This document shows positions 1 through 64,000 of a stretch of DNA of 64,000 bases, one piece after another. Position numbers and translations under genes: made by a program. Under the pieces are notes generated by a model. It searched no databases. It worked only from the letters and a program-made list of their open reading frames with translations, and was not told where the DNA came from. Position 1 is the stretch's first letter; each line of letters begins with the position of its first letter. The DNA comes from Schizochytrium sp. TIO01. Lineage: Eukaryota > Protista > Bigyra: Labyrinthulomycetes. Location of the stretch: positions 6,740,761 to 6,804,760 of the forward strand of contig SMSO01000031.1 in assembly GCA_004764695.1 (NCBI GenBank). The letters run 5' to 3'.

Positions 1-205
1 AGTAGCGCAAGCAAGATCTTACTTGCCACGTCAAATCGCGTGCCCCGACTCGGAGTTCTGTCACACTGCCGCTGCAACCATGATCATCGCATTGCGTTGC
101 ATTGCATTTGCATTCAATGCTGTGGCCATGGCAGAGATCGCAGTCATGCTCATCGTCAGGTTCTTTGGGTTGGCGACGCCAAACTTGGAGTTCAAGTTGA
201 AGCAT
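1..205 (-). CDS. Possible 5' part of a Cys/His-rich hypothetical protein, truncated by the window edge
   Basis: Manual translation from ATG at 205: MLQLELQVWRRQPKEPDDEHDCDLCHGHSIECKCNATQCDDHGCSGSVTELRVGARDLTWQVRSCLRY, open to base 1. No recognisable domain. Confidence 0.3.
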   Translation of the reverse strand, partial: MLQLELQVWRRQPKEPDDEHDCDLCHGHSIECKCNATQCDDHGCSGSVTELRVGARDLTWQVRSCLRY

Positions 206-3200
206 CGTTGATGGGGCCGCTCTTTTCACCAGAACGCATGTTTTGGAAGGCACGTGCAGGAACTTTTCTATATTTAGAATATAAAAACGTAGGAAAATAT
301 AGCAGAATAGAGACGAGGGAAAAAAGAAGGCAAGAAAGACCCCATTTTGCTTCAGGTTGAAGATTGGTCTTCAGGCTGGAACTCTCCGCGCTGCAATTTA
401 TTTTTGATCTAGTTTATCTCGCAAGGTCCAGGCTGCTCATCATACACATGAAGATGAACGAGGGATCACATCTGTGTCTTCTGGAGTTTTTAGTTTTTTA
501 TTTTTCAACTTGAGGGTTCTTCAAATAGTACCCACGTACGTACTACCAATGAGCAGGTGCTCTTAAGGTAAATGATAAGTAGGTGGGGCTAGTGCCGTGG
601 GTTCTGGTAAATTTGCAAACCTTTATGTTAGAGTAGGCAATTCTTTGGCAAAATCGAAGGCAATCGAGAGTCGCAGAATAAGCTGAGAATGAAAGGAAGG
701 ATCGCAATTCCAACTCTACACTCATGCTGGCTCTGCACAGGAACCCATGGTCGACCTTGGCATAACAGTTTGACCAGTGACAGGAGAGAGCTTTAAGAAC
801 CGCGAGCTAGGACTGGTTTGGGGGCAATTGAACAGCGTACAGACTAGCAGGCGAGCAAGCACTCGGGTGTAACTTGGATCCTGGTGAGGCGAGCTATAGC
901 AGAGATCTGATACGCTAGTAATGAGGGGCCTCGAGCAGTTTCCAGAGAGTGCCGCTGGTAAAAACTCGAAGGTTCCGCATCTGAACTATGTCCTGACGTT
1001 TTTCCTGAGCGAGTACTGGGAATAGCGACGTTGCAGTCTCCAATGTTCTTATGAGCTACCCTTTGCAACTCGTGTCTTCACTAGTACTAGGTATGTGGAG
1101 TATGAGGCCTTGAGGTACTAGTATTTCACCATACCCTTACGGTGGTGATTGTCTCTTGTCTACCAATCATGCATGGAAGCTGCCAATTATAGTGGATAGC
1201 TTTCAACATGGTGAATGGGCTGCAGAAGCCATTCTCTATCAGTCTGACAAGTCAAGCCAAAAAAGCTGTCAGTGCTGACATGCAGCTGATTCTTCAAGTC
1301 CTTCGCTGATGATACTTTGGACAAATACTTGGATAGGATAACATTTGGATTTGTCAAATTTCATGGTGTGGTGTACAATCGAGCAGATTAAGAACATTCG
1401 GAGACGTTTCCTGCCTGCCTAATACTAACCAAAATGTCAACAGGCAAACAAGCTTGCCAGGATTTCGAGCACCAATGCGAGAACAAGAGAGGCTGTGATG
1501 CGCTAGAGGCAGACGTCATCGACATTGAATGAGACTGCTCGAGACCGTTTGGTTGCTACCAAGGTAACACTATACTAGCACTATACACCAGCTGCATGAA
1601 GTACTTATATGACGAGTTGTGCCTAGATCAGGCTGCCATGATAATAGATTGGCAGCCCACGCACGATTCCAGTGATGAAGGGATTCTTGAGCATTATGTG
1701 CAGATTAATATAGCGCGTGTGCCGAGAGTCACCGGTGTTTGGTCAAGTTTCTATCTAAGGAATGCGGGTCTAGAGCTCTAGTTTTAATTTGCAGCTCATC
1801 GACATTCGATGTTACCGTGGAAGTATTCACAGCCGCAGCTCGATAGATGTCCCCAAGGTCAAATCTACTACAAATAGGCATGAAAATAACTTCAACGTAC
1901 CTGGGGTGATGCTTAGGAACAAAAGTTCACGAGGTAGAGTCATGGCTTTAATCCTCACCATAATGGGAGGAATGTTGGACGTGCTTGTCTTCTTGCAAAG
2001 TTTAGTTGAATAATGCAAGAAAAAAAACTCATTCACTCAATCTAGAGTTCCCGCACAAGTTGCCAAAGTCGAGGCGCATGCATACATTAGGGAAATGTTC
2101 ATTCCTGCCTGCTGTGGTTCCTAACAAATTTGTGGCGTGGTTTTGTTCGGGCAGCTTTCCCGATACCTGGCCTGGCTTGGACCTTGGAGCAGCATTCCCA
2201 AATACAATTACCTTACCCTAAGAAAAGAAATTTCATGTGGTTTCACAGATGTTCTTTACGAAACACCTAACCAAAGTTTATATATTGAAGAACTAATCGA
2301 AATCTAAGAAGCGGACATTCCAATCCTGGGATTGTTCGGGGTCGCCCATGCCATTATCTTCCGCAGTGCATAATTGAAGTTCCTCCTATTGGTCTTTCTA
2401 GCCGGTACGCGAAGCAAGCATTACGTTCGATCAAGTCTATTCTACATGCAATTTTAACTTAGCAATCATCTGCGTCTCGCTTATTCACTGTACGTGGTTA
2501 CAAAGCAGAAACGCGGCAAGATTAAGAGAATTGCTTTGCAGCTCCTGACTCTTGTCATGCAACTTGAACTAGAAGATATCGACTGCAATCTTCATTCTCC
2601 CCCCATACTCCAGGCCTCTGCACCAACCAAATGGTATCTTCCCTTCCACATTACCTGTGTTGGGAACTCTTTGAAGAACGTATCACTGGATGCTCAAAGA
2701 AGATGCCATAGCAGTGAGTCACTCCTGTGAGCGTGCGAGTGCGGACCTGATGGGCGGCCATTGTGCGGACATAGACCTCTACCAAAAGTACACAGCTTTG
2801 TTCACCCAATTTACAGATTTTGGCCCTGCTAGCCGAGGTCTTTCTAGTCTTCTACTAGGGCTACCGCCTCGATAGTAGTTGCCTACTATCTGCTTCTGAG
2901 TCAGAAAGAGACCAATGATTGCCAAGGAAGACACACTCGTGGCCACTATTGTCAGTCGACTGTATATTCATTCTCGTGGACTAATCCAACATCAAATTGT
3001 TGCTTATCTGTCCGCAGCCTGTAGCGAATTAAAGCTGAGGTGTTTGAGTTTGCCACGAACTTCGAACCTTGTAAATATTGTACAGAACATGGCCGGCAAC
3101 TTGAAGCGACTTGGATTCGGGGCGATCTACCAACTTGTGTCGAAGCTTCCTCGCTCACCGATCAGTTCCTGTACTCGTTGTCCTCAAGTTGATGATCTCT

Positions 3201-4183
3201 GAGTCTTCAAGCACTTTCATGACCAATTTTGCCAGCATTATGCTCGCGCCAAAGACCACCGATAGCAGTTGAGCCGGACTAAGTAACTTGCATGGAAAAG
3301 ATTTATGTAGCTCCAAGCTTGCAATTGCGAGGGTCTTCAGGGCGATCGCCTGGGACTGACGTGAATACGCTGCCTTTTATAAAAACCAAGGCTTCAAGAG
3401 AGGGTCCAGCGAGACATTAGGTATGCAACACTTTTCGAACTAGAAATTATGGATGTCTTCACAATTTGTTCTCTGTACCTTCCCTTCGTTTCGAGTAGGC
3501 TTGCAGGATCTCGAGCGAGTGAACCCAGAACTTGAGTCAGCGGGAAGTGAGTGCCAAGGATCTGGAACGCTAGAGCAGAGAAACTTGAACGGCCAACCTC
3601 CTTCTGCAAATCGCCTGAGGGTCATCACTGCTACGAGTAGGTATTGGATGTGCAATTCCCCACCATTATGTTGCGAAATGACGTCTAACGCTTAGAAGCG
3701 CTTAGAAGCGAGACCAGTGAGAGCGATGGGATGGGGTTTGTACCATGATAAGTTCGACACACGGTTATCTTCATGGCGTTTCGAGTAGAGACAATGAGTG
3801 CGAGTATGAGTGTTTCCTGCCAGTGCTGAACTTCTTCTCCTAGCTAGAAAAACAATCTGGTTCTAGGCTTCGGGAACTCAGGGAAAGAACAACTTGAAGA
3901 TGCAACAAGATAAAGTACACCGTGCAGCGTTTCTCGATAAGCTTAGGTATATGATGCTACTGAAAGCCTCTCGATCGGGTACCTTAAGAGGTAAGCTGTT
4001 AGCGGATGGTAGTACAAACCCACACGTTCTTCTTTTATTCGAGATAGACCTGGCAGTCCTATCGGAAGAAACAGAATGCAAGCAATTATCACTAACCAAA
4101 ACCAAAAGCAAGTTATAGAAAGCAAATCCCAAAGGTGCTGTTTCCGAATTTGCTTTGTGAGTCAAAGAACTAGAGAGTGAATC

Positions 4184-5278
4184 ATGCCACGAACCTCTAC
4201 GGTCATTGGCATCACTATCGTTGTGCTTGCAGCGATTCTAGGTGTCTTCATCCATGATCCGTGGTTGACAATTGAGTTGCTGCCCTCACCATTTGGCATG
4301 ATCATGTATGGAGTGGTCACTGGGTCATTCCCACCAATGTTTGATTCATCAGCGATCTCCAATACAACTCGCTTTGACATGTGGGTCAAGCCTGGGGATG
4401 TGCTTGTTTGCACTTGCTTCAAGTGCGGAACAACTTGGACCATGAACATCGTGCATCAGTTGCGCGCTTATCACAATGCTACTTTGGCAGAAAAATTTGA
4501 AGACATTTCAGACGCAGTACCTTGGCCTCTCCTGCGCCCTGGACCTCGAGAGGGGTTTAACGAGATGCTTGAAATGTTAGATGAGCGCGAAGAGTGGTGG
4601 AATCACGAATCATACCCATACCGTGCCTGGAAAACGCAAGTATTGCCCGAAGGAACGGACAAAAAGTCAATGTTCGATGCCAACGTTCCGCTTCGAAGAG
4701 ATTTGCGTTACATCGTAGCAGTGAGAGACCCAGCAGAACAGATTGAGTCTGGCCTGCATCATTTCAGAAATCTCGGCCCTCGTCTCTCCCGCTGGGGCTT
4801 CTTCGAATTTCCAATTTGGGGAATGAAGCTGATGCTACGCCACCAAGGTGCAGCAAGTTTTCTGCAGGGCTGGCGAGATCATCTATATGAACCCAACGTC
4901 TTCCTCATGCACTACAAAGATCTAAAGAAAGACACCGAAGCACACCTTCGCCGCCTGGCAGATTTTCTTGAACTTAGTATTCCGGAAGAAGCATGGCCAG
5001 ACATTCTGCGCCGTGTGGGAATCAAATTTATGCGAGAGAATCAGTCTCGTTTTCAATATAGGTTTGAATCGAAATCAGGGAATCGAGAGGAGGTCTCCGA
5101 GTTTGTAAGGGGCCACAATAAGACCCATTTTCTCACTCGCGATGAGGCTATAGATTATCGCGAAAGCCTTCGTGGTACCGTCGATGAAGATGTATTTGAG
5201 TATGCTGCGCATGGCGGCTATGGCCTGCGGGACCAGCTCATCTCCACTGCAGCTGCAAAGTCAGAAGCATCGCCATAA
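4184..5278 (+). CDS. Signal-anchored sulfotransferase-family protein, copy 1 (364 aa)
   Basis: N-terminal hydrophobic helix VIGITIVVLAAILGVFI; 5'-PSB-like PGDVLVCTCFKCGTTW; 3'-PB-like RDPAEQIES; NVFLMHYKDLKKD...LRRLADFL, typical of the Sulfotransfer_1 fold. Confidence 0.9.
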   Translation: MPRTSTVIGITIVVLAAILGVFIHDPWLTIELLPSPFGMIMYGVVTGSFPPMFDSSAISNTTRFDMWVKPGDVLVCTCFKCGTTWTMNIVHQLRAYHNATLAEKFEDISDAVPWPLLRPGPREGFNEMLEMLDEREEWWNHESYPYRAWKTQVLPEGTDKKSMFDANVPLRRDLRYIVAVRDPAEQIESGLHHFRNLGPRLSRWGFFEFPIWGMKLMLRHQGAASFLQGWRDHLYEPNVFLMHYKDLKKDTEAHLRRLADFLELSIPEEAWPDILRRVGIKFMRENQSRFQYRFESKSGNREEVSEFVRGHNKTHFLTRDEAIDYRESLRGTVDEDVFEYAAHGGYGLRDQLISTAAAKSEASP

Positions 5279-6563
5279 CAATAATACTATAATATCTTAG
5301 AAATTATAAATTGATTTTGATTGTGTTTGGGGAGCATAGGTACAATAAGCAAATAGATAAGGTATAGATCAAGACATACGGCCGTGCTGTAGTTCAATGC
5401 GCTACCATAATTTTGCTCTCCTCACTTGGCTAAATTAAACTAGAGTGGCGCTGTGCGTTTTCTTTAAATTAACGACTAGATTGAACCTTCACTTAGATAA
5501 ATCTAGATTCCTCCTTTGAGATTGCAGAGGCGGAAATAGAGCAGAGCCTCTCCAGAAAAGTATACAAAGCGGTACAAGAAGCAGAAAATATAATTTCAGA
5601 CGTCGCTGTAACGTTATGTTATCCTAACACGCTCTTTACCAATCTTCGGAGTTAGAACAGATTATTCCAGCGAAGGCCTCAACCTACGAAGCAGCAACAA
5701 CATTTGTGCAAAGCATAACCGCCATGCTTACCTTTGATTCCAGTAGTTACTTGCCTTGGTGAGTACCTAGGTAGTACCTACAGAAAGTTCCTCGTAACCT
5801 CACATAGTGTCATGGTGCTAAGTGTGTACGTACCACCGTCTATCTTAATAAATAATCTGACCTGTTGGAACTTAAAGATTGGCTGGTTCATCGAGGCAAT
5901 GAATAACGAAGCTTCTGTCCAAGTTGGTTGGTACATAAACTTTGAAGAGGACTTGCCTAGCTACCACGCTCGGACGTGACGCGCCTTGAAGAGAGTTCTT
6001 GACACCCACCGATGTATGTTTGTGTGAGCCGGAGCTTCGAAGATTCCTTGCGAGTGTTTGCAATGCTGTTGTTCAGGACTGGCAAGATCAAGACTAGTTG
6101 ATAGTGGACTTGGATTCCTCACCTATCTTGAAGTTGATTGAACATTAATAAGTAGGAGGAGATTCTATTGATGGTATCCTTTGAGATTTTGTATTAGTTA
6201 ATTCAGTCATTGACTATGCCTTTAGACGGGCAACAAGAACTCGTGTAAGAGCAAAGCTCACAGCTGTAGGGCGTTTTCTTTAGATAAACAACAATACTAG
6301 AAAGCATTTAGGTACCTAGTACTTCAATATTCAGAAAGAAGGTGCAACATTATCGAATAAAGGTCGACCCTGAAACATCCATGAGTTATTGTTAACATTG
6401 GGCAGTGGTTCTTCTGCTTGTGTCAACGAAATACTATGTAAAGCTCAATCTAGCCAAGCTATTTACAATAGCAAAACCCGAATCGTGATTCAACATTTGG
6501 CGAATAGCCTGGACAAGGTGGAGAAGACAGTATCTTATAAGGCAACAAAAGGCCAACTCCAGC

Positions 6564-7656
6564 ATGAGCCGGTACATGGCTTTTCTAAGTGTTTCCGCCG
6601 TGATTGTGGCGGTGCTCACTGGCGTCTTTGTAAACGACCCATGGCTAGCTATTGAAATATTACCCGCACCACTGGGCATGTTCATCTATGGCTTCATTAC
6701 AAAGAACTTCCCTCCCATGATGGATTTAAGTGTAATAAAAAATGAGACTCGTTTCAACATGTATGTGCAGCCTGGTGACGTTCTCATTTCCTCTTGTTTT
6801 AAGTGTGGCACTACCTGGACCATGAACATCGTGCATCAGCTGCGTGCCTGGAACAATGAGACGCTTGCTGAAGGGTTTTCAGACATAACAGATGTTGTCC
6901 CATGGCCTATTCAACGCCCTGCACCACGTCAGGGTTTTGAAGAAATGATGGAGCTGCTGCAGAAAAAGAATGAATGGTGGAATCATAAAACATATCCGTA
7001 TCGTGCCTTTAAGCTTCACTTTTTACCTGAGAAGAGTAACGTGAAATCTGTATTTAAGCCTCTGCTACCTCTAAGAAGCGATCTTCGTTATATTGTGGTG
7101 GTGCGAGATCCAGCAGAACAGATTGAATCAGGTCTTCATCACTTTCGCAACTTTGCTCCGCGTCTTGCCAAATGGGGAATGATCCAATTGCCAATATGGC
7201 TCACGAAAATTATGCTGAAGAAACAAAGCTCTGCAGTTCACTTACAAGGCTGGCGGGATGAGCTTGCAGAAGCTAACGTTTTTCTCCTTCACTACACTGA
7301 CCTAAAAGACGATACAGAAACCCTGGCTTCGACGCCTCGCCAAATTTCTTGAGCTTGATATTCCAGAAGACGCATGGCCCTTGATCCTTCGTCGCGTCGG
7401 CCTGAAATCAATGCGTGACAACCAAGACAAATTTCAGTACAGACTTGGAACAGAAGGTGATGATACGGAAAAGGTCGTGGAGTTTGTGAGAGGTCACAAC
7501 AATACCCACTTTTTGACGCGTGATGAAGCTGTACAATACCGCAATGAGCTCAGAAATACCGTTGATAAGGATATCTTTGAGTATGTTGTTCATGGTGGAG
7601 ACAAGCTTCGTAATGATTTAATTTCTGTCGCTGCAAGAAAACGTGCGGTTCCCTAG
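6564..7656 (+). pseudogene. Sulfotransferase-family copy 2 with a +1 frameshift (pseudogene or sequencing error)
   Basis: ORFs 6564-7352 and 7381-7656 join into one 363-aa paralogue if one C of CCC at 7321-7323 is removed (copy 3 has GAAACCTGG, copy 2 GAAACCCTGG). The corrected length, 1092 nt, equals copy 3. Confidence 0.85.
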
Positions 7657-8783
7657 AGTAGTGAAAGCAAATTATGCATTTCACTTGCATCTTTCAATCT
7701 GCGTGGACTTTTCCTCGTATAGGTTTTGCAAATTCGCTTCCTATCGTGGAAATCTATCAAACAATGCGTGCTTTTTTTGGGCAAGAGACACGAACATGAC
7801 ACCCAGGATATTGGACACGTCTATGAGCTTTCTACAAACTCCTTGCACTAATTGTTCTACCAGCAATCAGTTTTGCATGAAGGACGGTTCTGTTGCAAAG
7901 TCCAGGCTTCATAATATTAGATTTCTGCCCAGCATATTCTGTACGCTCCGCACCCGTCTTAGAACTTCAGACAGATAAGCTACTGCCAAGACATCATCAC
8001 TACTTTTATGCTCACCTTTTTATGCTCACCTTGTCCGGCTCGTAGGTGCGGTCCTTAACCAAAGTTAGGTTTTGTTCTAAGATGTTTCATATGCTGAACT
8101 AAAAGCGGCCACTAAGGGTATACCCTGGGTGTTCAAAGATCTTTACTAGGGCAGATAAGTATTTTAATCAGGTTACACATAGGGTTCTCAGGTTCTTTGC
8201 TGTGACACAATGCGAAAAGAACTTCGTCATTTTTGTTTCTATTGGTATTGCCGTATCCGAAAAAGTGAAAAATTACGGTGCAAAGATTATATATGTACGA
8301 GAGCCGCAACGTCTCGATCACAGAGAGAATATAACTTAGCAGCTTGTTACCTAACACTGTTGTCTGTAGTCATCCATAGAGTCACTCAGACATGATTAAG
8401 CAGGTCCGCAGACTGTGTGTAGTACATACTGTTTAAAAAAATTATGAACTCTATATTGAACTCGTTCTTCTTGTCTTTTCTAATCTTAAAAAAAATGTTG
8501 TTTAACTCCTACTCGTGGTACGTACTTCGTTAGTACAAATTTTTGAGTAACTTTCTCGCACTTGGAAGTCCCTTTGTATATTAATAAATGATGGAGGCTA
8601 GAAGAGCCTATGAACGAAGAACATTCATGCATGTACAATTAAAATAAAGATCAAAGTTCATTGCCACCTGCAGAAAGCAAAACCAAACCGTGCTCTGGTG
8701 GGCAGAGCAATAACAGCGCATGCGCGAAGAGACACCAGGAGATAATACGCAACGTATCGTGCGACAAGCAAGCGTTAGGAGAA

Positions 8784-9875
8784 ATGGGTAGAGCTATGCT
8801 CTTTGTTGGCGCCGGCGCCGTTGTCCTTGCGGTATTCTCAGGCGTATATGCTAACGACCCTTGGCTTGCCATTGAGACGCTTCCGGTGCCGTTTGGGATA
8901 ATTGTGTATGGCATCTTTTCGGGGGAATTCCCTCCTTTGTTTGACCTGAGCGCAATCACAAATCGCACTCGCTTCGAAATGTATGTGAAGCCTGGTGATG
9001 TGGCAATTGCATCTTGTTTTAAATGTGGCACTACCTGGACTATGAACATCGTTCATCAATTGCGTGCCTGGAACAACAAAACGCTTGCTGAGGGTTTTGA
9101 AGACATTACAGATGTTGTCCCATGGCCTATTCAACGTCCTGCACCTCGTGAGGGCTTTCAAGAGATGTTTGATTCGCTTCAAAAGCGCAAGGAGTGGTGG
9201 GACCATGAGTCGTATCCGTATCGTGCCTTTAAGTTTCAGGTATTGCCTGAAGGTAGCAACATGAAATCTATGCACAAGGCCCAAATACCCATGAGAAAGG
9301 ATCTTCGATACATTGTGGTTGTAAGAGACCCTGCAGAACAAATTGAATCAGGCCTTCATCACTTTCGCAACCTAGCTCCACGCCTTTCTCGATGGGGCAT
9401 GATGGAAATGCCTCTTTTTGTTATGAAGAAAATGCTTAAGATGCAAGGCTCAGCAGCTTACTTGCAAGGTTGGCGGGATGAGCTTGCTGAGCCTAATGTT
9501 TTTCTTATGCACTACGCGGACCTTAAAAAGGATACAGAAACCTGGCTTCGACGCCTCGCCAGATTTCTTGAGCTTGATATTCCGGAAGACGCATGGCCTT
9601 TGATCCTTCGTCGCGTCGGCCTGAAATCAATGCGTGACAACCAAGACAAGTACCAATACAGACTTGAAACCGAAGGTGGTGGCAAAGAAAAAGTGGTTGA
9701 GTTTGTGAGAGGCCACAACAAGACTCACTTTTTGACACGTGACGAAGCTGTAGAATACCGCAATGACCTCGCAAGCACTGTTGATAAGGATGTATTCGAG
9801 TATCTTGTCCACGGTGGAGATGATCTTCGAAATGAATTGATTGCTACCGCTGCTGCGAAGAGGGCCTCTCCTTAG
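8784..9875 (+). CDS. Signal-anchored sulfotransferase-family protein, copy 3 (363 aa)
   Basis: First ATG (MGRAML) aligns with paralogue starts; SCFKCGTTW, RDPAEQIES and FVRGHNKTHF motifs shared with the other copies. Confidence 0.9.
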   Translation: MGRAMLFVGAGAVVLAVFSGVYANDPWLAIETLPVPFGIIVYGIFSGEFPPLFDLSAITNRTRFEMYVKPGDVAIASCFKCGTTWTMNIVHQLRAWNNKTLAEGFEDITDVVPWPIQRPAPREGFQEMFDSLQKRKEWWDHESYPYRAFKFQVLPEGSNMKSMHKAQIPMRKDLRYIVVVRDPAEQIESGLHHFRNLAPRLSRWGMMEMPLFVMKKMLKMQGSAAYLQGWRDELAEPNVFLMHYADLKKDTETWLRRLARFLELDIPEDAWPLILRRVGLKSMRDNQDKYQYRLETEGGGKEKVVEFVRGHNKTHFLTRDEAVEYRNDLASTVDKDVFEYLVHGGDDLRNELIATAAAKRASP

Positions 9876-11413
9876 TCAAAATCTAAGTAAATTGAAAATA
9901 AAATTTGGTGTGACCCTATTGTTTGCTCTTTAACTTTCGGAGATCATTTGCTTAGTGTACGAATCCTCTCGTCAACGTTTGAACTTTCCTATTATTTACT
10001 TGAAGGTTATATAAAATATACATATTTTTTTGGTTTGAGTATGGAGCATAGCAGGATTCCATTCAGTGCTATACTCCGCCCATTTAAAGCTCTATACGTG
10101 GTACATATTTTCTCTTTTAGGGGGCATACGCTCGTGCAAGTTGGAAACATTGAAGTCCCAAGTTTGGGGTTATGATACTCTAGATCAGTCTAACGCTTCC
10201 AGTTGATACATACACCATGATTATTCTTCATGCCTGAACAGTTTGTTATTATATTTCTCGCTTGTCAACTAGCCAGGATCCCTCTTTAGCGAAATGGAAA
10301 GAGGCAAACATATATGCTGATGTGGGCTTTTACCCACTGTTGAGAGTGGTGGGTGCCCGGTAACGAACCTTGATACTACAGCTACTGTGCCTGCCAATCT
10401 ACAACGGTTTTCCCAAGCAAACGGATTGGTACGAGTTACACTAACTAGTGAGAGCAGAGCCTGTTCTAAATTTTGTGCTTTAAGGAAGCGACCAACCCAC
10501 AAAAGTTATGGCATCATATAACTCGGCTAAATGTGTAGATAGCGACAGAACGAGTTGGAGTGAGAAGGCGAGTGCCACTTTCACACGATCTCTTATTATG
10601 AATATTAAAAAAAATCGACATATGCCTTAATTTGCACGGCGGGGAGAGGTGTCCTACAAGAGCAAAATAGGTACCATTCACTTTTGCTTGAATCGTCCAA
10701 TCTTTATACTCTATCGTAATTTGGAATCCAATCGGATACTTCTTCTCCACGCGTAGATATCGAAGATATCTTTACCGGACGATCATTCTGACCTAAGTCC
10801 GAGGTCCGTGCATTGCCTTCCAGTCGCAATCAAATTCCTGGTCCTACAGGTACTAGTTGTTCTAGGCTACTTGTATCGTTTTTCATCTTGAGTGCGCAGC
10901 AAATTGGTAGAACTCTCTTGTTTATGGTACTTTGAAGATTTTTTCTGACGTTCTTCACGGGCACAGCGAACATTCCACTGAAATACAAATTTAACACCAA
11001 AATGCACCATTGCTGATATATATTGCATATCTTCTTGCTATTGCGCCTGGATCTCTCTCATTGATTATTTCCATCAGGTCGAGCCCCCGTCTTTGGTTCA
11101 AAGGTACCTTGGGATCAATCTTGTATGGAAATGTGATATTTGTTGATTGATTGAAGTTGTATGTATATGCTCCTGTAGGTGACTGCTAGTTCCTTATAAT
11201 AATTAACTTTATGCTGGGTGCTTCATGTCACAACTATAAAAAGAAAAGAACTTCGTGCGTTGCTTTGAAGTTGATTTTTCTTTTTCAGGCCATTGCAAAG
11301 CCTGCAAGCTTGCAGCAAAACCGCAACTAGCTAAACCACTGAATTGGCTGGTTGGCCGTTGCGTGCATGTGTGAATCAAGTAGTTCTCGCGTGCATTGAA
11401 AGATTCTATGAGA

Positions 11414-12511
11414 ATGGGACGCGCCATGACGATCCTTAGCATCCTTGCTGTTGTTCTAGCCGCGTGCGCTGGGATCTTTGTTAGCGACCCGTGGCTAGCA
11501 GTTGAGATACTACCACCTCCTCTGGGTATGTTTGTCTTTGGCGCGATAACTGGACAAATGCCTCCGTTGTTTGATCTCTCTGCCATTCGAAACGAGACTC
11601 GCCTCAATATGATTGTAAAACCTGGCGATGTGTTCGTCGCGTCTTGTTTCAAGTGTGGCACCACATGGACGATGAATATAATTCACCAGCTACGTGCATG
11701 GCACAACGAGACTCTAGCAGAAACCTTTGAAGATATTACAGACGTTGTACCATGGCCCATAAAACGCCCTGCACCTCGTACCGGCTTCCAGGAAATATAC
11801 AGCCTGCTTCAGGAGAGAAACGAATGGTGGAACCATGAATCATATCCCTTCCGCGCGTTCAAGGTGCAGATTATGCCAGAAGGTAAAGCACTCGACGACA
11901 AACACAAATTTGATATGCAAGTTAGAAAGGATCTTCGCTATATCGTTGTCGTGCGCGATCCCGCGGAGCAGATTGAATCCGGACTTCACCACTTTCGTAA
12001 CCTTGAACCCAAGCTCTACCAGTTCGGCATGCCAGAGATGTCGGTTTGGGAAATGAAGCAGATGCTTGCGATGCATGGCTCGGCAGTGTACCTTCAAGCT
12101 TGGCGTGACTACGTTGCAGATCCGAATGTTTTTCTGGTGAATTACAAAGATCTCAAAAGGGATACCGAAGTGTGGCTTCGTCGTCTTGCCAAGTTTCTTG
12201 ATCTTGAGATCCCTGAAGATGTCTGGCCTACAGTTATTCGCCGTGTTGGAATTAAGTGGATGCGAGATAACCAGTCAAAGTTCCAGTACAGACTTGATGA
12301 CAACTTAAAGAAGGAGAAGAAGGTTGTTGAATTCGTCCGTGGTCATAACAAGACTCATTTTCTGACACGCGACGAGGCTATCGCATATCGCGACAAGCTT
12401 GCCGATGACGTTGATGAGGATGTTTTTGAATATCTTATCAAGGGCGGCGATGAACTTCGCGAGAAATTGATAGTCGCTGCTGCTGCTGCTGCCAAAACTC
12501 GATCGCCATAG
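11414..12511 (+). CDS. Signal-anchored sulfotransferase-family protein, copy 4 (365 aa)
   Basis: MGRAMT start chosen by alignment to copy 3 (alternative ATG at 11408); same PSB/PB motifs. Confidence 0.9.
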   Translation: MGRAMTILSILAVVLAACAGIFVSDPWLAVEILPPPLGMFVFGAITGQMPPLFDLSAIRNETRLNMIVKPGDVFVASCFKCGTTWTMNIIHQLRAWHNETLAETFEDITDVVPWPIKRPAPRTGFQEIYSLLQERNEWWNHESYPFRAFKVQIMPEGKALDDKHKFDMQVRKDLRYIVVVRDPAEQIESGLHHFRNLEPKLYQFGMPEMSVWEMKQMLAMHGSAVYLQAWRDYVADPNVFLVNYKDLKRDTEVWLRRLAKFLDLEIPEDVWPTVIRRVGIKWMRDNQSKFQYRLDDNLKKEKKVVEFVRGHNKTHFLTRDEAIAYRDKLADDVDEDVFEYLIKGGDELREKLIVAAAAAAKTRSP

Positions 12512-13259
12512 ATGCACCACGAGTGGGTATCAAGCCTTTATTGTTGAAGAATCATAATTATTCATACTATTTGCCATTTGTCATAGTAGTTCTGCTTGAT
12601 AAATTGGAACATGAATGAGTTGGCACGAACATAAGTTGCCTAGAGTTTATTTTTTAGGTCAAATTTTTAAAGATTAAAAACCTGACAAATCTTACCTAAT
12701 GTCAGAAAGTAGTCCCAGTCCTTCTCCAACGAATGAAAGGGCGAACCATTGTTTTTAAACTTACAAAGTAAAGGCAAAAGTCATATATAAATTTAGAATT
12801 ATTTTAGATTTAAAGCAGCTCTTGCAATATATTAGAGCTGAGCCTTGATATTCACTATGGAGTCCAAGTTCTACCGTCACACCGTCAGGAATTTGGGTAA
12901 TACATATCGCTAAAACAAGCTCTCCTCTCGCGCAGTTGCAAAATGTCTCCCAACTATGCAACTGCAATATATAAAGTTCCTGAGACATGCACTTTCTTCC
13001 AAAAATTGCAACTCTGCACTTGCGCATCGCAGTTGGGACTGCGTCGATGTAAACTATTGTACAGGATACTAACATTGGTAAATCTTATCTTGTTGACAGC
13101 TCGAGTAGTTCTGTTCAACTTAACCATTTGCTTGACGAGTTCTATATGTTATATTGTTCGGGTTGTTCAACATGTTCACCTTAATCTTACTTATTTTGAT
13201 CTCAGGCCATTTAGGAAATAAGATATAGGTACATAGACGATAGTAATAGTAATAGTAGA

Positions 13260-13490
13260 AATGATAAAAATAATAATGTTAGATTATTTTTTTAATATTT
13301 ACTTAAAACATTTAAAACATTTACGAGTAACTTACAATTAATTTTAATTTTTAAAAAATTAGTATCGTGGGGGAAGTGAAAAAAAAGTAATCATGATGGT
13401 AATGGTAAAACAAACTTTAAAAAAAAACTTTAAAAAAAACCTTTTTAAAAAAACTTCAAAAAAAAAAAAAAAAAAAAACAGAAAACAGAA
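13260..13490. repeat. AT-rich low-complexity island with poly(A) run
   Basis: Repeated AAAAAAACTTT-like units and an A run at about 13458-13478. Confidence 0.7.
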
Positions 13491-16339
13491 AAGACAGCGA
13501 CTCAGACCACTCGTATAGCATTGGAGCAAATTTGATTTATGTCCTATGCTGATACACCTTCATAATGCCTAGGAACTGAGGAACTCTTTGATTTTTGCGT
13601 CATCGAAATTATTTACCAGACAAAAATTCGCGAATCGATCCAAATGATGTCTCCTTCACCTCCAACCTTGAAAATATCCTTAACATACAGGCTGGGGTTT
13701 TCGCAAGAGCGTTCTAGTTCAAAAGGACGGAGGTGCGCGGATTTGCTTTTGTCAGCACGAGTTCTTCATGGTCAGGTATAAGTCGCAGAAACATGCGATC
13801 ATCTTGTTTCGTTGACCTTTTAACGGCCGGGACAGCAGCCTTGCGTTTGGATGGAAAGCAGCCACAGGATGATTGTGGCAGGGGTGGGAAAGCACAAGAG
13901 AACAGGAGCTAATCTAGAATGCTATCTCGAAGAACTTCTTCGACCTTGAATTCGAAAAAGTACATCAAATACTGGTTGAGGCGCAACTGATCAAAAATAC
14001 CCACAAAGACTTCGAAGAATTACTCTGTGTCTATATCAAACAAAGATTTGGTAAATATAAACCGTCTACTCTTTATTAATTTCCCCCCTTTTTGTAAATG
14101 CACCTTCGAACCTGCTTGGAACAAAAGCGGAACTGCGTCTTTATGTTGCAGAACTTACTTCGAGTTTGCTTGGCAACATAGAAGCTTTCAAACGTGCCGT
14201 TCAGCTGGGACTACCCACCTACACCTAGCTAGCCTGCATAACTCTAGGTAGTTACTGTGCGTATTTAATTATTGATGATCTCAACGCTACATTACATAGC
14301 GAGGTACTAGTACTGTTTCGCTAAAATGGTTCCCGAGTGAGTTCGTTTACTTAGCAGGGAATTAAAAGCTGGCCTCTTTCCGGAGACTGCGACAGGAATT
14401 TGCGTCACAGAAAAGGCTTAAAGTCAGAGAGGCGCTCAAGAGAGAGGCAGTTAGACATCCTATTATTTATGCGCCGGTTCATGACTCGCGCATCGTTGCG
14501 TGCCCTTCACTTTGGTTCTCAATACAGGTAGTATTAGGCGCTACCTAAGTACCTACCTGTCACTTGAGCCACTTCATAGTGGATCGTTTCTATATTTCTT
14601 CTTCTTTTCTTCTACTCACAATGAAAATAGTTTATTCGTCTGCCCAAGGATTGCTGTTGGCTCAACTGGCAATAGTCGAATGTACTTTCGCAATCTTCAA
14701 CTTAGTTATCTTTCATTGTCTAAAAGAAAACTTATTGTACAGAGGTTGTCTTCATTTCTGGTCTCACTTACAATATTTAGGATATAAGGGACTAGGACAA
14801 CTTATGAGACAAAACTAAAAATTGCGCATTTATCAGACTACGTAGTTGTCAACACTCAGACCCAAGTGGATGAAGCCCGATGGTGAATGTGGCGAACCTG
14901 TGAACCAGAGGTGGTTTAGTTAGTGAGAACCAAAGTCACAAAGAATGACTGTGCAATCCCACCGAAATGTAACGCAAGGGTACTTATCTAAGAATGCTCG
15001 ATTTGACATGGACAACAATTGCATGCTTGTTGCACCCTGGAAACGCCTAGTGCGAGGGTGTATTCCAAAGGCTTGTTAAGCTTGATGATTTTCCAGAATG
15101 TAGAGGAATTAGAAAAAAAAATGATCGCATATCAGCCACGAAGGACTGCAAATTTCTATATTCTTTCCTTGAAGATAGCAAATCCGAAAAGTATTTCCAA
15201 CGTCGAGTCTGTCCAATGAGATTGCAGGTTGAAACAATTGGTGTTTGCTCGAGTGTGTTCAGGCAACTTCTCAACAAGAACAAAGAATTAGCTGTCATTG
15301 TGCAATATGTCCACAAGGGAAGATTATCGAGATAAGCTATGGAAATAAGAAGTAGGCGAGTATAGCAAGATTTCATGACTGACTTAAACATTCGAATTGA
15401 GTAACTGGATCCCCCAAGGGTTAACGAGAGGTTTACGTATCTTCAACTATTACAAGAAACTGTTAATTACATAGAAATGAAAAGAAATGGGGCAAGTATG
15501 CCGCAACCTAACTTCAAGTTATATGTTCCATGTATCAAAATTGGTTGGGGTAGATTGTAATGATATACTCCATTTTTCTTTTTTCATTTTTCAAACTCGA
15601 CAAGCAAAGGGTGCAGGTAGCCTTTTGGGTTACAATACAGTGAAATACAATCTTGATTTTCTTTGCAAAGTTTTGGCCGTTCTTACAGAGCTTACTATTC
15701 TCCTTTTATTATTACAATGGTGTGTTCCGTTTAGAAAAGCAGAGGTTGGGTTCTGTAACCTGAACTAAAATAGTCTACATTTTGGCCTGCTTCTTAATCA
15801 GCCTCACCCGTCCTCTCTTACTGTTGTCGTCGTTTACACTCGATGAATCAATCCGGCGTCTTGCGCGCTAGGAGCTCGGACATTGTATTTAATCAATCAG
15901 TTTCTGCAGTACCTACCTTCCTTCTCGGCAGACAGTGCTAAATCGGCACACGGGACTGTGCTTTTCGCTTGGGTCTTTGCCCAAGTAAAAGGGTTATTAC
16001 TACAAATTCTGAGTTCTGTGAAACTGATTAATTTCGTTCATTTGGTTGGTCAGCCAAGAAATTAAAGCTCAGCAGAAGAAACAAAAAATTATCTTCAGTG
16101 CCGGGACTCCCTTTGATCCTTCGGCGGACGGTAGCAAACAGGGAATCATTTACTCGGCTGGAACGTGCGGCCTGCCAGCCACCATCAGCATCGCATCATT
16201 TCGCTCATTGTCCATCAAATTTCCAATTGGAGTTCTGCTTCGATCGAAGATCCTAGGCACGAATTGGTGTTGTAGTAGAGACCAAGGTCAATGATAGAGA
16301 GTGAGTGAGAAAGAGAGGGAAGGCAAAATATGAAGACAT

Positions 16340-16500
16340 TGTAATGCTTTCATAAACTTGACATTTTTTATTTTTTTTATTCTATCAAATGGTTTTTATT
16401 TATTAAAAAAAGTAGTTTTCAACATTATTATTATTTAAAAAGAAAAAAGGAAAAAAAAAAAAAAAAAAAAAAAGAGAAGGAAAAGCTCACTAGATAAAAA
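16340..16500. repeat. AT-rich island with poly(A) run
   Basis: T-rich stretch followed by an A run at 16451-16473. Confidence 0.7.
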
Positions 16501-16913
16501 AGGAAGAACAACGTACCACACCCTCTTCGGCAGCGGTAGTGCTGCGCATAATTACTTCTAGGAGGAGAAGCTCACGAGTCGCGAGCCGGCGAAATGCGAA
16601 GGAGTGATTTCAACACTGGTTGATTGATTTCAAGATTGATTGATTTCAAGATTGGCTTGGATGGAATGGCTTCTGCTCTGTCCTTCGCCATACCCGGAGG
16701 TGAATACCTCATTGGTGCCTGCCTGCCTACCTATTCAGCCATTCGAATGCAACACAAAGGTGGCCGAAATGAAAGCTTCAGTGGCGAATCAGAATTTGGC
16801 GAAGAGAAAACACCGCTGGCAATCGAAACATAAACCCCAAAAGAATCATAAAGAATGACCATCCATTCTCCCACTCACCACGTAATCGCAGAGCTCTTAA
16901 TTCCAACCCACGA

Positions 16914-17037
16914 AAACAAACAAACAAACAAACAAACAAACAAACAAACAAACAAACAAACAAACAAACAAACAAACAAACAAACAAACAAACAAACAAA
17001 CAAACAAACAAACAAACAAACAAACAAACAAACAAAC
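16914..17037 (+). repeat. (AAAC)n microsatellite, about 31 units
   Basis: Read directly from the sequence. Confidence 0.97.
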
Positions 17038-17740
17038 CAACAGAAACCACTTTTGTTCGAACAAAGACCTTTTCTTGCTTTGTATTTCGCTTTTCCCCCC
17101 TACAAACACTAGCGTGCTGCTCTCGCTAGTAGCTCCTACGCACAATCAGCAAGAGGCGGTGCTAGGAACACGTGGGGAAATCAGGGGCACCTCCCTCCCA
17201 TGAGGCCGAGTTTTACTATGGCAAAACCCAGCGGAGGAACCATGTCACCTACAGTTCGTCTCCGCGTTCCAGTGAAACGTTCTTACAGTTCTTGCAGGCG
17301 AGGAAGAAAACGAACTAACGAAAACCCAGAGAGACAGACAGACAGACTGCCTGGGATGTGGCGCATGCATCCATCCATGCATGCTCGCGTGCTTGCTTGC
17401 TTGCATGGATACATACATACACATTTGTATTCGCATGCCATCACCTTCACCACCACCACCACCCTCGCCACATCACATCACAGTCAGCTATCGACGCGGA
17501 CCTCCTTCTCGTAGAATCAAGGTAAACCTCTGTGGCACGTGTGCGCAGGTCCACAGAAGACTGAGAGGATCCGCATTCGTATCGCCTCTCAGCGCTCTTT
17601 TAGGCTCTGTGCCGTCTATCATCGACGGCGCAATCACTCAATCAGTCAATCAGTCAATCAGTCAGTCAGTCAATCAATCAAAAGATCATCAAATTGCACT
17701 TGGCCACGAGGGATCTCTCGCACGGCGAAGGAAACTGTGA

Positions 17741-17743
17741 AGA

Positions 17744-17782
<39 letters not shown>

Positions 17783-17783
17783 A
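17741..17783 (+). repeat. (GAA/GAG)n trinucleotide repeat
   Basis: Read directly from the sequence. Confidence 0.85.
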
Positions 17784-19249
17784 GACGCCTTGGTGCTCAA
17801 GGACTCGCTGGCTGGTGCTGCTGGCAGGATGAGAGGCCGCGAGGGAGAGGCGCATTGGCTTTGGTCGTGGACGCCGATCTGCGCTTTGCCAAAGGAGGGC
17901 GTAGGCAGCGCTAGGACCGGCCTAGCAAGGTACCAGCGCTCGTAGCACTCGCCGGTTAATGCTACGAGAATTGAAGACTACTGCAGCAAGCAATCTTGCG
18001 CGAGCATGAAGAAAAGCACCGCACAGACCATCGCGATCTCTGGAGGTTAACTTGTTCGGCAGGTTATGTGGCAGCTCAGGTGACGCAGGCAGTCATTCAC
18101 TGATAGGTAATCATGAAGGAATGAAGGAGCGTCTCTATCGTGCTTTCCTTCTTCGAACATCGGGCAAGTCATTATAATTGTAATAGCGGTAGTAAGTCCA
18201 TCCATATATTCTCGATTTTAGTTTCATTTTAGTATTAATATTAGGATCAACATGTTTTATTTTTAAAAAGGTCACGGTGTTTATATGTTAAGATAGTTTT
18301 ATATCATGTTATTTAAATTTTCTTATTATTTATATAATTTAAGTAATAATAATAATCATAATAATGATAGACCTTAGAAGAGTGTGTGTATCTGCCCAAA
18401 AACACAATCCGTGAGCCAATCTCTGAGCCTGCCTTGCTTCAGAGAGACGGAAAGAGAGGGATTGGGCGTTGAGGAGGAGAAGGCAAGCGTGGTGTACGCT
18501 GATCTATATACGACAGCGAGCGATTATGGGACATGAGAATCAGGGAAACTCAAGTGAGAATCAGGGAAACCTTGATTTTGATGGAAAGAGAAGAACAAAA
18601 GGCCTCTCGCTACCTACTAATACGTATCTTTATTACAATATGGTTATAATATGGTCAGCAACATGGAAGAGGTGGCTTTTAGCTGGCTAACAGTGGGGTA
18701 AGAAGTGCTAGTCATCGGAGTCAGTGAAGAGAGAGCCAAAGAACTTTAGTGCTGCATTCATTCACTCACTCATCAAGCAAAAGACCAAGAAGGAGGAGGA
18801 GGCGACACTCGAAGAAAGAACACAATGGAGAAACCAGACGAACATCATCACATCACTACAACTTCTTCAAGCCAAGCAGAAAGGAAGAACTTCGCGAAAC
18901 AAAAAAGAAACCAACTCATTTCACCCCTTACGCGAACAAACAATGTAAAACATACTTACCTACCTACTTGTTTCAAATGAAAGGAACCCTATAGAAATCG
19001 ATTACTTTCAAGTTATTCTTTTTATCATTAGAGTATGATAGCATGCATGGCGAAATTAAAAATTATCGTATCCGGTACCAAATTTATTTTGAATGAAACA
19101 GGTAAGATAGATGCACTGCCGATCAAAGAAATTCAGGAATCAAGATCGATAAATCAAGAAAGAAATAAAACAGATCGACTGCAGCTGGGACTAGAGAGAT
19201 GGGCACAAAGCGATGACTTCTTGGTATCTACGGATGTATAGGTACTCAG

Positions 19250-19407
<158 letters not shown>

Positions 19408-19689
19408 ACCTTATCTCTGATCGTGGTCAATCCCTTATGTTAGGCTCGTCGATATGTTCGAAATTGAACTATCTTTATCTTTTCTTTATTTCTTTCTCTC
19501 TATCTCTATCTCTATATATGTAACTAATGTAAATGTTTGCTTATCTGTGATTTAAAAAAAATAAAAAAATAATAATAATAATGATCATAATAACAAATAA
19601 TAATAAATCCTTTGTTTATTTGTTTGTTTAGTTTTTAAAAGAGATCCAAGAGAGCAAGAGAGAAGATAGCTAAGTACGTAAGTAGGTAG

Positions 19690-20000
19690 CGAACTAACTA
19701 ATTTACTTACTTATTTACTCACTTACTTACCCACTGACTCGCTCACTAACTTGCTAACTAATATCCTTACTAACTAACGATCCAACTAAATTTACTAACT
19801 AACTAACTAACTAACTTACTAACTCACTAATTACTAGCTTACTTACTTACTAACTTACTAACTCACTAATTACTAGCTTACTTACTTACTAACTTACTAA
19901 CTTACTTACTTACTAGCTTACTTACTTACTTACTTACTCACTAACTTACTAACTTACTTACTTACTTACTTACTTACTCACTCACTCACTAACTAGTACT
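19690..20000 (+). repeat. Compound (ACTT/ACTA/ACTC)n microsatellite with a 39-bp higher-order duplication
   Basis: Unit CTAACTTACTAACTCACTAATTACTAGCTTACTTACTTA occurs twice in tandem from 19811. Confidence 0.9.
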
Positions 20001-20159
20001 TGCGATGAAAGCACTCCTATTCCCTCAGGTAGGTAGGTACTAGGCCCCTCTATCATGATATGACTACAATGATTTGCGGATTTATGTGTCTCAGCACTGG
20101 TAGGAGTGGGGTAGTGGCATATAGGCGTAGTGGCGATAGTAGCAGTGCGTAGTAGAATA

Positions 20160-20202
20160 GGAAAGAAGGAGACAGAGAAAGAGAGACAGAGAAAAGAGAG
20201 AA

Positions 20203-20233
<31 letters not shown>
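20160..20233 (+). repeat. Purine-rich (AG)/(ACAG)n repeat
   Basis: GAGACAGAGAAAGAGAG...ACAGACAGACAG read directly. Confidence 0.8.
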
Positions 20234-20234
<1 letters not shown>

Positions 20235-21527
20235 CCTTGTGGCGGCTTTGCGTGGGTGAGGCTGCGCGAGCTGCGTGGCGTCGAGAAGGCGAAAGCGTCT
20301 CTCTCGAGGTAGCAGGCCGCTGGGTAGAGAAGTGGAGGCAGGCTCCGTCTCGACCGCAGCGAGCGAGCGATTCAGGCCTGGCCTGCCGCAGATCGATCGT
20401 CCGGCACCGAGCGAACATAGCTACAGCTAGCTAGCTAGTCTGATAATATTAGAGCTAGCTAGCTCTCGCTCGCACTTGCGTGGACGCTCGTGGACCTCAG
20501 CGGCAGGTCTGACGAGAGATATAAGCCCAGCAAGGCAAATTGAGCACCTCCACGCTTATCGTTGCAGGCGCTATCGAATCGAGTCCGGGCTGGGGACGGC
20601 GCTTTCTTTATAGCTTTCATTTCTTTCATTCTTTTTTCATTCATTCTCTGTTGAGATTGTTTCTTCTTTCTTTTCTTTTTTCCTTCTGTTCTTTCTGCGC
20701 GAGATCAATCAATCTTTTTTGAAAGTTTGATTTACTGAACCTGGCGGTGCCCTGTAGCAGCTACAGCTAGGATCCGCAAGGTAGAGGAGGTTAAGTACTG
20801 TTGATTGCAGACACAGCAATACGGAAAGAGATCGTAGAAGAAAGGAAATTTGGCGTACTTCTACTACTAATAGTTTTACTACTCCTTCCACTCCTTCTAC
20901 AACATTTTATTTGTAGAAAACGACAACCAGAAGGCGCAAAGTTGGATTTATTATTTTGACTTGTTCGCGTGTGTGGTGTAAAGCAGCTCCTGTGGTATCT
21001 TCTTATCGTCTTTTGGTGTCTCTGTGTTGCCTTTATTTTTGTGTCCACCTTTTTTGACTGAGCTCCTGCGTGATTGGTTTCATAGGACCTCGTCGCCCAG
21101 ATTTGCTTCATCTTTTGTTTTTGGTTTGGTTCGGTTTGGTTTCTGATCCACACACTATCTCAGATACAAGTATTTGGACACATATTGTGTGAGGATTAAT
21201 TCGTTAAAATATCCCGCCGATTCGTGCTGATTGGATACACCAGCCCAGCCCCCGCGGCAGTCCTCAGATTTATCTGCGGAATTACACTCATCCTATTGAT
21301 ACAATCTGTCAATCTTTCTTCTTTCGCCTTTTCCAATTTTGGAAAGCGCACGGACCCTCGTTCGTGCCGGGAAACCATTGATAAACACAGGGCGCCAAGG
21401 TCGCCAACTTTTCTATTCTATTTTCTTCGAGGACGAGCATCGTCACCACTACAATAATCAGTGCTAGGCGCACGCAAGAAGTCATTTCTACTACAACCAT
21501 TGTCAGCTTGAGAATATCTTCTCCAAA

Positions 21528-23162
21528 ATGCCGGTTGAATCCCTATACGCAGCAAATGACCCCAATCCAGACCCACCTCCGCTCGTGGAGGAAATTCGCG
21601 AGTTTCAGGCACACTGCTGTATGCGGTTGACGCTTTGGCAAGCACAAGTGCAGCGAAGTATGCATGGACCTCCCGAGTGCAAGGTGTCCGTGAACATGGA
21701 ATCCGCGAACCCGTTTAACGTAAAAGCGACTGCTTCATTTGAGTCGCAAGGTTTTAGACCTTATATGGAGGACCGTGTCGTTAACTCATCCATTGTCGAA
21801 GGAAAGGCAGGCTTGTATGCGATTCTCGATGGGCATGGCCTCGAAGGGGAAGGTCATCTTGTTGCGGAATCAGCTGCTGCCAGTCTTTCTCGCGTTTTTA
21901 ATAAACATATGAGTGACCAAGGCCTACGTTCTACAAGCACGAGTGGGAGCAGCACACCTTCAGGGACAGATTTGGATGAGACTAATGGTGCTGCTGAGAG
22001 TAAAAATACTGCAGACAATGATGACCCCTTGGGTTCGCCTTCATCCGCCTCTGCTTCTCCATCCGCAGTGGCTTGTGGGAAAATCAAATCTGACAACACA
22101 TCAGCTGTGGACCCCGCGCCTGTTGCAGATGCCTCAACAGATCTCGGCCCCTCATCTGCAACCCTTCTGTCATCTCCATCCACATCATCAATCGCCGACT
22201 TTAAATCAGAGAACATCGCACCACCTTCCTCCAACAATAACAACAACAACACGAGCAGTGTGAAGGGATCTGGCTTACTCGGTACATCGAGCGCATCTTC
22301 ATCCAGTAAGAGTCTCATCGATAAGGAGCATCTGTATAAAGAGCGCATCGATCGCGCTGTGATTGAGATTGACACACATATTCGCCGTGTTCTGCCATCC
22401 TATGCTGATGACAACGGCTCAACACTCGTAGCGGCCGTTGTGGAAGCCGAACTTATCACCTTTGCTAATGTTGGTGACTCCAGAGGAATTTTAATCAATG
22501 ATGATTACTCGCTGGAATTTGTCACCTTGGACCACAAGCCTACAGTACCAGCAGAGGAAATCCGTGTCCAAATGGCAGGTGGTTTTGTTGCGGATATGCG
22601 TGTAAATGGTGATCTCGCTGTCTCTCGCACTCTTGGCGACACCTCTTACAAACCAGTGTCTGCACCACGCCGTTTGTGCGCGATTAGCAACGAACCGGAC
22701 GTCACATGTATCCGTAGGCAACCCAGGCACCGATGTATCATACTCGCCAGTGATGGCATTTGGGATGCACTTTCATCGGCCGATGTTGCGGACATCATGC
22801 ACCGTTACAGAGTCCTCGACAATGCGGATGAATCAACCTTCAAGCAGCGTTGCCATGAGAGCTTTACCACAATTGTCAAAGAAGCAAGCTGCGCACGCCT
22901 TTCTAGTGACAATCTCTCATTGCTTCTTATTATTCTCGATAAGAAATCAGGCTCTGCGGATACATCCACCGCAGTCCCTCCTTCATCTACATCCTCTTCT
23001 TCGTCCAAGTCTGTACCACGCTTAAACACCGTATCTGCTGCGCCACATGTTGAAAATGAACAAACTGTCGATAAACCAGCCTCGAATGCCAACAGTGACA
23101 ATATGGGTTCTCGTCTCGACGACAAAACTGATCATCGTAATGTCGAAGTAGAACTCACCTGA
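21528..23162 (+). CDS. Protein phosphatase 2C (PPM family), 544 aa
   Basis: PPM motifs RPYMEDR, LDGHG, ANVGDSR, DHKP, RVNGDLAVSRTLGD, ASDGIWD and SDN; Ser-rich insertion. Confidence 0.95.
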   Translation: MPVESLYAANDPNPDPPPLVEEIREFQAHCCMRLTLWQAQVQRSMHGPPECKVSVNMESANPFNVKATASFESQGFRPYMEDRVVNSSIVEGKAGLYAILDGHGLEGEGHLVAESAAASLSRVFNKHMSDQGLRSTSTSGSSTPSGTDLDETNGAAESKNTADNDDPLGSPSSASASPSAVACGKIKSDNTSAVDPAPVADASTDLGPSSATLLSSPSTSSIADFKSENIAPPSSNNNNNNTSSVKGSGLLGTSSASSSSKSLIDKEHLYKERIDRAVIEIDTHIRRVLPSYADDNGSTLVAAVVEAELITFANVGDSRGILINDDYSLEFVTLDHKPTVPAEEIRVQMAGGFVADMRVNGDLAVSRTLGDTSYKPVSAPRRLCAISNEPDVTCIRRQPRHRCIILASDGIWDALSSADVADIMHRYRVLDNADESTFKQRCHESFTTIVKEASCARLSSDNLSLLLIILDKKSGSADTSTAVPPSSTSSSSSKSVPRLNTVSAAPHVENEQTVDKPASNANSDNMGSRLDDKTDHRNVEVELT

Positions 23163-23732
23163 TGTTCTGTGCTAGTTGCTGTTATGTCTACTTTTTTACA
23201 CTTCTCCTGTTCTCGCTTGCTCGCCAAAGGCGAGCTTTCTATATTTTTTTATGCCTGCTTCTCTAGCTACAGCCCTGAATCGCCTAGTACGCTATTTTGC
23301 TGACTGTTCGCCCACTCTCGCCCGCTCCATGTCTCATCCTGATTGAATCACAATCTTTTGCTTCATTACATACATAGCCTTGTCCAAAATTTGACTTACT
23401 AATAGTGCTACTACAAATGCCTACATTCATATTTTTTCACATCGCTTGTCTAGTACTACTGAGAGTGATACATAATACTATTTCGAACCTGTCACCGGCC
23501 GACTTACCCGCATACATGAAGCTCGGCTTCGAAGCCCTTTTCACCATCACGGCCTAAAAATAGTCTACATATTTTCAAATGTCTGTCATGATTGTCTTCT
23601 AACAATTATTATTTTAAGTAGGCTGGGAATTAAACTTGATGTTTATAACGAAATTGAACTATTATGGAAATTATATTGAACAGTTTGTGACAAAGTTTAA
23701 TCATTACAAACAATCTGGAAAGACGCTATACA

Positions 23733-24470
23733 TTACAAGCCTACTCCATCGAGCGTATCAATCAAAACTTGGCAATTGTCCTTACAATTACAAGCTTCGC
23801 AGTCTCGGCGAATGCGACTGACGAGCCATTTGTTTGCCCTTGCAAGGTTCCAAAGTGCTACACGCGAGGGAACCATCTCTAACAGCTGTTTGGCAATACC
23901 ACACGAATCAAGGTCTTTCTCAAGGTCTTCTTCTACTAAGTCGTCATCGTCCAACTCGTTTGAACTCAGCGAACATATTATAGAACAGAGCCCTGCAGCA
24001 CGAGCTCCTCCAATCACGAAGCGAGAGTTCGCGTGGAGGTCGTCGGCAAAGAACTCCCGCACTGCATCATCAAGATATAAGCATCGGACAAGGTTGGTAA
24101 GGTGGCACAGGTACATGAAAATGCTTGGCCGCTGTCTAATTGACTCGACTGGTAGCCTCGCACGAAGCTTTGCGATTGCTTGGGCTTGCGGAGAATTGGA
24201 GTCATCTTCATCTTCATCATCACTGCTCAAGAAGGCATTTTCATCCTCTACAAAGAGGTCCAACCTAGGTTCCTGACTGCCTGAGGATTTTGTCAATCTT
24301 CTACTCTCCTTAAAACACTCAAGCTCAGCAACCAGATCCAAGACAAATTGTTCTAGAGACTCCGGAGTAAGAGGATCCTCTCGAAGCAGGGCACTGTTGT
24401 GGTTTGACAATGACCCTACCTGTGCCGCAAGTGCTGGCAGGCCAAGCACGGCAGCTGTACTAGAATTCAT
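23733..24470 (-). CDS. Hypothetical acidic protein (about 245 aa)
   Basis: Long ORF with coding-like composition and two D/E tracts. First ATG at 24470; a TTAG just upstream could be a splice acceptor. Confidence 0.6.
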   Translation of the reverse strand: MNSSTAAVLGLPALAAQVGSLSNHNSALLREDPLTPESLEQFVLDLVAELECFKESRRLTKSSGSQEPRLDLFVEDENAFLSSDDEDEDDSNSPQAQAIAKLRARLPVESIRQRPSIFMYLCHLTNLVRCLYLDDAVREFFADDLHANSRFVIGGARAAGLCSIICSLSSNELDDDDLVEEDLEKDLDSCGIAKQLLEMVPSRVALWNLARANKWLVSRIRRDCEACNCKDNCQVLIDTLDGVGL

Positions 24471-25591
24471 CAACACTAATACAACTTTGCATGGTAAACA
24501 CAGGTACTCTGAAAGGCCCTAAGTAGTACTTACTTAACCTTCTGCATACCACCAAGTTGTTTCTTTTGAAGGTTTATTCCTAAAGTAGGCTTCCTCAACA
24601 TAAACGTACAAAACCTTGTTGAACTTCTTGCCGGGCTCGGTTCTTGCAGGCTCGCAGGATGATTTTCAAGTTAGAATAAGAAGTATTGCCATTGGCAAAC
24701 CTTGGCCTTTCTTATTCATTAAATAGCAATGTTCTCATAAAGTCATCTCAAGTTTTTATGGTCTTCTCAAATGCCTCATCAGAGTATCTTTCAATGACCA
24801 CTCCGTCTGCAATTCCACTCCATCTACAATTCCACACTTCAAAAGGACCACGCTGTTGCTTCTCGAAAGTGGTATTGTCTTTTCTTTCGCTTCAAGTTGT
24901 ATAATGAAGAACCTGCAGGTAAAGAGAGAGAGAGTAGACAGCTATAAAAAATAAAACAGGAACAGAAAAGATGTGAATCTATGAACTAGTCATCCACAAA
25001 CCTATTATGCTGATGTTCTCATTTTCCCAAACCTTTGCGCAATTCATATCTCGAGGTAATTCGTAGGTCAACCCTCTCCCTGAATTCAGCCAAACTTAGG
25101 TCCGCACAATGGATGACAACTTCAGTTGATACTGATACTTATACTTTTAAAATGTTAACCACACGCGAACGTTGACCCAGAAAAGCAACCCGAAGGTCAT
25201 TAGACCTGAAACCGTTGGGCCACTTTTAGAGAGGCCCTCATAAAAATCATTGCAGATTGATAGACTGTGATTCTGTTTTCAACGTTGATCTGAAGCTGGG
25301 TCCAGTTTAAAGACCCAAGACTCAGGTCTTTTCACAAGCAACAAAGACCAAATAGGCGCTGTCTGGCAATCCTAGAAAATTGCAAGGCAGAGGATTATGA
25401 AGACAACTTTGCCTCGAGAAGGTCACTTGGTTGCGCTTGATACGTTGGGAGGATGCCAAGGCATGGGACACGAAGAGTGCAGGCCCATAAACGAGGGGAA
25501 GGGTTTAGTGGAAGCTGAAAACTTGCAACATATGGAGTCGCGGCGCAAGAGACCTCGCCGAGGAGGACTTGGGTGGAATGGAGTACATAAG

Positions 25592-28123
25592 ATGATGATT
25601 CTCGTTGTGATGCTATTAACTACAATCTCTTCCGCAGACGCGTGGCGGCGTTGGACGCTGAGGAATGGAACTAAGGACTCTACGCATCCCGCAGCACGAC
25701 GTGGACATTCACTACTTATGTATGACAATAGAGTCGTTCTTTTTGGAGGCAAGGGAAACGACATTAACCGTCTCCACACGCCGAAAACATATGAACTTAT
25801 AGAGGTAGATGGCGTTCTCGAGTTCAAGAGCTACGACAAGAAAAAAGTGGAAAAGGGAACTGAAGAAACCGTCCAGCTTGTTGAAAATGATGAGTTCATT
25901 GAAGAGTGTATTCCTCTCATAGATTCAGACCCAGAAGCGGCCATGGCTCGCCCAGACTGTGACTTCAATGGCACTAAAACAGACAAGGACGATGTCGACA
26001 ACTATGTCCCAAGCAGTGACTATTATAATGATCTATGGTGGTATGACCTTGATTGCGAGAGGTATTCGGATGAACCATGTGCTAACCAGACATGGGAAGT
26101 TGTTGATCCTGGTGCAGCACGTGGAGGATGCCTTCTCTATGATGGAGTCAACGTTTGTACACATCCAACAGAGAGATACAATCATCAGGCTCAGGTGATA
26201 AATAACCAGTACATGCTTGTTTGGGGTGGATTTTCTAAATTCTGTGAAGATTACTGCGATGATGCTTGGGTATTCCTCTTTCCTGGAGAGGACGACAGTC
26301 TCGCTAATATTACTGCAGGTGAGCGCTGGGTACAGCTCGAGCCGTTAACAACGCCTGGCAAACGCTGGAAAGCAAGCTCTACTCTGGTCAACAACTTTAT
26401 CATTTTTTTCTTTGGAGGTCACCGCCTTTGGCATGGCTTCAGTGATGATAACTCACGGGACAATCGCTGGAGCTCCTATTCAGACTTGCCCAAAGGTGGA
26501 TATCTCAATGACATGTGGAAACTTAACATGAGCAATTGTGTACCTGACACTACCTATAATTTGACTGAACAATTAGACTTTTTATCAAACTGTACGGTTG
26601 CATGGGAGGAAGTAACACCTGTCAAAGAGTGCGTAGCCCGTGCTCTTTATGACAATGGCCAGCTTCGTCCTGGTTACACCTGGGAAGAACGCAACCAAAT
26701 GACATGTTACGAGATTTGGCCTTCAGCTCGCAGCGGTCACGGTATGGTTTACAAAGACAATTTCTTGTATATGTTTGGAGGCTACAAAACGTATTTCCCG
26801 TTCCCTACAACAACGTCTCGTGGCGCTGGAGAGGGTGTTCTAGAGGCTGACAGCTCAGTTACAGAGTATCGACCATCTCCAAGCTATGAGTTTTACCTCA
26901 ATGATCTGTGGCAGTATGATATTTCGTCAGGTAAATGGGTACAAATTGAGACATCTACTGATGACAGCAAGCCGTGGCCAGATCCTCGCACAGAAATGAG
27001 TTTTGTGCTTACGGATGATCTAATTGTGATGACTGGTGGCTATCGAGCGAACTACTTTTTTGACGAGCTGTGGTATCTAAATACAACTTCAAGCCGTTGG
27101 TTGAAAAAAACCAAGTTTGTGCATCCCCTTTATCCTGTCAACTGCACTGCAAATACTACCGTACAGGCTTGTCCTACGCGTGGGCGGTTGACCGATGGTC
27201 TGTATGGCCGCGCATCTGCGCCAGTGTATGTAAATGTCACAAGACGGCAAGCCCCTGGTTGGGACGGCTGTCGTGATCGAGATGATGAGCGCACTGATCT
27301 TACTTGGGAGCTCCAATATGAGCGACCGTCTCAACGCTCAAACCATGCTGTGACATACTCTTCGAAGTACAAATTGATGCTACTGTATGGTGGTCATACA
27401 TATTTAGAAGAACAACTAGAGCAGCTTGAAATCACGTACAATGTGACCGCTACTGCAGACCTTTGGGAGTACAAATTGCATCAGTGCATAAGCAATTGTT
27501 CGAACCACGGGACATGCCACTATGGTTACTGTACTTGCGACTCGGGCTATTATGGGATTGATTGCTCCAACACATCCTGTCCTGGCGATTTCTGTTACTA
27601 CGATGAGACTACAAATGAGCAAATTTGCAAGCATTGCTGCCACGCACCTTACACTCATTATGATGGGGAGGGCTATCTGTTTAATGTAGGGAAGCTTAGT
27701 TGCTCGCTAGAGCGGCCCGGGCATTCTGAAGGCATATGCGATGGCTATGGAAGTTGCCTTTGTGCTCCTCCATTTGTTGGCTTAGACTGTTCCATGAGAG
27801 ATTGTCCAAATAATTGCAGTGATAATGGCTGGTGCTCTTATGAATATCCTGTTAGTCGTTGCATGTGCAACTCAGGTTACACAGGCTCAGATTGCTCGAA
27901 TATAGAGTGTTTGAACAATTGTAGTTATCCAAATGGAGAATGCGATCTCACCACTGGAACTTGCACATGCACAATGTGGCCCAACCCATATAATCGATCA
28001 CGTAATTGGCGTCGCTACCAAGGGCTGGATTGCTCATTCCTTATTCCCTTTGCGTCAGCATCAAGTCCACTTCCGCCCATTCTTCTGGGACTTGGCACCA
28101 TGCTTTTCATTTTGTTTTTCTGA
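25592..28123 (+). CDS. Secreted/GPI-anchored kelch-repeat + EGF-like protein (attractin/teneurin-EGF-like architecture)
   Basis: Signal peptide MMILVVMLLTTISSADA (upstream in-frame ATG at 25397 also possible); six kelch R.xH...GG repeats; four EGF-like repeats such as CSNHGTCHYGYCTCDSGYYGIDC; C-terminal ASASS plus a hydrophobic tail. Confidence 0.9.
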   Translation: MMILVVMLLTTISSADAWRRWTLRNGTKDSTHPAARRGHSLLMYDNRVVLFGGKGNDINRLHTPKTYELIEVDGVLEFKSYDKKKVEKGTEETVQLVENDEFIEECIPLIDSDPEAAMARPDCDFNGTKTDKDDVDNYVPSSDYYNDLWWYDLDCERYSDEPCANQTWEVVDPGAARGGCLLYDGVNVCTHPTERYNHQAQVINNQYMLVWGGFSKFCEDYCDDAWVFLFPGEDDSLANITAGERWVQLEPLTTPGKRWKASSTLVNNFIIFFFGGHRLWHGFSDDNSRDNRWSSYSDLPKGGYLNDMWKLNMSNCVPDTTYNLTEQLDFLSNCTVAWEEVTPVKECVARALYDNGQLRPGYTWEERNQMTCYEIWPSARSGHGMVYKDNFLYMFGGYKTYFPFPTTTSRGAGEGVLEADSSVTEYRPSPSYEFYLNDLWQYDISSGKWVQIETSTDDSKPWPDPRTEMSFVLTDDLIVMTGGYRANYFFDELWYLNTTSSRWLKKTKFVHPLYPVNCTANTTVQACPTRGRLTDGLYGRASAPVYVNVTRRQAPGWDGCRDRDDERTDLTWELQYERPSQRSNHAVTYSSKYKLMLLYGGHTYLEEQLEQLEITYNVTATADLWEYKLHQCISNCSNHGTCHYGYCTCDSGYYGIDCSNTSCPGDFCYYDETTNEQICKHCCHAPYTHYDGEGYLFNVGKLSCSLERPGHSEGICDGYGSCLCAPPFVGLDCSMRDCPNNCSDNGWCSYEYPVSRCMCNSGYTGSDCSNIECLNNCSYPNGECDLTTGTCTCTMWPNPYNRSRNWRRYQGLDCSFLIPFASASSPLPPILLGLGTMLFILFF

Positions 28124-28669
28124 CGGACAACACAATACATGAAATCAGCTTTCTCGTCATTAGTAGTATATACACTGTTTTCTCCCTCTCGATTTACCCT
28201 CTCATCTGCAAGTTTTGTTCAACACCATGTTGTGAGACTTTGTAAAGCCATCCTCCTGGTTTCGAAGTTATCGTCATCTTCGCCTTCTCACACGATCTTA
28301 TTGCAAGTCTCAGACGCTCTCATCAATCTGTTACGTCAACATTTTATAACAATCATAGTATTATTAGTAGGACTTGATTAGTTTCACTACGCACTTGCCA
28401 AAGATCTTCCTCCTTCTGAAAAGTCAGCGACAGCGACAATCAGCAAACTGCAAAAACCATTGCTCAAGTCAGCTGAGGCTTGAGCAACACTTTCGAAAAC
28501 GAGCTACTGCGACAGTTCGCTACCCGTCGTCGACGTTGACATACCACTTGAAGTAAGCTTTGTAAACTGAAGTTCAAGGCGATCGTTATAGGTTTGACAA
28601 ATTGGAAAAGGTACCAGGTGAAACAAAAGCTACGTGACATCTCTTGTCCGTGACCAAGAGCTTGCAAAG

Positions 28670-29488
28670 ATGGAGTTGGAGCAACTCCAGGCAAAAGCTA
28701 CGATGGTCATGGAGTACTTGTTCTCCCCTGCCTTTCGCTGGCAAATTACGTATGACAAGAGAGACAGTTTTATTGGACCGATTGCCATAGAAGAACCCAT
28801 GTTAGTACTTGCTGGATCAGCGGTTGTTTATCTTGGTGTCTTGGCGATCACGTATGCTTTACGCGGGTTCCTTGGTGGTCTCATGGCTCTAAGAGGTGTT
28901 CATAACCTCTCCCTCTGTCTGTTTTCAGGTGCCGTCTGGATCTACACAACGTACTTGATGATGCAGGAAGGCCACTTTAGCAGTTTCCAGGCTGCTGTGT
29001 GCCAGCCAGTTAAAAGTCCCCACTTTCAAGCAATCTCCTTCATCTTCGCCTTATCAAAGATCTGGGAATGGTTTGACACGATCCTTCTTATCATCAAGGG
29101 CAACAAGTTGCGCTTTCTTCATGTGCTCCATCACACGACGACATTTTGGCTCTACGCTGTGGACCATGTTTTTCTCTCTTCAGTCAAGTACGCCGTTGCA
29201 GTCAATGCATTCATTCACTTCGTAATGTATGCTCACTACTATCGCCCATTTCCTAAGCAATTCCGGCCCATGATCACGCAGCTGCAGATCATCCAGTTCA
29301 TCTTCAGTGTAATTATTCATACATCCATCTATGCGCAATATGACTGCGACCCTCACGTCCACACCCACTTCTGGGAGTACATCACACCTTACCTCTTTGT
29401 GATTCCATACCTCGTCTTGTTCTTAAATTTTTACATTCGTCAATATGTTCTTCGGCCGACTGCACCGAAGGAGAAGAAGACCAATTAA
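28670..29488 (+). CDS. ELO/GNS1-SUR4 family fatty-acid elongase (272 aa)
   Basis: KIWEWFDT, FLHVLHH His box, NAFIHFVMYAHY, TQLQIIQF, multiple TM helices, C-terminal KKTN ER-retrieval motif. First ATG at 28670. Confidence 0.95.
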   Translation: MELEQLQAKATMVMEYLFSPAFRWQITYDKRDSFIGPIAIEEPMLVLAGSAVVYLGVLAITYALRGFLGGLMALRGVHNLSLCLFSGAVWIYTTYLMMQEGHFSSFQAAVCQPVKSPHFQAISFIFALSKIWEWFDTILLIIKGNKLRFLHVLHHTTTFWLYAVDHVFLSSVKYAVAVNAFIHFVMYAHYYRPFPKQFRPMITQLQIIQFIFSVIIHTSIYAQYDCDPHVHTHFWEYITPYLFVIPYLVLFLNFYIRQYVLRPTAPKEKKTN

Positions 29489-29641
29489 AAAAGAAAACCA
29501 GAAACTGTGTAAGTACAGGCTAGCTAGACTTCTACAACATGTATGAGCTCGAGATAAATCAAGTCTATTGAGTTCTGGTCTAATTCAACAAAATGCTTTA
29601 AATGGTTTTAAAGAAAAATAACTAAATCAAATAAACTTGAT

Positions 29642-30400
29642 CTACAATTTTAGCGTTGCGTCCTTGTACGTGCAGTTGGCTTGAGGAACATCAATAAGCA
29701 ACCCTGTATACACTCCCATATCCTCAAGCTGTGCCATGATGTCATCTATAAGATCGTCATCTCGCTCTTGCGCGCGTGTGAAAATCCAAAGGCCACTATC
29801 GTTGGTGGTGTCAGTCTTGGTTGTACACAAAATGGGATCAGTCTGCTCCACTTCGGTAGGCTGTCCACCGGAAACCACTGCCCACTGGTAGTCATCATCA
29901 ATGAGAATCACGGTATATGGGCCAGCACCAACCCAGCCAAGATAGCGTAACGCGCACAAAGTGACTTCAAGATTTCCAGTACCAGAGTCCACCTGACGTG
30001 CGCACAGGCTTTGGAAGAAACCATCACCAGACTGCTGTATTTCTGACTGATCTGCGGTCGTGCCATAATTGTAAACCTCGACGTAGCCGTCGTTCGGGAT
30101 GTAAGTGGCTACAACACAGTTGAGGTACTCCTCGGTCTGGTATTTTGTAACTTGCTGTGCCTGAATAAACCACGATTTCTCCGTGTACTTTGTCAGATTG
30201 AAATTATCAACTGGATCGACTTCAGGGCAAGTTGTCTCCCTCGAGTCCTTGCCTGTCAGCCATGACCAAAAGCTAAGTTGTCGAGAGAAGCCTGCCTCGC
30301 TCCTGAGCATGGGAGGCTGAATGACGTTAGCTCCCTCCACATGAACAGACATAAGGAGGGCGCTCACCATCACCAATGCAATCATCGTGAACCTAGACAT
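29642..30400 (-). CDS. Secreted lipocalin-family protein
   Basis: Signal peptide MSRFTMIALVMVSALLMSVHVEG; SCR1-like NFNLTKYTEKSWF, SCR2-like DDDYQWAVVSG, SCR3-like LWIFTR; terminal Cys pair. Confidence 0.8.
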   Translation of the reverse strand: MSRFTMIALVMVSALLMSVHVEGANVIQPPMLRSEAGFSRQLSFWSWLTGKDSRETTCPEVDPVDNFNLTKYTEKSWFIQAQQVTKYQTEEYLNCVVATYIPNDGYVEVYNYGTTADQSEIQQSGDGFFQSLCARQVDSGTGNLEVTLCALRYLGWVGAGPYTVILIDDDYQWAVVSGGQPTEVEQTDPILCTTKTDTTNDSGLWIFTRAQERDDDLIDDIMAQLEDMGVYTGLLIDVPQANCTYKDATLKL

Positions 30401-32665
30401 ATTTGCTCCTATGTATGTGTCTCTAACCAAGCCAGATACTCGCTGTTCACACAATCTTTTGCACGCCTACCTCAACTCAGTCGTTTGGGATCTGCTGCTT
30501 AATTTACAATCTTCCCTCATAAAATTTACAGCTCATGAATTCCGCCGTCGACAATATTGTTTTCTCGTACGAGCACTACCAAGTTCAGTAGTATCAACTA
30601 TTGAGAATCAAAGAAGAATTCTTTCACATTCAGTCCTTCAACAGCAAGTAGGGTAGGTACGTCGTGATCCCGGCTTTCAAGTCCTCCCTGCGAGACTGGA
30701 TTCTTAAACTCAATGATTGGCCAACCTTGAAGTTGCTCTTAATCTCCACACTGTGAGTTGGCTCGAATTGCGGGGAACAGTGAATTACTATTGATGTTTT
30801 CTTGCATCTGCCAAGGAGGCGTTTCCTTTTCTTGGTCCGAACCTTTGAGTCAGAGAGGATTGATAATAGAATGAATTGACGGAATACGCACGAGCTCTGG
30901 AATCAACATTGGCCTACTACAGCCTGACTGCAGCGTATGCTCGGACACGACCGATGTGACCGGGCGCCGCAATGAGGGATACCACGCACAAGACCGATTA
31001 GACCATAGTTTTGTAATGCTGCCTTTTACCCTTTTTGTTCTTTTAGTCTCTCTTGTTTGCCTTGTTTTATTTTGTTTTATGTTTTAAGTCGGTTCTCTTT
31101 TTTTTGGTTTCTTTTTATGATATGGGTCTTTTCATCTTCGACTGGAGAGTGTTTATTGATTTATTCTGCGGAGACATCCGACTGTTTTTATTAATCTGGG
31201 TGAGACCTAAGTACGCACTAGACGCAGCGTAAACGTCGGTGCACAATTTGAGTTTGGATTAAGATAACTGAAAGGTGCCGCCCTCGGAGCTTTTTTTTTA
31301 ATTTTTTTTTTAATAGTGCATCCTTGCAGACACATAGCGCGTTTTGCTGAGCTTCACAGGTGACCGGTGAAGAAAGTTTATGAAATCAAGATCGATTGAT
31401 GCAATGAAGAACTACGAACTTGAAGACCATTTTTCAGACGTTGACCTATGCACCTGGCATGCATACGAAACATGGATGATCACCAGGCTCCGATGGCTCC
31501 TGAATTGCGGTGTCGTATATTGTAAATAGAATAGTTTGCGCTGGACTGAAAAGTTATTCAGGCACAGGGAAGAAGTGGAAATGTCAGTTCTGGAAATCAT
31601 GATGACAGGAGATAGGGAGAGGTTCAGGAAAGCTTTCGTATGATGGATTAAGAAGGGCGATTCTCCTTTCCTGTATTGGGGTCCCCTGACTGTTTTTGTA
31701 CAGTCGTTGGGCATTACTTCAGAATACTAAAATCCTGTCCTGGATGGCAATGTCAACTTGAACCATATGAAATGCAACTTCTTTGTTGGGGCTCTTCTGT
31801 GAAACCTTCCTTTCAAATTGCTCGCCAACCCTCAGAAAGATAACAAACCCTATCGATGCCAGGAGATGGAAACGACGAGCTGAACCTCTGTATAGGTATT
31901 GCTGACTGATCCAATCGAATAGATGCTGACCAGTCATGCTGCTGAAATGTTGTAATTGAAAATAGTATCCTGATCTATCCTCTATCATGATTTTCACTAA
32001 TGCTTTTAAAGCCACCAGGATTACCTTATCATCTAGCATTATTCTAGCAGCATTGTTGTATTCTACGAATGTTTCGGACATCGCAGTCTACAACGGTTCC
32101 AAGGACTGAACTTACACGATTAATTCACCCATCCATATAGTAAAGACGGACTACAAAATTTGGTATTTTGGTAGAGAATATAATATTGGCTCCAAAATCT
32201 ACGATTCTTTTCAAAATGAAGCTTTCGTATAATGGAAAAACTTATTTTATTGCACGAACTCTTTTGCATACTTCATGGCGAGGGCATTCTGTGAGACATG
32301 TGAAATACATGTATAATATGTCCTGGTCCTGATCTTTCTATTCTTTCCGATTTGGCCTTTCCTCTTTACCTATGGTTAAAACCATTTTCTGATATGAAAG
32401 CATTTGATTTTGCCTGTGTCTATTCCGATTGTTTCTAAATAGAACTTTGCCTGTTTACCGGAAGTACAAGAGAACTCTTGACAATCAATGCAGATGCTTC
32501 TCGTGTCGCATCAGTAGATAAAAGAATGAGATATGAGTGTGAAGGGAAGAACCAAATCCTTGAAGTATATACAAAGGTATTAAGAAAAAAAGAATAGAAT
32601 AAAAATTACACGATGCTTCATACCGTTTTAACGTTTCTACCAATCAAGGGAAGCTTCTCGATTGA

Positions 32666-33628
32666 TTACTCATCAATTATTTTTGTCTCCCGACCACCGC
32701 TTGCACAAGTGTCTAAGTGTGGCACAGCCTGATCAGATGCAGCCTTCTGCTCTTCATATTCTTCTGAATGACTCGGCATACCGTTTTGAGCCTTTTCAGG
32801 ATTGCTGCCACTCGGTTTTACACTCTTAGATTCCAGCTCCTCATCCACAGATACTGCTACAGGCCTCTTTATAACCTTTTTGACATGATCAATAGATGTT
32901 TGTGAGACCTCGCTGACGTGGGTGTGTTGTACGACCCTCTCCACCAATCCTAGGCGCTGCAGCTCTGCAGCAATAGGATCCATGCTCTTATCAAATATTT
33001 TCATACCAAGCATAGCCATTCCCTGATTAGATTGTTTTGGCAGAGACCGTTCCATCGAGGAAGGTTTCTGGGAACCTGCTAAATCTCGCTGATGACGGCT
33101 TCTACCCCCATTTCGGCGTTGTGAGTGTTTGCGGCCTGTTTCATGAGCACTATGTTTTCTCCGCTGCACAGGGTCTACAAAAAGCTCTGCATACAAGACA
33201 GCCTCTGTTTCATCTGCTTCTTGTTTGTTACTTGGTCCAACCGCAAGAATGACCCGTCGAGCTCCAGGTTTCGACGGGTCATATCCAGGCGGCTCAGGTA
33301 TGTTTTGAGTCCCAGAGAATTTGTCCCTTTTCGAAGGTAGTTTCTGAGGATGCCATGTTTGGCCGATAAAAAACTGCAAATCATCAGAAGCCATGGCAGC
33401 CATATGAGAGCCTGCAAGTTCAAGTTGGCCCATTGCCAGTTCATCTTGTTTTTGAAAGAGTGAAGTCGACTTGCGGACCTGATACCAGGCTCCAAGCAGT
33501 GCAATCACAACGATGATGAGCTGCCGTTGCCACGGTAAGCACGGAAGGCCCTTCTTTTTCTTGATCTTTCTGACACTGTCCAGTGCTGGCGTTGCCAGGT
33601 CCTCATCGTCGGAGTATTGGAGAGACAT
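32666..33628 (-). CDS. Hypothetical single-pass (type II) membrane protein
   Basis: 320-aa ORF from ATG 33628; basic KKKK stretch followed by the TM segment LIIVVIALLGAWY; no recognisable domain. Confidence 0.6.
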   Translation of the reverse strand: MSLQYSDDEDLATPALDSVRKIKKKKGLPCLPWQRQLIIVVIALLGAWYQVRKSTSLFQKQDELAMGQLELAGSHMAAMASDDLQFFIGQTWHPQKLPSKRDKFSGTQNIPEPPGYDPSKPGARRVILAVGPSNKQEADETEAVLYAELFVDPVQRRKHSAHETGRKHSQRRNGGRSRHQRDLAGSQKPSSMERSLPKQSNQGMAMLGMKIFDKSMDPIAAELQRLGLVERVVQHTHVSEVSQTSIDHVKKVIKRPVAVSVDEELESKSVKPSGSNPEKAQNGMPSHSEEYEEQKAASDQAVPHLDTCASGGRETKIIDE

Positions 33629-34300
33629 TGCTGCCGAAAACGTCTTTGCTCTAGTTGACAATGCAAAATTTGTCTAAAATGTTAACGTTTCAAGGTTTGC
33701 CATCTTTTTTACATACAAAAGTAGGAGAGGCAATAAGAGTACCTAAGTACTAGCAACTATATCAACCTACGTACGTACTAGCAACACTGGCTAGGTGGTG
33801 AGGATCCAGAAAGGGGGCTCAAGGAGCCAAGCTTTCCTGAAGATTTAGAATCTTGTGAGCTTTGTAGGTGGATAGGTACCTACCTAGAGGCTGTCTTTTT
33901 TATCAATTGCATATTTGAAGGGAAAGCTGGACAGTATGAGAAATTATGATGATTTTTCGAGGAGTTTGCTGAATGCATGAGCCCATATTTTACAACTCTA
34001 CTAGACTAAAAGGGAAATATCGTAAATCAATTTGAAGGCTTGCAAATCCGACTTGCCAATTGTCAGTACTGTGCCTCCATCTGCATTGACGAATAACTAT
34101 ACTTGAACGTTATAGCTAAATATCAGGGCACGTCTTTGGCGTTTGAACATTTTTGTGAAATATTTTCTGTATTGATGTAAGCAACTTGTGAAAATATGTA
34201 TTTGCCAAAAACAACATGTCAATGGAAAAACAAACATTGAACTAAGTTCAAGACGGACACAGCGCCAATCGGGGATCCTGTTGTTCAATCCTTTGTTGCC

Positions 34301-35263
34301 ATGGGCCGTGGTGAAGAGATCATCGCATATGTGCTTCCTGTACGAGTGCAGCATGCTCTGCGAGACTCGCGTCGGTTCGGCAAGCTAGTCGATCAGGTGC
34401 TCATGGCAGGTGCTGCTGTTCTGGTATTGCTTTTGCACCCACGTCTTGCGAAAGACTACCTCTTGGGCGCTAAGGACTCTATTGTAGAGAGAAATTTACA
34501 ATATGGCCCAGGAAAACGACACCGCCTTGATGCCTATGGCACGCCTGAAAAGGCTAAAACCAAAGGAGTCCTTATATTTGTGCATGGTGGTGCTTGGGGT
34601 ATGGGCTGCAAAGAAATGTATGCGCTGCATGCCATGGAACTAGAGCGCCAGGGGTTCATGGTACTTGTTCTTAACTACAGGCTCTATCCGTGGGCTCGTA
34701 GTGACGAGCAAGCAGATGATGTTCGTGATGCTGTACACTGGGCACAGGAAAGGTATCCAGATGCATTTACATTTCGAGTCATGGCACATAGTTCAGGAGC
34801 ACATGTCTCTATGCTTGCTGCAATTGCTGATGCAAAACAGGGTCGCAAACTTTGCGACGGTCTCTTGCTCCTCTCAGGACCCTACGACATTGCCAAACAT
34901 TATGATTTTGAGCGCAATCGAGGGGTGCACGAGATATCATTCATGAAGCCTGCAAATGGTCACTCTTTGGAGGAGTTTCATGCTCGAAGCCCCAATCGGA
35001 TCGTTAAAGATCTCTCAACAGAGCAAATCGCACTACTTCCACACATTATGTTGTTACATGGTGGTAAAGATGACACTGTCCCCGTCGAATCGACGTTGGC
35101 TATGGAAAAGGCCCTCAATGACGCGGGGCATAAGATGGTAGAGACACATGTCTTGGATAAACATGATCATGTCGATATCCATACTGATTTTATGATTGGG
35201 GATGGGGATCTCGTGATTGATCTTTTGTCCAAATTTGTGACTACCCCTCAATCCAAATTGTAG
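34301..35263 (+). CDS. Alpha/beta hydrolase, isoprenylcysteine methylesterase (ICME)-like
   Basis: FVHGGAW oxyanion motif, NYRLYP, nucleophile elbow AHSSG, LSGPYDI..HY.FE..RGV, HGGKDDTVP (Asp), HDHVD (His). Confidence 0.85.
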   Translation: MGRGEEIIAYVLPVRVQHALRDSRRFGKLVDQVLMAGAAVLVLLLHPRLAKDYLLGAKDSIVERNLQYGPGKRHRLDAYGTPEKAKTKGVLIFVHGGAWGMGCKEMYALHAMELERQGFMVLVLNYRLYPWARSDEQADDVRDAVHWAQERYPDAFTFRVMAHSSGAHVSMLAAIADAKQGRKLCDGLLLLSGPYDIAKHYDFERNRGVHEISFMKPANGHSLEEFHARSPNRIVKDLSTEQIALLPHIMLLHGGKDDTVPVESTLAMEKALNDAGHKMVETHVLDKHDHVDIHTDFMIGDGDLVIDLLSKFVTTPQSKL

Positions 35264-35451
35264 AAAGGAATTTTTTTATTTTTGTTTCTCTTTAATTCTT
35301 TAAAGGAGTCGAGAAGCACATGTTCAAAGTGCTGAATACTGATCGCACATTTTGTGACAGGCACGTCCTCATTTTCTCAATTTACAAAACAGATTAATTT
35401 TAGAAAAAGAGAATACTAATATGGCAATTCTGGGTACAGGAGAAACTCTAT

Positions 35452-37297
35452 TTAAACAACTGGCTCTTGGCATGTTGGACCCCAAGTCGAGTCCCACATG
35501 CTGCCATTTCGGGTTTTCCACATCCGTGCTACATTTGGAGGAGACACAACGTACGGGTAAGCACAGTTCATCGTGCACCAGTTGCCGAATTCCGTAGTAA
35601 TATTTGCGGCTTGGGAAACATTAGCGTTCTCAGCAGTGGTGTTGTAGATAAGAGGGAGCTCACCGGAGAGCACGCCCGTTCCGTCAGGACAATCTACTGT
35701 ACCACGCATAAATGTGATTCTCACATATTGTCCTACATACTCAAGTGCCTTTAGTAGATCTTCTACGCTTTCGAGCAAGCTGTTCTGGTATATTCTGATG
35801 CGTCCTCCCACGTATTTGAGAGAGTTCAAATCTGAGACTGAGTTTAGAACAGAGTTGACATAAACAAGAAGGTCCTCCCCAATATATTGTAAGCCTTGTA
35901 GCCCACTTAAAGAAGTCATAGAAGGCATGGAATGAACTACTAAGGAACCTCCTACAAAAGCAAGCTTCTCTAATCCCTCATAAGTTATCATACTTCCTTG
36001 AATATATAAGGAACCGCCAACTTGCTCCAATGAGCTCAGTCCGTCTGTAAGGTTGGTCAACTGAGGAACACGACCGATAATGACTGACCCATTCACTAGC
36101 CTTAAATTACCAATGCCTTGCAGGGACCTAAATCGGCGATTGTCTTCAATTATGAAATTTCCGCCTATCTCGTTAACAGCCGTGTCATCAGTACGGCTGA
36201 AGCTATGAAACTGATCATTCCGAATAAGCAACACCTGGCCTTCCAATAGTTTTAAGAGATGTAAGAGGACCCACCTCAATCATCATTTGGTTCTGTGATA
36301 TCGTCCAATCACCCCCGATTCTCTCAAGCATCTCGAGACCATGTAGGCTCACGAGCTCAGGGTTCGCATCAATAATGAAGCTTTCTCCTATAGAGTGCAA
36401 CGCTTTAAAACCAGTTGCAGTTTGTAAAAGAAGATTACCTTGCACAACCAGGGAGCCACCAATCGTTTCCAGCTTGTCCGTACCATTAAAGTTGCGCAGC
36501 TCAGAATTCACAGAAATATTAAAATCACCTCCAATCAAGGTGAGCTTTCCGATGCCATGCAATGTGCGCAACCCAATCAGCTCGTCCTCGCTATAAACCG
36601 AGGTTTCTAATGGATCAACTTTACGACTAAGGCCTTGACGAGGGGCTTTGCGTCGAGGAAAATGTAATTCAGAATCTTCTATGCAGCTGTCAAGGTTATT
36701 TTGTAGGTATCTTTCTTGCACCACCAAGTCATCAAGGCGTGTCATACTTAGTGCTTCACCACAACTTTGGACCACAAAGCTCCCTCCAACTTTCGTAAGA
36801 TTATCAAGTCCGCCAAGGCTGACTAAATACGGATTTCTCTTCAGAAGAATATCTCCAGATACCTCTTCTAAACGTCCAAAGCCATTCAAAGATGTAACTT
36901 GAGTATTATCCTCGACGACAATTCCTCCGTTTTCAATTTTAGTTAGACAAACGGGAGGATAGCGTAGAGGACCACTGATGCGAATTGTTCCGTTCACGGT
37001 CTTGCATAGCATGGCATCTGCATCATTTGACAAATCGAAGTCGCCGCTGCATGAAATATTGAGACAAGCTGCTGCATCGTAATCTGAGGAATTCCATAGA
37101 CTTACAGGTCGCACAGTTGTCCAACTCTGCACAGGATCTTGCCGCCAGTCCAAGCTCACGCCGTCTCCTATGAACGAACTCGTTTCATATGGAGAGTTGG
37201 CTTGGGCTCCTCCAAACAGAAGCAGTACATGGAGCAAAGTCAACCCAGCAAGACTCAACCGTTCGACAACACCTCGACAAGAACTGTGCATATTCAC
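35452..37297 (-). CDS. Secreted receptor-L-domain repeat protein (about 614 aa) interrupted by a +1 frameshift
   Basis: Signal peptide ending GGAQA; about 25-aa repeats LxGLxxLxxVGGxxxIxxNxxL in both ORFs. Removing one T at 36241-36242 gives KTIGGQVLLIRN and joins 36215-37297 to 35452-36279. Confidence 0.8.
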
Positions 37298-37736
37298 ACA
37301 GATTCTCCCATCTACACCAGCGATGGTACTTGAGGAAAACTAGTCTTACAGACAAACTCGCCAGAAGAGTGCGTTTGCGAATGGGCTTGGTACGACTTCC
37401 CGCTTTAAAAAAGTCGTGCCAAGCCGTTGACTGTTTTCCTTTAGGAGGTACTAATGGTTGTATTAGTTATAAAACACAAGAGACACAACTAGTAGCAGTT
37501 GAGAATTGGGATTAGTTCTGGGAACGTTCCAAACTACAAATAAGCAACTAAAGAAATCAAGAAGAATACATAACCCACATGACAGCCAAGGGGGGGGGAG
37601 GACAAGTCGTAAGAGAAGTTAGTAACAAAGAGATGTTTATCTTGGCTCACAAGTTTATGCGTAGCTGGGCATTATTAGAAAGATAAAAGAAGAGCAAGTC
37701 ATCTATTGTTCACGCCTTAGAGGTATGAATCTCCTT

Positions 37737-40349
37737 TTAAAAGTCAAATTCATCATCATCTTCATCAACGACATCCCGTTCTTCGAGGATGCCGGCATAC
37801 GTTGGTTTGTTTGCAGCGATGAAATGGTCCAGAGCGGATGTCGAATATCGCAGTGAGTTTTGTTCTGCCTTAGGTAAACTTGCACTGTCTTCACCGCCAT
37901 CAGAGACATCAGCAAGCTCCTCATCGTCGTCAATATCATCGTCAATATCGCCAATATCGAATGAATGCAAAGGATTTCCTAGCCTTGATTCGCCAATATT
38001 GTTTTGTACAACCAATCGGCTAGCATCGAATTCATCATCGTTCTCAGCTTCGTCATCATCGATTAACTCTGACCTGGAAGATGAGCTTGGGGGGTCAGGG
38101 TGAGTCGAATGTTTACTCGGATGTGGAGAACTATCTAAAAGCTCGTCAAAAGTGAGTTGGCGTTGAGTGTTACGCATTGAAGGAGAAATTTGGTGTAGAG
38201 TTTGTGGATTTGAAGCAAATTCGCGGACGAGCCAACGAATATTTGCAGCACATATACCATCAGGTCTTTCACCAGGGGGCAAAAGAACAGGCATAAAGAT
38301 AGACGCTAAGTCTTCTCGAGAGACCAGTCGCTCGCGCAAAACCCACTGCCAGTAATCAACTAAAAGTCTCCAAACTCTCTCACGCCCGTCACGACAGGAG
38401 GCGTGAAAGCGATGCAATGCTTCGGCAACGCGAGATAGGTCAGTAGTCATACTTCCATCCCCTAAGAGAGAAAGCGACAATAGGCCACCAGCTTCAACAG
38501 AAAGTAGGGAGAATATTGCTTGCAAAATCAAATCGATGTTTGTACTTTCGCGCAGAGCTTGACGACCTCTAGAACGAAGGTCCTGTTTCAAGCGAGTGAC
38601 ATTGGACGATGGAATCTCCTCTTCAGACTCCAATAATCCATGTTTAGAAGCACGGAGCTCCCCCAAAGCGTTGGGGTTTCTTAAGGACTCAAAAAGAATT
38701 TCCAAGTCGGTAGCAACTACATCCCACCTTTGCTGACCCTGCATAAAGTTTTCCTTCTTCTTTGTAGGAGGCACGGTCCGAGGGACGGCGCGTTTGACCT
38801 CGCGCGCAGATTTTTGCTCAGTGAATGGAAGTTTACGCGCTCGCACATCCCCTGTAAAGAGCTCTGCACCTAAAGATCCTACTGTATCTTCATTCGATAA
38901 GTTTCGATCATCACATGTGATTACTAGAGGGTAGTTATCACCGAAAGCAAGTGTTGAGACCTCTCTGGCTACAAGTCCAATCTCATCGTTTTGTTCGACC
39001 CGAACTTCAAAACGTCTGCCTGTTTCATTCAACTGCACTTGCAAATTCCAGGAGTTTGGAATTCTGGCCATCCGGCCCATCCCTTTAGTTGTATTAAAGC
39101 GCTGCTCAGCTTGTGGAGGCAATGTCTTGCCAAGTGGCACGCTCTGCCAATCATATGTGAGAATGAATGCAGGACTTCGTGGCGTGGAAACTGCAGCTTT
39201 ATCCAAAGCACCCGTTTCGTTATTGCGTTGAGGAGTTTGTACAAATGGTACGTCGTTGCGGGTCGGTGAAACGTAAGGATCAGTAGATGCTTGAGCAGTC
39301 AAACGTTGCGACGGGCTCGTTTTCTGGCTACTCTTGGGAGAAGGGACTTGCGTTGGAAGATTCTGTTTTCCAAAGCCTTCATCAGAGCTTGAATCGTCAA
39401 CAAGTTTGTCCTCAAGTACAGCGTGAAAGAGCTTCCCAGATGTTTGACCCTTGGGGCGATGCCTTGCCGCTGATGCAGGGAGTGGTGTGAGTAAATCAGG
39501 TACTGATGATGTTGTTTGGGAGGTATGTGGTCTGGAAATTGGAGTTTGTGGGTATGGTGTTTGGGCGGACTTCGCCCTAGCAGCTCTGCCACTTTTTTCT
39601 TCAGCACCTTGACGATAGTCTCTTCCTCTGGATGAAGGCAGATCTACAACTGCAGCATCTCCGTCGTGAGGCACCCTTGTGTGAACTGGGCTCACTACAT
39701 TTTGCACCAAGTTTTCTTGCTGTTCCCGGTACCGAGCAATCGCCCTTGCACGAGCTTCGTGTTCAAGTTTGGCCCTTTCACGATCCCTCAAGGCCTGCTC
39801 AGCGTGCTCTTGCATCCTGAGGACCTCAACGTCATGTTCTTTGTCTGCCACCATTGCTCGAATAGTCTTCTCCTTCTCAAAGGCAGATTTCGCTGCGGCC
39901 TGGCGTTTCCTGAGCTCATCCTCCGTACGTTCGAGCTTGCGAAGTCTACGAAACGCTTCTTGTTCCATCTCTAATTGCCAGCTCGGAAACATGCGATTCA
40001 CTTGCTGTTTATAACGCTCTGCAACATCAGCAAGTACCGCTTCGGCCTGAGTCCCAAACCGTTTCGCGGCAGAACTCTCGCTCGCTCCTCCGGCGGTGTG
40101 AAAAGCTGGATTCCGCAAAGATTTGACTCTTTGCAGCGCATTTCCAATGTCATCAAGAACTACACTTGTTCGTTCCTTCGTCGCGGCTTGACGAGCGGCA
40201 ACTTTGCCTTTGGTCCTGCGAGCACTTTGCAACTGAATGAGCCCAAATTCCGCTTGTGTCGCCAGCTTCGACTCATACTTTCGCTCCAAAACCTCGCGCT
40301 CGCGGCCCACCTCAGCAAGCTTGGCACGGAGCTCGTCCAGTTCTGCCAT
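37737..40349 (-). CDS. Coiled-coil protein with a central ubiquitin-like domain; tentatively Kizuna-like
   Basis: 870-aa ORF from ATG 40349; N-terminal coiled coil; Ubl-like segment LQVQLNETGRRFEVRVEQNDEIG...NLSNEDTVGSLG; helical domain; acidic tail ending DDDEFDF. Family call is from memory only. Confidence 0.75.
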   Translation of the reverse strand: MAELDELRAKLAEVGREREVLERKYESKLATQAEFGLIQLQSARRTKGKVAARQAATKERTSVVLDDIGNALQRVKSLRNPAFHTAGGASESSAAKRFGTQAEAVLADVAERYKQQVNRMFPSWQLEMEQEAFRRLRKLERTEDELRKRQAAAKSAFEKEKTIRAMVADKEHDVEVLRMQEHAEQALRDRERAKLEHEARARAIARYREQQENLVQNVVSPVHTRVPHDGDAAVVDLPSSRGRDYRQGAEEKSGRAARAKSAQTPYPQTPISRPHTSQTTSSVPDLLTPLPASAARHRPKGQTSGKLFHAVLEDKLVDDSSSDEGFGKQNLPTQVPSPKSSQKTSPSQRLTAQASTDPYVSPTRNDVPFVQTPQRNNETGALDKAAVSTPRSPAFILTYDWQSVPLGKTLPPQAEQRFNTTKGMGRMARIPNSWNLQVQLNETGRRFEVRVEQNDEIGLVAREVSTLAFGDNYPLVITCDDRNLSNEDTVGSLGAELFTGDVRARKLPFTEQKSAREVKRAVPRTVPPTKKKENFMQGQQRWDVVATDLEILFESLRNPNALGELRASKHGLLESEEEIPSSNVTRLKQDLRSRGRQALRESTNIDLILQAIFSLLSVEAGGLLSLSLLGDGSMTTDLSRVAEALHRFHASCRDGRERVWRLLVDYWQWVLRERLVSREDLASIFMPVLLPPGERPDGICAANIRWLVREFASNPQTLHQISPSMRNTQRQLTFDELLDSSPHPSKHSTHPDPPSSSSRSELIDDDEAENDDEFDASRLVVQNNIGESRLGNPLHSFDIGDIDDDIDDDEELADVSDGGEDSASLPKAEQNSLRYSTSALDHFIAANKPTYAGILEERDVVDEDDDEFDF

Positions 40350-41021
40350 TAAGCCTACACCCCCGCTCACGAGCTCGACACGAATGTCAAAACATGCGAT
40401 TTGGCTTCATCTCCAAATTCTCCAAAATCGATGAATCAAACAAACTGTTTCTCAAAACATGCAACTTTTTCCACCCTTTTATTTTTTAATTAATATTTTT
40501 AATTTAAAAATGTTTTTTTTTTTTTCTTTTTCCTAATTCTTTAATTGAACAGCACTAGAGATTGCTACTGTAAATACCTAAGTATACTAGTAATAAGTCC
40601 TCCCTCATGGGAGATTGGAACGGCCAGGGGAAAACAAGGATGGCGTTCTCTTTGATTCGCATCCGTTTATACCCAGATCCTGATGTCATGTGCTTTGGCT
40701 GTTTTATTTGACGCGAAAGCATGAAAATCTTCAACGCACGTGAGTCTGTATCTTCTCTCGAAATTTATTCTCTAGTTATGGTTTTTGAGCAATCATGAAT
40801 GTCCTCTGGGCGCTTTGATCAGGACCAAATCGAGAGACTTCTAAGAGGTGTATAGTTGAACTTCTTTGCACCCATAGAAAGAACGTATCATCATAAATTA
40901 ATTGAGTATAAAATTACATTGTAACATAACGTATGGAGTACCCCTCTGATAGGCGAGTGAAAAAAGGCAGCAAGCAGGATGGCAGAGCCTTTTTGGAGTA
41001 GGCAGTGGAGCGAAAGCTGCG

Positions 41022-41810
41022 ATGGCAAGCTCGGACCCCTCGCAGCCTAAGGGCCCCAGCAAGCCTCAGGACCTCATCGCTGCCTCGCGCAGCTACGAGC
41101 CTCTAGTAAGTCTTCACAGCGAGAGCTCTGTCAACAATCTTGAAACTATCTCACCTTCGGGGCGAATGGAGCCATGAACCTCACGACGAGTGAACCCTCT
41201 CTGACCTAAACGTTGTGCGCTTTGTCATGGGTGAGGAACAATGAATGATAGGAACACCGTGGGTCGTGGTGAATTTGAACATAGAACTATGAGAGCACTC
41301 TAGTACTCAAAAGCTAGGCAATGTGACACTGACAATTTTGTTCAACTGGATGACTGCTTCTCATTTTGCTGAACGTGACATGAAAATGACATATGATATC
41401 GCGCGTGATGACCTTGTTTACTTTGATTCACTTTCTATTTCTGTTTTGCACCTCTTGTGACACCTCGTCGGATACGGTCGGACCTTCGGTCACATTGTTC
41501 GACACGTATGAAATAGATTCCTGCTGCAGTTGTTGATTATTACTTGAAAAGAGCAGGATGCATTATGAAGGATGACGACCTGGTTGCGATCGTGGGCCTT
41601 GCAGCGCAAAAATTAGCGTGTGATATTGCCACCGAGACGTCTGCGCGCTGGTTTGGTCGTGAGGAGGGAGATCTCAAGCGTAAGGCCTCGCAAACGGACG
41701 ACGATGGCGAGAAGAAGCCCAAGCTTACCTCCCGCGATCTGGAAGGCAGCTTGCTTAAGATTGGTGTCAACAGTGATCCCCCTCCATATTATATTGGACC
41801 TGACAGCTAA
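41022..41810 (+). CDS. TAF10: TFIID/SAGA subunit TAF10, two exons (41022-41105, 41517-41810), 125 aa
   Basis: Exon 1 MASSD...SYEPL, donor GTAAGT at 41106, acceptor AATAG ending 41516; exon 2 IPAAVVDYYLKRAG...LAAQKLACDIA...LTSRDL...GVN..PPYY matches the TAF10 pattern YxPTIPDAVT.YYL.RAG...LAAQKFISDIA...LT.EDL...G.N..KP.Y. Confidence 0.92.
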
Positions 41811-42202
41811 TTCGAAGTTATGCTTCGTCTTTCATGGATTATGCGATGCCATTCTTGTTCCAATAATGTCTTAAACCAAGACTGCAAGCTTTCGTTACGA
41901 AGCAAGAGACAGCAAAATAACGCAATCCTTACCCCATATATACACTCCAAACGAAAGAACGAGGGGTAGAATGGAGTTTGTGGACTCCCTCCCCCCGCCC
42001 CCCTTTTGTCTGCCCATCCCTGTGACTTGATAAAAAGAAATAACTCACATCATTGGCAAATGCCACATGAATGCTATAATTGAAAAAAAAAAAAAATACG
42101 AATTATACTATTGTTTGATTAGCCATCGCGACCAGAGTCTGTTGAGGCCATATTATATGTTTTCCATTCACTTTGAATTTCCAGGGGTCATAGGTGATGT
42201 AC

Positions 42203-45200
42203 CTAGCTTGATGGAGCAAAACTCATTTCTTGATGCGGAAATGATGCTAGCAGTAGTTTCAATGTACAGGTAGGAGCATGTGGTTTGTGCTGGCACCAAG
42301 GGCATGGCATTCCTTTATGATCTACAGACTCTAAAGCAGTCTTTGCAGATGCAGCCCACTGGCGCAAGTTCATTTTTCTCTCTGTAACAGGATTCTCACG
42401 TGGGCACCACACTTGAACGACTAGATTTACTACGTGTCTATGATGCCCTGTTGAAAAAACAGCCCCCAATACGCTCCAATCGGGCGTAGCAAGTCCAGCT
42501 TCAGCACGTGGAGCATGAATTTGGATTGCTTCAAGAGCCCCAGCAAAAACTTGAATTACCTGGTGAATGCCGAAACATGTTCGCCCGACATTCATGACAG
42601 AATTTACATCCGATGTCGGATCCAGGATATATAGAGGTGCAGGCGCAGTTGACTTGGCAATCTCAACTAGGTGTTGACTCTTCATACGAAGCATGGTGAA
42701 GACTTCTGGTGTAGCGGCGGCATCCATATGAACCCAAACACCACGGTCAATAAAGGATGGGTCAGCATAGTCTGTCAAAAATGTCCAAAAGACAGCACCC
42801 AATGTATTGGAAGGGTAAGGAATACCACTCATACCTGAAGGAAAGAAACGCTGGAGGATTGCAGTAATCATGAGAACCAGACCGTAGGAGGAGAGTCCAC
42901 CAACAAACGGATCATTCAGACCCTTCTCTACAAGGAATTGCTTGAGAACGAGTGTCAAAGGTTTAAGAGGCGGATAGTTAGCCATGAGACGGCGAACCAG
43001 AGCGCACGTTCTCAGCCCAGTGTGCGTAAGGCCATCGAAGGTAATATCAATATTAATAAGGCTTCCTTGATTACCGAATGAAATGGGAATCTGTGCTGTG
43101 GCCAATTTAATTACTGGCACGGCAGTATTTTCGACTCCTTGAATCATTTGTACCCAGCCTTGCCCACGTAAGTGATCCAGGAGCGTGCGCATGGCCACTC
43201 GTGTGGGTACATTAAATCCCTGCACAACCATATCAACATCAGAGCATGGTGCTGCGAGACCCGTTTCAAGAGAACCAAAAAGACGGGCACTGGCACCTGG
43301 AAATAAAGACTCTACAGAAGCTCGAATACGTTCTGCAACAGCAAGTTGCCAAGGACGTCGAGTTACGGCAATTTGTTCTAATCCATGCGACATTTCTTCG
43401 AGGTCTTGAGTCAACATATCAAGAACCCCGGCGTGGATACCATTGATCACAAGAGGTGGTCCTATATTACTGTATGCAAGAGGCGAAGCTCCGAGCATTG
43501 GGTTTGCCACAGCATGTATAGAAGCGTTGGTCGCAGAAAACAGCATTGCTGGTGAAGATTTTGCACCTGTAATAGTGTTTCTCAAAGGGGAAAGCATTGT
43601 GGGGATCGCTGCTTGGGCTGGTGAGCCAGTAGATGCTTTTAAGCAATTCGATGTAGGTTCTATTGACAAAGCTAGTACTGAGCCCGATGCCAGTGCAGAT
43701 GATGTTGATTTAGATATACCTTCATTGTCACTTTCTGTGACAACAGAATCTCTACCCCCTTTGCTTGAGTTTCCGCTATCTTGAGTGCTGGCCATTGGTT
43801 TCGTATTAAGTTTCGCGTTTGCATCGACCCGCATAGCTACATCGCTGCGAAATGTTTGCGTCAGTTTACTGTTAGGATATATGGGGGGGGTGTTTTGTTC
43901 TTCGTATAGTGTAGAGCTGGAATTAACCGAGGAGAGCGACAACGTTTCAGAGCTTTCTCCACGTCGTCGACTTGCCATCCCCGTTGTAGACGAGCTCATA
44001 TTGTTTGGTGCAACATTACTATGCATCAGGACATCTTTGGAAGCGGTCTTCAAGATTGGTCCGCTAGATTGTGGCTTGGACCCCGGTTGCTGGCATGGTG
44101 ATTCGCTTCTTCGTTTTGATAGCTGGCGATGAGAATGCCTTCGAGCTCGACGTGAAGCCGGCTCGACCTTTTTCCACTCCCCTTCTGTATTCGACTCAGA
44201 CTCTCTTGGTGAGTAACTTGCAGAACGACTGTGTACGATAGTCCGAAGAAGGGCTTCTTGTGGCTGGTCGGGACCAAGAGGTCGAGGTTTGACCTCATTG
44301 TCATCAGAGCCAGCACTACCTTTGATTCGAATTTGTTTGATTTGATGTTCTTTGTTTCCATTTCCATCCTCTTGAGTAGTTTCCTCCGCCTCCTCCGCCT
44401 CCTCATCATCATCATCATCATTATCATCATCATCGAAACTGTTCTGAGGTCCTGAACCCTGGTTGGCAATTGCCTCAGTTGAGACAACACTATCTGATGT
44501 CGAAGACACTTCTAGAAGGTGATCTTCCTCTCGATTAGTATAGCCACTATCCTTTTCCCCTTCGTGAAGACACTCACTGTCATCTTGCGCACCCACAACA
44601 TTTTCACTTTGTATACTTGATCCAATGTGATCAACATGAACTACATGTTTGCCTAGGTGTCTCCCTTGGAGATCACTTGGAGTGGTAGAAGATGAACTCT
44701 TTACGTTCTCCAAAGTATCGTTGCTTGTATCCAGCACCACATTCTGCACCGGGGAATCGTTTTGTGCCTTGACACTGCGTTCTTCTCTTTTACTATTGCT
44801 TTCCCCACTTCGAAGATGTTTATCCTCTACGTCTACGCTCGCTGTTTGAAATGCTGCTTGTGAGGACTGTTTCAGTTGTTGCTGCTGTTCCAGCTCCAAC
44901 TCTTGTCCCATTACTAAGTCATTGGCAACCTGGTCCGCGTGGAAGTCCTGAAGCGCCGCAGCACAAGCGCGCATTACTGCGTCGGCGCGAGATCCCCATT
45001 GAGAGACAGGGCACGTAAAGAGAAGAAGCAAAGCTTCTTGGCGTGGCTTTTGCGCAAGCTGAGTCAAATTATTACAGGTTTCCTCAGAGCCTATATTTTT
45101 GCTTACCTGTTTATTGCGCATTGAGACTAAAGTATCGCCAAGATAGCTTAAAGTAGTAATCCTTAGACTTGCCAATGGGGATAGCTTACAATCTCCTCCA

Positions 45201-46168
45201 GAACGGCTATGGCGTGAAACATAAGCAGAAACATTGCGGCAGAGCAAGGTTGCCAACAAGCTTGGCACTGAACCAGAAAACAATGTACTAGCAACTTTTT
45301 CATAAGCTCGGGTATTTCCTTTACTGGGGTCTTGCATAGACTGCAAATCATCTTGGTCTCCAGTCCGGAGCTCCGTTTGCACCAAACGCCCACGACCCAC
45401 AGCGCTTCCGAGAGCATTTTCAAGAATCCTTCGTGCGTCTACAACAAAAGCTGGTCGCAGAGCAAGAACAGATCGAGGCCCTTCTTCTTCTGAGTCAAGG
45501 ACCAGACTGCAATCAAGAAGCTTTTGACCAGCTTCTAGCTCAGTTTGTGTGGGTCTCTCGAACATTGCGCTCGCGCACCGAAGGCTGTCCCACGCATGGA
45601 CACCAGCAGCAAAGCTGAGAGCATCGCGTCCGGGAGACTGGACTGCAAGAAACAGCCCCTCCTGAAGCCCAATGTGAGCAATGCGCAAAGCGCGAACAAC
45701 ACATTTCACGAGCCTTACCTTGGCTAGGTCAGTAATCGTCAACGCCTCCATTTGCTCCTCGACACTAAGTGTCTCATAATAAGTCCATATTGGGTCGGCA
45801 GATCGACAACTCGAAGCAACTTCACCACTAGCAGAGTCTAGAGAGTCCATCCGTCTTGCTTCCTTCGCTTTGATAAAGGTGTTACTACTTTTAGTTGCTG
45901 GTTCATTCACGTGTTTACTCAGCCCTACATCAGCTCCTTCACCATATACGGCTACAGGTTTGAGAGAGTTTTCTGCAAGAAGTTTTGGCCACTGTGGTAG
46001 AACAAAGCTTAAAATTGTGCGTGCTGCCGGATTTTCCAGACGCCCAATCTCCTTGTCATCACCCCAAAGCTCCCCAAGACCTGAGTCCAATCCTTTGCTT
46101 TCTTTTTCCTTCGTAGTCCCATTTTGACGCCTACGTTTCTTTCGCTTCAGCTGTTGCTTGCCGCCCAT
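42203..46168 (-). CDS. Non-canonical poly(A) polymerase / terminal nucleotidyltransferase, TRF4/TENT4-like (1321 aa)
   Basis: FGSLETGLAAPCSDVDMVV (GS...DxD), third Asp in IDITFD, LKQFL..GLNDPFVGGLSSYGLVLM, PAP-associated LYILDP...NVGR; long N-terminal extension. Confidence 0.9.
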   Translation of the reverse strand: MGGKQQLKRKKRRRQNGTTKEKESKGLDSGLGELWGDDKEIGRLENPAARTILSFVLPQWPKLLAENSLKPVAVYGEGADVGLSKHVNEPATKSSNTFIKAKEARRMDSLDSASGEVASSCRSADPIWTYYETLSVEEQMEALTITDLAKVRLVKCVVRALRIAHIGLQEGLFLAVQSPGRDALSFAAGVHAWDSLRCASAMFERPTQTELEAGQKLLDCSLVLDSEEEGPRSVLALRPAFVVDARRILENALGSAVGRGRLVQTELRTGDQDDLQSMQDPSKGNTRAYEKVASTLFSGSVPSLLATLLCRNVSAYVSRHSRSGGDCKLSPLASLRITTLSYLGDTLVSMRNKQVSKNIGSEETCNNLTQLAQKPRQEALLLLFTCPVSQWGSRADAVMRACAAALQDFHADQVANDLVMGQELELEQQQQLKQSSQAAFQTASVDVEDKHLRSGESNSKREERSVKAQNDSPVQNVVLDTSNDTLENVKSSSSTTPSDLQGRHLGKHVVHVDHIGSSIQSENVVGAQDDSECLHEGEKDSGYTNREEDHLLEVSSTSDSVVSTEAIANQGSGPQNSFDDDDNDDDDDEEAEEAEETTQEDGNGNKEHQIKQIRIKGSAGSDDNEVKPRPLGPDQPQEALLRTIVHSRSASYSPRESESNTEGEWKKVEPASRRARRHSHRQLSKRRSESPCQQPGSKPQSSGPILKTASKDVLMHSNVAPNNMSSSTTGMASRRRGESSETLSLSSVNSSSTLYEEQNTPPIYPNSKLTQTFRSDVAMRVDANAKLNTKPMASTQDSGNSSKGGRDSVVTESDNEGISKSTSSALASGSVLALSIEPTSNCLKASTGSPAQAAIPTMLSPLRNTITGAKSSPAMLFSATNASIHAVANPMLGASPLAYSNIGPPLVINGIHAGVLDMLTQDLEEMSHGLEQIAVTRRPWQLAVAERIRASVESLFPGASARLFGSLETGLAAPCSDVDMVVQGFNVPTRVAMRTLLDHLRGQGWVQMIQGVENTAVPVIKLATAQIPISFGNQGSLINIDITFDGLTHTGLRTCALVRRLMANYPPLKPLTLVLKQFLVEKGLNDPFVGGLSSYGLVLMITAILQRFFPSGMSGIPYPSNTLGAVFWTFLTDYADPSFIDRGVWVHMDAAATPEVFTMLRMKSQHLVEIAKSTAPAPLYILDPTSDVNSVMNVGRTCFGIHQVIQVFAGALEAIQIHAPRAEAGLATPDWSVLGAVFSTGHHRHVVNLVVQVWCPRENPVTERKMNLRQWAASAKTALESVDHKGMPCPWCQHKPHAPTCTLKLLLASFPHQEMSFAPSS

Positions 46169-47622
46169 GCTACTTCCCCTTTGGATTCAGCTTAAGCGTC
46201 AGCTTATCCAAATCTCCAGTGAGTTCTGCAGAATTTGCCCTCAATGGTTGAACAGCTTTACAATACCAATTGTAGCAAATCAAAATGGGTTCCGACGCGT
46301 TTTCGAGTTTTTGATTCCCTGCGTTGCTACTTCGTCCCAGATAATCCACCAAGATCCAGTCCGTAGCTCCTGCTGGCCCACGACCTTTATCTCGCCTTAA
46401 TTATTTGCGGGATTCTCAAACAAATCAGTTCTTCACTACAAAGCAAAAGTACAACTAGAAGAAGCAGACTGGGCAGGCAAGCAGGATTTCTTTGCTTTGA
46501 CCGCCCCCGTGTCACACAGTATTTCCAGCCGTCCCGTTCAAGGGGCCGTAGGCCGTCGGGAAGAAATTGCTGCTTCTTTTAGGAGGGATTTTGCAGTCTC
46601 CCAACCTCCAGTGCCGCGGCTCGCACCGCTTTCGTCGCGCCACGCGACCTGCGGCGGAGTTGCCGATTTGCTTTGCCGCCCTCGTGCTAAAACTCTATAA
46701 CCTCTTTGTGCATCGCTATAACTCACTTATAACTTCTATAACTCTGTTCTAATCCTTTTAAACCTCTTTACACCTGACGCTATACTTCACTTGTGCCGCG
46801 CCCCCAATAGCCCACAGTATCCGCTATACTCTATTTGCAGCAAGTCTATAACTCACTTTATTGCAACGTTAAAACTCACTTGCGGATTAGATATAACTCA
46901 CTTGCCGAAATCTTATGAATTGCCTGTCGTTTGTGCCGCGGGAGACCCCTTTCGGGCGCGTCTTGAAGCAGCGAGCGAGCAAGGCCGCGAGCGAGAGGCC
47001 AGGAGACGCAGAGCCACACTGCTGTTCAGGAGAGAGACCTCAGCCGGAGTCAGTTCCTCAGTTGAGGACCTTCGTATCACCACCCTTCTTGGGACATTCG
47101 GGTGCGCACTGCGGCAAGATCTCCAGCCGGTTGCTGCTCGCTCGGTCCGCCGAGCTCCTTGGTCGAAGCGAAGAGCAGCGGAGCCTGCAACGTGGTGGGA
47201 TGAAGGGAGCTTGGAAGCAAACTTTCGCCAAGACTCTTGCCCAGAGTTTGGCGCCAACAGAAGGTGCCTCAAGCAACAGCATCGCGCATGCTCTAAACTC
47301 GCAAGCGCTTCAAAAGAGAGAGTCCTTAAACAAAAGGGACACTAAACATTTGTCCTGGTCAGGGGTGATCATGATTGAATTTGTAGTAAACTGAGCGGCG
47401 CAAAATCAAAGATCGCTTCATTGAGAAGGATTGAAAAGATTTTTAAAAATCTGTTTTGGGCCTTTCGAGGTTTTCTTCGTTTCATGGGATTCGCGCTTTA
47501 GGGAAAGTGGCAGAACCGCAGCCCTGGGTTGAGGCCTCGGCGGCAGATAGTCAGGGGTGGGCGGCGCTGGGCTGGAAAGGTCTTGAGACTCTCCAAGAGT
47601 TGATTGAGCTCGCTCACACCCG

Positions 47623-50600
47623 ATGCGGGCAAGCGCAGCCGCGCTGAGAGGGAAATGGCGCCAAGGCGAAAGCAGCACTTCGACGAGCAATAGCAATCTC
47701 AGTGACAACTCGCAAAACCCCATAACCAATCTGCGGGATGGTTTGAAGGAAGAGGACATAGGGCAAAGTTCTCGTAAACGACAGCAACGAAATGAAGACG
47801 AGGGAATAAAGGGAGTCTCGAAAAAGATTGCAAAGGCTGCGGTTTTCCACAGCGCGAACTGTCTCGAAGACCAAGGACTGTCAAAAAGCGTAGGGAAGCT
47901 TGAACGAGAGTTTCTGAGTAAAACAGGAGCCGCAACACCCACGCGAAGACAGCGGAAATCGCTTGACCAGCTTCGCAACGTGGCTATTGAGCAGGTAGCT
48001 GCATGCTTTCATGAGGAGCATTCCTGGTGTGCATCTCTTACTCAAGACGGAATTATTTCGGTCTGGGACTACGATCTATACCGATGTTTATACCGCGTAC
48101 AATGCCCCAAACTCAGTAACATTCTACCTTCTGAGCACGGAAGCTCCCTTACAGCATCTGCGGGAGGCCATTTGCCCATGTATAAGCAGCAACAAAGCAC
48201 TAGTAACAAAGCCCTTAATTTATTTTTCCATGGAGAAGGCCGTTTAATAGTAGTCTTTGAGACAAGCCTCGTGATCTACAATTACAGTAGCGGCTCTATT
48301 CGTCAGCAGACAATATTCACAACAGTTCAGCGTAAAGCTTCACAGATTCCCAGTTCTGGAGGTCAATTTAACAACGCTGGTGTTACCCAGCGGACAAATC
48401 AGCAGCAGTTTCCTTCATCTTCAGCCACCTCCAGCTCAGAAGCGAACACTTTTCCATCTTTCGGTGCGCCTCCATCTTCATATTCGCCAGCAGGATCTTC
48501 ATCATGGACAGCGCCGCAATATGTCGAACTTCGAGCAACAGGCCCAGCTGGTTCACTTGGTGAGCAGATGGTTGTCTTTGGATGTTCAGATGGTGGCGTA
48601 CGACTTTGGAATCTTACAGGAGAGAAGATTGTTGCCCAGCTCCCAATCCGCCACCGTGCTGGTGTCAAAGCATTAGCAGTCCTGCCGGTAGCTTCCTCGC
48701 TGAATGGTAATCGAGGCCACGCATACAGTCATTTCAACCTTTTAAGTGGATCTGCTGATGGGTCCATCGTCTTATGGAGAGTTCATTTATGCAGAACGGG
48801 GGTTCGAAAACCGGGTTGTGTCGACTTATTGGACCGCTCGGGATGGCTAGATCTCGAAGGAAGCGGGCGTCTAACGTTATCCGCGCGTGATGATATTGTG
48901 CATCCAGGTGGGGTCATTGCTTTTTCGCAGCACAAAGAGGATTATTTAATATCTTCGTTTGGTCGGGATGGGGCTATAGTTCTCTGGAATCTCAGGGAAA
49001 CTCCATTTGCAAGCACTGCCGCAACTGCGCTGCGACGTTGGACGACTGCAACCAACCTTGATATCGACGTAGCGCACTTTGTTTTTGCTAGAATGCCGAC
49101 ATCTAGTTTACCTAGTGGTGCTTTGATAGGGTCTCCATTTCGGGATGGTAGACTCTTTGGGTTTGCTGATGCTGCAGATGTATTGGACATTATGCAAGGT
49201 GTCCTTAAGCCTCAACTTTACTCAAATAGTGATCTCGGGCCCTCGGCTTTAGGCACTCGTGAACTCCTTCAATTGCAAGAGGTAGGATCATTGTGGCAAG
49301 GACTATACCTGTTTTCTGACCGTAAAGGTCGAAATAGTGTGCCTCGTTTGAGAAAACTGTTTCAACATCCTCATAAACCAAATATACTTTGCGCTGTGTC
49401 AGACCACGGTGTGCATGTTGTAAGGTGTACATTAGAACCACTTTTGAGGTTGTGCACGGCAATTCCTAAATGCGGCCGAGTGGCACTGTTTTTTGAGAAT
49501 CAGCTTCTCAGGGTGAAAAAGTTGTCAAGTGCATCAGGAAAAGAACAGGGTGAAACATCTAGATCTGGCGTATCGCAAAGTTTTCAAGAGGAGGTTGATC
49601 AAACGTTCAAGCCAAAAGCAATAATGCCATTTTTATTCGATGAGCACGAGATTCATGCCACACCTTTACTTAATGAAGAAAGTTCACAAGAAATGGATGA
49701 TAGAAATGATGTTAAAGGAAAGTGGCCTGGAGCTCCAGATATCACTGCTTTCGCGCGAGTGGGTGGATGCTTGCTAGCGATAGTATGGCCGCATATAAGC
49801 AGGTATATGGTGCTATCACTAACAAACTGTGAACAAGGAAAGTGCTTCTCTGACTGGAATATTAAGATTGTAGATCGGGGTTGGGGGCATTGCATTGCAT
49901 GGAGTTGGACGCCACGCGAAATTATTATTTCTAGAAAGGAAAACTCTCCACCAGGTATTTCTGATCCAAGAATAGCGACTCTAGTCGTTGGAACCAAAAC
50001 AAGATATCGTACTGTTCTTGTGAGCGGACCGGACGAAATACAAGCCTTTAAGAAAAAACTATCATTTCGAGCGAGGAAGCGCATGACTTCCTTCGTAATG
50101 TCGGGATCTGCAAGCCTGAGACGGGGGTCGGCAGGGTCTGCCGAATCCACTTCAGAAGATGCAGGAGCTCTGGCTTCAAGTACATCGGGCTTAGCAGCGA
50201 ACTCAAGTGGCCGTATTGGAAGATCAAGCTCTAATATTTCAGTTGCGGGAGGAGGTCTGGATTTGACTACAGGCAACATATCTTTGAGTCAATCAAGTCA
50301 ACAACAAAAACAAAAAAGTCTCAAGATACCTGTTGAACCACCAAGATTATGTTTCAGCAAGTTTGTCCTAGACGACGATGACGTGAGCATCGATGGGCGC
50401 CAAATAACAATACTCAGCTGCGATCCAGTTGCACTACATGGTGGTGGACCTCTCCTTCTAGTAAGCTATGGCAGTACGTCAGCTCTTACCACCATCTCCG
50501 ACGCATCCCAAAATCCAGCTTTAGTCGAAGAACCTGTAACAGCTGGAAGTGATGCGGATGACTCGGACTCGTTCACTGTAAACTCTGCCGATTCAGATTC

Positions 50601-52914
50601 GATGTCCAAAACTAGTTTACAATCTCTAAATACTATTGCCGAGAGAGATACGATGGCTTTCAAAAGTCGTTTTTACTACTGGACAACGTTACCTGCCCCT
50701 GTGTCAGATCATGACGCTGCTGCTTTGGAGATAGGGGGGAAAGCAGCTGAAATTGATATTGTAAAGCTGAGATCGTGCGGAGATCCTTTGGTATCCCCAG
50801 TGCTTGTGCAATGGTCGTGTATGGGTTCGGCCGTTCCTTTTTTGCTAGCTCCTGGAGAGTCGTCACTGACTTGCGCACTGGCGTATGAAAATCGTGTCGA
50901 GATGCTCACTTTAACAACACTTACAGGTGTGCAGACAACTCGTGCAGGTTTCCGTTGGCAAGGAACAGTGTCGGCTCCCCGTGAGGTGCTACAAATTCAG
51001 TGGTACAACCGCACACTTTTGTTAAAAACTGAGGATGAGCTTCGCGCTGTGTTCTGGGGTATGCGAATCCCCGAAGATCCAATCCCACTTGCCAAACTGC
51101 GACAAACACTGGAGAAATTTCGCGAAAAGGCTGTGTTGCAGAAGGACCCTAGGAGTGTTACCAGCTCTGTAGCACACTTGGCACGTCTCCGGCGTTCCCA
51201 GCAGAACAATCAGTCTTGTGTACCAGCATATACGTCGACGCCTCGTCTGAACTTAGGCTCTCAGAGTCATCTGAGCCTGAATTACCAGCAAAAGGAGTCG
51301 ATCAACTCAACAAATCTCGAAGGTAGTAAAACCAATGAGTTGAATCGCTGCACATCTTCCAGACCTAGCTTTCAGTCCTTTTCACCACATTTAAAGAAAA
51401 GCACCTCCGATCTGCAGCACAATCAACACAAACCGATAGAGGAACGTAAAATCTTCGCAAATGGTGAAAATCCCGCTCCTCGCACTTGTACCCCAACATT
51501 AGGTAGTTCTCCACCATCGACACTGTGGATCGCTTCGCTCGCACCACACTCTCGATGCGCGCCTCGCGATGTCCCTTCATTCTTCCTCTGTAACTCTCCG
51601 CAATCCTCCCAATTTTGCTCACTCTACTCCCACAAACCAATCTTTGCCCTTGGTTGTTCCCTCGTTTATTCGTCCTCTCGAGCATCATACTCATTGCCAC
51701 ATCGCGAGTTGCGTGGGACCTCGCAATCATCTCATCTGGCGCCACTCGCAATCTTTGGGCTCCTCGTTTGTGCAGGCCTTGAGAATGTTGCGCTTTCTAT
51801 GGTGTCGAATTCGCTGTTGCCTCATGACCACGATGCCGCATCAATTCTACTTGAGGCCAGTGGCTTTCTTTCTTCGGCAGCATCCTCAGAACTCCTTCAC
51901 GGTCTCTCGCTGGAGCGGCAGCTGGAGGTCTGTCTTACGCATACTCTTGTGAGTTCTGCATGCAGCATTGTAGAGAATCCCAACCGTCTTGCCAAGCTTC
52001 TCCAACTCGCTACTGCAACAGATTCCGTACATACAAGTGCCTCAATCGATCGTTGTCGCGACCTCGGGGTTATACGCCCTGTCCAACCTCCGTTGCCTCC
52101 AGAGGACCTCGATCTTCAGCATTGGCGGCATCATCTTCAATTCCAACTCCTTCCAGGCTCTGCTTCACATGAATCCTTTCCCAAACCCCCGAGCTTAAAG
52201 GGGCATAAAATCCATGTAGGGACTCCTGATCTCACTCCGCCAGAAGTCTCCGAGCGCTCTTGCGTTCCACGTACAGAGCACTCCTCGCCAGAAGGTGTCT
52301 GCAGTTCTTCGAATGGAGTTATCGTCAGCTCTTCAGAGAGAGGAACTCCAAAATCCAACGAAACTCAAAATTCCAACGAAATTCAGGGCTCCAGTATGGA
52401 TGACAACAACAACAATAACAATAAATATGATGAAGAAGGAGGAGACGGCCAAGAAAAGGGCTCTTCAGGTCATGGTCAAAAAGAAAGCCAAGACCAGAAC
52501 CTCTACGACGAAGACAGCGGCGAGGACGGCCTTAGGTCAGAAACAAGCTGCTTGCACGACTCTAGCAGAAGCGAAGCCTTGAAAGAGGGACCTCGAGACG
52601 AGGAAGCTGCAAAGATTAAACAGAAGGAGGAATTACCATCGCCACTATTTCCGTCGTGGGCGTTGCCGGCAATAAAGGACCTAGCAGGAGAGCAGCGACA
52701 GGAGAGGGTGCTAGCATCGGCGCTGGCTCTTACTGAGCTGCGAAGACTGGCGGTACTGCTGGCGGCGGCTAGTCCCACTGGCGTACTCCACGAGACAGAA
52801 CCAGAAGAAGCTGCGCGAGCGGAAGCGGCTTTGGAGCGGTTGGCACAAGCCTGTGCCTTTGCAGGGCGTGATCAGGACGTGGCATTCCTGCTCGCATTGC
52901 GCACAGCACAGTGA
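47623..52914 (+). CDS. WD40 protein, TSET/TPLATE complex TTRAY subunit (TWD40-2/tstF-like), 1763 aa
   Basis: Collinear motifs recalled from TWD40-2: FH..H.W...ISVWDY, VFGCSDG.VRLW, LLSGSADG.IVLW, HP..P..L, LAIVWP, IVD.G....IAW, LHGG.LL.V.Y, CALAY, W..R.L. Start codon uncertain. Confidence 0.8.
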   Translation: MRASAAALRGKWRQGESSTSTSNSNLSDNSQNPITNLRDGLKEEDIGQSSRKRQQRNEDEGIKGVSKKIAKAAVFHSANCLEDQGLSKSVGKLEREFLSKTGAATPTRRQRKSLDQLRNVAIEQVAACFHEEHSWCASLTQDGIISVWDYDLYRCLYRVQCPKLSNILPSEHGSSLTASAGGHLPMYKQQQSTSNKALNLFFHGEGRLIVVFETSLVIYNYSSGSIRQQTIFTTVQRKASQIPSSGGQFNNAGVTQRTNQQQFPSSSATSSSEANTFPSFGAPPSSYSPAGSSSWTAPQYVELRATGPAGSLGEQMVVFGCSDGGVRLWNLTGEKIVAQLPIRHRAGVKALAVLPVASSLNGNRGHAYSHFNLLSGSADGSIVLWRVHLCRTGVRKPGCVDLLDRSGWLDLEGSGRLTLSARDDIVHPGGVIAFSQHKEDYLISSFGRDGAIVLWNLRETPFASTAATALRRWTTATNLDIDVAHFVFARMPTSSLPSGALIGSPFRDGRLFGFADAADVLDIMQGVLKPQLYSNSDLGPSALGTRELLQLQEVGSLWQGLYLFSDRKGRNSVPRLRKLFQHPHKPNILCAVSDHGVHVVRCTLEPLLRLCTAIPKCGRVALFFENQLLRVKKLSSASGKEQGETSRSGVSQSFQEEVDQTFKPKAIMPFLFDEHEIHATPLLNEESSQEMDDRNDVKGKWPGAPDITAFARVGGCLLAIVWPHISRYMVLSLTNCEQGKCFSDWNIKIVDRGWGHCIAWSWTPREIIISRKENSPPGISDPRIATLVVGTKTRYRTVLVSGPDEIQAFKKKLSFRARKRMTSFVMSGSASLRRGSAGSAESTSEDAGALASSTSGLAANSSGRIGRSSSNISVAGGGLDLTTGNISLSQSSQQQKQKSLKIPVEPPRLCFSKFVLDDDDVSIDGRQITILSCDPVALHGGGPLLLVSYGSTSALTTISDASQNPALVEEPVTAGSDADDSDSFTVNSADSDSMSKTSLQSLNTIAERDTMAFKSRFYYWTTLPAPVSDHDAAALEIGGKAAEIDIVKLRSCGDPLVSPVLVQWSCMGSAVPFLLAPGESSLTCALAYENRVEMLTLTTLTGVQTTRAGFRWQGTVSAPREVLQIQWYNRTLLLKTEDELRAVFWGMRIPEDPIPLAKLRQTLEKFREKAVLQKDPRSVTSSVAHLARLRRSQQNNQSCVPAYTSTPRLNLGSQSHLSLNYQQKESINSTNLEGSKTNELNRCTSSRPSFQSFSPHLKKSTSDLQHNQHKPIEERKIFANGENPAPRTCTPTLGSSPPSTLWIASLAPHSRCAPRDVPSFFLCNSPQSSQFCSLYSHKPIFALGCSLVYSSSRASYSLPHRELRGTSQSSHLAPLAIFGLLVCAGLENVALSMVSNSLLPHDHDAASILLEASGFLSSAASSELLHGLSLERQLEVCLTHTLVSSACSIVENPNRLAKLLQLATATDSVHTSASIDRCRDLGVIRPVQPPLPPEDLDLQHWRHHLQFQLLPGSASHESFPKPPSLKGHKIHVGTPDLTPPEVSERSCVPRTEHSSPEGVCSSSNGVIVSSSERGTPKSNETQNSNEIQGSSMDDNNNNNNKYDEEGGDGQEKGSSGHGQKESQDQNLYDEDSGEDGLRSETSCLHDSSRSEALKEGPRDEEAAKIKQKEELPSPLFPSWALPAIKDLAGEQRQERVLASALALTELRRLAVLLAAASPTGVLHETEPEEAARAEAALERLAQACAFAGRDQDVAFLLALRTAQ

Positions 52915-53114
52915 CAAGCAACAGCCAAAAGGTTTGCTGGGTGTTCGAAGAGGGTTTTCTGCCAAGGAAGAGCGGAAGTTAAGGTTCTCAAACAAGTCCT
53001 GCAACAGGCTGTCCAAAGGTTTGATCAAAGGCAATCAAACATACAGGCTTTCGAGTGAATTATAACCCAGTCTCTACCCACAATGAAACCATTGATGTAC
53101 ATCTTCAAGTTTTC

Positions 53115-54092
53115 ATGGCCGTGACGATGCTGGCGTTAATTGCTGGCCCGTCGGCCGTATCGGGCCAGATGTCGCGTGTGAGTAAGCCGTTCTTTGTGGC
53201 AAAGGATGAGGATGCGCACACTGTTGTAAAATTGAAAACCAAGGCTCAGCGCGAGTTTTCATGCCAGCTTTCGCATGGCACTGGCAGCGGTGAAGAAGCT
53301 ACAGATGAGAACGCTGGCTCTGGTGGTCTAGGTGGCCTAGGGTCAAGCCCTGAGCAGCAGGTATTTCAGGCGGTGCATAGCGATGTAGAAACCCGTCTTG
53401 CAACGTTAGATGGAATTTGTATTCGGAAGACAGGCACAAATGCAGAGTACTGGACGTATGAACTGTGCTTTCGAGCTAAGGTGACTCAATCGCATGGTCG
53501 TAACGCCTTCCTCCTGGGCACCTATGTTGGCATGGATGGGTTGCACCAATTGTACGACGAGGGTACTCGATGTGAGGCCCTTGCTGGCAATGTAGGGCGC
53601 GAATCCAGAGTTGAGCTTGTATGCGACAAGGCTTTCCGACTGCTGAGTGTGACGGAGGTGTCTACCTGCTCTTACATGATCTATGTATCTACCCCCATCG
53701 TTTGTGGTCATCCCCAGTACAAACAAAGCCTCAAGAGCGTGCCAGGTATGGCATCTGCATCTAATGCAGGACCGCCTCGTGATGAATGGGTTTTGGAGAT
53801 CGCTGAACTTGCAGACGGCCAGGTTGTTTGCTCAGCAGCGGCGCTTGACCCCTCCAGCAGGCTCAGGTTTAAGAATTTTGAACTTAGCCTTTATGTGAGT
53901 ACACCGTCAGTGGAGCTTAAAACGGCAGGCGAGCTTGCCAGAACCTATGCGAGACAGTCCCTTATCAAAAGTGAAGGTCATTACGAGGTTCGTCGCGTGG
54001 AGGATAATACCAAAATATCCATGGTTTCTGGAAAATCCTTCCAAGGAGGCCTCACTTTTGCGCTCGTCCAGGCAGCAGCAGAGGTTCTCTAA
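53115..54092 (+). CDS. MRH-domain ER lectin (OS-9/ERLEC1/glucosidase II beta-like)
   Basis: YWTYELC...VTQ.H, LG.Y, QLYDEGTRC, RESRVELVC, VTEVSTCSY.I.VSTP..C; the MRH Q/R/E/Y sugar-binding residues appear present; short hydrophobic N-terminus from ATG 53115. Confidence 0.85.
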   Translation: MAVTMLALIAGPSAVSGQMSRVSKPFFVAKDEDAHTVVKLKTKAQREFSCQLSHGTGSGEEATDENAGSGGLGGLGSSPEQQVFQAVHSDVETRLATLDGICIRKTGTNAEYWTYELCFRAKVTQSHGRNAFLLGTYVGMDGLHQLYDEGTRCEALAGNVGRESRVELVCDKAFRLLSVTEVSTCSYMIYVSTPIVCGHPQYKQSLKSVPGMASASNAGPPRDEWVLEIAELADGQVVCSAAALDPSSRLRFKNFELSLYVSTPSVELKTAGELARTYARQSLIKSEGHYEVRRVEDNTKISMVSGKSFQGGLTFALVQAAAEVL

Positions 54093-54657
54093 ATTGTAGA
54101 CGAGAAACCAAGGTTTGCATGCTTACGACACGACACAGCCCAAGCCATGCCATTTGGATCTTTGATCCCTTATAAGCAGACCTGCTACTGCACTATTTCG
54201 CTCTTATTCGCGGTATCTACACTCTGACCTATTTCTGTGTACCATTCGATAATTCATGAATCTAACTCGCTCTGTATGTTACGAATAAGCAATAGTACCG
54301 CGAATAAACACTACTTGCATACGACCCGCTTCGTTCCTAAAAATATAATCTCTGTGTACCATTTCTTTGCTTTCAACTAGAACCTCTTTCCTGGTCTGTT
54401 TGTTTATCTCTCAAAGTTAGGCAAAACTACACATTCCCACCCGCATTACAGATGTCACTTTCTCTAAGACTATTGATAGAAGAATGACCAGCGTTGAATG
54501 CAGGCAAATGTTTAAATTTCTGTTTAAATTAAGAAAAAAGGGATAAGAAGCGGTATTGAAGATATCAAAAAAATGTGGAATCTAAGTGAGACAAATTTAA
54601 ACACTAGGCTACATATCCAGATACTGTTTGATTCGATCATGTTTGAAATAATTCACT

Positions 54658-56031
54658 TCATTTTTTCTTTGGAAGGACAACGTTGAGTTTGACTGTTTCA
54701 AGACGTTCGCTAGGCCGCAGGCCATTAGTAACATCCTCAATACGGACAGCAATGGTTGCTCCAGGAATGAACACGCTATCTTCTATTGGAACATGGTCAG
54801 CAGGGTCAATCAGACCTTTGCCTTCTTCGATCCGGATGTGTGCCAAAGTTCTTATAGTTTGAGGGGGCTCACCTTTGTCACCTTCACCCTTCTCGTCCGA
54901 GTTTAGGTCTCCTTCAGCAGGAGTTTCAATGTCCATAAGAATCGCAAGCATTCGCCCTGACTCCTCATGCACCAATGCCTTAGAAACATTAAAGCCTGTG
55001 ATGATAGCGGGCTTTGCTGTGAGAATACCAATGCACAGAAGCTCATTCCAGGGCTGACCAGCAAATGCAGTCACGACAATTGGCTCAGGTTCTGCTGCCT
55101 CTTCATCACCGGGAGGTTCCTCACTCTCTTCATCTGCAATATCTTCACCTTGAGGTGGGTCTTCAGGCTCGGGAAGCTTACTATAAATTCGGGCAGGGAT
55201 CTTCAAAGGAGAATCATCTTTCCAGTCGCCAGAATAGCGAATTAGGGAGACGCCATCTGTGAAGATCCCTTTTCCATGGCGCATTCCGCGAGCCCACTCG
55301 CCCGTGTAGGTATCTCCGTTAGCCCATGCGGCTTCTCCTTTGCCATGAAATTTACCAGCAGCAAATTCTCCATCATACGTGTCACCGTTTGTGCACTCAA
55401 AAGTGCCGCTGCCGTGTTGCAGGTTATTGAAAAATTCGCCCAAGTAAACATCTCCGTTGGGTAGAGTTAGTGTGCCCGTGCCATGCCGACGATTTGCCTG
55501 GAACATCCCCTCATATTTTGATCCATCTGCTTCAAGCATCACTCCTTCGCCGCACTTCTCCCCCAATACCCACTCTCCATTATAGCTTGACCCATCAGGG
55601 TAGTGGCGAATACCACTACCCGTAATTTCTCCCTCTAGAAATTGGCCTTCGTAGAAATTCGTGCCAGAGCTGCCAAAGAACAGAGTACCTTGGCCTTGCA
55701 TAATGCCATTTTCCCAGTCGCCCGTGTATCTAAAAAAATGGTTTGCAAAAACAAGGGTTCCCTTGCCATGGCGAATGCCATTCGGAAGGAGTTCTCCGGT
55801 GTAATACTCCTGGCCAGGTTGAAGAACCGAATCGTCTAGTCCCGCATTGTCGTCATCTACCAGCAGATGCTGTTCTCGTTCGCGCCTTGCTGCTTCTGCT
55901 TGAGCAGCAATACGTTCTTTGTCCTCAAGACGCAACCTCGCTACCTCCTCCAAGAGCTCAAGGTCTACCTCATCAAGCTCCTGCACTGGAGGCTGCAACG
56001 GTGAGTCTGCCGATTCAGGACCGCCTGCCAT
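54658..56031 (-). CDS. MORN repeat protein, metazoan MORN1-like (457 aa)
   Basis: About 8-9 YxGxW/FxxGxxHGxG repeats; N.FFRY.G.W, GEITG.G and ESGR.L.I segments resemble human MORN1 (from memory). Confidence 0.9.
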   Translation of the reverse strand: MAGGPESADSPLQPPVQELDEVDLELLEEVARLRLEDKERIAAQAEAARREREQHLLVDDDNAGLDDSVLQPGQEYYTGELLPNGIRHGKGTLVFANHFFRYTGDWENGIMQGQGTLFFGSSGTNFYEGQFLEGEITGSGIRHYPDGSSYNGEWVLGEKCGEGVMLEADGSKYEGMFQANRRHGTGTLTLPNGDVYLGEFFNNLQHGSGTFECTNGDTYDGEFAAGKFHGKGEAAWANGDTYTGEWARGMRHGKGIFTDGVSLIRYSGDWKDDSPLKIPARIYSKLPEPEDPPQGEDIADEESEEPPGDEEAAEPEPIVVTAFAGQPWNELLCIGILTAKPAIITGFNVSKALVHEESGRMLAILMDIETPAEGDLNSDEKGEGDKGEPPQTIRTLAHIRIEEGKGLIDPADHVPIEDSVFIPGATIAVRIEDVTNGLRPSERLETVKLNVVLPKKK

Positions 56032-58248
56032 GGTGCTTCCCGATTATTAGTGAGCGCGCCAGGAGCGTTGTTGACACAAATATCACAGTGAACTCGGGCT
56101 GCCTCTCCGGGGGTTCTTACTACAGAGTACAGAATGCGATGCGCTGCAGTGCAATGCAGTAGAATGCAATGTTTAGGCAAGGCAAACCTCTGCTATTTTA
56201 TGCATTTCATTGTCAAACTCAAGCTACATGTATCCTAAATCATATCAACTCCTAGAAAATCTAGCCGTTTAATCTTATATAATTAGGTAGGTAGGTACCT
56301 AGGAACTTACTTACTACTATAGGTGATGCTTAGTCTTTGTTTAATTTTGTGATATTTAATTTTCGAGTTTGTCCTCTATTGAACTCTTTGGCGCTGATGT
56401 GCTTTCGATAAAAAGAAAAGAAAGATAAGATCTTGAAGCATCGTGAGTTTGCGTTCGACATGTGAGGCATCCATTGAACAAGCATAGTTGAGAATGCGAC
56501 CCATGTGGTTCTCTAAAAAGTCATCTTCAGCATAATCCTTGTAATGCGAGCCCTTCTACCGTTGATCTTCTATGAAAGCCAACAGGGGGACCTGTAAGGC
56601 AGCAGTTAAAGCCTCAAGCAAACTCGCAAGTATCTCTCCTCAAGACTTACTTAAGTGCCCTTTCGTGAAAAGGAATCGGGAGTGCAGTACGAAGATGACA
56701 CATTAAATCGTTTCCCTCATTACCGGCTGGGTTTCCCTCGTCAGCTCTGTGACACAGGTGCAGCTGTGTCTAGCTGGACGAGAAGCTGCGTCTTCTGGTT
56801 TCTGTGGCGCGTGTGGCACTTCTAAAGCTCGATGTTGCTTTCCGCGAACCAGCGATCTTGCCAACTTCTGTGGTGTTTGTGGATCGCAAGTTGAAATGTC
56901 CTGGGCAGCGAGTTGTCGACGGTTCTCCATTAATCACGAAGGGACAGCCAGCATGTGGACAGCTTGGGAGTTTAGACTCAGCGAGAAGCTCACGGGTGAG
57001 ATTTCGAGGAGACAACACAGCTGTGTTTGTAAAATGCCAGAGACCGCTTCGTTTTCACGGCTGTTGCTTTTTACATTCATTGGAAACAAAACAAAGCAAA
57101 GCAAAAACCAACGAACGACCGATTGGCCAACTGCGCTGGGCGCTCTGTCCTCTTTGATTCTGGAGGGCGCTTGAGGCAGTCCTTCCTGCATGCATTTGCA
57201 TTTCCGAATCTCATGTCTTGGCTATCGACCCCGCAGTTCTTGGAGCGCTCACGAACGGTTTGGAAAGACCCTAAGCTGAAGCCTCCAAACCAAAGCGATG
57301 AAATAGAACAAGCAAAGGTATCGATACCGATCAAAGTTCACTCTCTCGCCCTCTGAAATATGGCACATCTGCGTCCACGATAATAGTTATCTGCGTGTCG
57401 CCTTGGAAACTCCTAATCAGCATCGTCGACCGAGGGAGAGGCGTAGTGCAATTCGGAAACAAACAAACTCAATACGGAATGCGCCTCGCTTACATAAACG
57501 GAACGTGCAGGGATAATATGGAGGCCCTTTTGAAGGTCCCGACGTCCGCGGAATCGCAGCAAACGGGGAGCACTCCCATATGATCTAAACGTTTGATACA
57601 ACGTAAACTTGGCGGGCGAGACGCCTTAAACTTATTTTAATTTATTATAATTGTAACAATTAATTTAATTAATTTAATTTTTTTTAATAAAATTAATTTA
57701 AAAATAAAAATTAAAAAAGGTCTCTCCGATCGTGCTTTCCTGGTCACTCAATTCTTGGCTTGGCGAAGTAGTCACCCTTCCTCAAAGTTGTAGTGACACG
57801 CTGTCGCTGCTCTCGGCCGGCTTCTTGGGCGGGCCTGGGGCTTCATATCTCTAGCTTGCTACCCACTAAGGAGCGGTCGCCTCGCCATGACCCAGTTGCA
57901 AGGACGTCTGTCCGTCTTGGCGAATCTTGGCGTCACTCGATTTTCTTTCGTTTTTTGCGCCATGATTTTAATCCATTAAAAAGAAAATGAAAAGAAAATG
58001 AAAAGAAAATGAAAAGCAGAACACCCTTTAACTCTTGCTTGCTTTTGGCAGTATACTACCAAGATACCATAATGGTCTCGCCTGCAAAGCTCTGCAGCCA
58101 AAACAGCTGAGAAACTTGCGCGGCTTCGTCCAAAAGATAGCACAGCCATCAGCTTCGACCCATCCAGAGCTGCTTTCCGAGAGCCGAGGCCTTCGCTACC
58201 GATGGTGGTCCTGTTCGCACGATGGCGAGGCAGCCAGCAACCGCTAAA

Positions 58249-58297
58249 TAGTTAGTTAGCTAGTTAGTTAGTTAGTTATAATTAGTTAGTTAGTTAG
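58249..58297 (+). repeat. (TTAG)n imperfect microsatellite
   Basis: Read directly from the sequence. Confidence 0.75.
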
Positions 58298-58734
58298 TTG
58301 TCTGCTGAGTGAGTGAGCGCTAACGCGGCGTATGTACTACGCGGTACCAACTTAGTTTGGTACCGACTTCCTACCCAGCCAGCCATCTTTCCAAAGATCC
58401 GGCTGGATCTATCTGAGGGCGTTCTCGCGGACGTCTTTCTTTCTTCCTTTCTTTCTTTCTTTCTTTCTTTCTTTAGCTTTGGACCGATATTTGGCGTCAA
58501 AGGCGGCGAATCCATCCCGTCTTCTTTCTGTATGCGCAGCCTTGAGGGCGAAGGTTGGACTGCCTGGAACCAAACGACTAATCACCGCGTCGCTTCTTTG
58601 ATTGATTGCTTGATTGCTCAAAGAGACTTTGGAGGCGGCTCTTTGACAACTCGAGGTACTAACTACGTAATAGATAGATAGATAGCTGATACGTAGAGAT
58701 ACATAGAGCCAGCTAGATAGAACTTTCAAGAGGT

Positions 58735-59372
<638 letters not shown>

Positions 59373-60140
59373 ACTTAGAAATGCCGCAGTGTGCTGAGGA
59401 GGCGGCCCTTCAGACAAATTTTAATAAATAACTTGAAGTCAACAAAAAGTAAATAAGTTTTAGATACTAGCTGCAGTAGATACCTAGATAGAGGGCTTTT
59501 CCAACAAAAGAGATAAAACACCTTTTATAATTTATGAATTTATGAATTGAGTAACTAAGTCAGTCAGTCAGTCAGTCAGTAAGTAAGTGAGTAAGTGTAA
59601 GTAAGATGTAAGTGAGGCCGAGTTCTAATCAATGAACTTCATTTCGTGTCAACTTTGCGTTGCGTCGATGGATATACGGGGTCCAAGAGAGGCGATGCGA
59701 TAGGAATTGAGGCGGTACTGCTGAGGGTCTCTGCAGAAAGCACCGCCTTTAAGCCACAGCTTCCTAGCTTTGACAAGCAGAGCCTGCTACTTCTTTTGTG
59801 TTTGTTACTGCTTTCTTTCAAGTTCTTTTTTCTTATCCCTCTTCCCAGTTCGAACCTTGGAAGACCTTCTCTTCTGTAATCAAACTATTTATGATTTATC
59901 ACTTTAATATTTAATTTAAAATAAAAAAAGAATGGAATTAAATTTGATGTTTATTTTTTATTATAAGTTTTAAAATAAATTGAAAAACGGAATGAAGAAT
60001 CGAATGAAACTCGTGAAAAACAGCGCTCGAACGGGCCACTTCCGACACAAAGTCCACAAAGCACCAGCGCAATTTCGAGTATCATACCACGCGGAGGCCC
60101 TCTGCTCAAGCTGGCAGAGCCGCGAGCGTATCGGCGCAAC

Positions 60141-60166
60141 GAACAAACAAACAAACAAACAAACAA
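60141..60166 (+). repeat. (AAAC)n short microsatellite
   Basis: Read directly from the sequence. Confidence 0.75.
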
Positions 60167-61077
60167 AACTTGAAGTCGAAGGAGAAAAGGATCCAAAGTA
60201 TCCTTCCGGTTCCATTTTCCGCCTTCCTTCGGTCGAGGGTGATCCACTTTTCTCCTGTCTAAACAGAAAAGGAATGAGAGAGGAAGCGAAGATAAAGGAA
60301 ACTCCTCACATATTGGCCGTATATGGTAACAACAACATCGCCTTGAGGATGGAACACGGGCTATTCTCTGGCTAGCGGTATCCTTAGGGGAGGTGGGTCC
60401 GCCGTTCTTTCTGGGTGTCAGCGCTGGAACGCTTGCCTGCTCGGAGCGCAGTCTGAGACACGTGATGATGTTTATTTATTTATTGATTTATTTATTGATT
60501 TATTTGTTGGTTTATTTGTTGGTTTATGCATTCTGACATTCACGGTGCGATCGATCTTCGCTACGAAGGGCCTTCGCCCCGAACCGAAGAGCTGTGACGG
60601 GTTTATTCTCTTTCGCTCAGAGTCCCTCAAACTTGCGGCGTTTCTTTCTTCAATGCGCAACGAATCACACGGAAGGTTCCAACTTTCCGATACTTTTCCT
60701 TTTTCTTTACTTTACTTTACTTTTAATACTTTAAAGTAAAAATAGTATCTTTCTTCGTTTGTTTCTATCTTTCAGCACTTTCACTCGTTACTTCGAAATC
60801 GATCATTTCACGAAGGAAGAAGCGAAGGCAGAGGCAACCGACAAAGGACAAACGGTAAAGGACGACGCGAGTGGAAGCAGAGGGACAGAGTCCTCTACCG
60901 TGCGACTGAGGCGGAGTTCCGTCGGGTGTGCCTATCGTGCTTTGGACCAATTGCGTTGAATTTTCATTCATGATGAAACGTGTTTTTGTGTTTTTGTGCT
61001 TTTTTTGTTTTTGTTTTGTTTTTTAACATTTCTTTAAACATTTTTTTTGCTTTGGTCCTCTTCCAGTTCGTTTTTTA

Positions 61078-61078
<1 letters not shown>

Positions 61079-61137
<59 letters not shown>

Positions 61138-61138
61138 G
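61079..61138 (+). repeat. (TTG)n microsatellite, about 20 units
   Basis: Read directly from the sequence. Confidence 0.95.
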
Positions 61139-61523
61139 GATCTTCAGAGAAGATTGCGATCGATCGTTGGAGGAGATCTCTTCCCTTCCGCTCGAGCAAT
61201 CGGGCGCCCTCCGGCACGAGTCGAAGAGGAGAAAAGGTTCATCTTCAGATCGAGCCTGCGCTGGTTCTTCTTCGTTCAAGATGGAGCTGAAGGAGGCTAG
61301 CTCCTTTCGATTCTGTCAAATCTATCCTCTTTTCTTTTAGGGGCAGAGACTCAGAGAGAAAGAGGATGGGCGTAGTAGCAGACCTCCCCTCGCCCGTGCA
61401 GTTCTGAATCAGAATCCAGCAAATCCGAAACTCATCAAGCCCGAGACATCACGTCTGAGCAGCGACGCATACATACACGCACACGCACACGCACACGTAA
61501 GAACGAACCGATAATCCAAAACT

Positions 61524-62570
61524 ATGCCGTACGTACTTGCCGAATACGTGTGGATTGACGCCGACGGCGGCCTCCGCTGCAAGACGAAGGTTTTGCCAGG
61601 CAGGGAATCCGTCAAGCTTGAAGATCTGCCTGACTGGAATTTCGACGGGTCTTCCACTGGCCAAGCTCCGGGCGATGATAGTGAAGTGATCATCGTGCCT
61701 CGTGCCCTGTTTAAGGACCCCTTCCGTGGTGGCAACCATGTTCTTGTCATGACAGATTGTTACGACCCCAAAGGCAATGCCATCCCGACGAATACACGTG
61801 CTCCAGCAAAGGAGATCTTTGACAAGGCTTTAGAGGAGGAACCCTGGTTTGGTATTGAGCAGGAGTACACTCTTTTCAAGAATGGTGTGCCCTTGGGTTG
61901 GCCTAATGCCAAAGCTCGTTCATTTGGTGGGCCCACTGTCCAAATGGGCTTCCCCGGCCCTCAGGGGCCTTACTACTGTTCTGCAGGTGCAGATGTAGCA
62001 TTTGGCCGTGATATTGTTGAGGACCATCTGATCTACTGCCTCGAGGCCGGCATCAATGTGTCTGGTATCAACGCGGAAGTAATGCCTGGCCAATGGGAGT
62101 ACCAAGTTGGACCTTGCACGGGGATTGATTCAGGTGACCACATGTGGATGTCGCGCTACATCCTCAACCGTGTTTGTGAGAAGCATGATGTAACTGTATC
62201 GCTTGAACCCAAACCCATTCCGGGCGACTGGAACGGAGCTGGCTGCCATACAAACTACTCAACAAAGGCCATGCGCGAACAAGATGGCGCGTATGAATCA
62301 ATCATCATTCCTGCCATTGAGCGCCTTGCAAAGAAGCACCAGGAACACATTGCAGTCTACGGTGTTGGAAATGAGGCCCGTCTCACCGGTAGGCACGAAA
62401 CTGCTTCCTTTGAGAAGTTCTCCTATGGTGTCGCCAACCGTGGTGCGTCTATTCGCATTCCGAATGCCACCAAGAACGATGGCAAAGGCTACTTTGAGGA
62501 CCGCCGTCCTGCGTCGAATATGGACCCTTATGTTGTCACTTCCAAGATCTTTGACACCACCATTCTTTAA
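61524..62570 (+). CDS. GLN1: Glutamine synthetase type II (348 aa)
   Basis: [85 protein letters not shown]. Confidence 0.98.
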
Positions 62571-62883
62571 GTTCGTAATTATCAACACAATTTTTATTTA
62601 CAATAAACCTTTCACGTATCCTGGTAGCTTTATGAAGCTAATGCTCCTAATAAATTCAGCATCATTCAAGTCAACGAATTTCTCATTTCCATATATCGCA
62701 GAGAACTATTCCAAACATGATCTTGAACATTGGAACTCATGAAGCAATTTTCCATGCATATGCAGTACAATGATTTAATTTGTGAAGCAAAAGGTTGTAT
62801 ATTAATTATTTATCATGATTCCAGTCTTACAAACTCTACAAAGCTAAATCTAATAAAACAGCTTTCGTGGGTCATAGTTTTGG

Positions 62884-64000
62884 CTAGGAATTCAACTGAT
62901 CGCTCAACTTCTTAAGTGTGTTTGCAGCGCGCTCCAAAGCGCTGCTTAGATTTGAGGTCTCTGTATTTTCTGCAGCATCAGAGACAAGGTCTTTGAGAGG
63001 AGTATCATCCTGAGATTCGGAACGAAGCTTGAGAGAATTCGCTACATGCATAGTTGCAGCTACCACAGGAATAACAACACCGGTCAGCAACGACAATAAT
63101 GTACTTCCAGGGGTACCAGGAACGTTGGCATAAAAAATGACTCCGCATAGAATAAACCACACAAAAAGCAATATCAAGGCAGCCGTGCTAATCCACAATA
63201 ATGAGGTAAGCTGCCTCTTGCTGAATCCTCTTTTTTCAAGTTGTTCCTCGAGTTCTTTACCTTCGTGACCTGCTTCGCGTAGACGCTGAACAAGTTTTGT
63301 ATAAAATTTTGATATCTTCGACCATGTTTGTCGAGCGTAAATAAAGATTGACAAAAGCCCTGCAATTCGACTCGCAGCAGTTTTGGGGTCAACAGTTAGT
63401 GCCACAACAAGCCATAACAAGTGCGTGCAGACCATTGCGACGGAGACAAGAGAAAATCCAATAATAACTCCACGCACTCCATGTTGCAATCGATGGCCAG
63501 GGTAAATCTTCCATACACTTCCAATAAAAAAGACGGCTACAAGCAGCGAATATGCAGTCACAATTCCAAAGATTGGTAGCTGAATCATTGACTTGCGCTC
63601 GCAATATAGTTCATCCATGTCGCAGGCAAGATCGATGCTCCAGAAGATAGGTAAAAGAATCGGAAGTATCAATACACAGTAACGTTTCGCAGCTGCCATA
63701 GGACCAAATTTCGGGTTTTCAAAGTCTGAATCTACGAGAAGCATTGTTTCCAGAAGCTCCATTGTGAACTCTGTATCATTTGCAACCATATCATCCAATC
63801 GCGCTGCCGCAGCAGCAGCTTGCGCATCTTCGTCTTCCTTAGAGCCTCCTCCTGTAGTTGGGGTTGGCCCTGGCCCGGGAATAACCCCGTCGGTTTCAGG
63901 AACTACAGGAGCGCCGCCTCCCTGAAGGTGGTTGGGCAATCCGAAACCTCTTGTGCCAAGTACGGTTTTGTTTGAATTAGACGTTTTCCTTTCTTTCTTG
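62884..64000 (-). CDS. Hypothetical multi-pass membrane protein, 5' end outside the window
   Basis: Frame stays open to base 64000; about 6 hydrophobic helices in the C-terminal 270 aa. Confidence 0.7.
   Translation of the reverse strand, partial: KKERKTSNSNKTVLGTRGFGLPNHLQGGGAPVVPETDGVIPGPGPTPTTGGGSKEDEDAQAAAAAARLDDMVANDTEFTMELLETMLLVDSDFENPKFGPMAAAKRYCVLILPILLPIFWSIDLACDMDELYCERKSMIQLPIFGIVTAYSLLVAVFFIGSVWKIYPGHRLQHGVRGVIIGFSLVSVAMVCTHLLWLVVALTVDPKTAASRIAGLLSIFIYARQTWSKISKFYTKLVQRLREAGHEGKELEEQLEKRGFSKRQLTSLLWISTAALILLFVWFILCGVIFYANVPGTPGSTLLSLLTGVVIPVVAATMHVANSLKLRSESQDDTPLKDLVSDAAENTETSNLSSALERAANTLKKLSDQLNS

Follow-up and report, generated by a model that had tools for sequence, protein, structure and literature searches.

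A tandem array of putative membrane-anchored SULT-fold proteins in Schizochytrium with glutamine at the catalytic-histidine site in three of four copies

Cytosolic-type sulfotransferases (SULTs), such as SULT1E1, SULT1A1 and SULT2A1, carry a Lys in the 5'-PSB loop, an Arg and a Ser in the 3'-PB segment, and a K-x-H motif whose His is regarded as their hallmark base. Gln is unable to serve as a base. The heparan-sulfate enzymes NDST and 3-OST, whose sulfotransferase domains (PF00685) are in the same superfamily as the proteins described here and belong to Golgi-lumenal type-II membrane enzymes, rely on a base other than His, namely Glu. In mouse SULT2A8, a 7-alpha-hydroxy bile acid sulfotransferase, His99 is replaced by Leu and the base has moved to His48, and the enzyme is active (PMC8134075). 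We found no literature report of Gln at the K-x-H His site and none on thraustochytrid sulfotransferases; the remaining hits had no bearing on the question, being PAPS-independent enzymes and human SULTs, the latter all with the His retained.

We analyzed a 64,000-nucleotide stretch of the Schizochytrium sp. TIO01 genome (hereafter, the window) that encodes four neighboring paralogues, all on the + strand and 61-74% identical in pairwise comparisons (Table 1). No fifth copy was found in the window. All four copies match Pfam PF00685 Sulfotransfer_1 (E 2e-12 to 2e-21, 47.5-77.1 bits for a cut-off of 22), and they share with cytosolic-type SULTs the fold, the PSB-loop Lys, the 3'-PB Arg and Ser, and the Lys of K-x-H. 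The surroundings of the array are gene-poor, and the neighboring genes, which encode a PP2C, a Kelch/EGF protein, an ELO and a lipocalin-like protein, revealed no link to sulfation.

Table 1. Features of the array, in window coordinates. Residue 152 is numbered from the MxRxM start in each copy.
Feature	Position	Strand	Details
Copy 1	4184..5278	+	364 aa, intact; Gln152 = CAA at 4637-4639
5'-PSB loop of copy 1 (CFKCGTTWT)	4421..4447	+	second most conserved block across copies
Copy 2	6564..7656	+	His152 = CAC at 7017-7019; ORF 6564-7352, then +1 frame to stop at 7654-7656
Gene-conversion tract, copies 2 and 3	7314..7440	+	partner ~9534-9660; nucleotide identity 93-97% vs ~60-88% elsewhere
Copy 3	8784..9875	+	363 aa, intact; Gln152 = CAG at 9237-9239; slowest-evolving copy
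Copy 4	11408..12511	+	intact; first ATG 11408, but residues numbered from ATG at 11414 (ORF 11414-12511); Gln152 = CAG at 11867-11869

An AlphaFold2 model of copy 3 (mean pLDDT 94.6) adopts the SULT fold, with SULT2A1, SULT1E1 and SULT3A1 as top Foldseek matches (probability 1.00, TM-score 0.64-0.71 normalized to target). Matches to NDST and 3-OST profiles were weak (E 1e-4 to 8e-6) and covered only part of the domain; by sequence, the array proteins resemble cytosolic SULTs much more strongly. Unlike cytosolic-type SULTs, however, they have an N-terminal membrane anchor and N-glycosylation sequons. Residues 5-24 are hydrophobic, the model places a helix at residues 2-24, and three N-x-S/T sequons are kept in all four copies even though their middle residue changes; two of these also occur in the environmental protein P0047. 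The helix and the conserved sequons point to a predicted type-II topology and a lumenal, Golgi-type location. The closest sequence relatives are likewise membrane-anchored SULT-like proteins, from marine protists together with bacterial relatives (P0049-P0103; P0003-P0046), at 25-35% identity, and the protist members match the array copies in length and in having a hydrophobic helix at the N-terminus. We found no tested function for any member of this family.

An earlier note on this DNA had pointed to residue 152, which reads RAWKTQ in copy 1, RAFKLH in copy 2, RAFKFQ in copy 3 and RAFKVQ in copy 4, and had proposed that Gln stands at the position of the catalytic His. All four codons (Table 1) were re-read as it had given them, and aligning a profile of 113 family members to human SULT1E1 (E 4e-61) bore out the assignment: the residue-152 column (consensus 'frafktH') pairs with the K-T-H of SULT1E1 'IVKTHLPP'. 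On this profile alignment, residue 152 is the homologue of the catalytic His. In departure from cytosolic-type SULTs, the general base of the K-x-H motif is absent in copies 1, 3 and 4, where Gln replaces it, and present in copy 2 only. Across the family, this column is His in 175 of the 182 relatives that were aligned. The non-His rows are copies 1, 3 and 4 and P0047 (all Gln), a second environmental protein, P0048 (Thr), and two strays, one a likely misalignment and the other a possible Glu. Given His in 175/182 relatives, chance does not account for the three Gln-bearing copies out of four.

Copies 1-4 group with P0047 and P0048 in a six-member clade (support 100/100) on a long stem of 1.05 substitutions per site. 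This clade, in which the His is lost, branches inside P0049-P0103 and P0003-P0046, all of which carry K-[ST]-H. Since so well supported a clade on so long a stem includes P0047 and P0048, the loss of the His is older than the array; by this tree, the family's general-base His was replaced at the origin of the six-member clade, and not, as the note had it, as a feature of the array itself. Its view that copy 2 is closest to copy 3 and that a one-base reversion is parsimonious did hold. The topology is (c1,(c4,(c2,c3))), with the His of copy 2 nested inside the clade, and a Gln-to-His reversion in copy 2 takes two changes at residue 152 where the alternative takes four; two changes still suffice once the conversion tract and column 152 are removed from the tree data. 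The His of copy 2 is most simply read, though short of proof (AU p 0.054), as a secondary one-base CAG-to-CAC reversion. The only other match of copy 3 in the genome, on piece C6, keeps K-S-H; the C6 gene was ruled out as a gene-conversion donor of the copy 2 His, its protein being only 27% identical.

Neither P0047 nor the N-terminal piece of copy 2, used as queries, turned up another clade member or an orthologue of copy 2, the likely reason being that short-read contigs break at the tract common to copies 2 and 3. A variant of copy 1 in Logan assemblies (P0001) has two residue differences and keeps KTQ, and proteins near-identical to copy 4 (P0201-P0203), which occur both in an MMETSP transcriptome and in Logan, keep KVQ. 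The copy-1 variant sits on a 17.8-kb Logan contig.

The cofactor-binding segments present a different picture from residue 152. The PSB Lys and the 3'-PB Arg and Ser, which the note had described as kept, are indeed invariant (Lys80, Arg181 and Ser189), as is Lys150, and every copy has Lys80, Gly82, Thr83, Thr84 and Trp85 in the 5'-PSB loop (GTTW motif). Conservation among the copies peaks at residues 81-90 (0.95), 181-190 (1.00) and 311-320 (0.95), which correspond to the PSB, 3'-PB and C-terminal PAPS loops, and is lowest in a hypervariable stretch at residues 151-170 (0.28-0.40). Two traits set these segments apart from those of cytosolic-type SULTs. Cys78 and Cys81 stand on either side of Lys80 in 6/6 clade members, and the RKGxxGxW 3'-phosphate loop of every array copy is shorter by four residues (R-G-H-N-K-T-H-F). 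This loop retains the Arg and a single Gly, shows 95% conservation across the copies and contains an N-x-T sequon; a Gly of the loop that is found in 155 of ~165 relatives is Asn in the array copies. Shortened and sequon-bearing as it is, the loop could impair PAPS binding. We read the array as a variant of the SULT fold that lacks the His and probably still binds PAPS, in which the base is relocated or dispensable or which has become a pseudoenzyme.

Conserved cofactor-binding motifs would be equally expected in a nucleotide-binding pseudoenzyme, and the variability of residue 152, beside the hypervariable stretch, might also be the mark of an active site that is relaxed and dead. It is possible, if rather unlikely, that the Gln copies are maintained pseudoenzymes that do not catalyze but bind a ligand in the lumen, be it PAPS, PAP or a sulfated molecule, with a role as sensor, lectin-like binder or scaffold. 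Such proteins would be consistent with the clade-wide loss of a residue that the family requires for catalysis, with the long stem and shortened 3'-phosphate loop, and with the cofactor segments being the most conserved and the old catalytic neighborhood the least; purifying selection and transcripts (see below) indicate that the genes have some role. Yet Lys150, the equivalent of Lys106, and Ser189 are kept across a very long divergence, and the variation is concentrated in the acceptor loops, as it is in diversifying active SULT arrays. Mouse SULT2A8 also argues against a loss of catalysis, as it keeps its activity despite losing the canonical His (PMC8134075), so that the loss of this His is in itself no proof of a pseudoenzyme. 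It resembles the array in that the conserved catalytic His is substituted, the PAPS site is kept and the family is tandemly expanded (PMC8134075). The new His48 of SULT2A8 immediately precedes the Trp of the PSB loop, where the array copies have Thr84, and any relocated base would hence lie elsewhere than in SULT2A8. The activity of SULT2A8 is demonstrated (PMC8134075), whereas that of the array copies is putative.

Selection on the array was assessed from substitution patterns. The ratio dN/dS (omega) was 0.17-0.19 between copies 2 and 3; the other pairs had dN of 0.24-0.32 with saturated dS, and 16 of 24 strain differences were synonymous. By these measures the four genes are under purifying selection, in line with the note's description of the copies as diverged yet maintained. 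Copies 2, 3 and 4 have transcript support: contigs of run X18 are of high depth and RNA-like over copies 2 and 3, with depth differing up to ~400-fold from the spacers, and copy 4 is represented by an MMETSP transcript. The intergenic spacers have no mutual similarity left, in contrast to the 61-74% identity of the coding sequences, and the array appears to consist of four old tandem duplicates under selective maintenance.

Copy 2 is broken in this assembly by a single extra base at 7321-7325, at the 5' edge of the conversion tract that it shares with copy 3. Within this tract, 43/50 third codon positions are identical, compared with 173/313 elsewhere (Fisher p 2e-5). Runs X5, X8, X15 and X18 are each one base shorter here, at 7321, 7324 or 7325, so that the frame is restored, and copy 2 is an intact gene in these four other public data sets. 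The frameshift was accordingly rejected as proof of a pseudogene, and the note's distinction between three intact copies and copy 2 is valid for this assembly but not for the other runs. The lost His, the copy-2 frameshift and the gene-poor surroundings might suggest relics of a once-active sulfotransferase family drifting to pseudogenes. We consider such decay barely credible, and the selection data already contradict it: three full-length ORFs persist past synonymous saturation with dN/dS well below 1, and the transcripts, the intact copy 2 of the other four runs and the conservation of coding sequences between wholly diverged spacers all speak against it.

We further considered whether copy 2, with its His regained, could be the one catalytic subunit, the three Gln paralogues serving as its regulatory partners in hetero-oligomers. 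The note's proposal of copy 2 as a potentially catalytic partner finds some support, as this is the sole array copy with His152, is in frame in the four other data sets, is covered by the RNA-like contigs of X18 and has a branch omega that averages ~0.24 (estimated from pairwise distances). Nevertheless, the His is a derived state on the faster-evolving of two sisters (35 own changes in copy 2 since the split, 14 in copy 3, p 0.003), the otherwise conserved Gly47, Gly157 and Pro237 are altered, the gene is frameshifted in this assembly, and no partner with the His is known for P0047 or P0048. Residue 152 also varies between Gln, Thr and His within the clade, which argues that the clade is now independent of this residue. 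A division of labor around copy 2 therefore seems improbable.

The explanation that we favor, tentatively and at close to an even call, is that the array encodes lumenal SULT-fold duplicates that lost the His at the origin of their clade, still bind PAPS and most likely still transfer sulfate. The type-II membrane-anchored proteins would face the lumen of the secretory pathway (Golgi-type), bind PAPS there and most likely retain sulfate transfer. The acceptor would be activated by another residue, or would need no strong base, as might an amine or an acidic hydroxyl. By their place in the sequence, the candidates for such a residue are Glu188, which adjoins Ser189 and is invariant in the clade, and His193, which occupies the place of the acceptor-gate Phe in the four array copies only; His193 is missing in P0047 and P0048 and so cannot account for the clade-wide loss. 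The paralogues may differ in their acceptors through the hypervariable residues 151-170 and the loops at 201-220. It is a doubtful prospect that the clade embodies an undescribed catalytic solution for lumenal PAPS-dependent transfer, in which the canonical His is dispensable and the nucleophile is activated by a clade-specific residue, such as Glu188 beside the catalytic Ser, or by the acceptor, or else that the Gln copies serve in the lumen as PAPS/PAP sensors regulating cell-wall sulfation, with copy 2 a natural revertant.

The cell walls and exopolymers of thraustochytrids are sulfated, and we know of no sulfotransferases behind this sulfation. With the K-x-H His held to be the hallmark base of cytosolic-type SULTs, a natural clade that has done without it over a very long period under purifying selection would form, together with its putative Gln-to-His revertant, a ready-made system for asking how far this base is essential, where else it may lie and whether SULT-fold pseudoenzymes exist. 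The practical value is moderate, the clade being lineage-restricted. The comparison also brings to notice that marine protists have a large, uncharacterized family of membrane-anchored SULT-like proteins, with MMETSP transcripts and a diplonemid (Namystynia) among its sources.

The array comprises four genes arranged head to tail in a genome of 64 Mb and 37 contigs, and each gene matches Pfam PF00685 (Sulfotransfer_1) far above threshold. Reading the ORFs from the MxRxM start confirmed the codon-152 states and motif contexts claimed in the earlier note: CAA in RAWKTQ (copy 1), CAC in RAFKLH (copy 2), CAG in RAFKFQ (copy 3) and CAG in RAFKVQ (copy 4). Downstream of the array, ~9 kb (12512-21527) hold no ORF of at least 120 aa apart from two short minus-strand ones, and GC there drops as low as 0.35-0.41. 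ORFs are also scarce in the 4 kb that precede copy 1.

Features of the sulfotransferase-like array (window positions)
Feature	Position	Strand	Remark
Copy 1	4184-5278	+	ORF, PF00685 match
Copy 2	6564-7656	+	ORF, PF00685 match; frame broken by one base in window
Copy 3	8784-9875	+	ORF, PF00685 match
Copy 4	11408/11414-12511	+	ORF, PF00685 match
Gene-conversion tract, copies 2 and 3	~7314-7440 and ~9534-9660	+	93-97% identity
Shortened 3'-phosphate loop, residues 309-316, copies 1-4	approx. 5100-5125, 7480-7505, 9700-9725, 12330-12355	+	

Residue 152 had been equated with the catalytic His of sulfotransferases. A family profile (113 members) matched human SULT1E1 with an E value of 4e-61 and aligned 'frafktH' onto 'IVKTHLPP', and bacterial relatives (25-35% identity) all carry R-R-A-F-K-[TS]-H at this column. 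AlphaFold2 modelled copy 3 with high confidence (pLDDT 94.6), and a Foldseek comparison ranked SULT2A1, SULT1E1 and SULT3A1 highest. The assignment of residue 152 to the catalytic-His position is thus borne out by profile alignment, which is its basis, and not by structural superposition.

We then mapped the state of this site among relatives. A full HMMER search across 1.84 billion cluster representatives yielded 1393 relatives, with the best 150 itemised; in an alignment of 182 sequences altogether, 175 have His at the column. Gln occurs in copies 1, 3 and 4 and in P0047, and Thr in P0048, these two environmental relatives being represented by one sequence each on short JGI contigs. Two further rows lack His: one is a misalignment with the His displaced by one column, and the other possibly has Glu. 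Maximum-likelihood phylogeny unites the four copies with P0047 and P0048 in one clade (support 100/100). Its stem is very long, at 1.05 substitutions per site, and arises within a family of protist proteins that carry a membrane anchor and otherwise all have His.

The clade branches as (copy 1,(copy 4,(copy 2,copy 3))), making copies 2 and 3 nearest relatives as previously claimed. These two share a recent conversion tract, in which 43 of 50 third codon positions are alike against 173 of 313 outside (p 2e-5); leaving out the tract and column 152 did not change the topology (support 92/88). On this tract-free tree, two state changes suffice, a loss on the stem and a regain in copy 2, against four independent losses if the copy 2 lineage had kept His unbroken. 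A one-base Gln-to-His reversion in copy 2, CAG to CAC, is therefore favoured, as the earlier note had suggested, but not proven: an AU test placing copy 2 outside copies 1, 3 and 4 fell narrowly short of rejection (p 0.054), and on that tree loss plus regain ties with two independent losses. Another genomic paralogue as His donor by gene conversion was ruled out, the sole other hit being 27% identical.

Compared with copy 3, copy 2 of the window has one additional base in GAAACCCTGG (7321-7325), at the 5' edge of the conversion tract. All four other sequencing runs compared (X5, X8, X15 and X18, from four different studies) have one base fewer and an open frame, the absent base being 7321 in X5, 7324 in X8 and 7325 in X15 and X18; in the three resulting in-frame versions codon 254 specifies Trp, Arg or Leu. 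The additional base of the window would be an allele particular to the strain, or else an error in the assembly. None of the differences listed for the four runs falls in the His152 codon (7017-7019), 29 further differences across the whole stretch lying outside that list. Since the four runs keep the copy 2 frame, the array beyond this assembly consists of three Gln genes and one intact His gene.

The intergenic spacers have wholly lost similarity to each other, and synonymous sites are saturated in most copy pairs, with dN at just 0.24-0.32, indicating that the duplications are old and the coding sequences kept by selection. The dN/dS of the youngest pair, copies 2 and 3, is 0.17-0.19, in line with the proposal that the diverged copies are maintained. 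These selection data essentially exclude decay of the array toward pseudogenes. Among strain differences listed in coding regions, 16 of 24 are synonymous. Run X18 covers copies 2 and 3 at a word depth of several hundred to several thousand-fold, the spacers at 0-6 and copy 1 hardly at all; this is the pattern of RNA, not DNA, the run record itself merely guessing 'RNA'. Proteins near-identical to copy 4 occur in an MMETSP transcriptome that we take to be from Aurantiochytrium limacinum, the differing taxon number in its header presumably being a typo.

Conservation among the four copies peaks at residues 181-190 (3'-PB helix RDPAEQIESG, 1.00), 81-90 (PSB loop, 0.95) and 311-320 (C-terminal PAPS loop, 0.95). 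It is lowest at and just past the old His site (residues 151-170, 0.28-0.40), followed by residues 201-220 and 291-300. Lys80, Lys150, Arg181 and Ser189 do not vary across the entire family, upholding the claimed retention of the PSB Lys and 3'-PB Arg/Ser. The clade is a maintained SULT-fold lineage. Since constraint is strongest on the segments that touch the cofactor, its proteins very probably still bind PAPS, and the occurrence of Gln, Thr and His within the clade indicates that it is now independent of residue 152.

Two mechanisms fit these observations. Sulfate transfer may well continue through another base, or with an acceptor requiring none, a reading to which we give close to an even chance. 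Its published precedent is mouse SULT2A8, in which the canonical His is replaced by Leu and a PSB-loop His substitutes for it (PMC8134075); the window proteins have Thr84 at the position of that His, so any relocated base would lie elsewhere. The less likely alternative is that they are nucleotide-binding pseudoenzymes. Even less probable is a model that extends the catalytic-partner idea of the earlier note, with copy 2 as sole catalytic subunit and the Gln copies as its regulators. The His of copy 2 appears derived, and copy 2 has evolved faster than its sister copy 3 (35 own changes versus 14, p 0.003), with some of its changes at Gly and Pro positions that are conserved in the others. In addition, no partner with His is known for P0047 or P0048.

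Cys78, Cys81, N98, T100, Arg118, Gln186 and Glu188 are constant in the six clade members and rare elsewhere. Cys78, found in 2% of His-bearing relatives, and Cys81 flank Lys80 in all six (C-x-K-C; window 4415-4426, same loop in copies 2-4) and, if the protein is lumenal, might be joined by a disulfide bridging the PAPS phosphate loop. N98 and T100 form an N-x-T sequon within a four-residue insertion. In the window copies only, the RKGxxGxW PAPS 3'-phosphate loop is four residues shorter and reads R-G-H-N-[KN]-T-H-F, 95% conserved among copies and bearing another N-x-T sequon. Three sequons are present in all four copies despite a changing middle residue, and together with a hydrophobic N-terminal helix in the AlphaFold2 model they argue for a type-II, lumen-facing, glycosylated protein. 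His193 is likewise confined to the four copies; relatives have Phe, aligned by profile with Phe141/142 of oestrogen sulfotransferase, its acceptor gate.

Literature searches found nothing about these genes, about sulfotransferases of thraustochytrids or about a Gln at site 152. The fold and the motifs are already known, as is the notion that a SULT can lack the canonical His; what is new is an entire His-less clade, apparently membrane-anchored and tandemly expanded, with a putative natural revertant. Beyond the window, the relatives P0049-P0103 constitute a sizeable, apparently uncharacterised SULT1-like family of ~350-390 aa with an N-terminal hydrophobic anchor. Its members stem from environmental contigs and from transcriptomes of marine protists (MMETSP and a diplonemid); soluble bacterial relatives share ~30% identity. 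The sole other genome hit to copy 3 (locus L006 1393-2946, minus strand; G000:C6 ~1492305-1493072) is a 517-aa ORF, in which a canonical SULT domain with K-S-H-H follows an N-terminal extension of ~230 residues.
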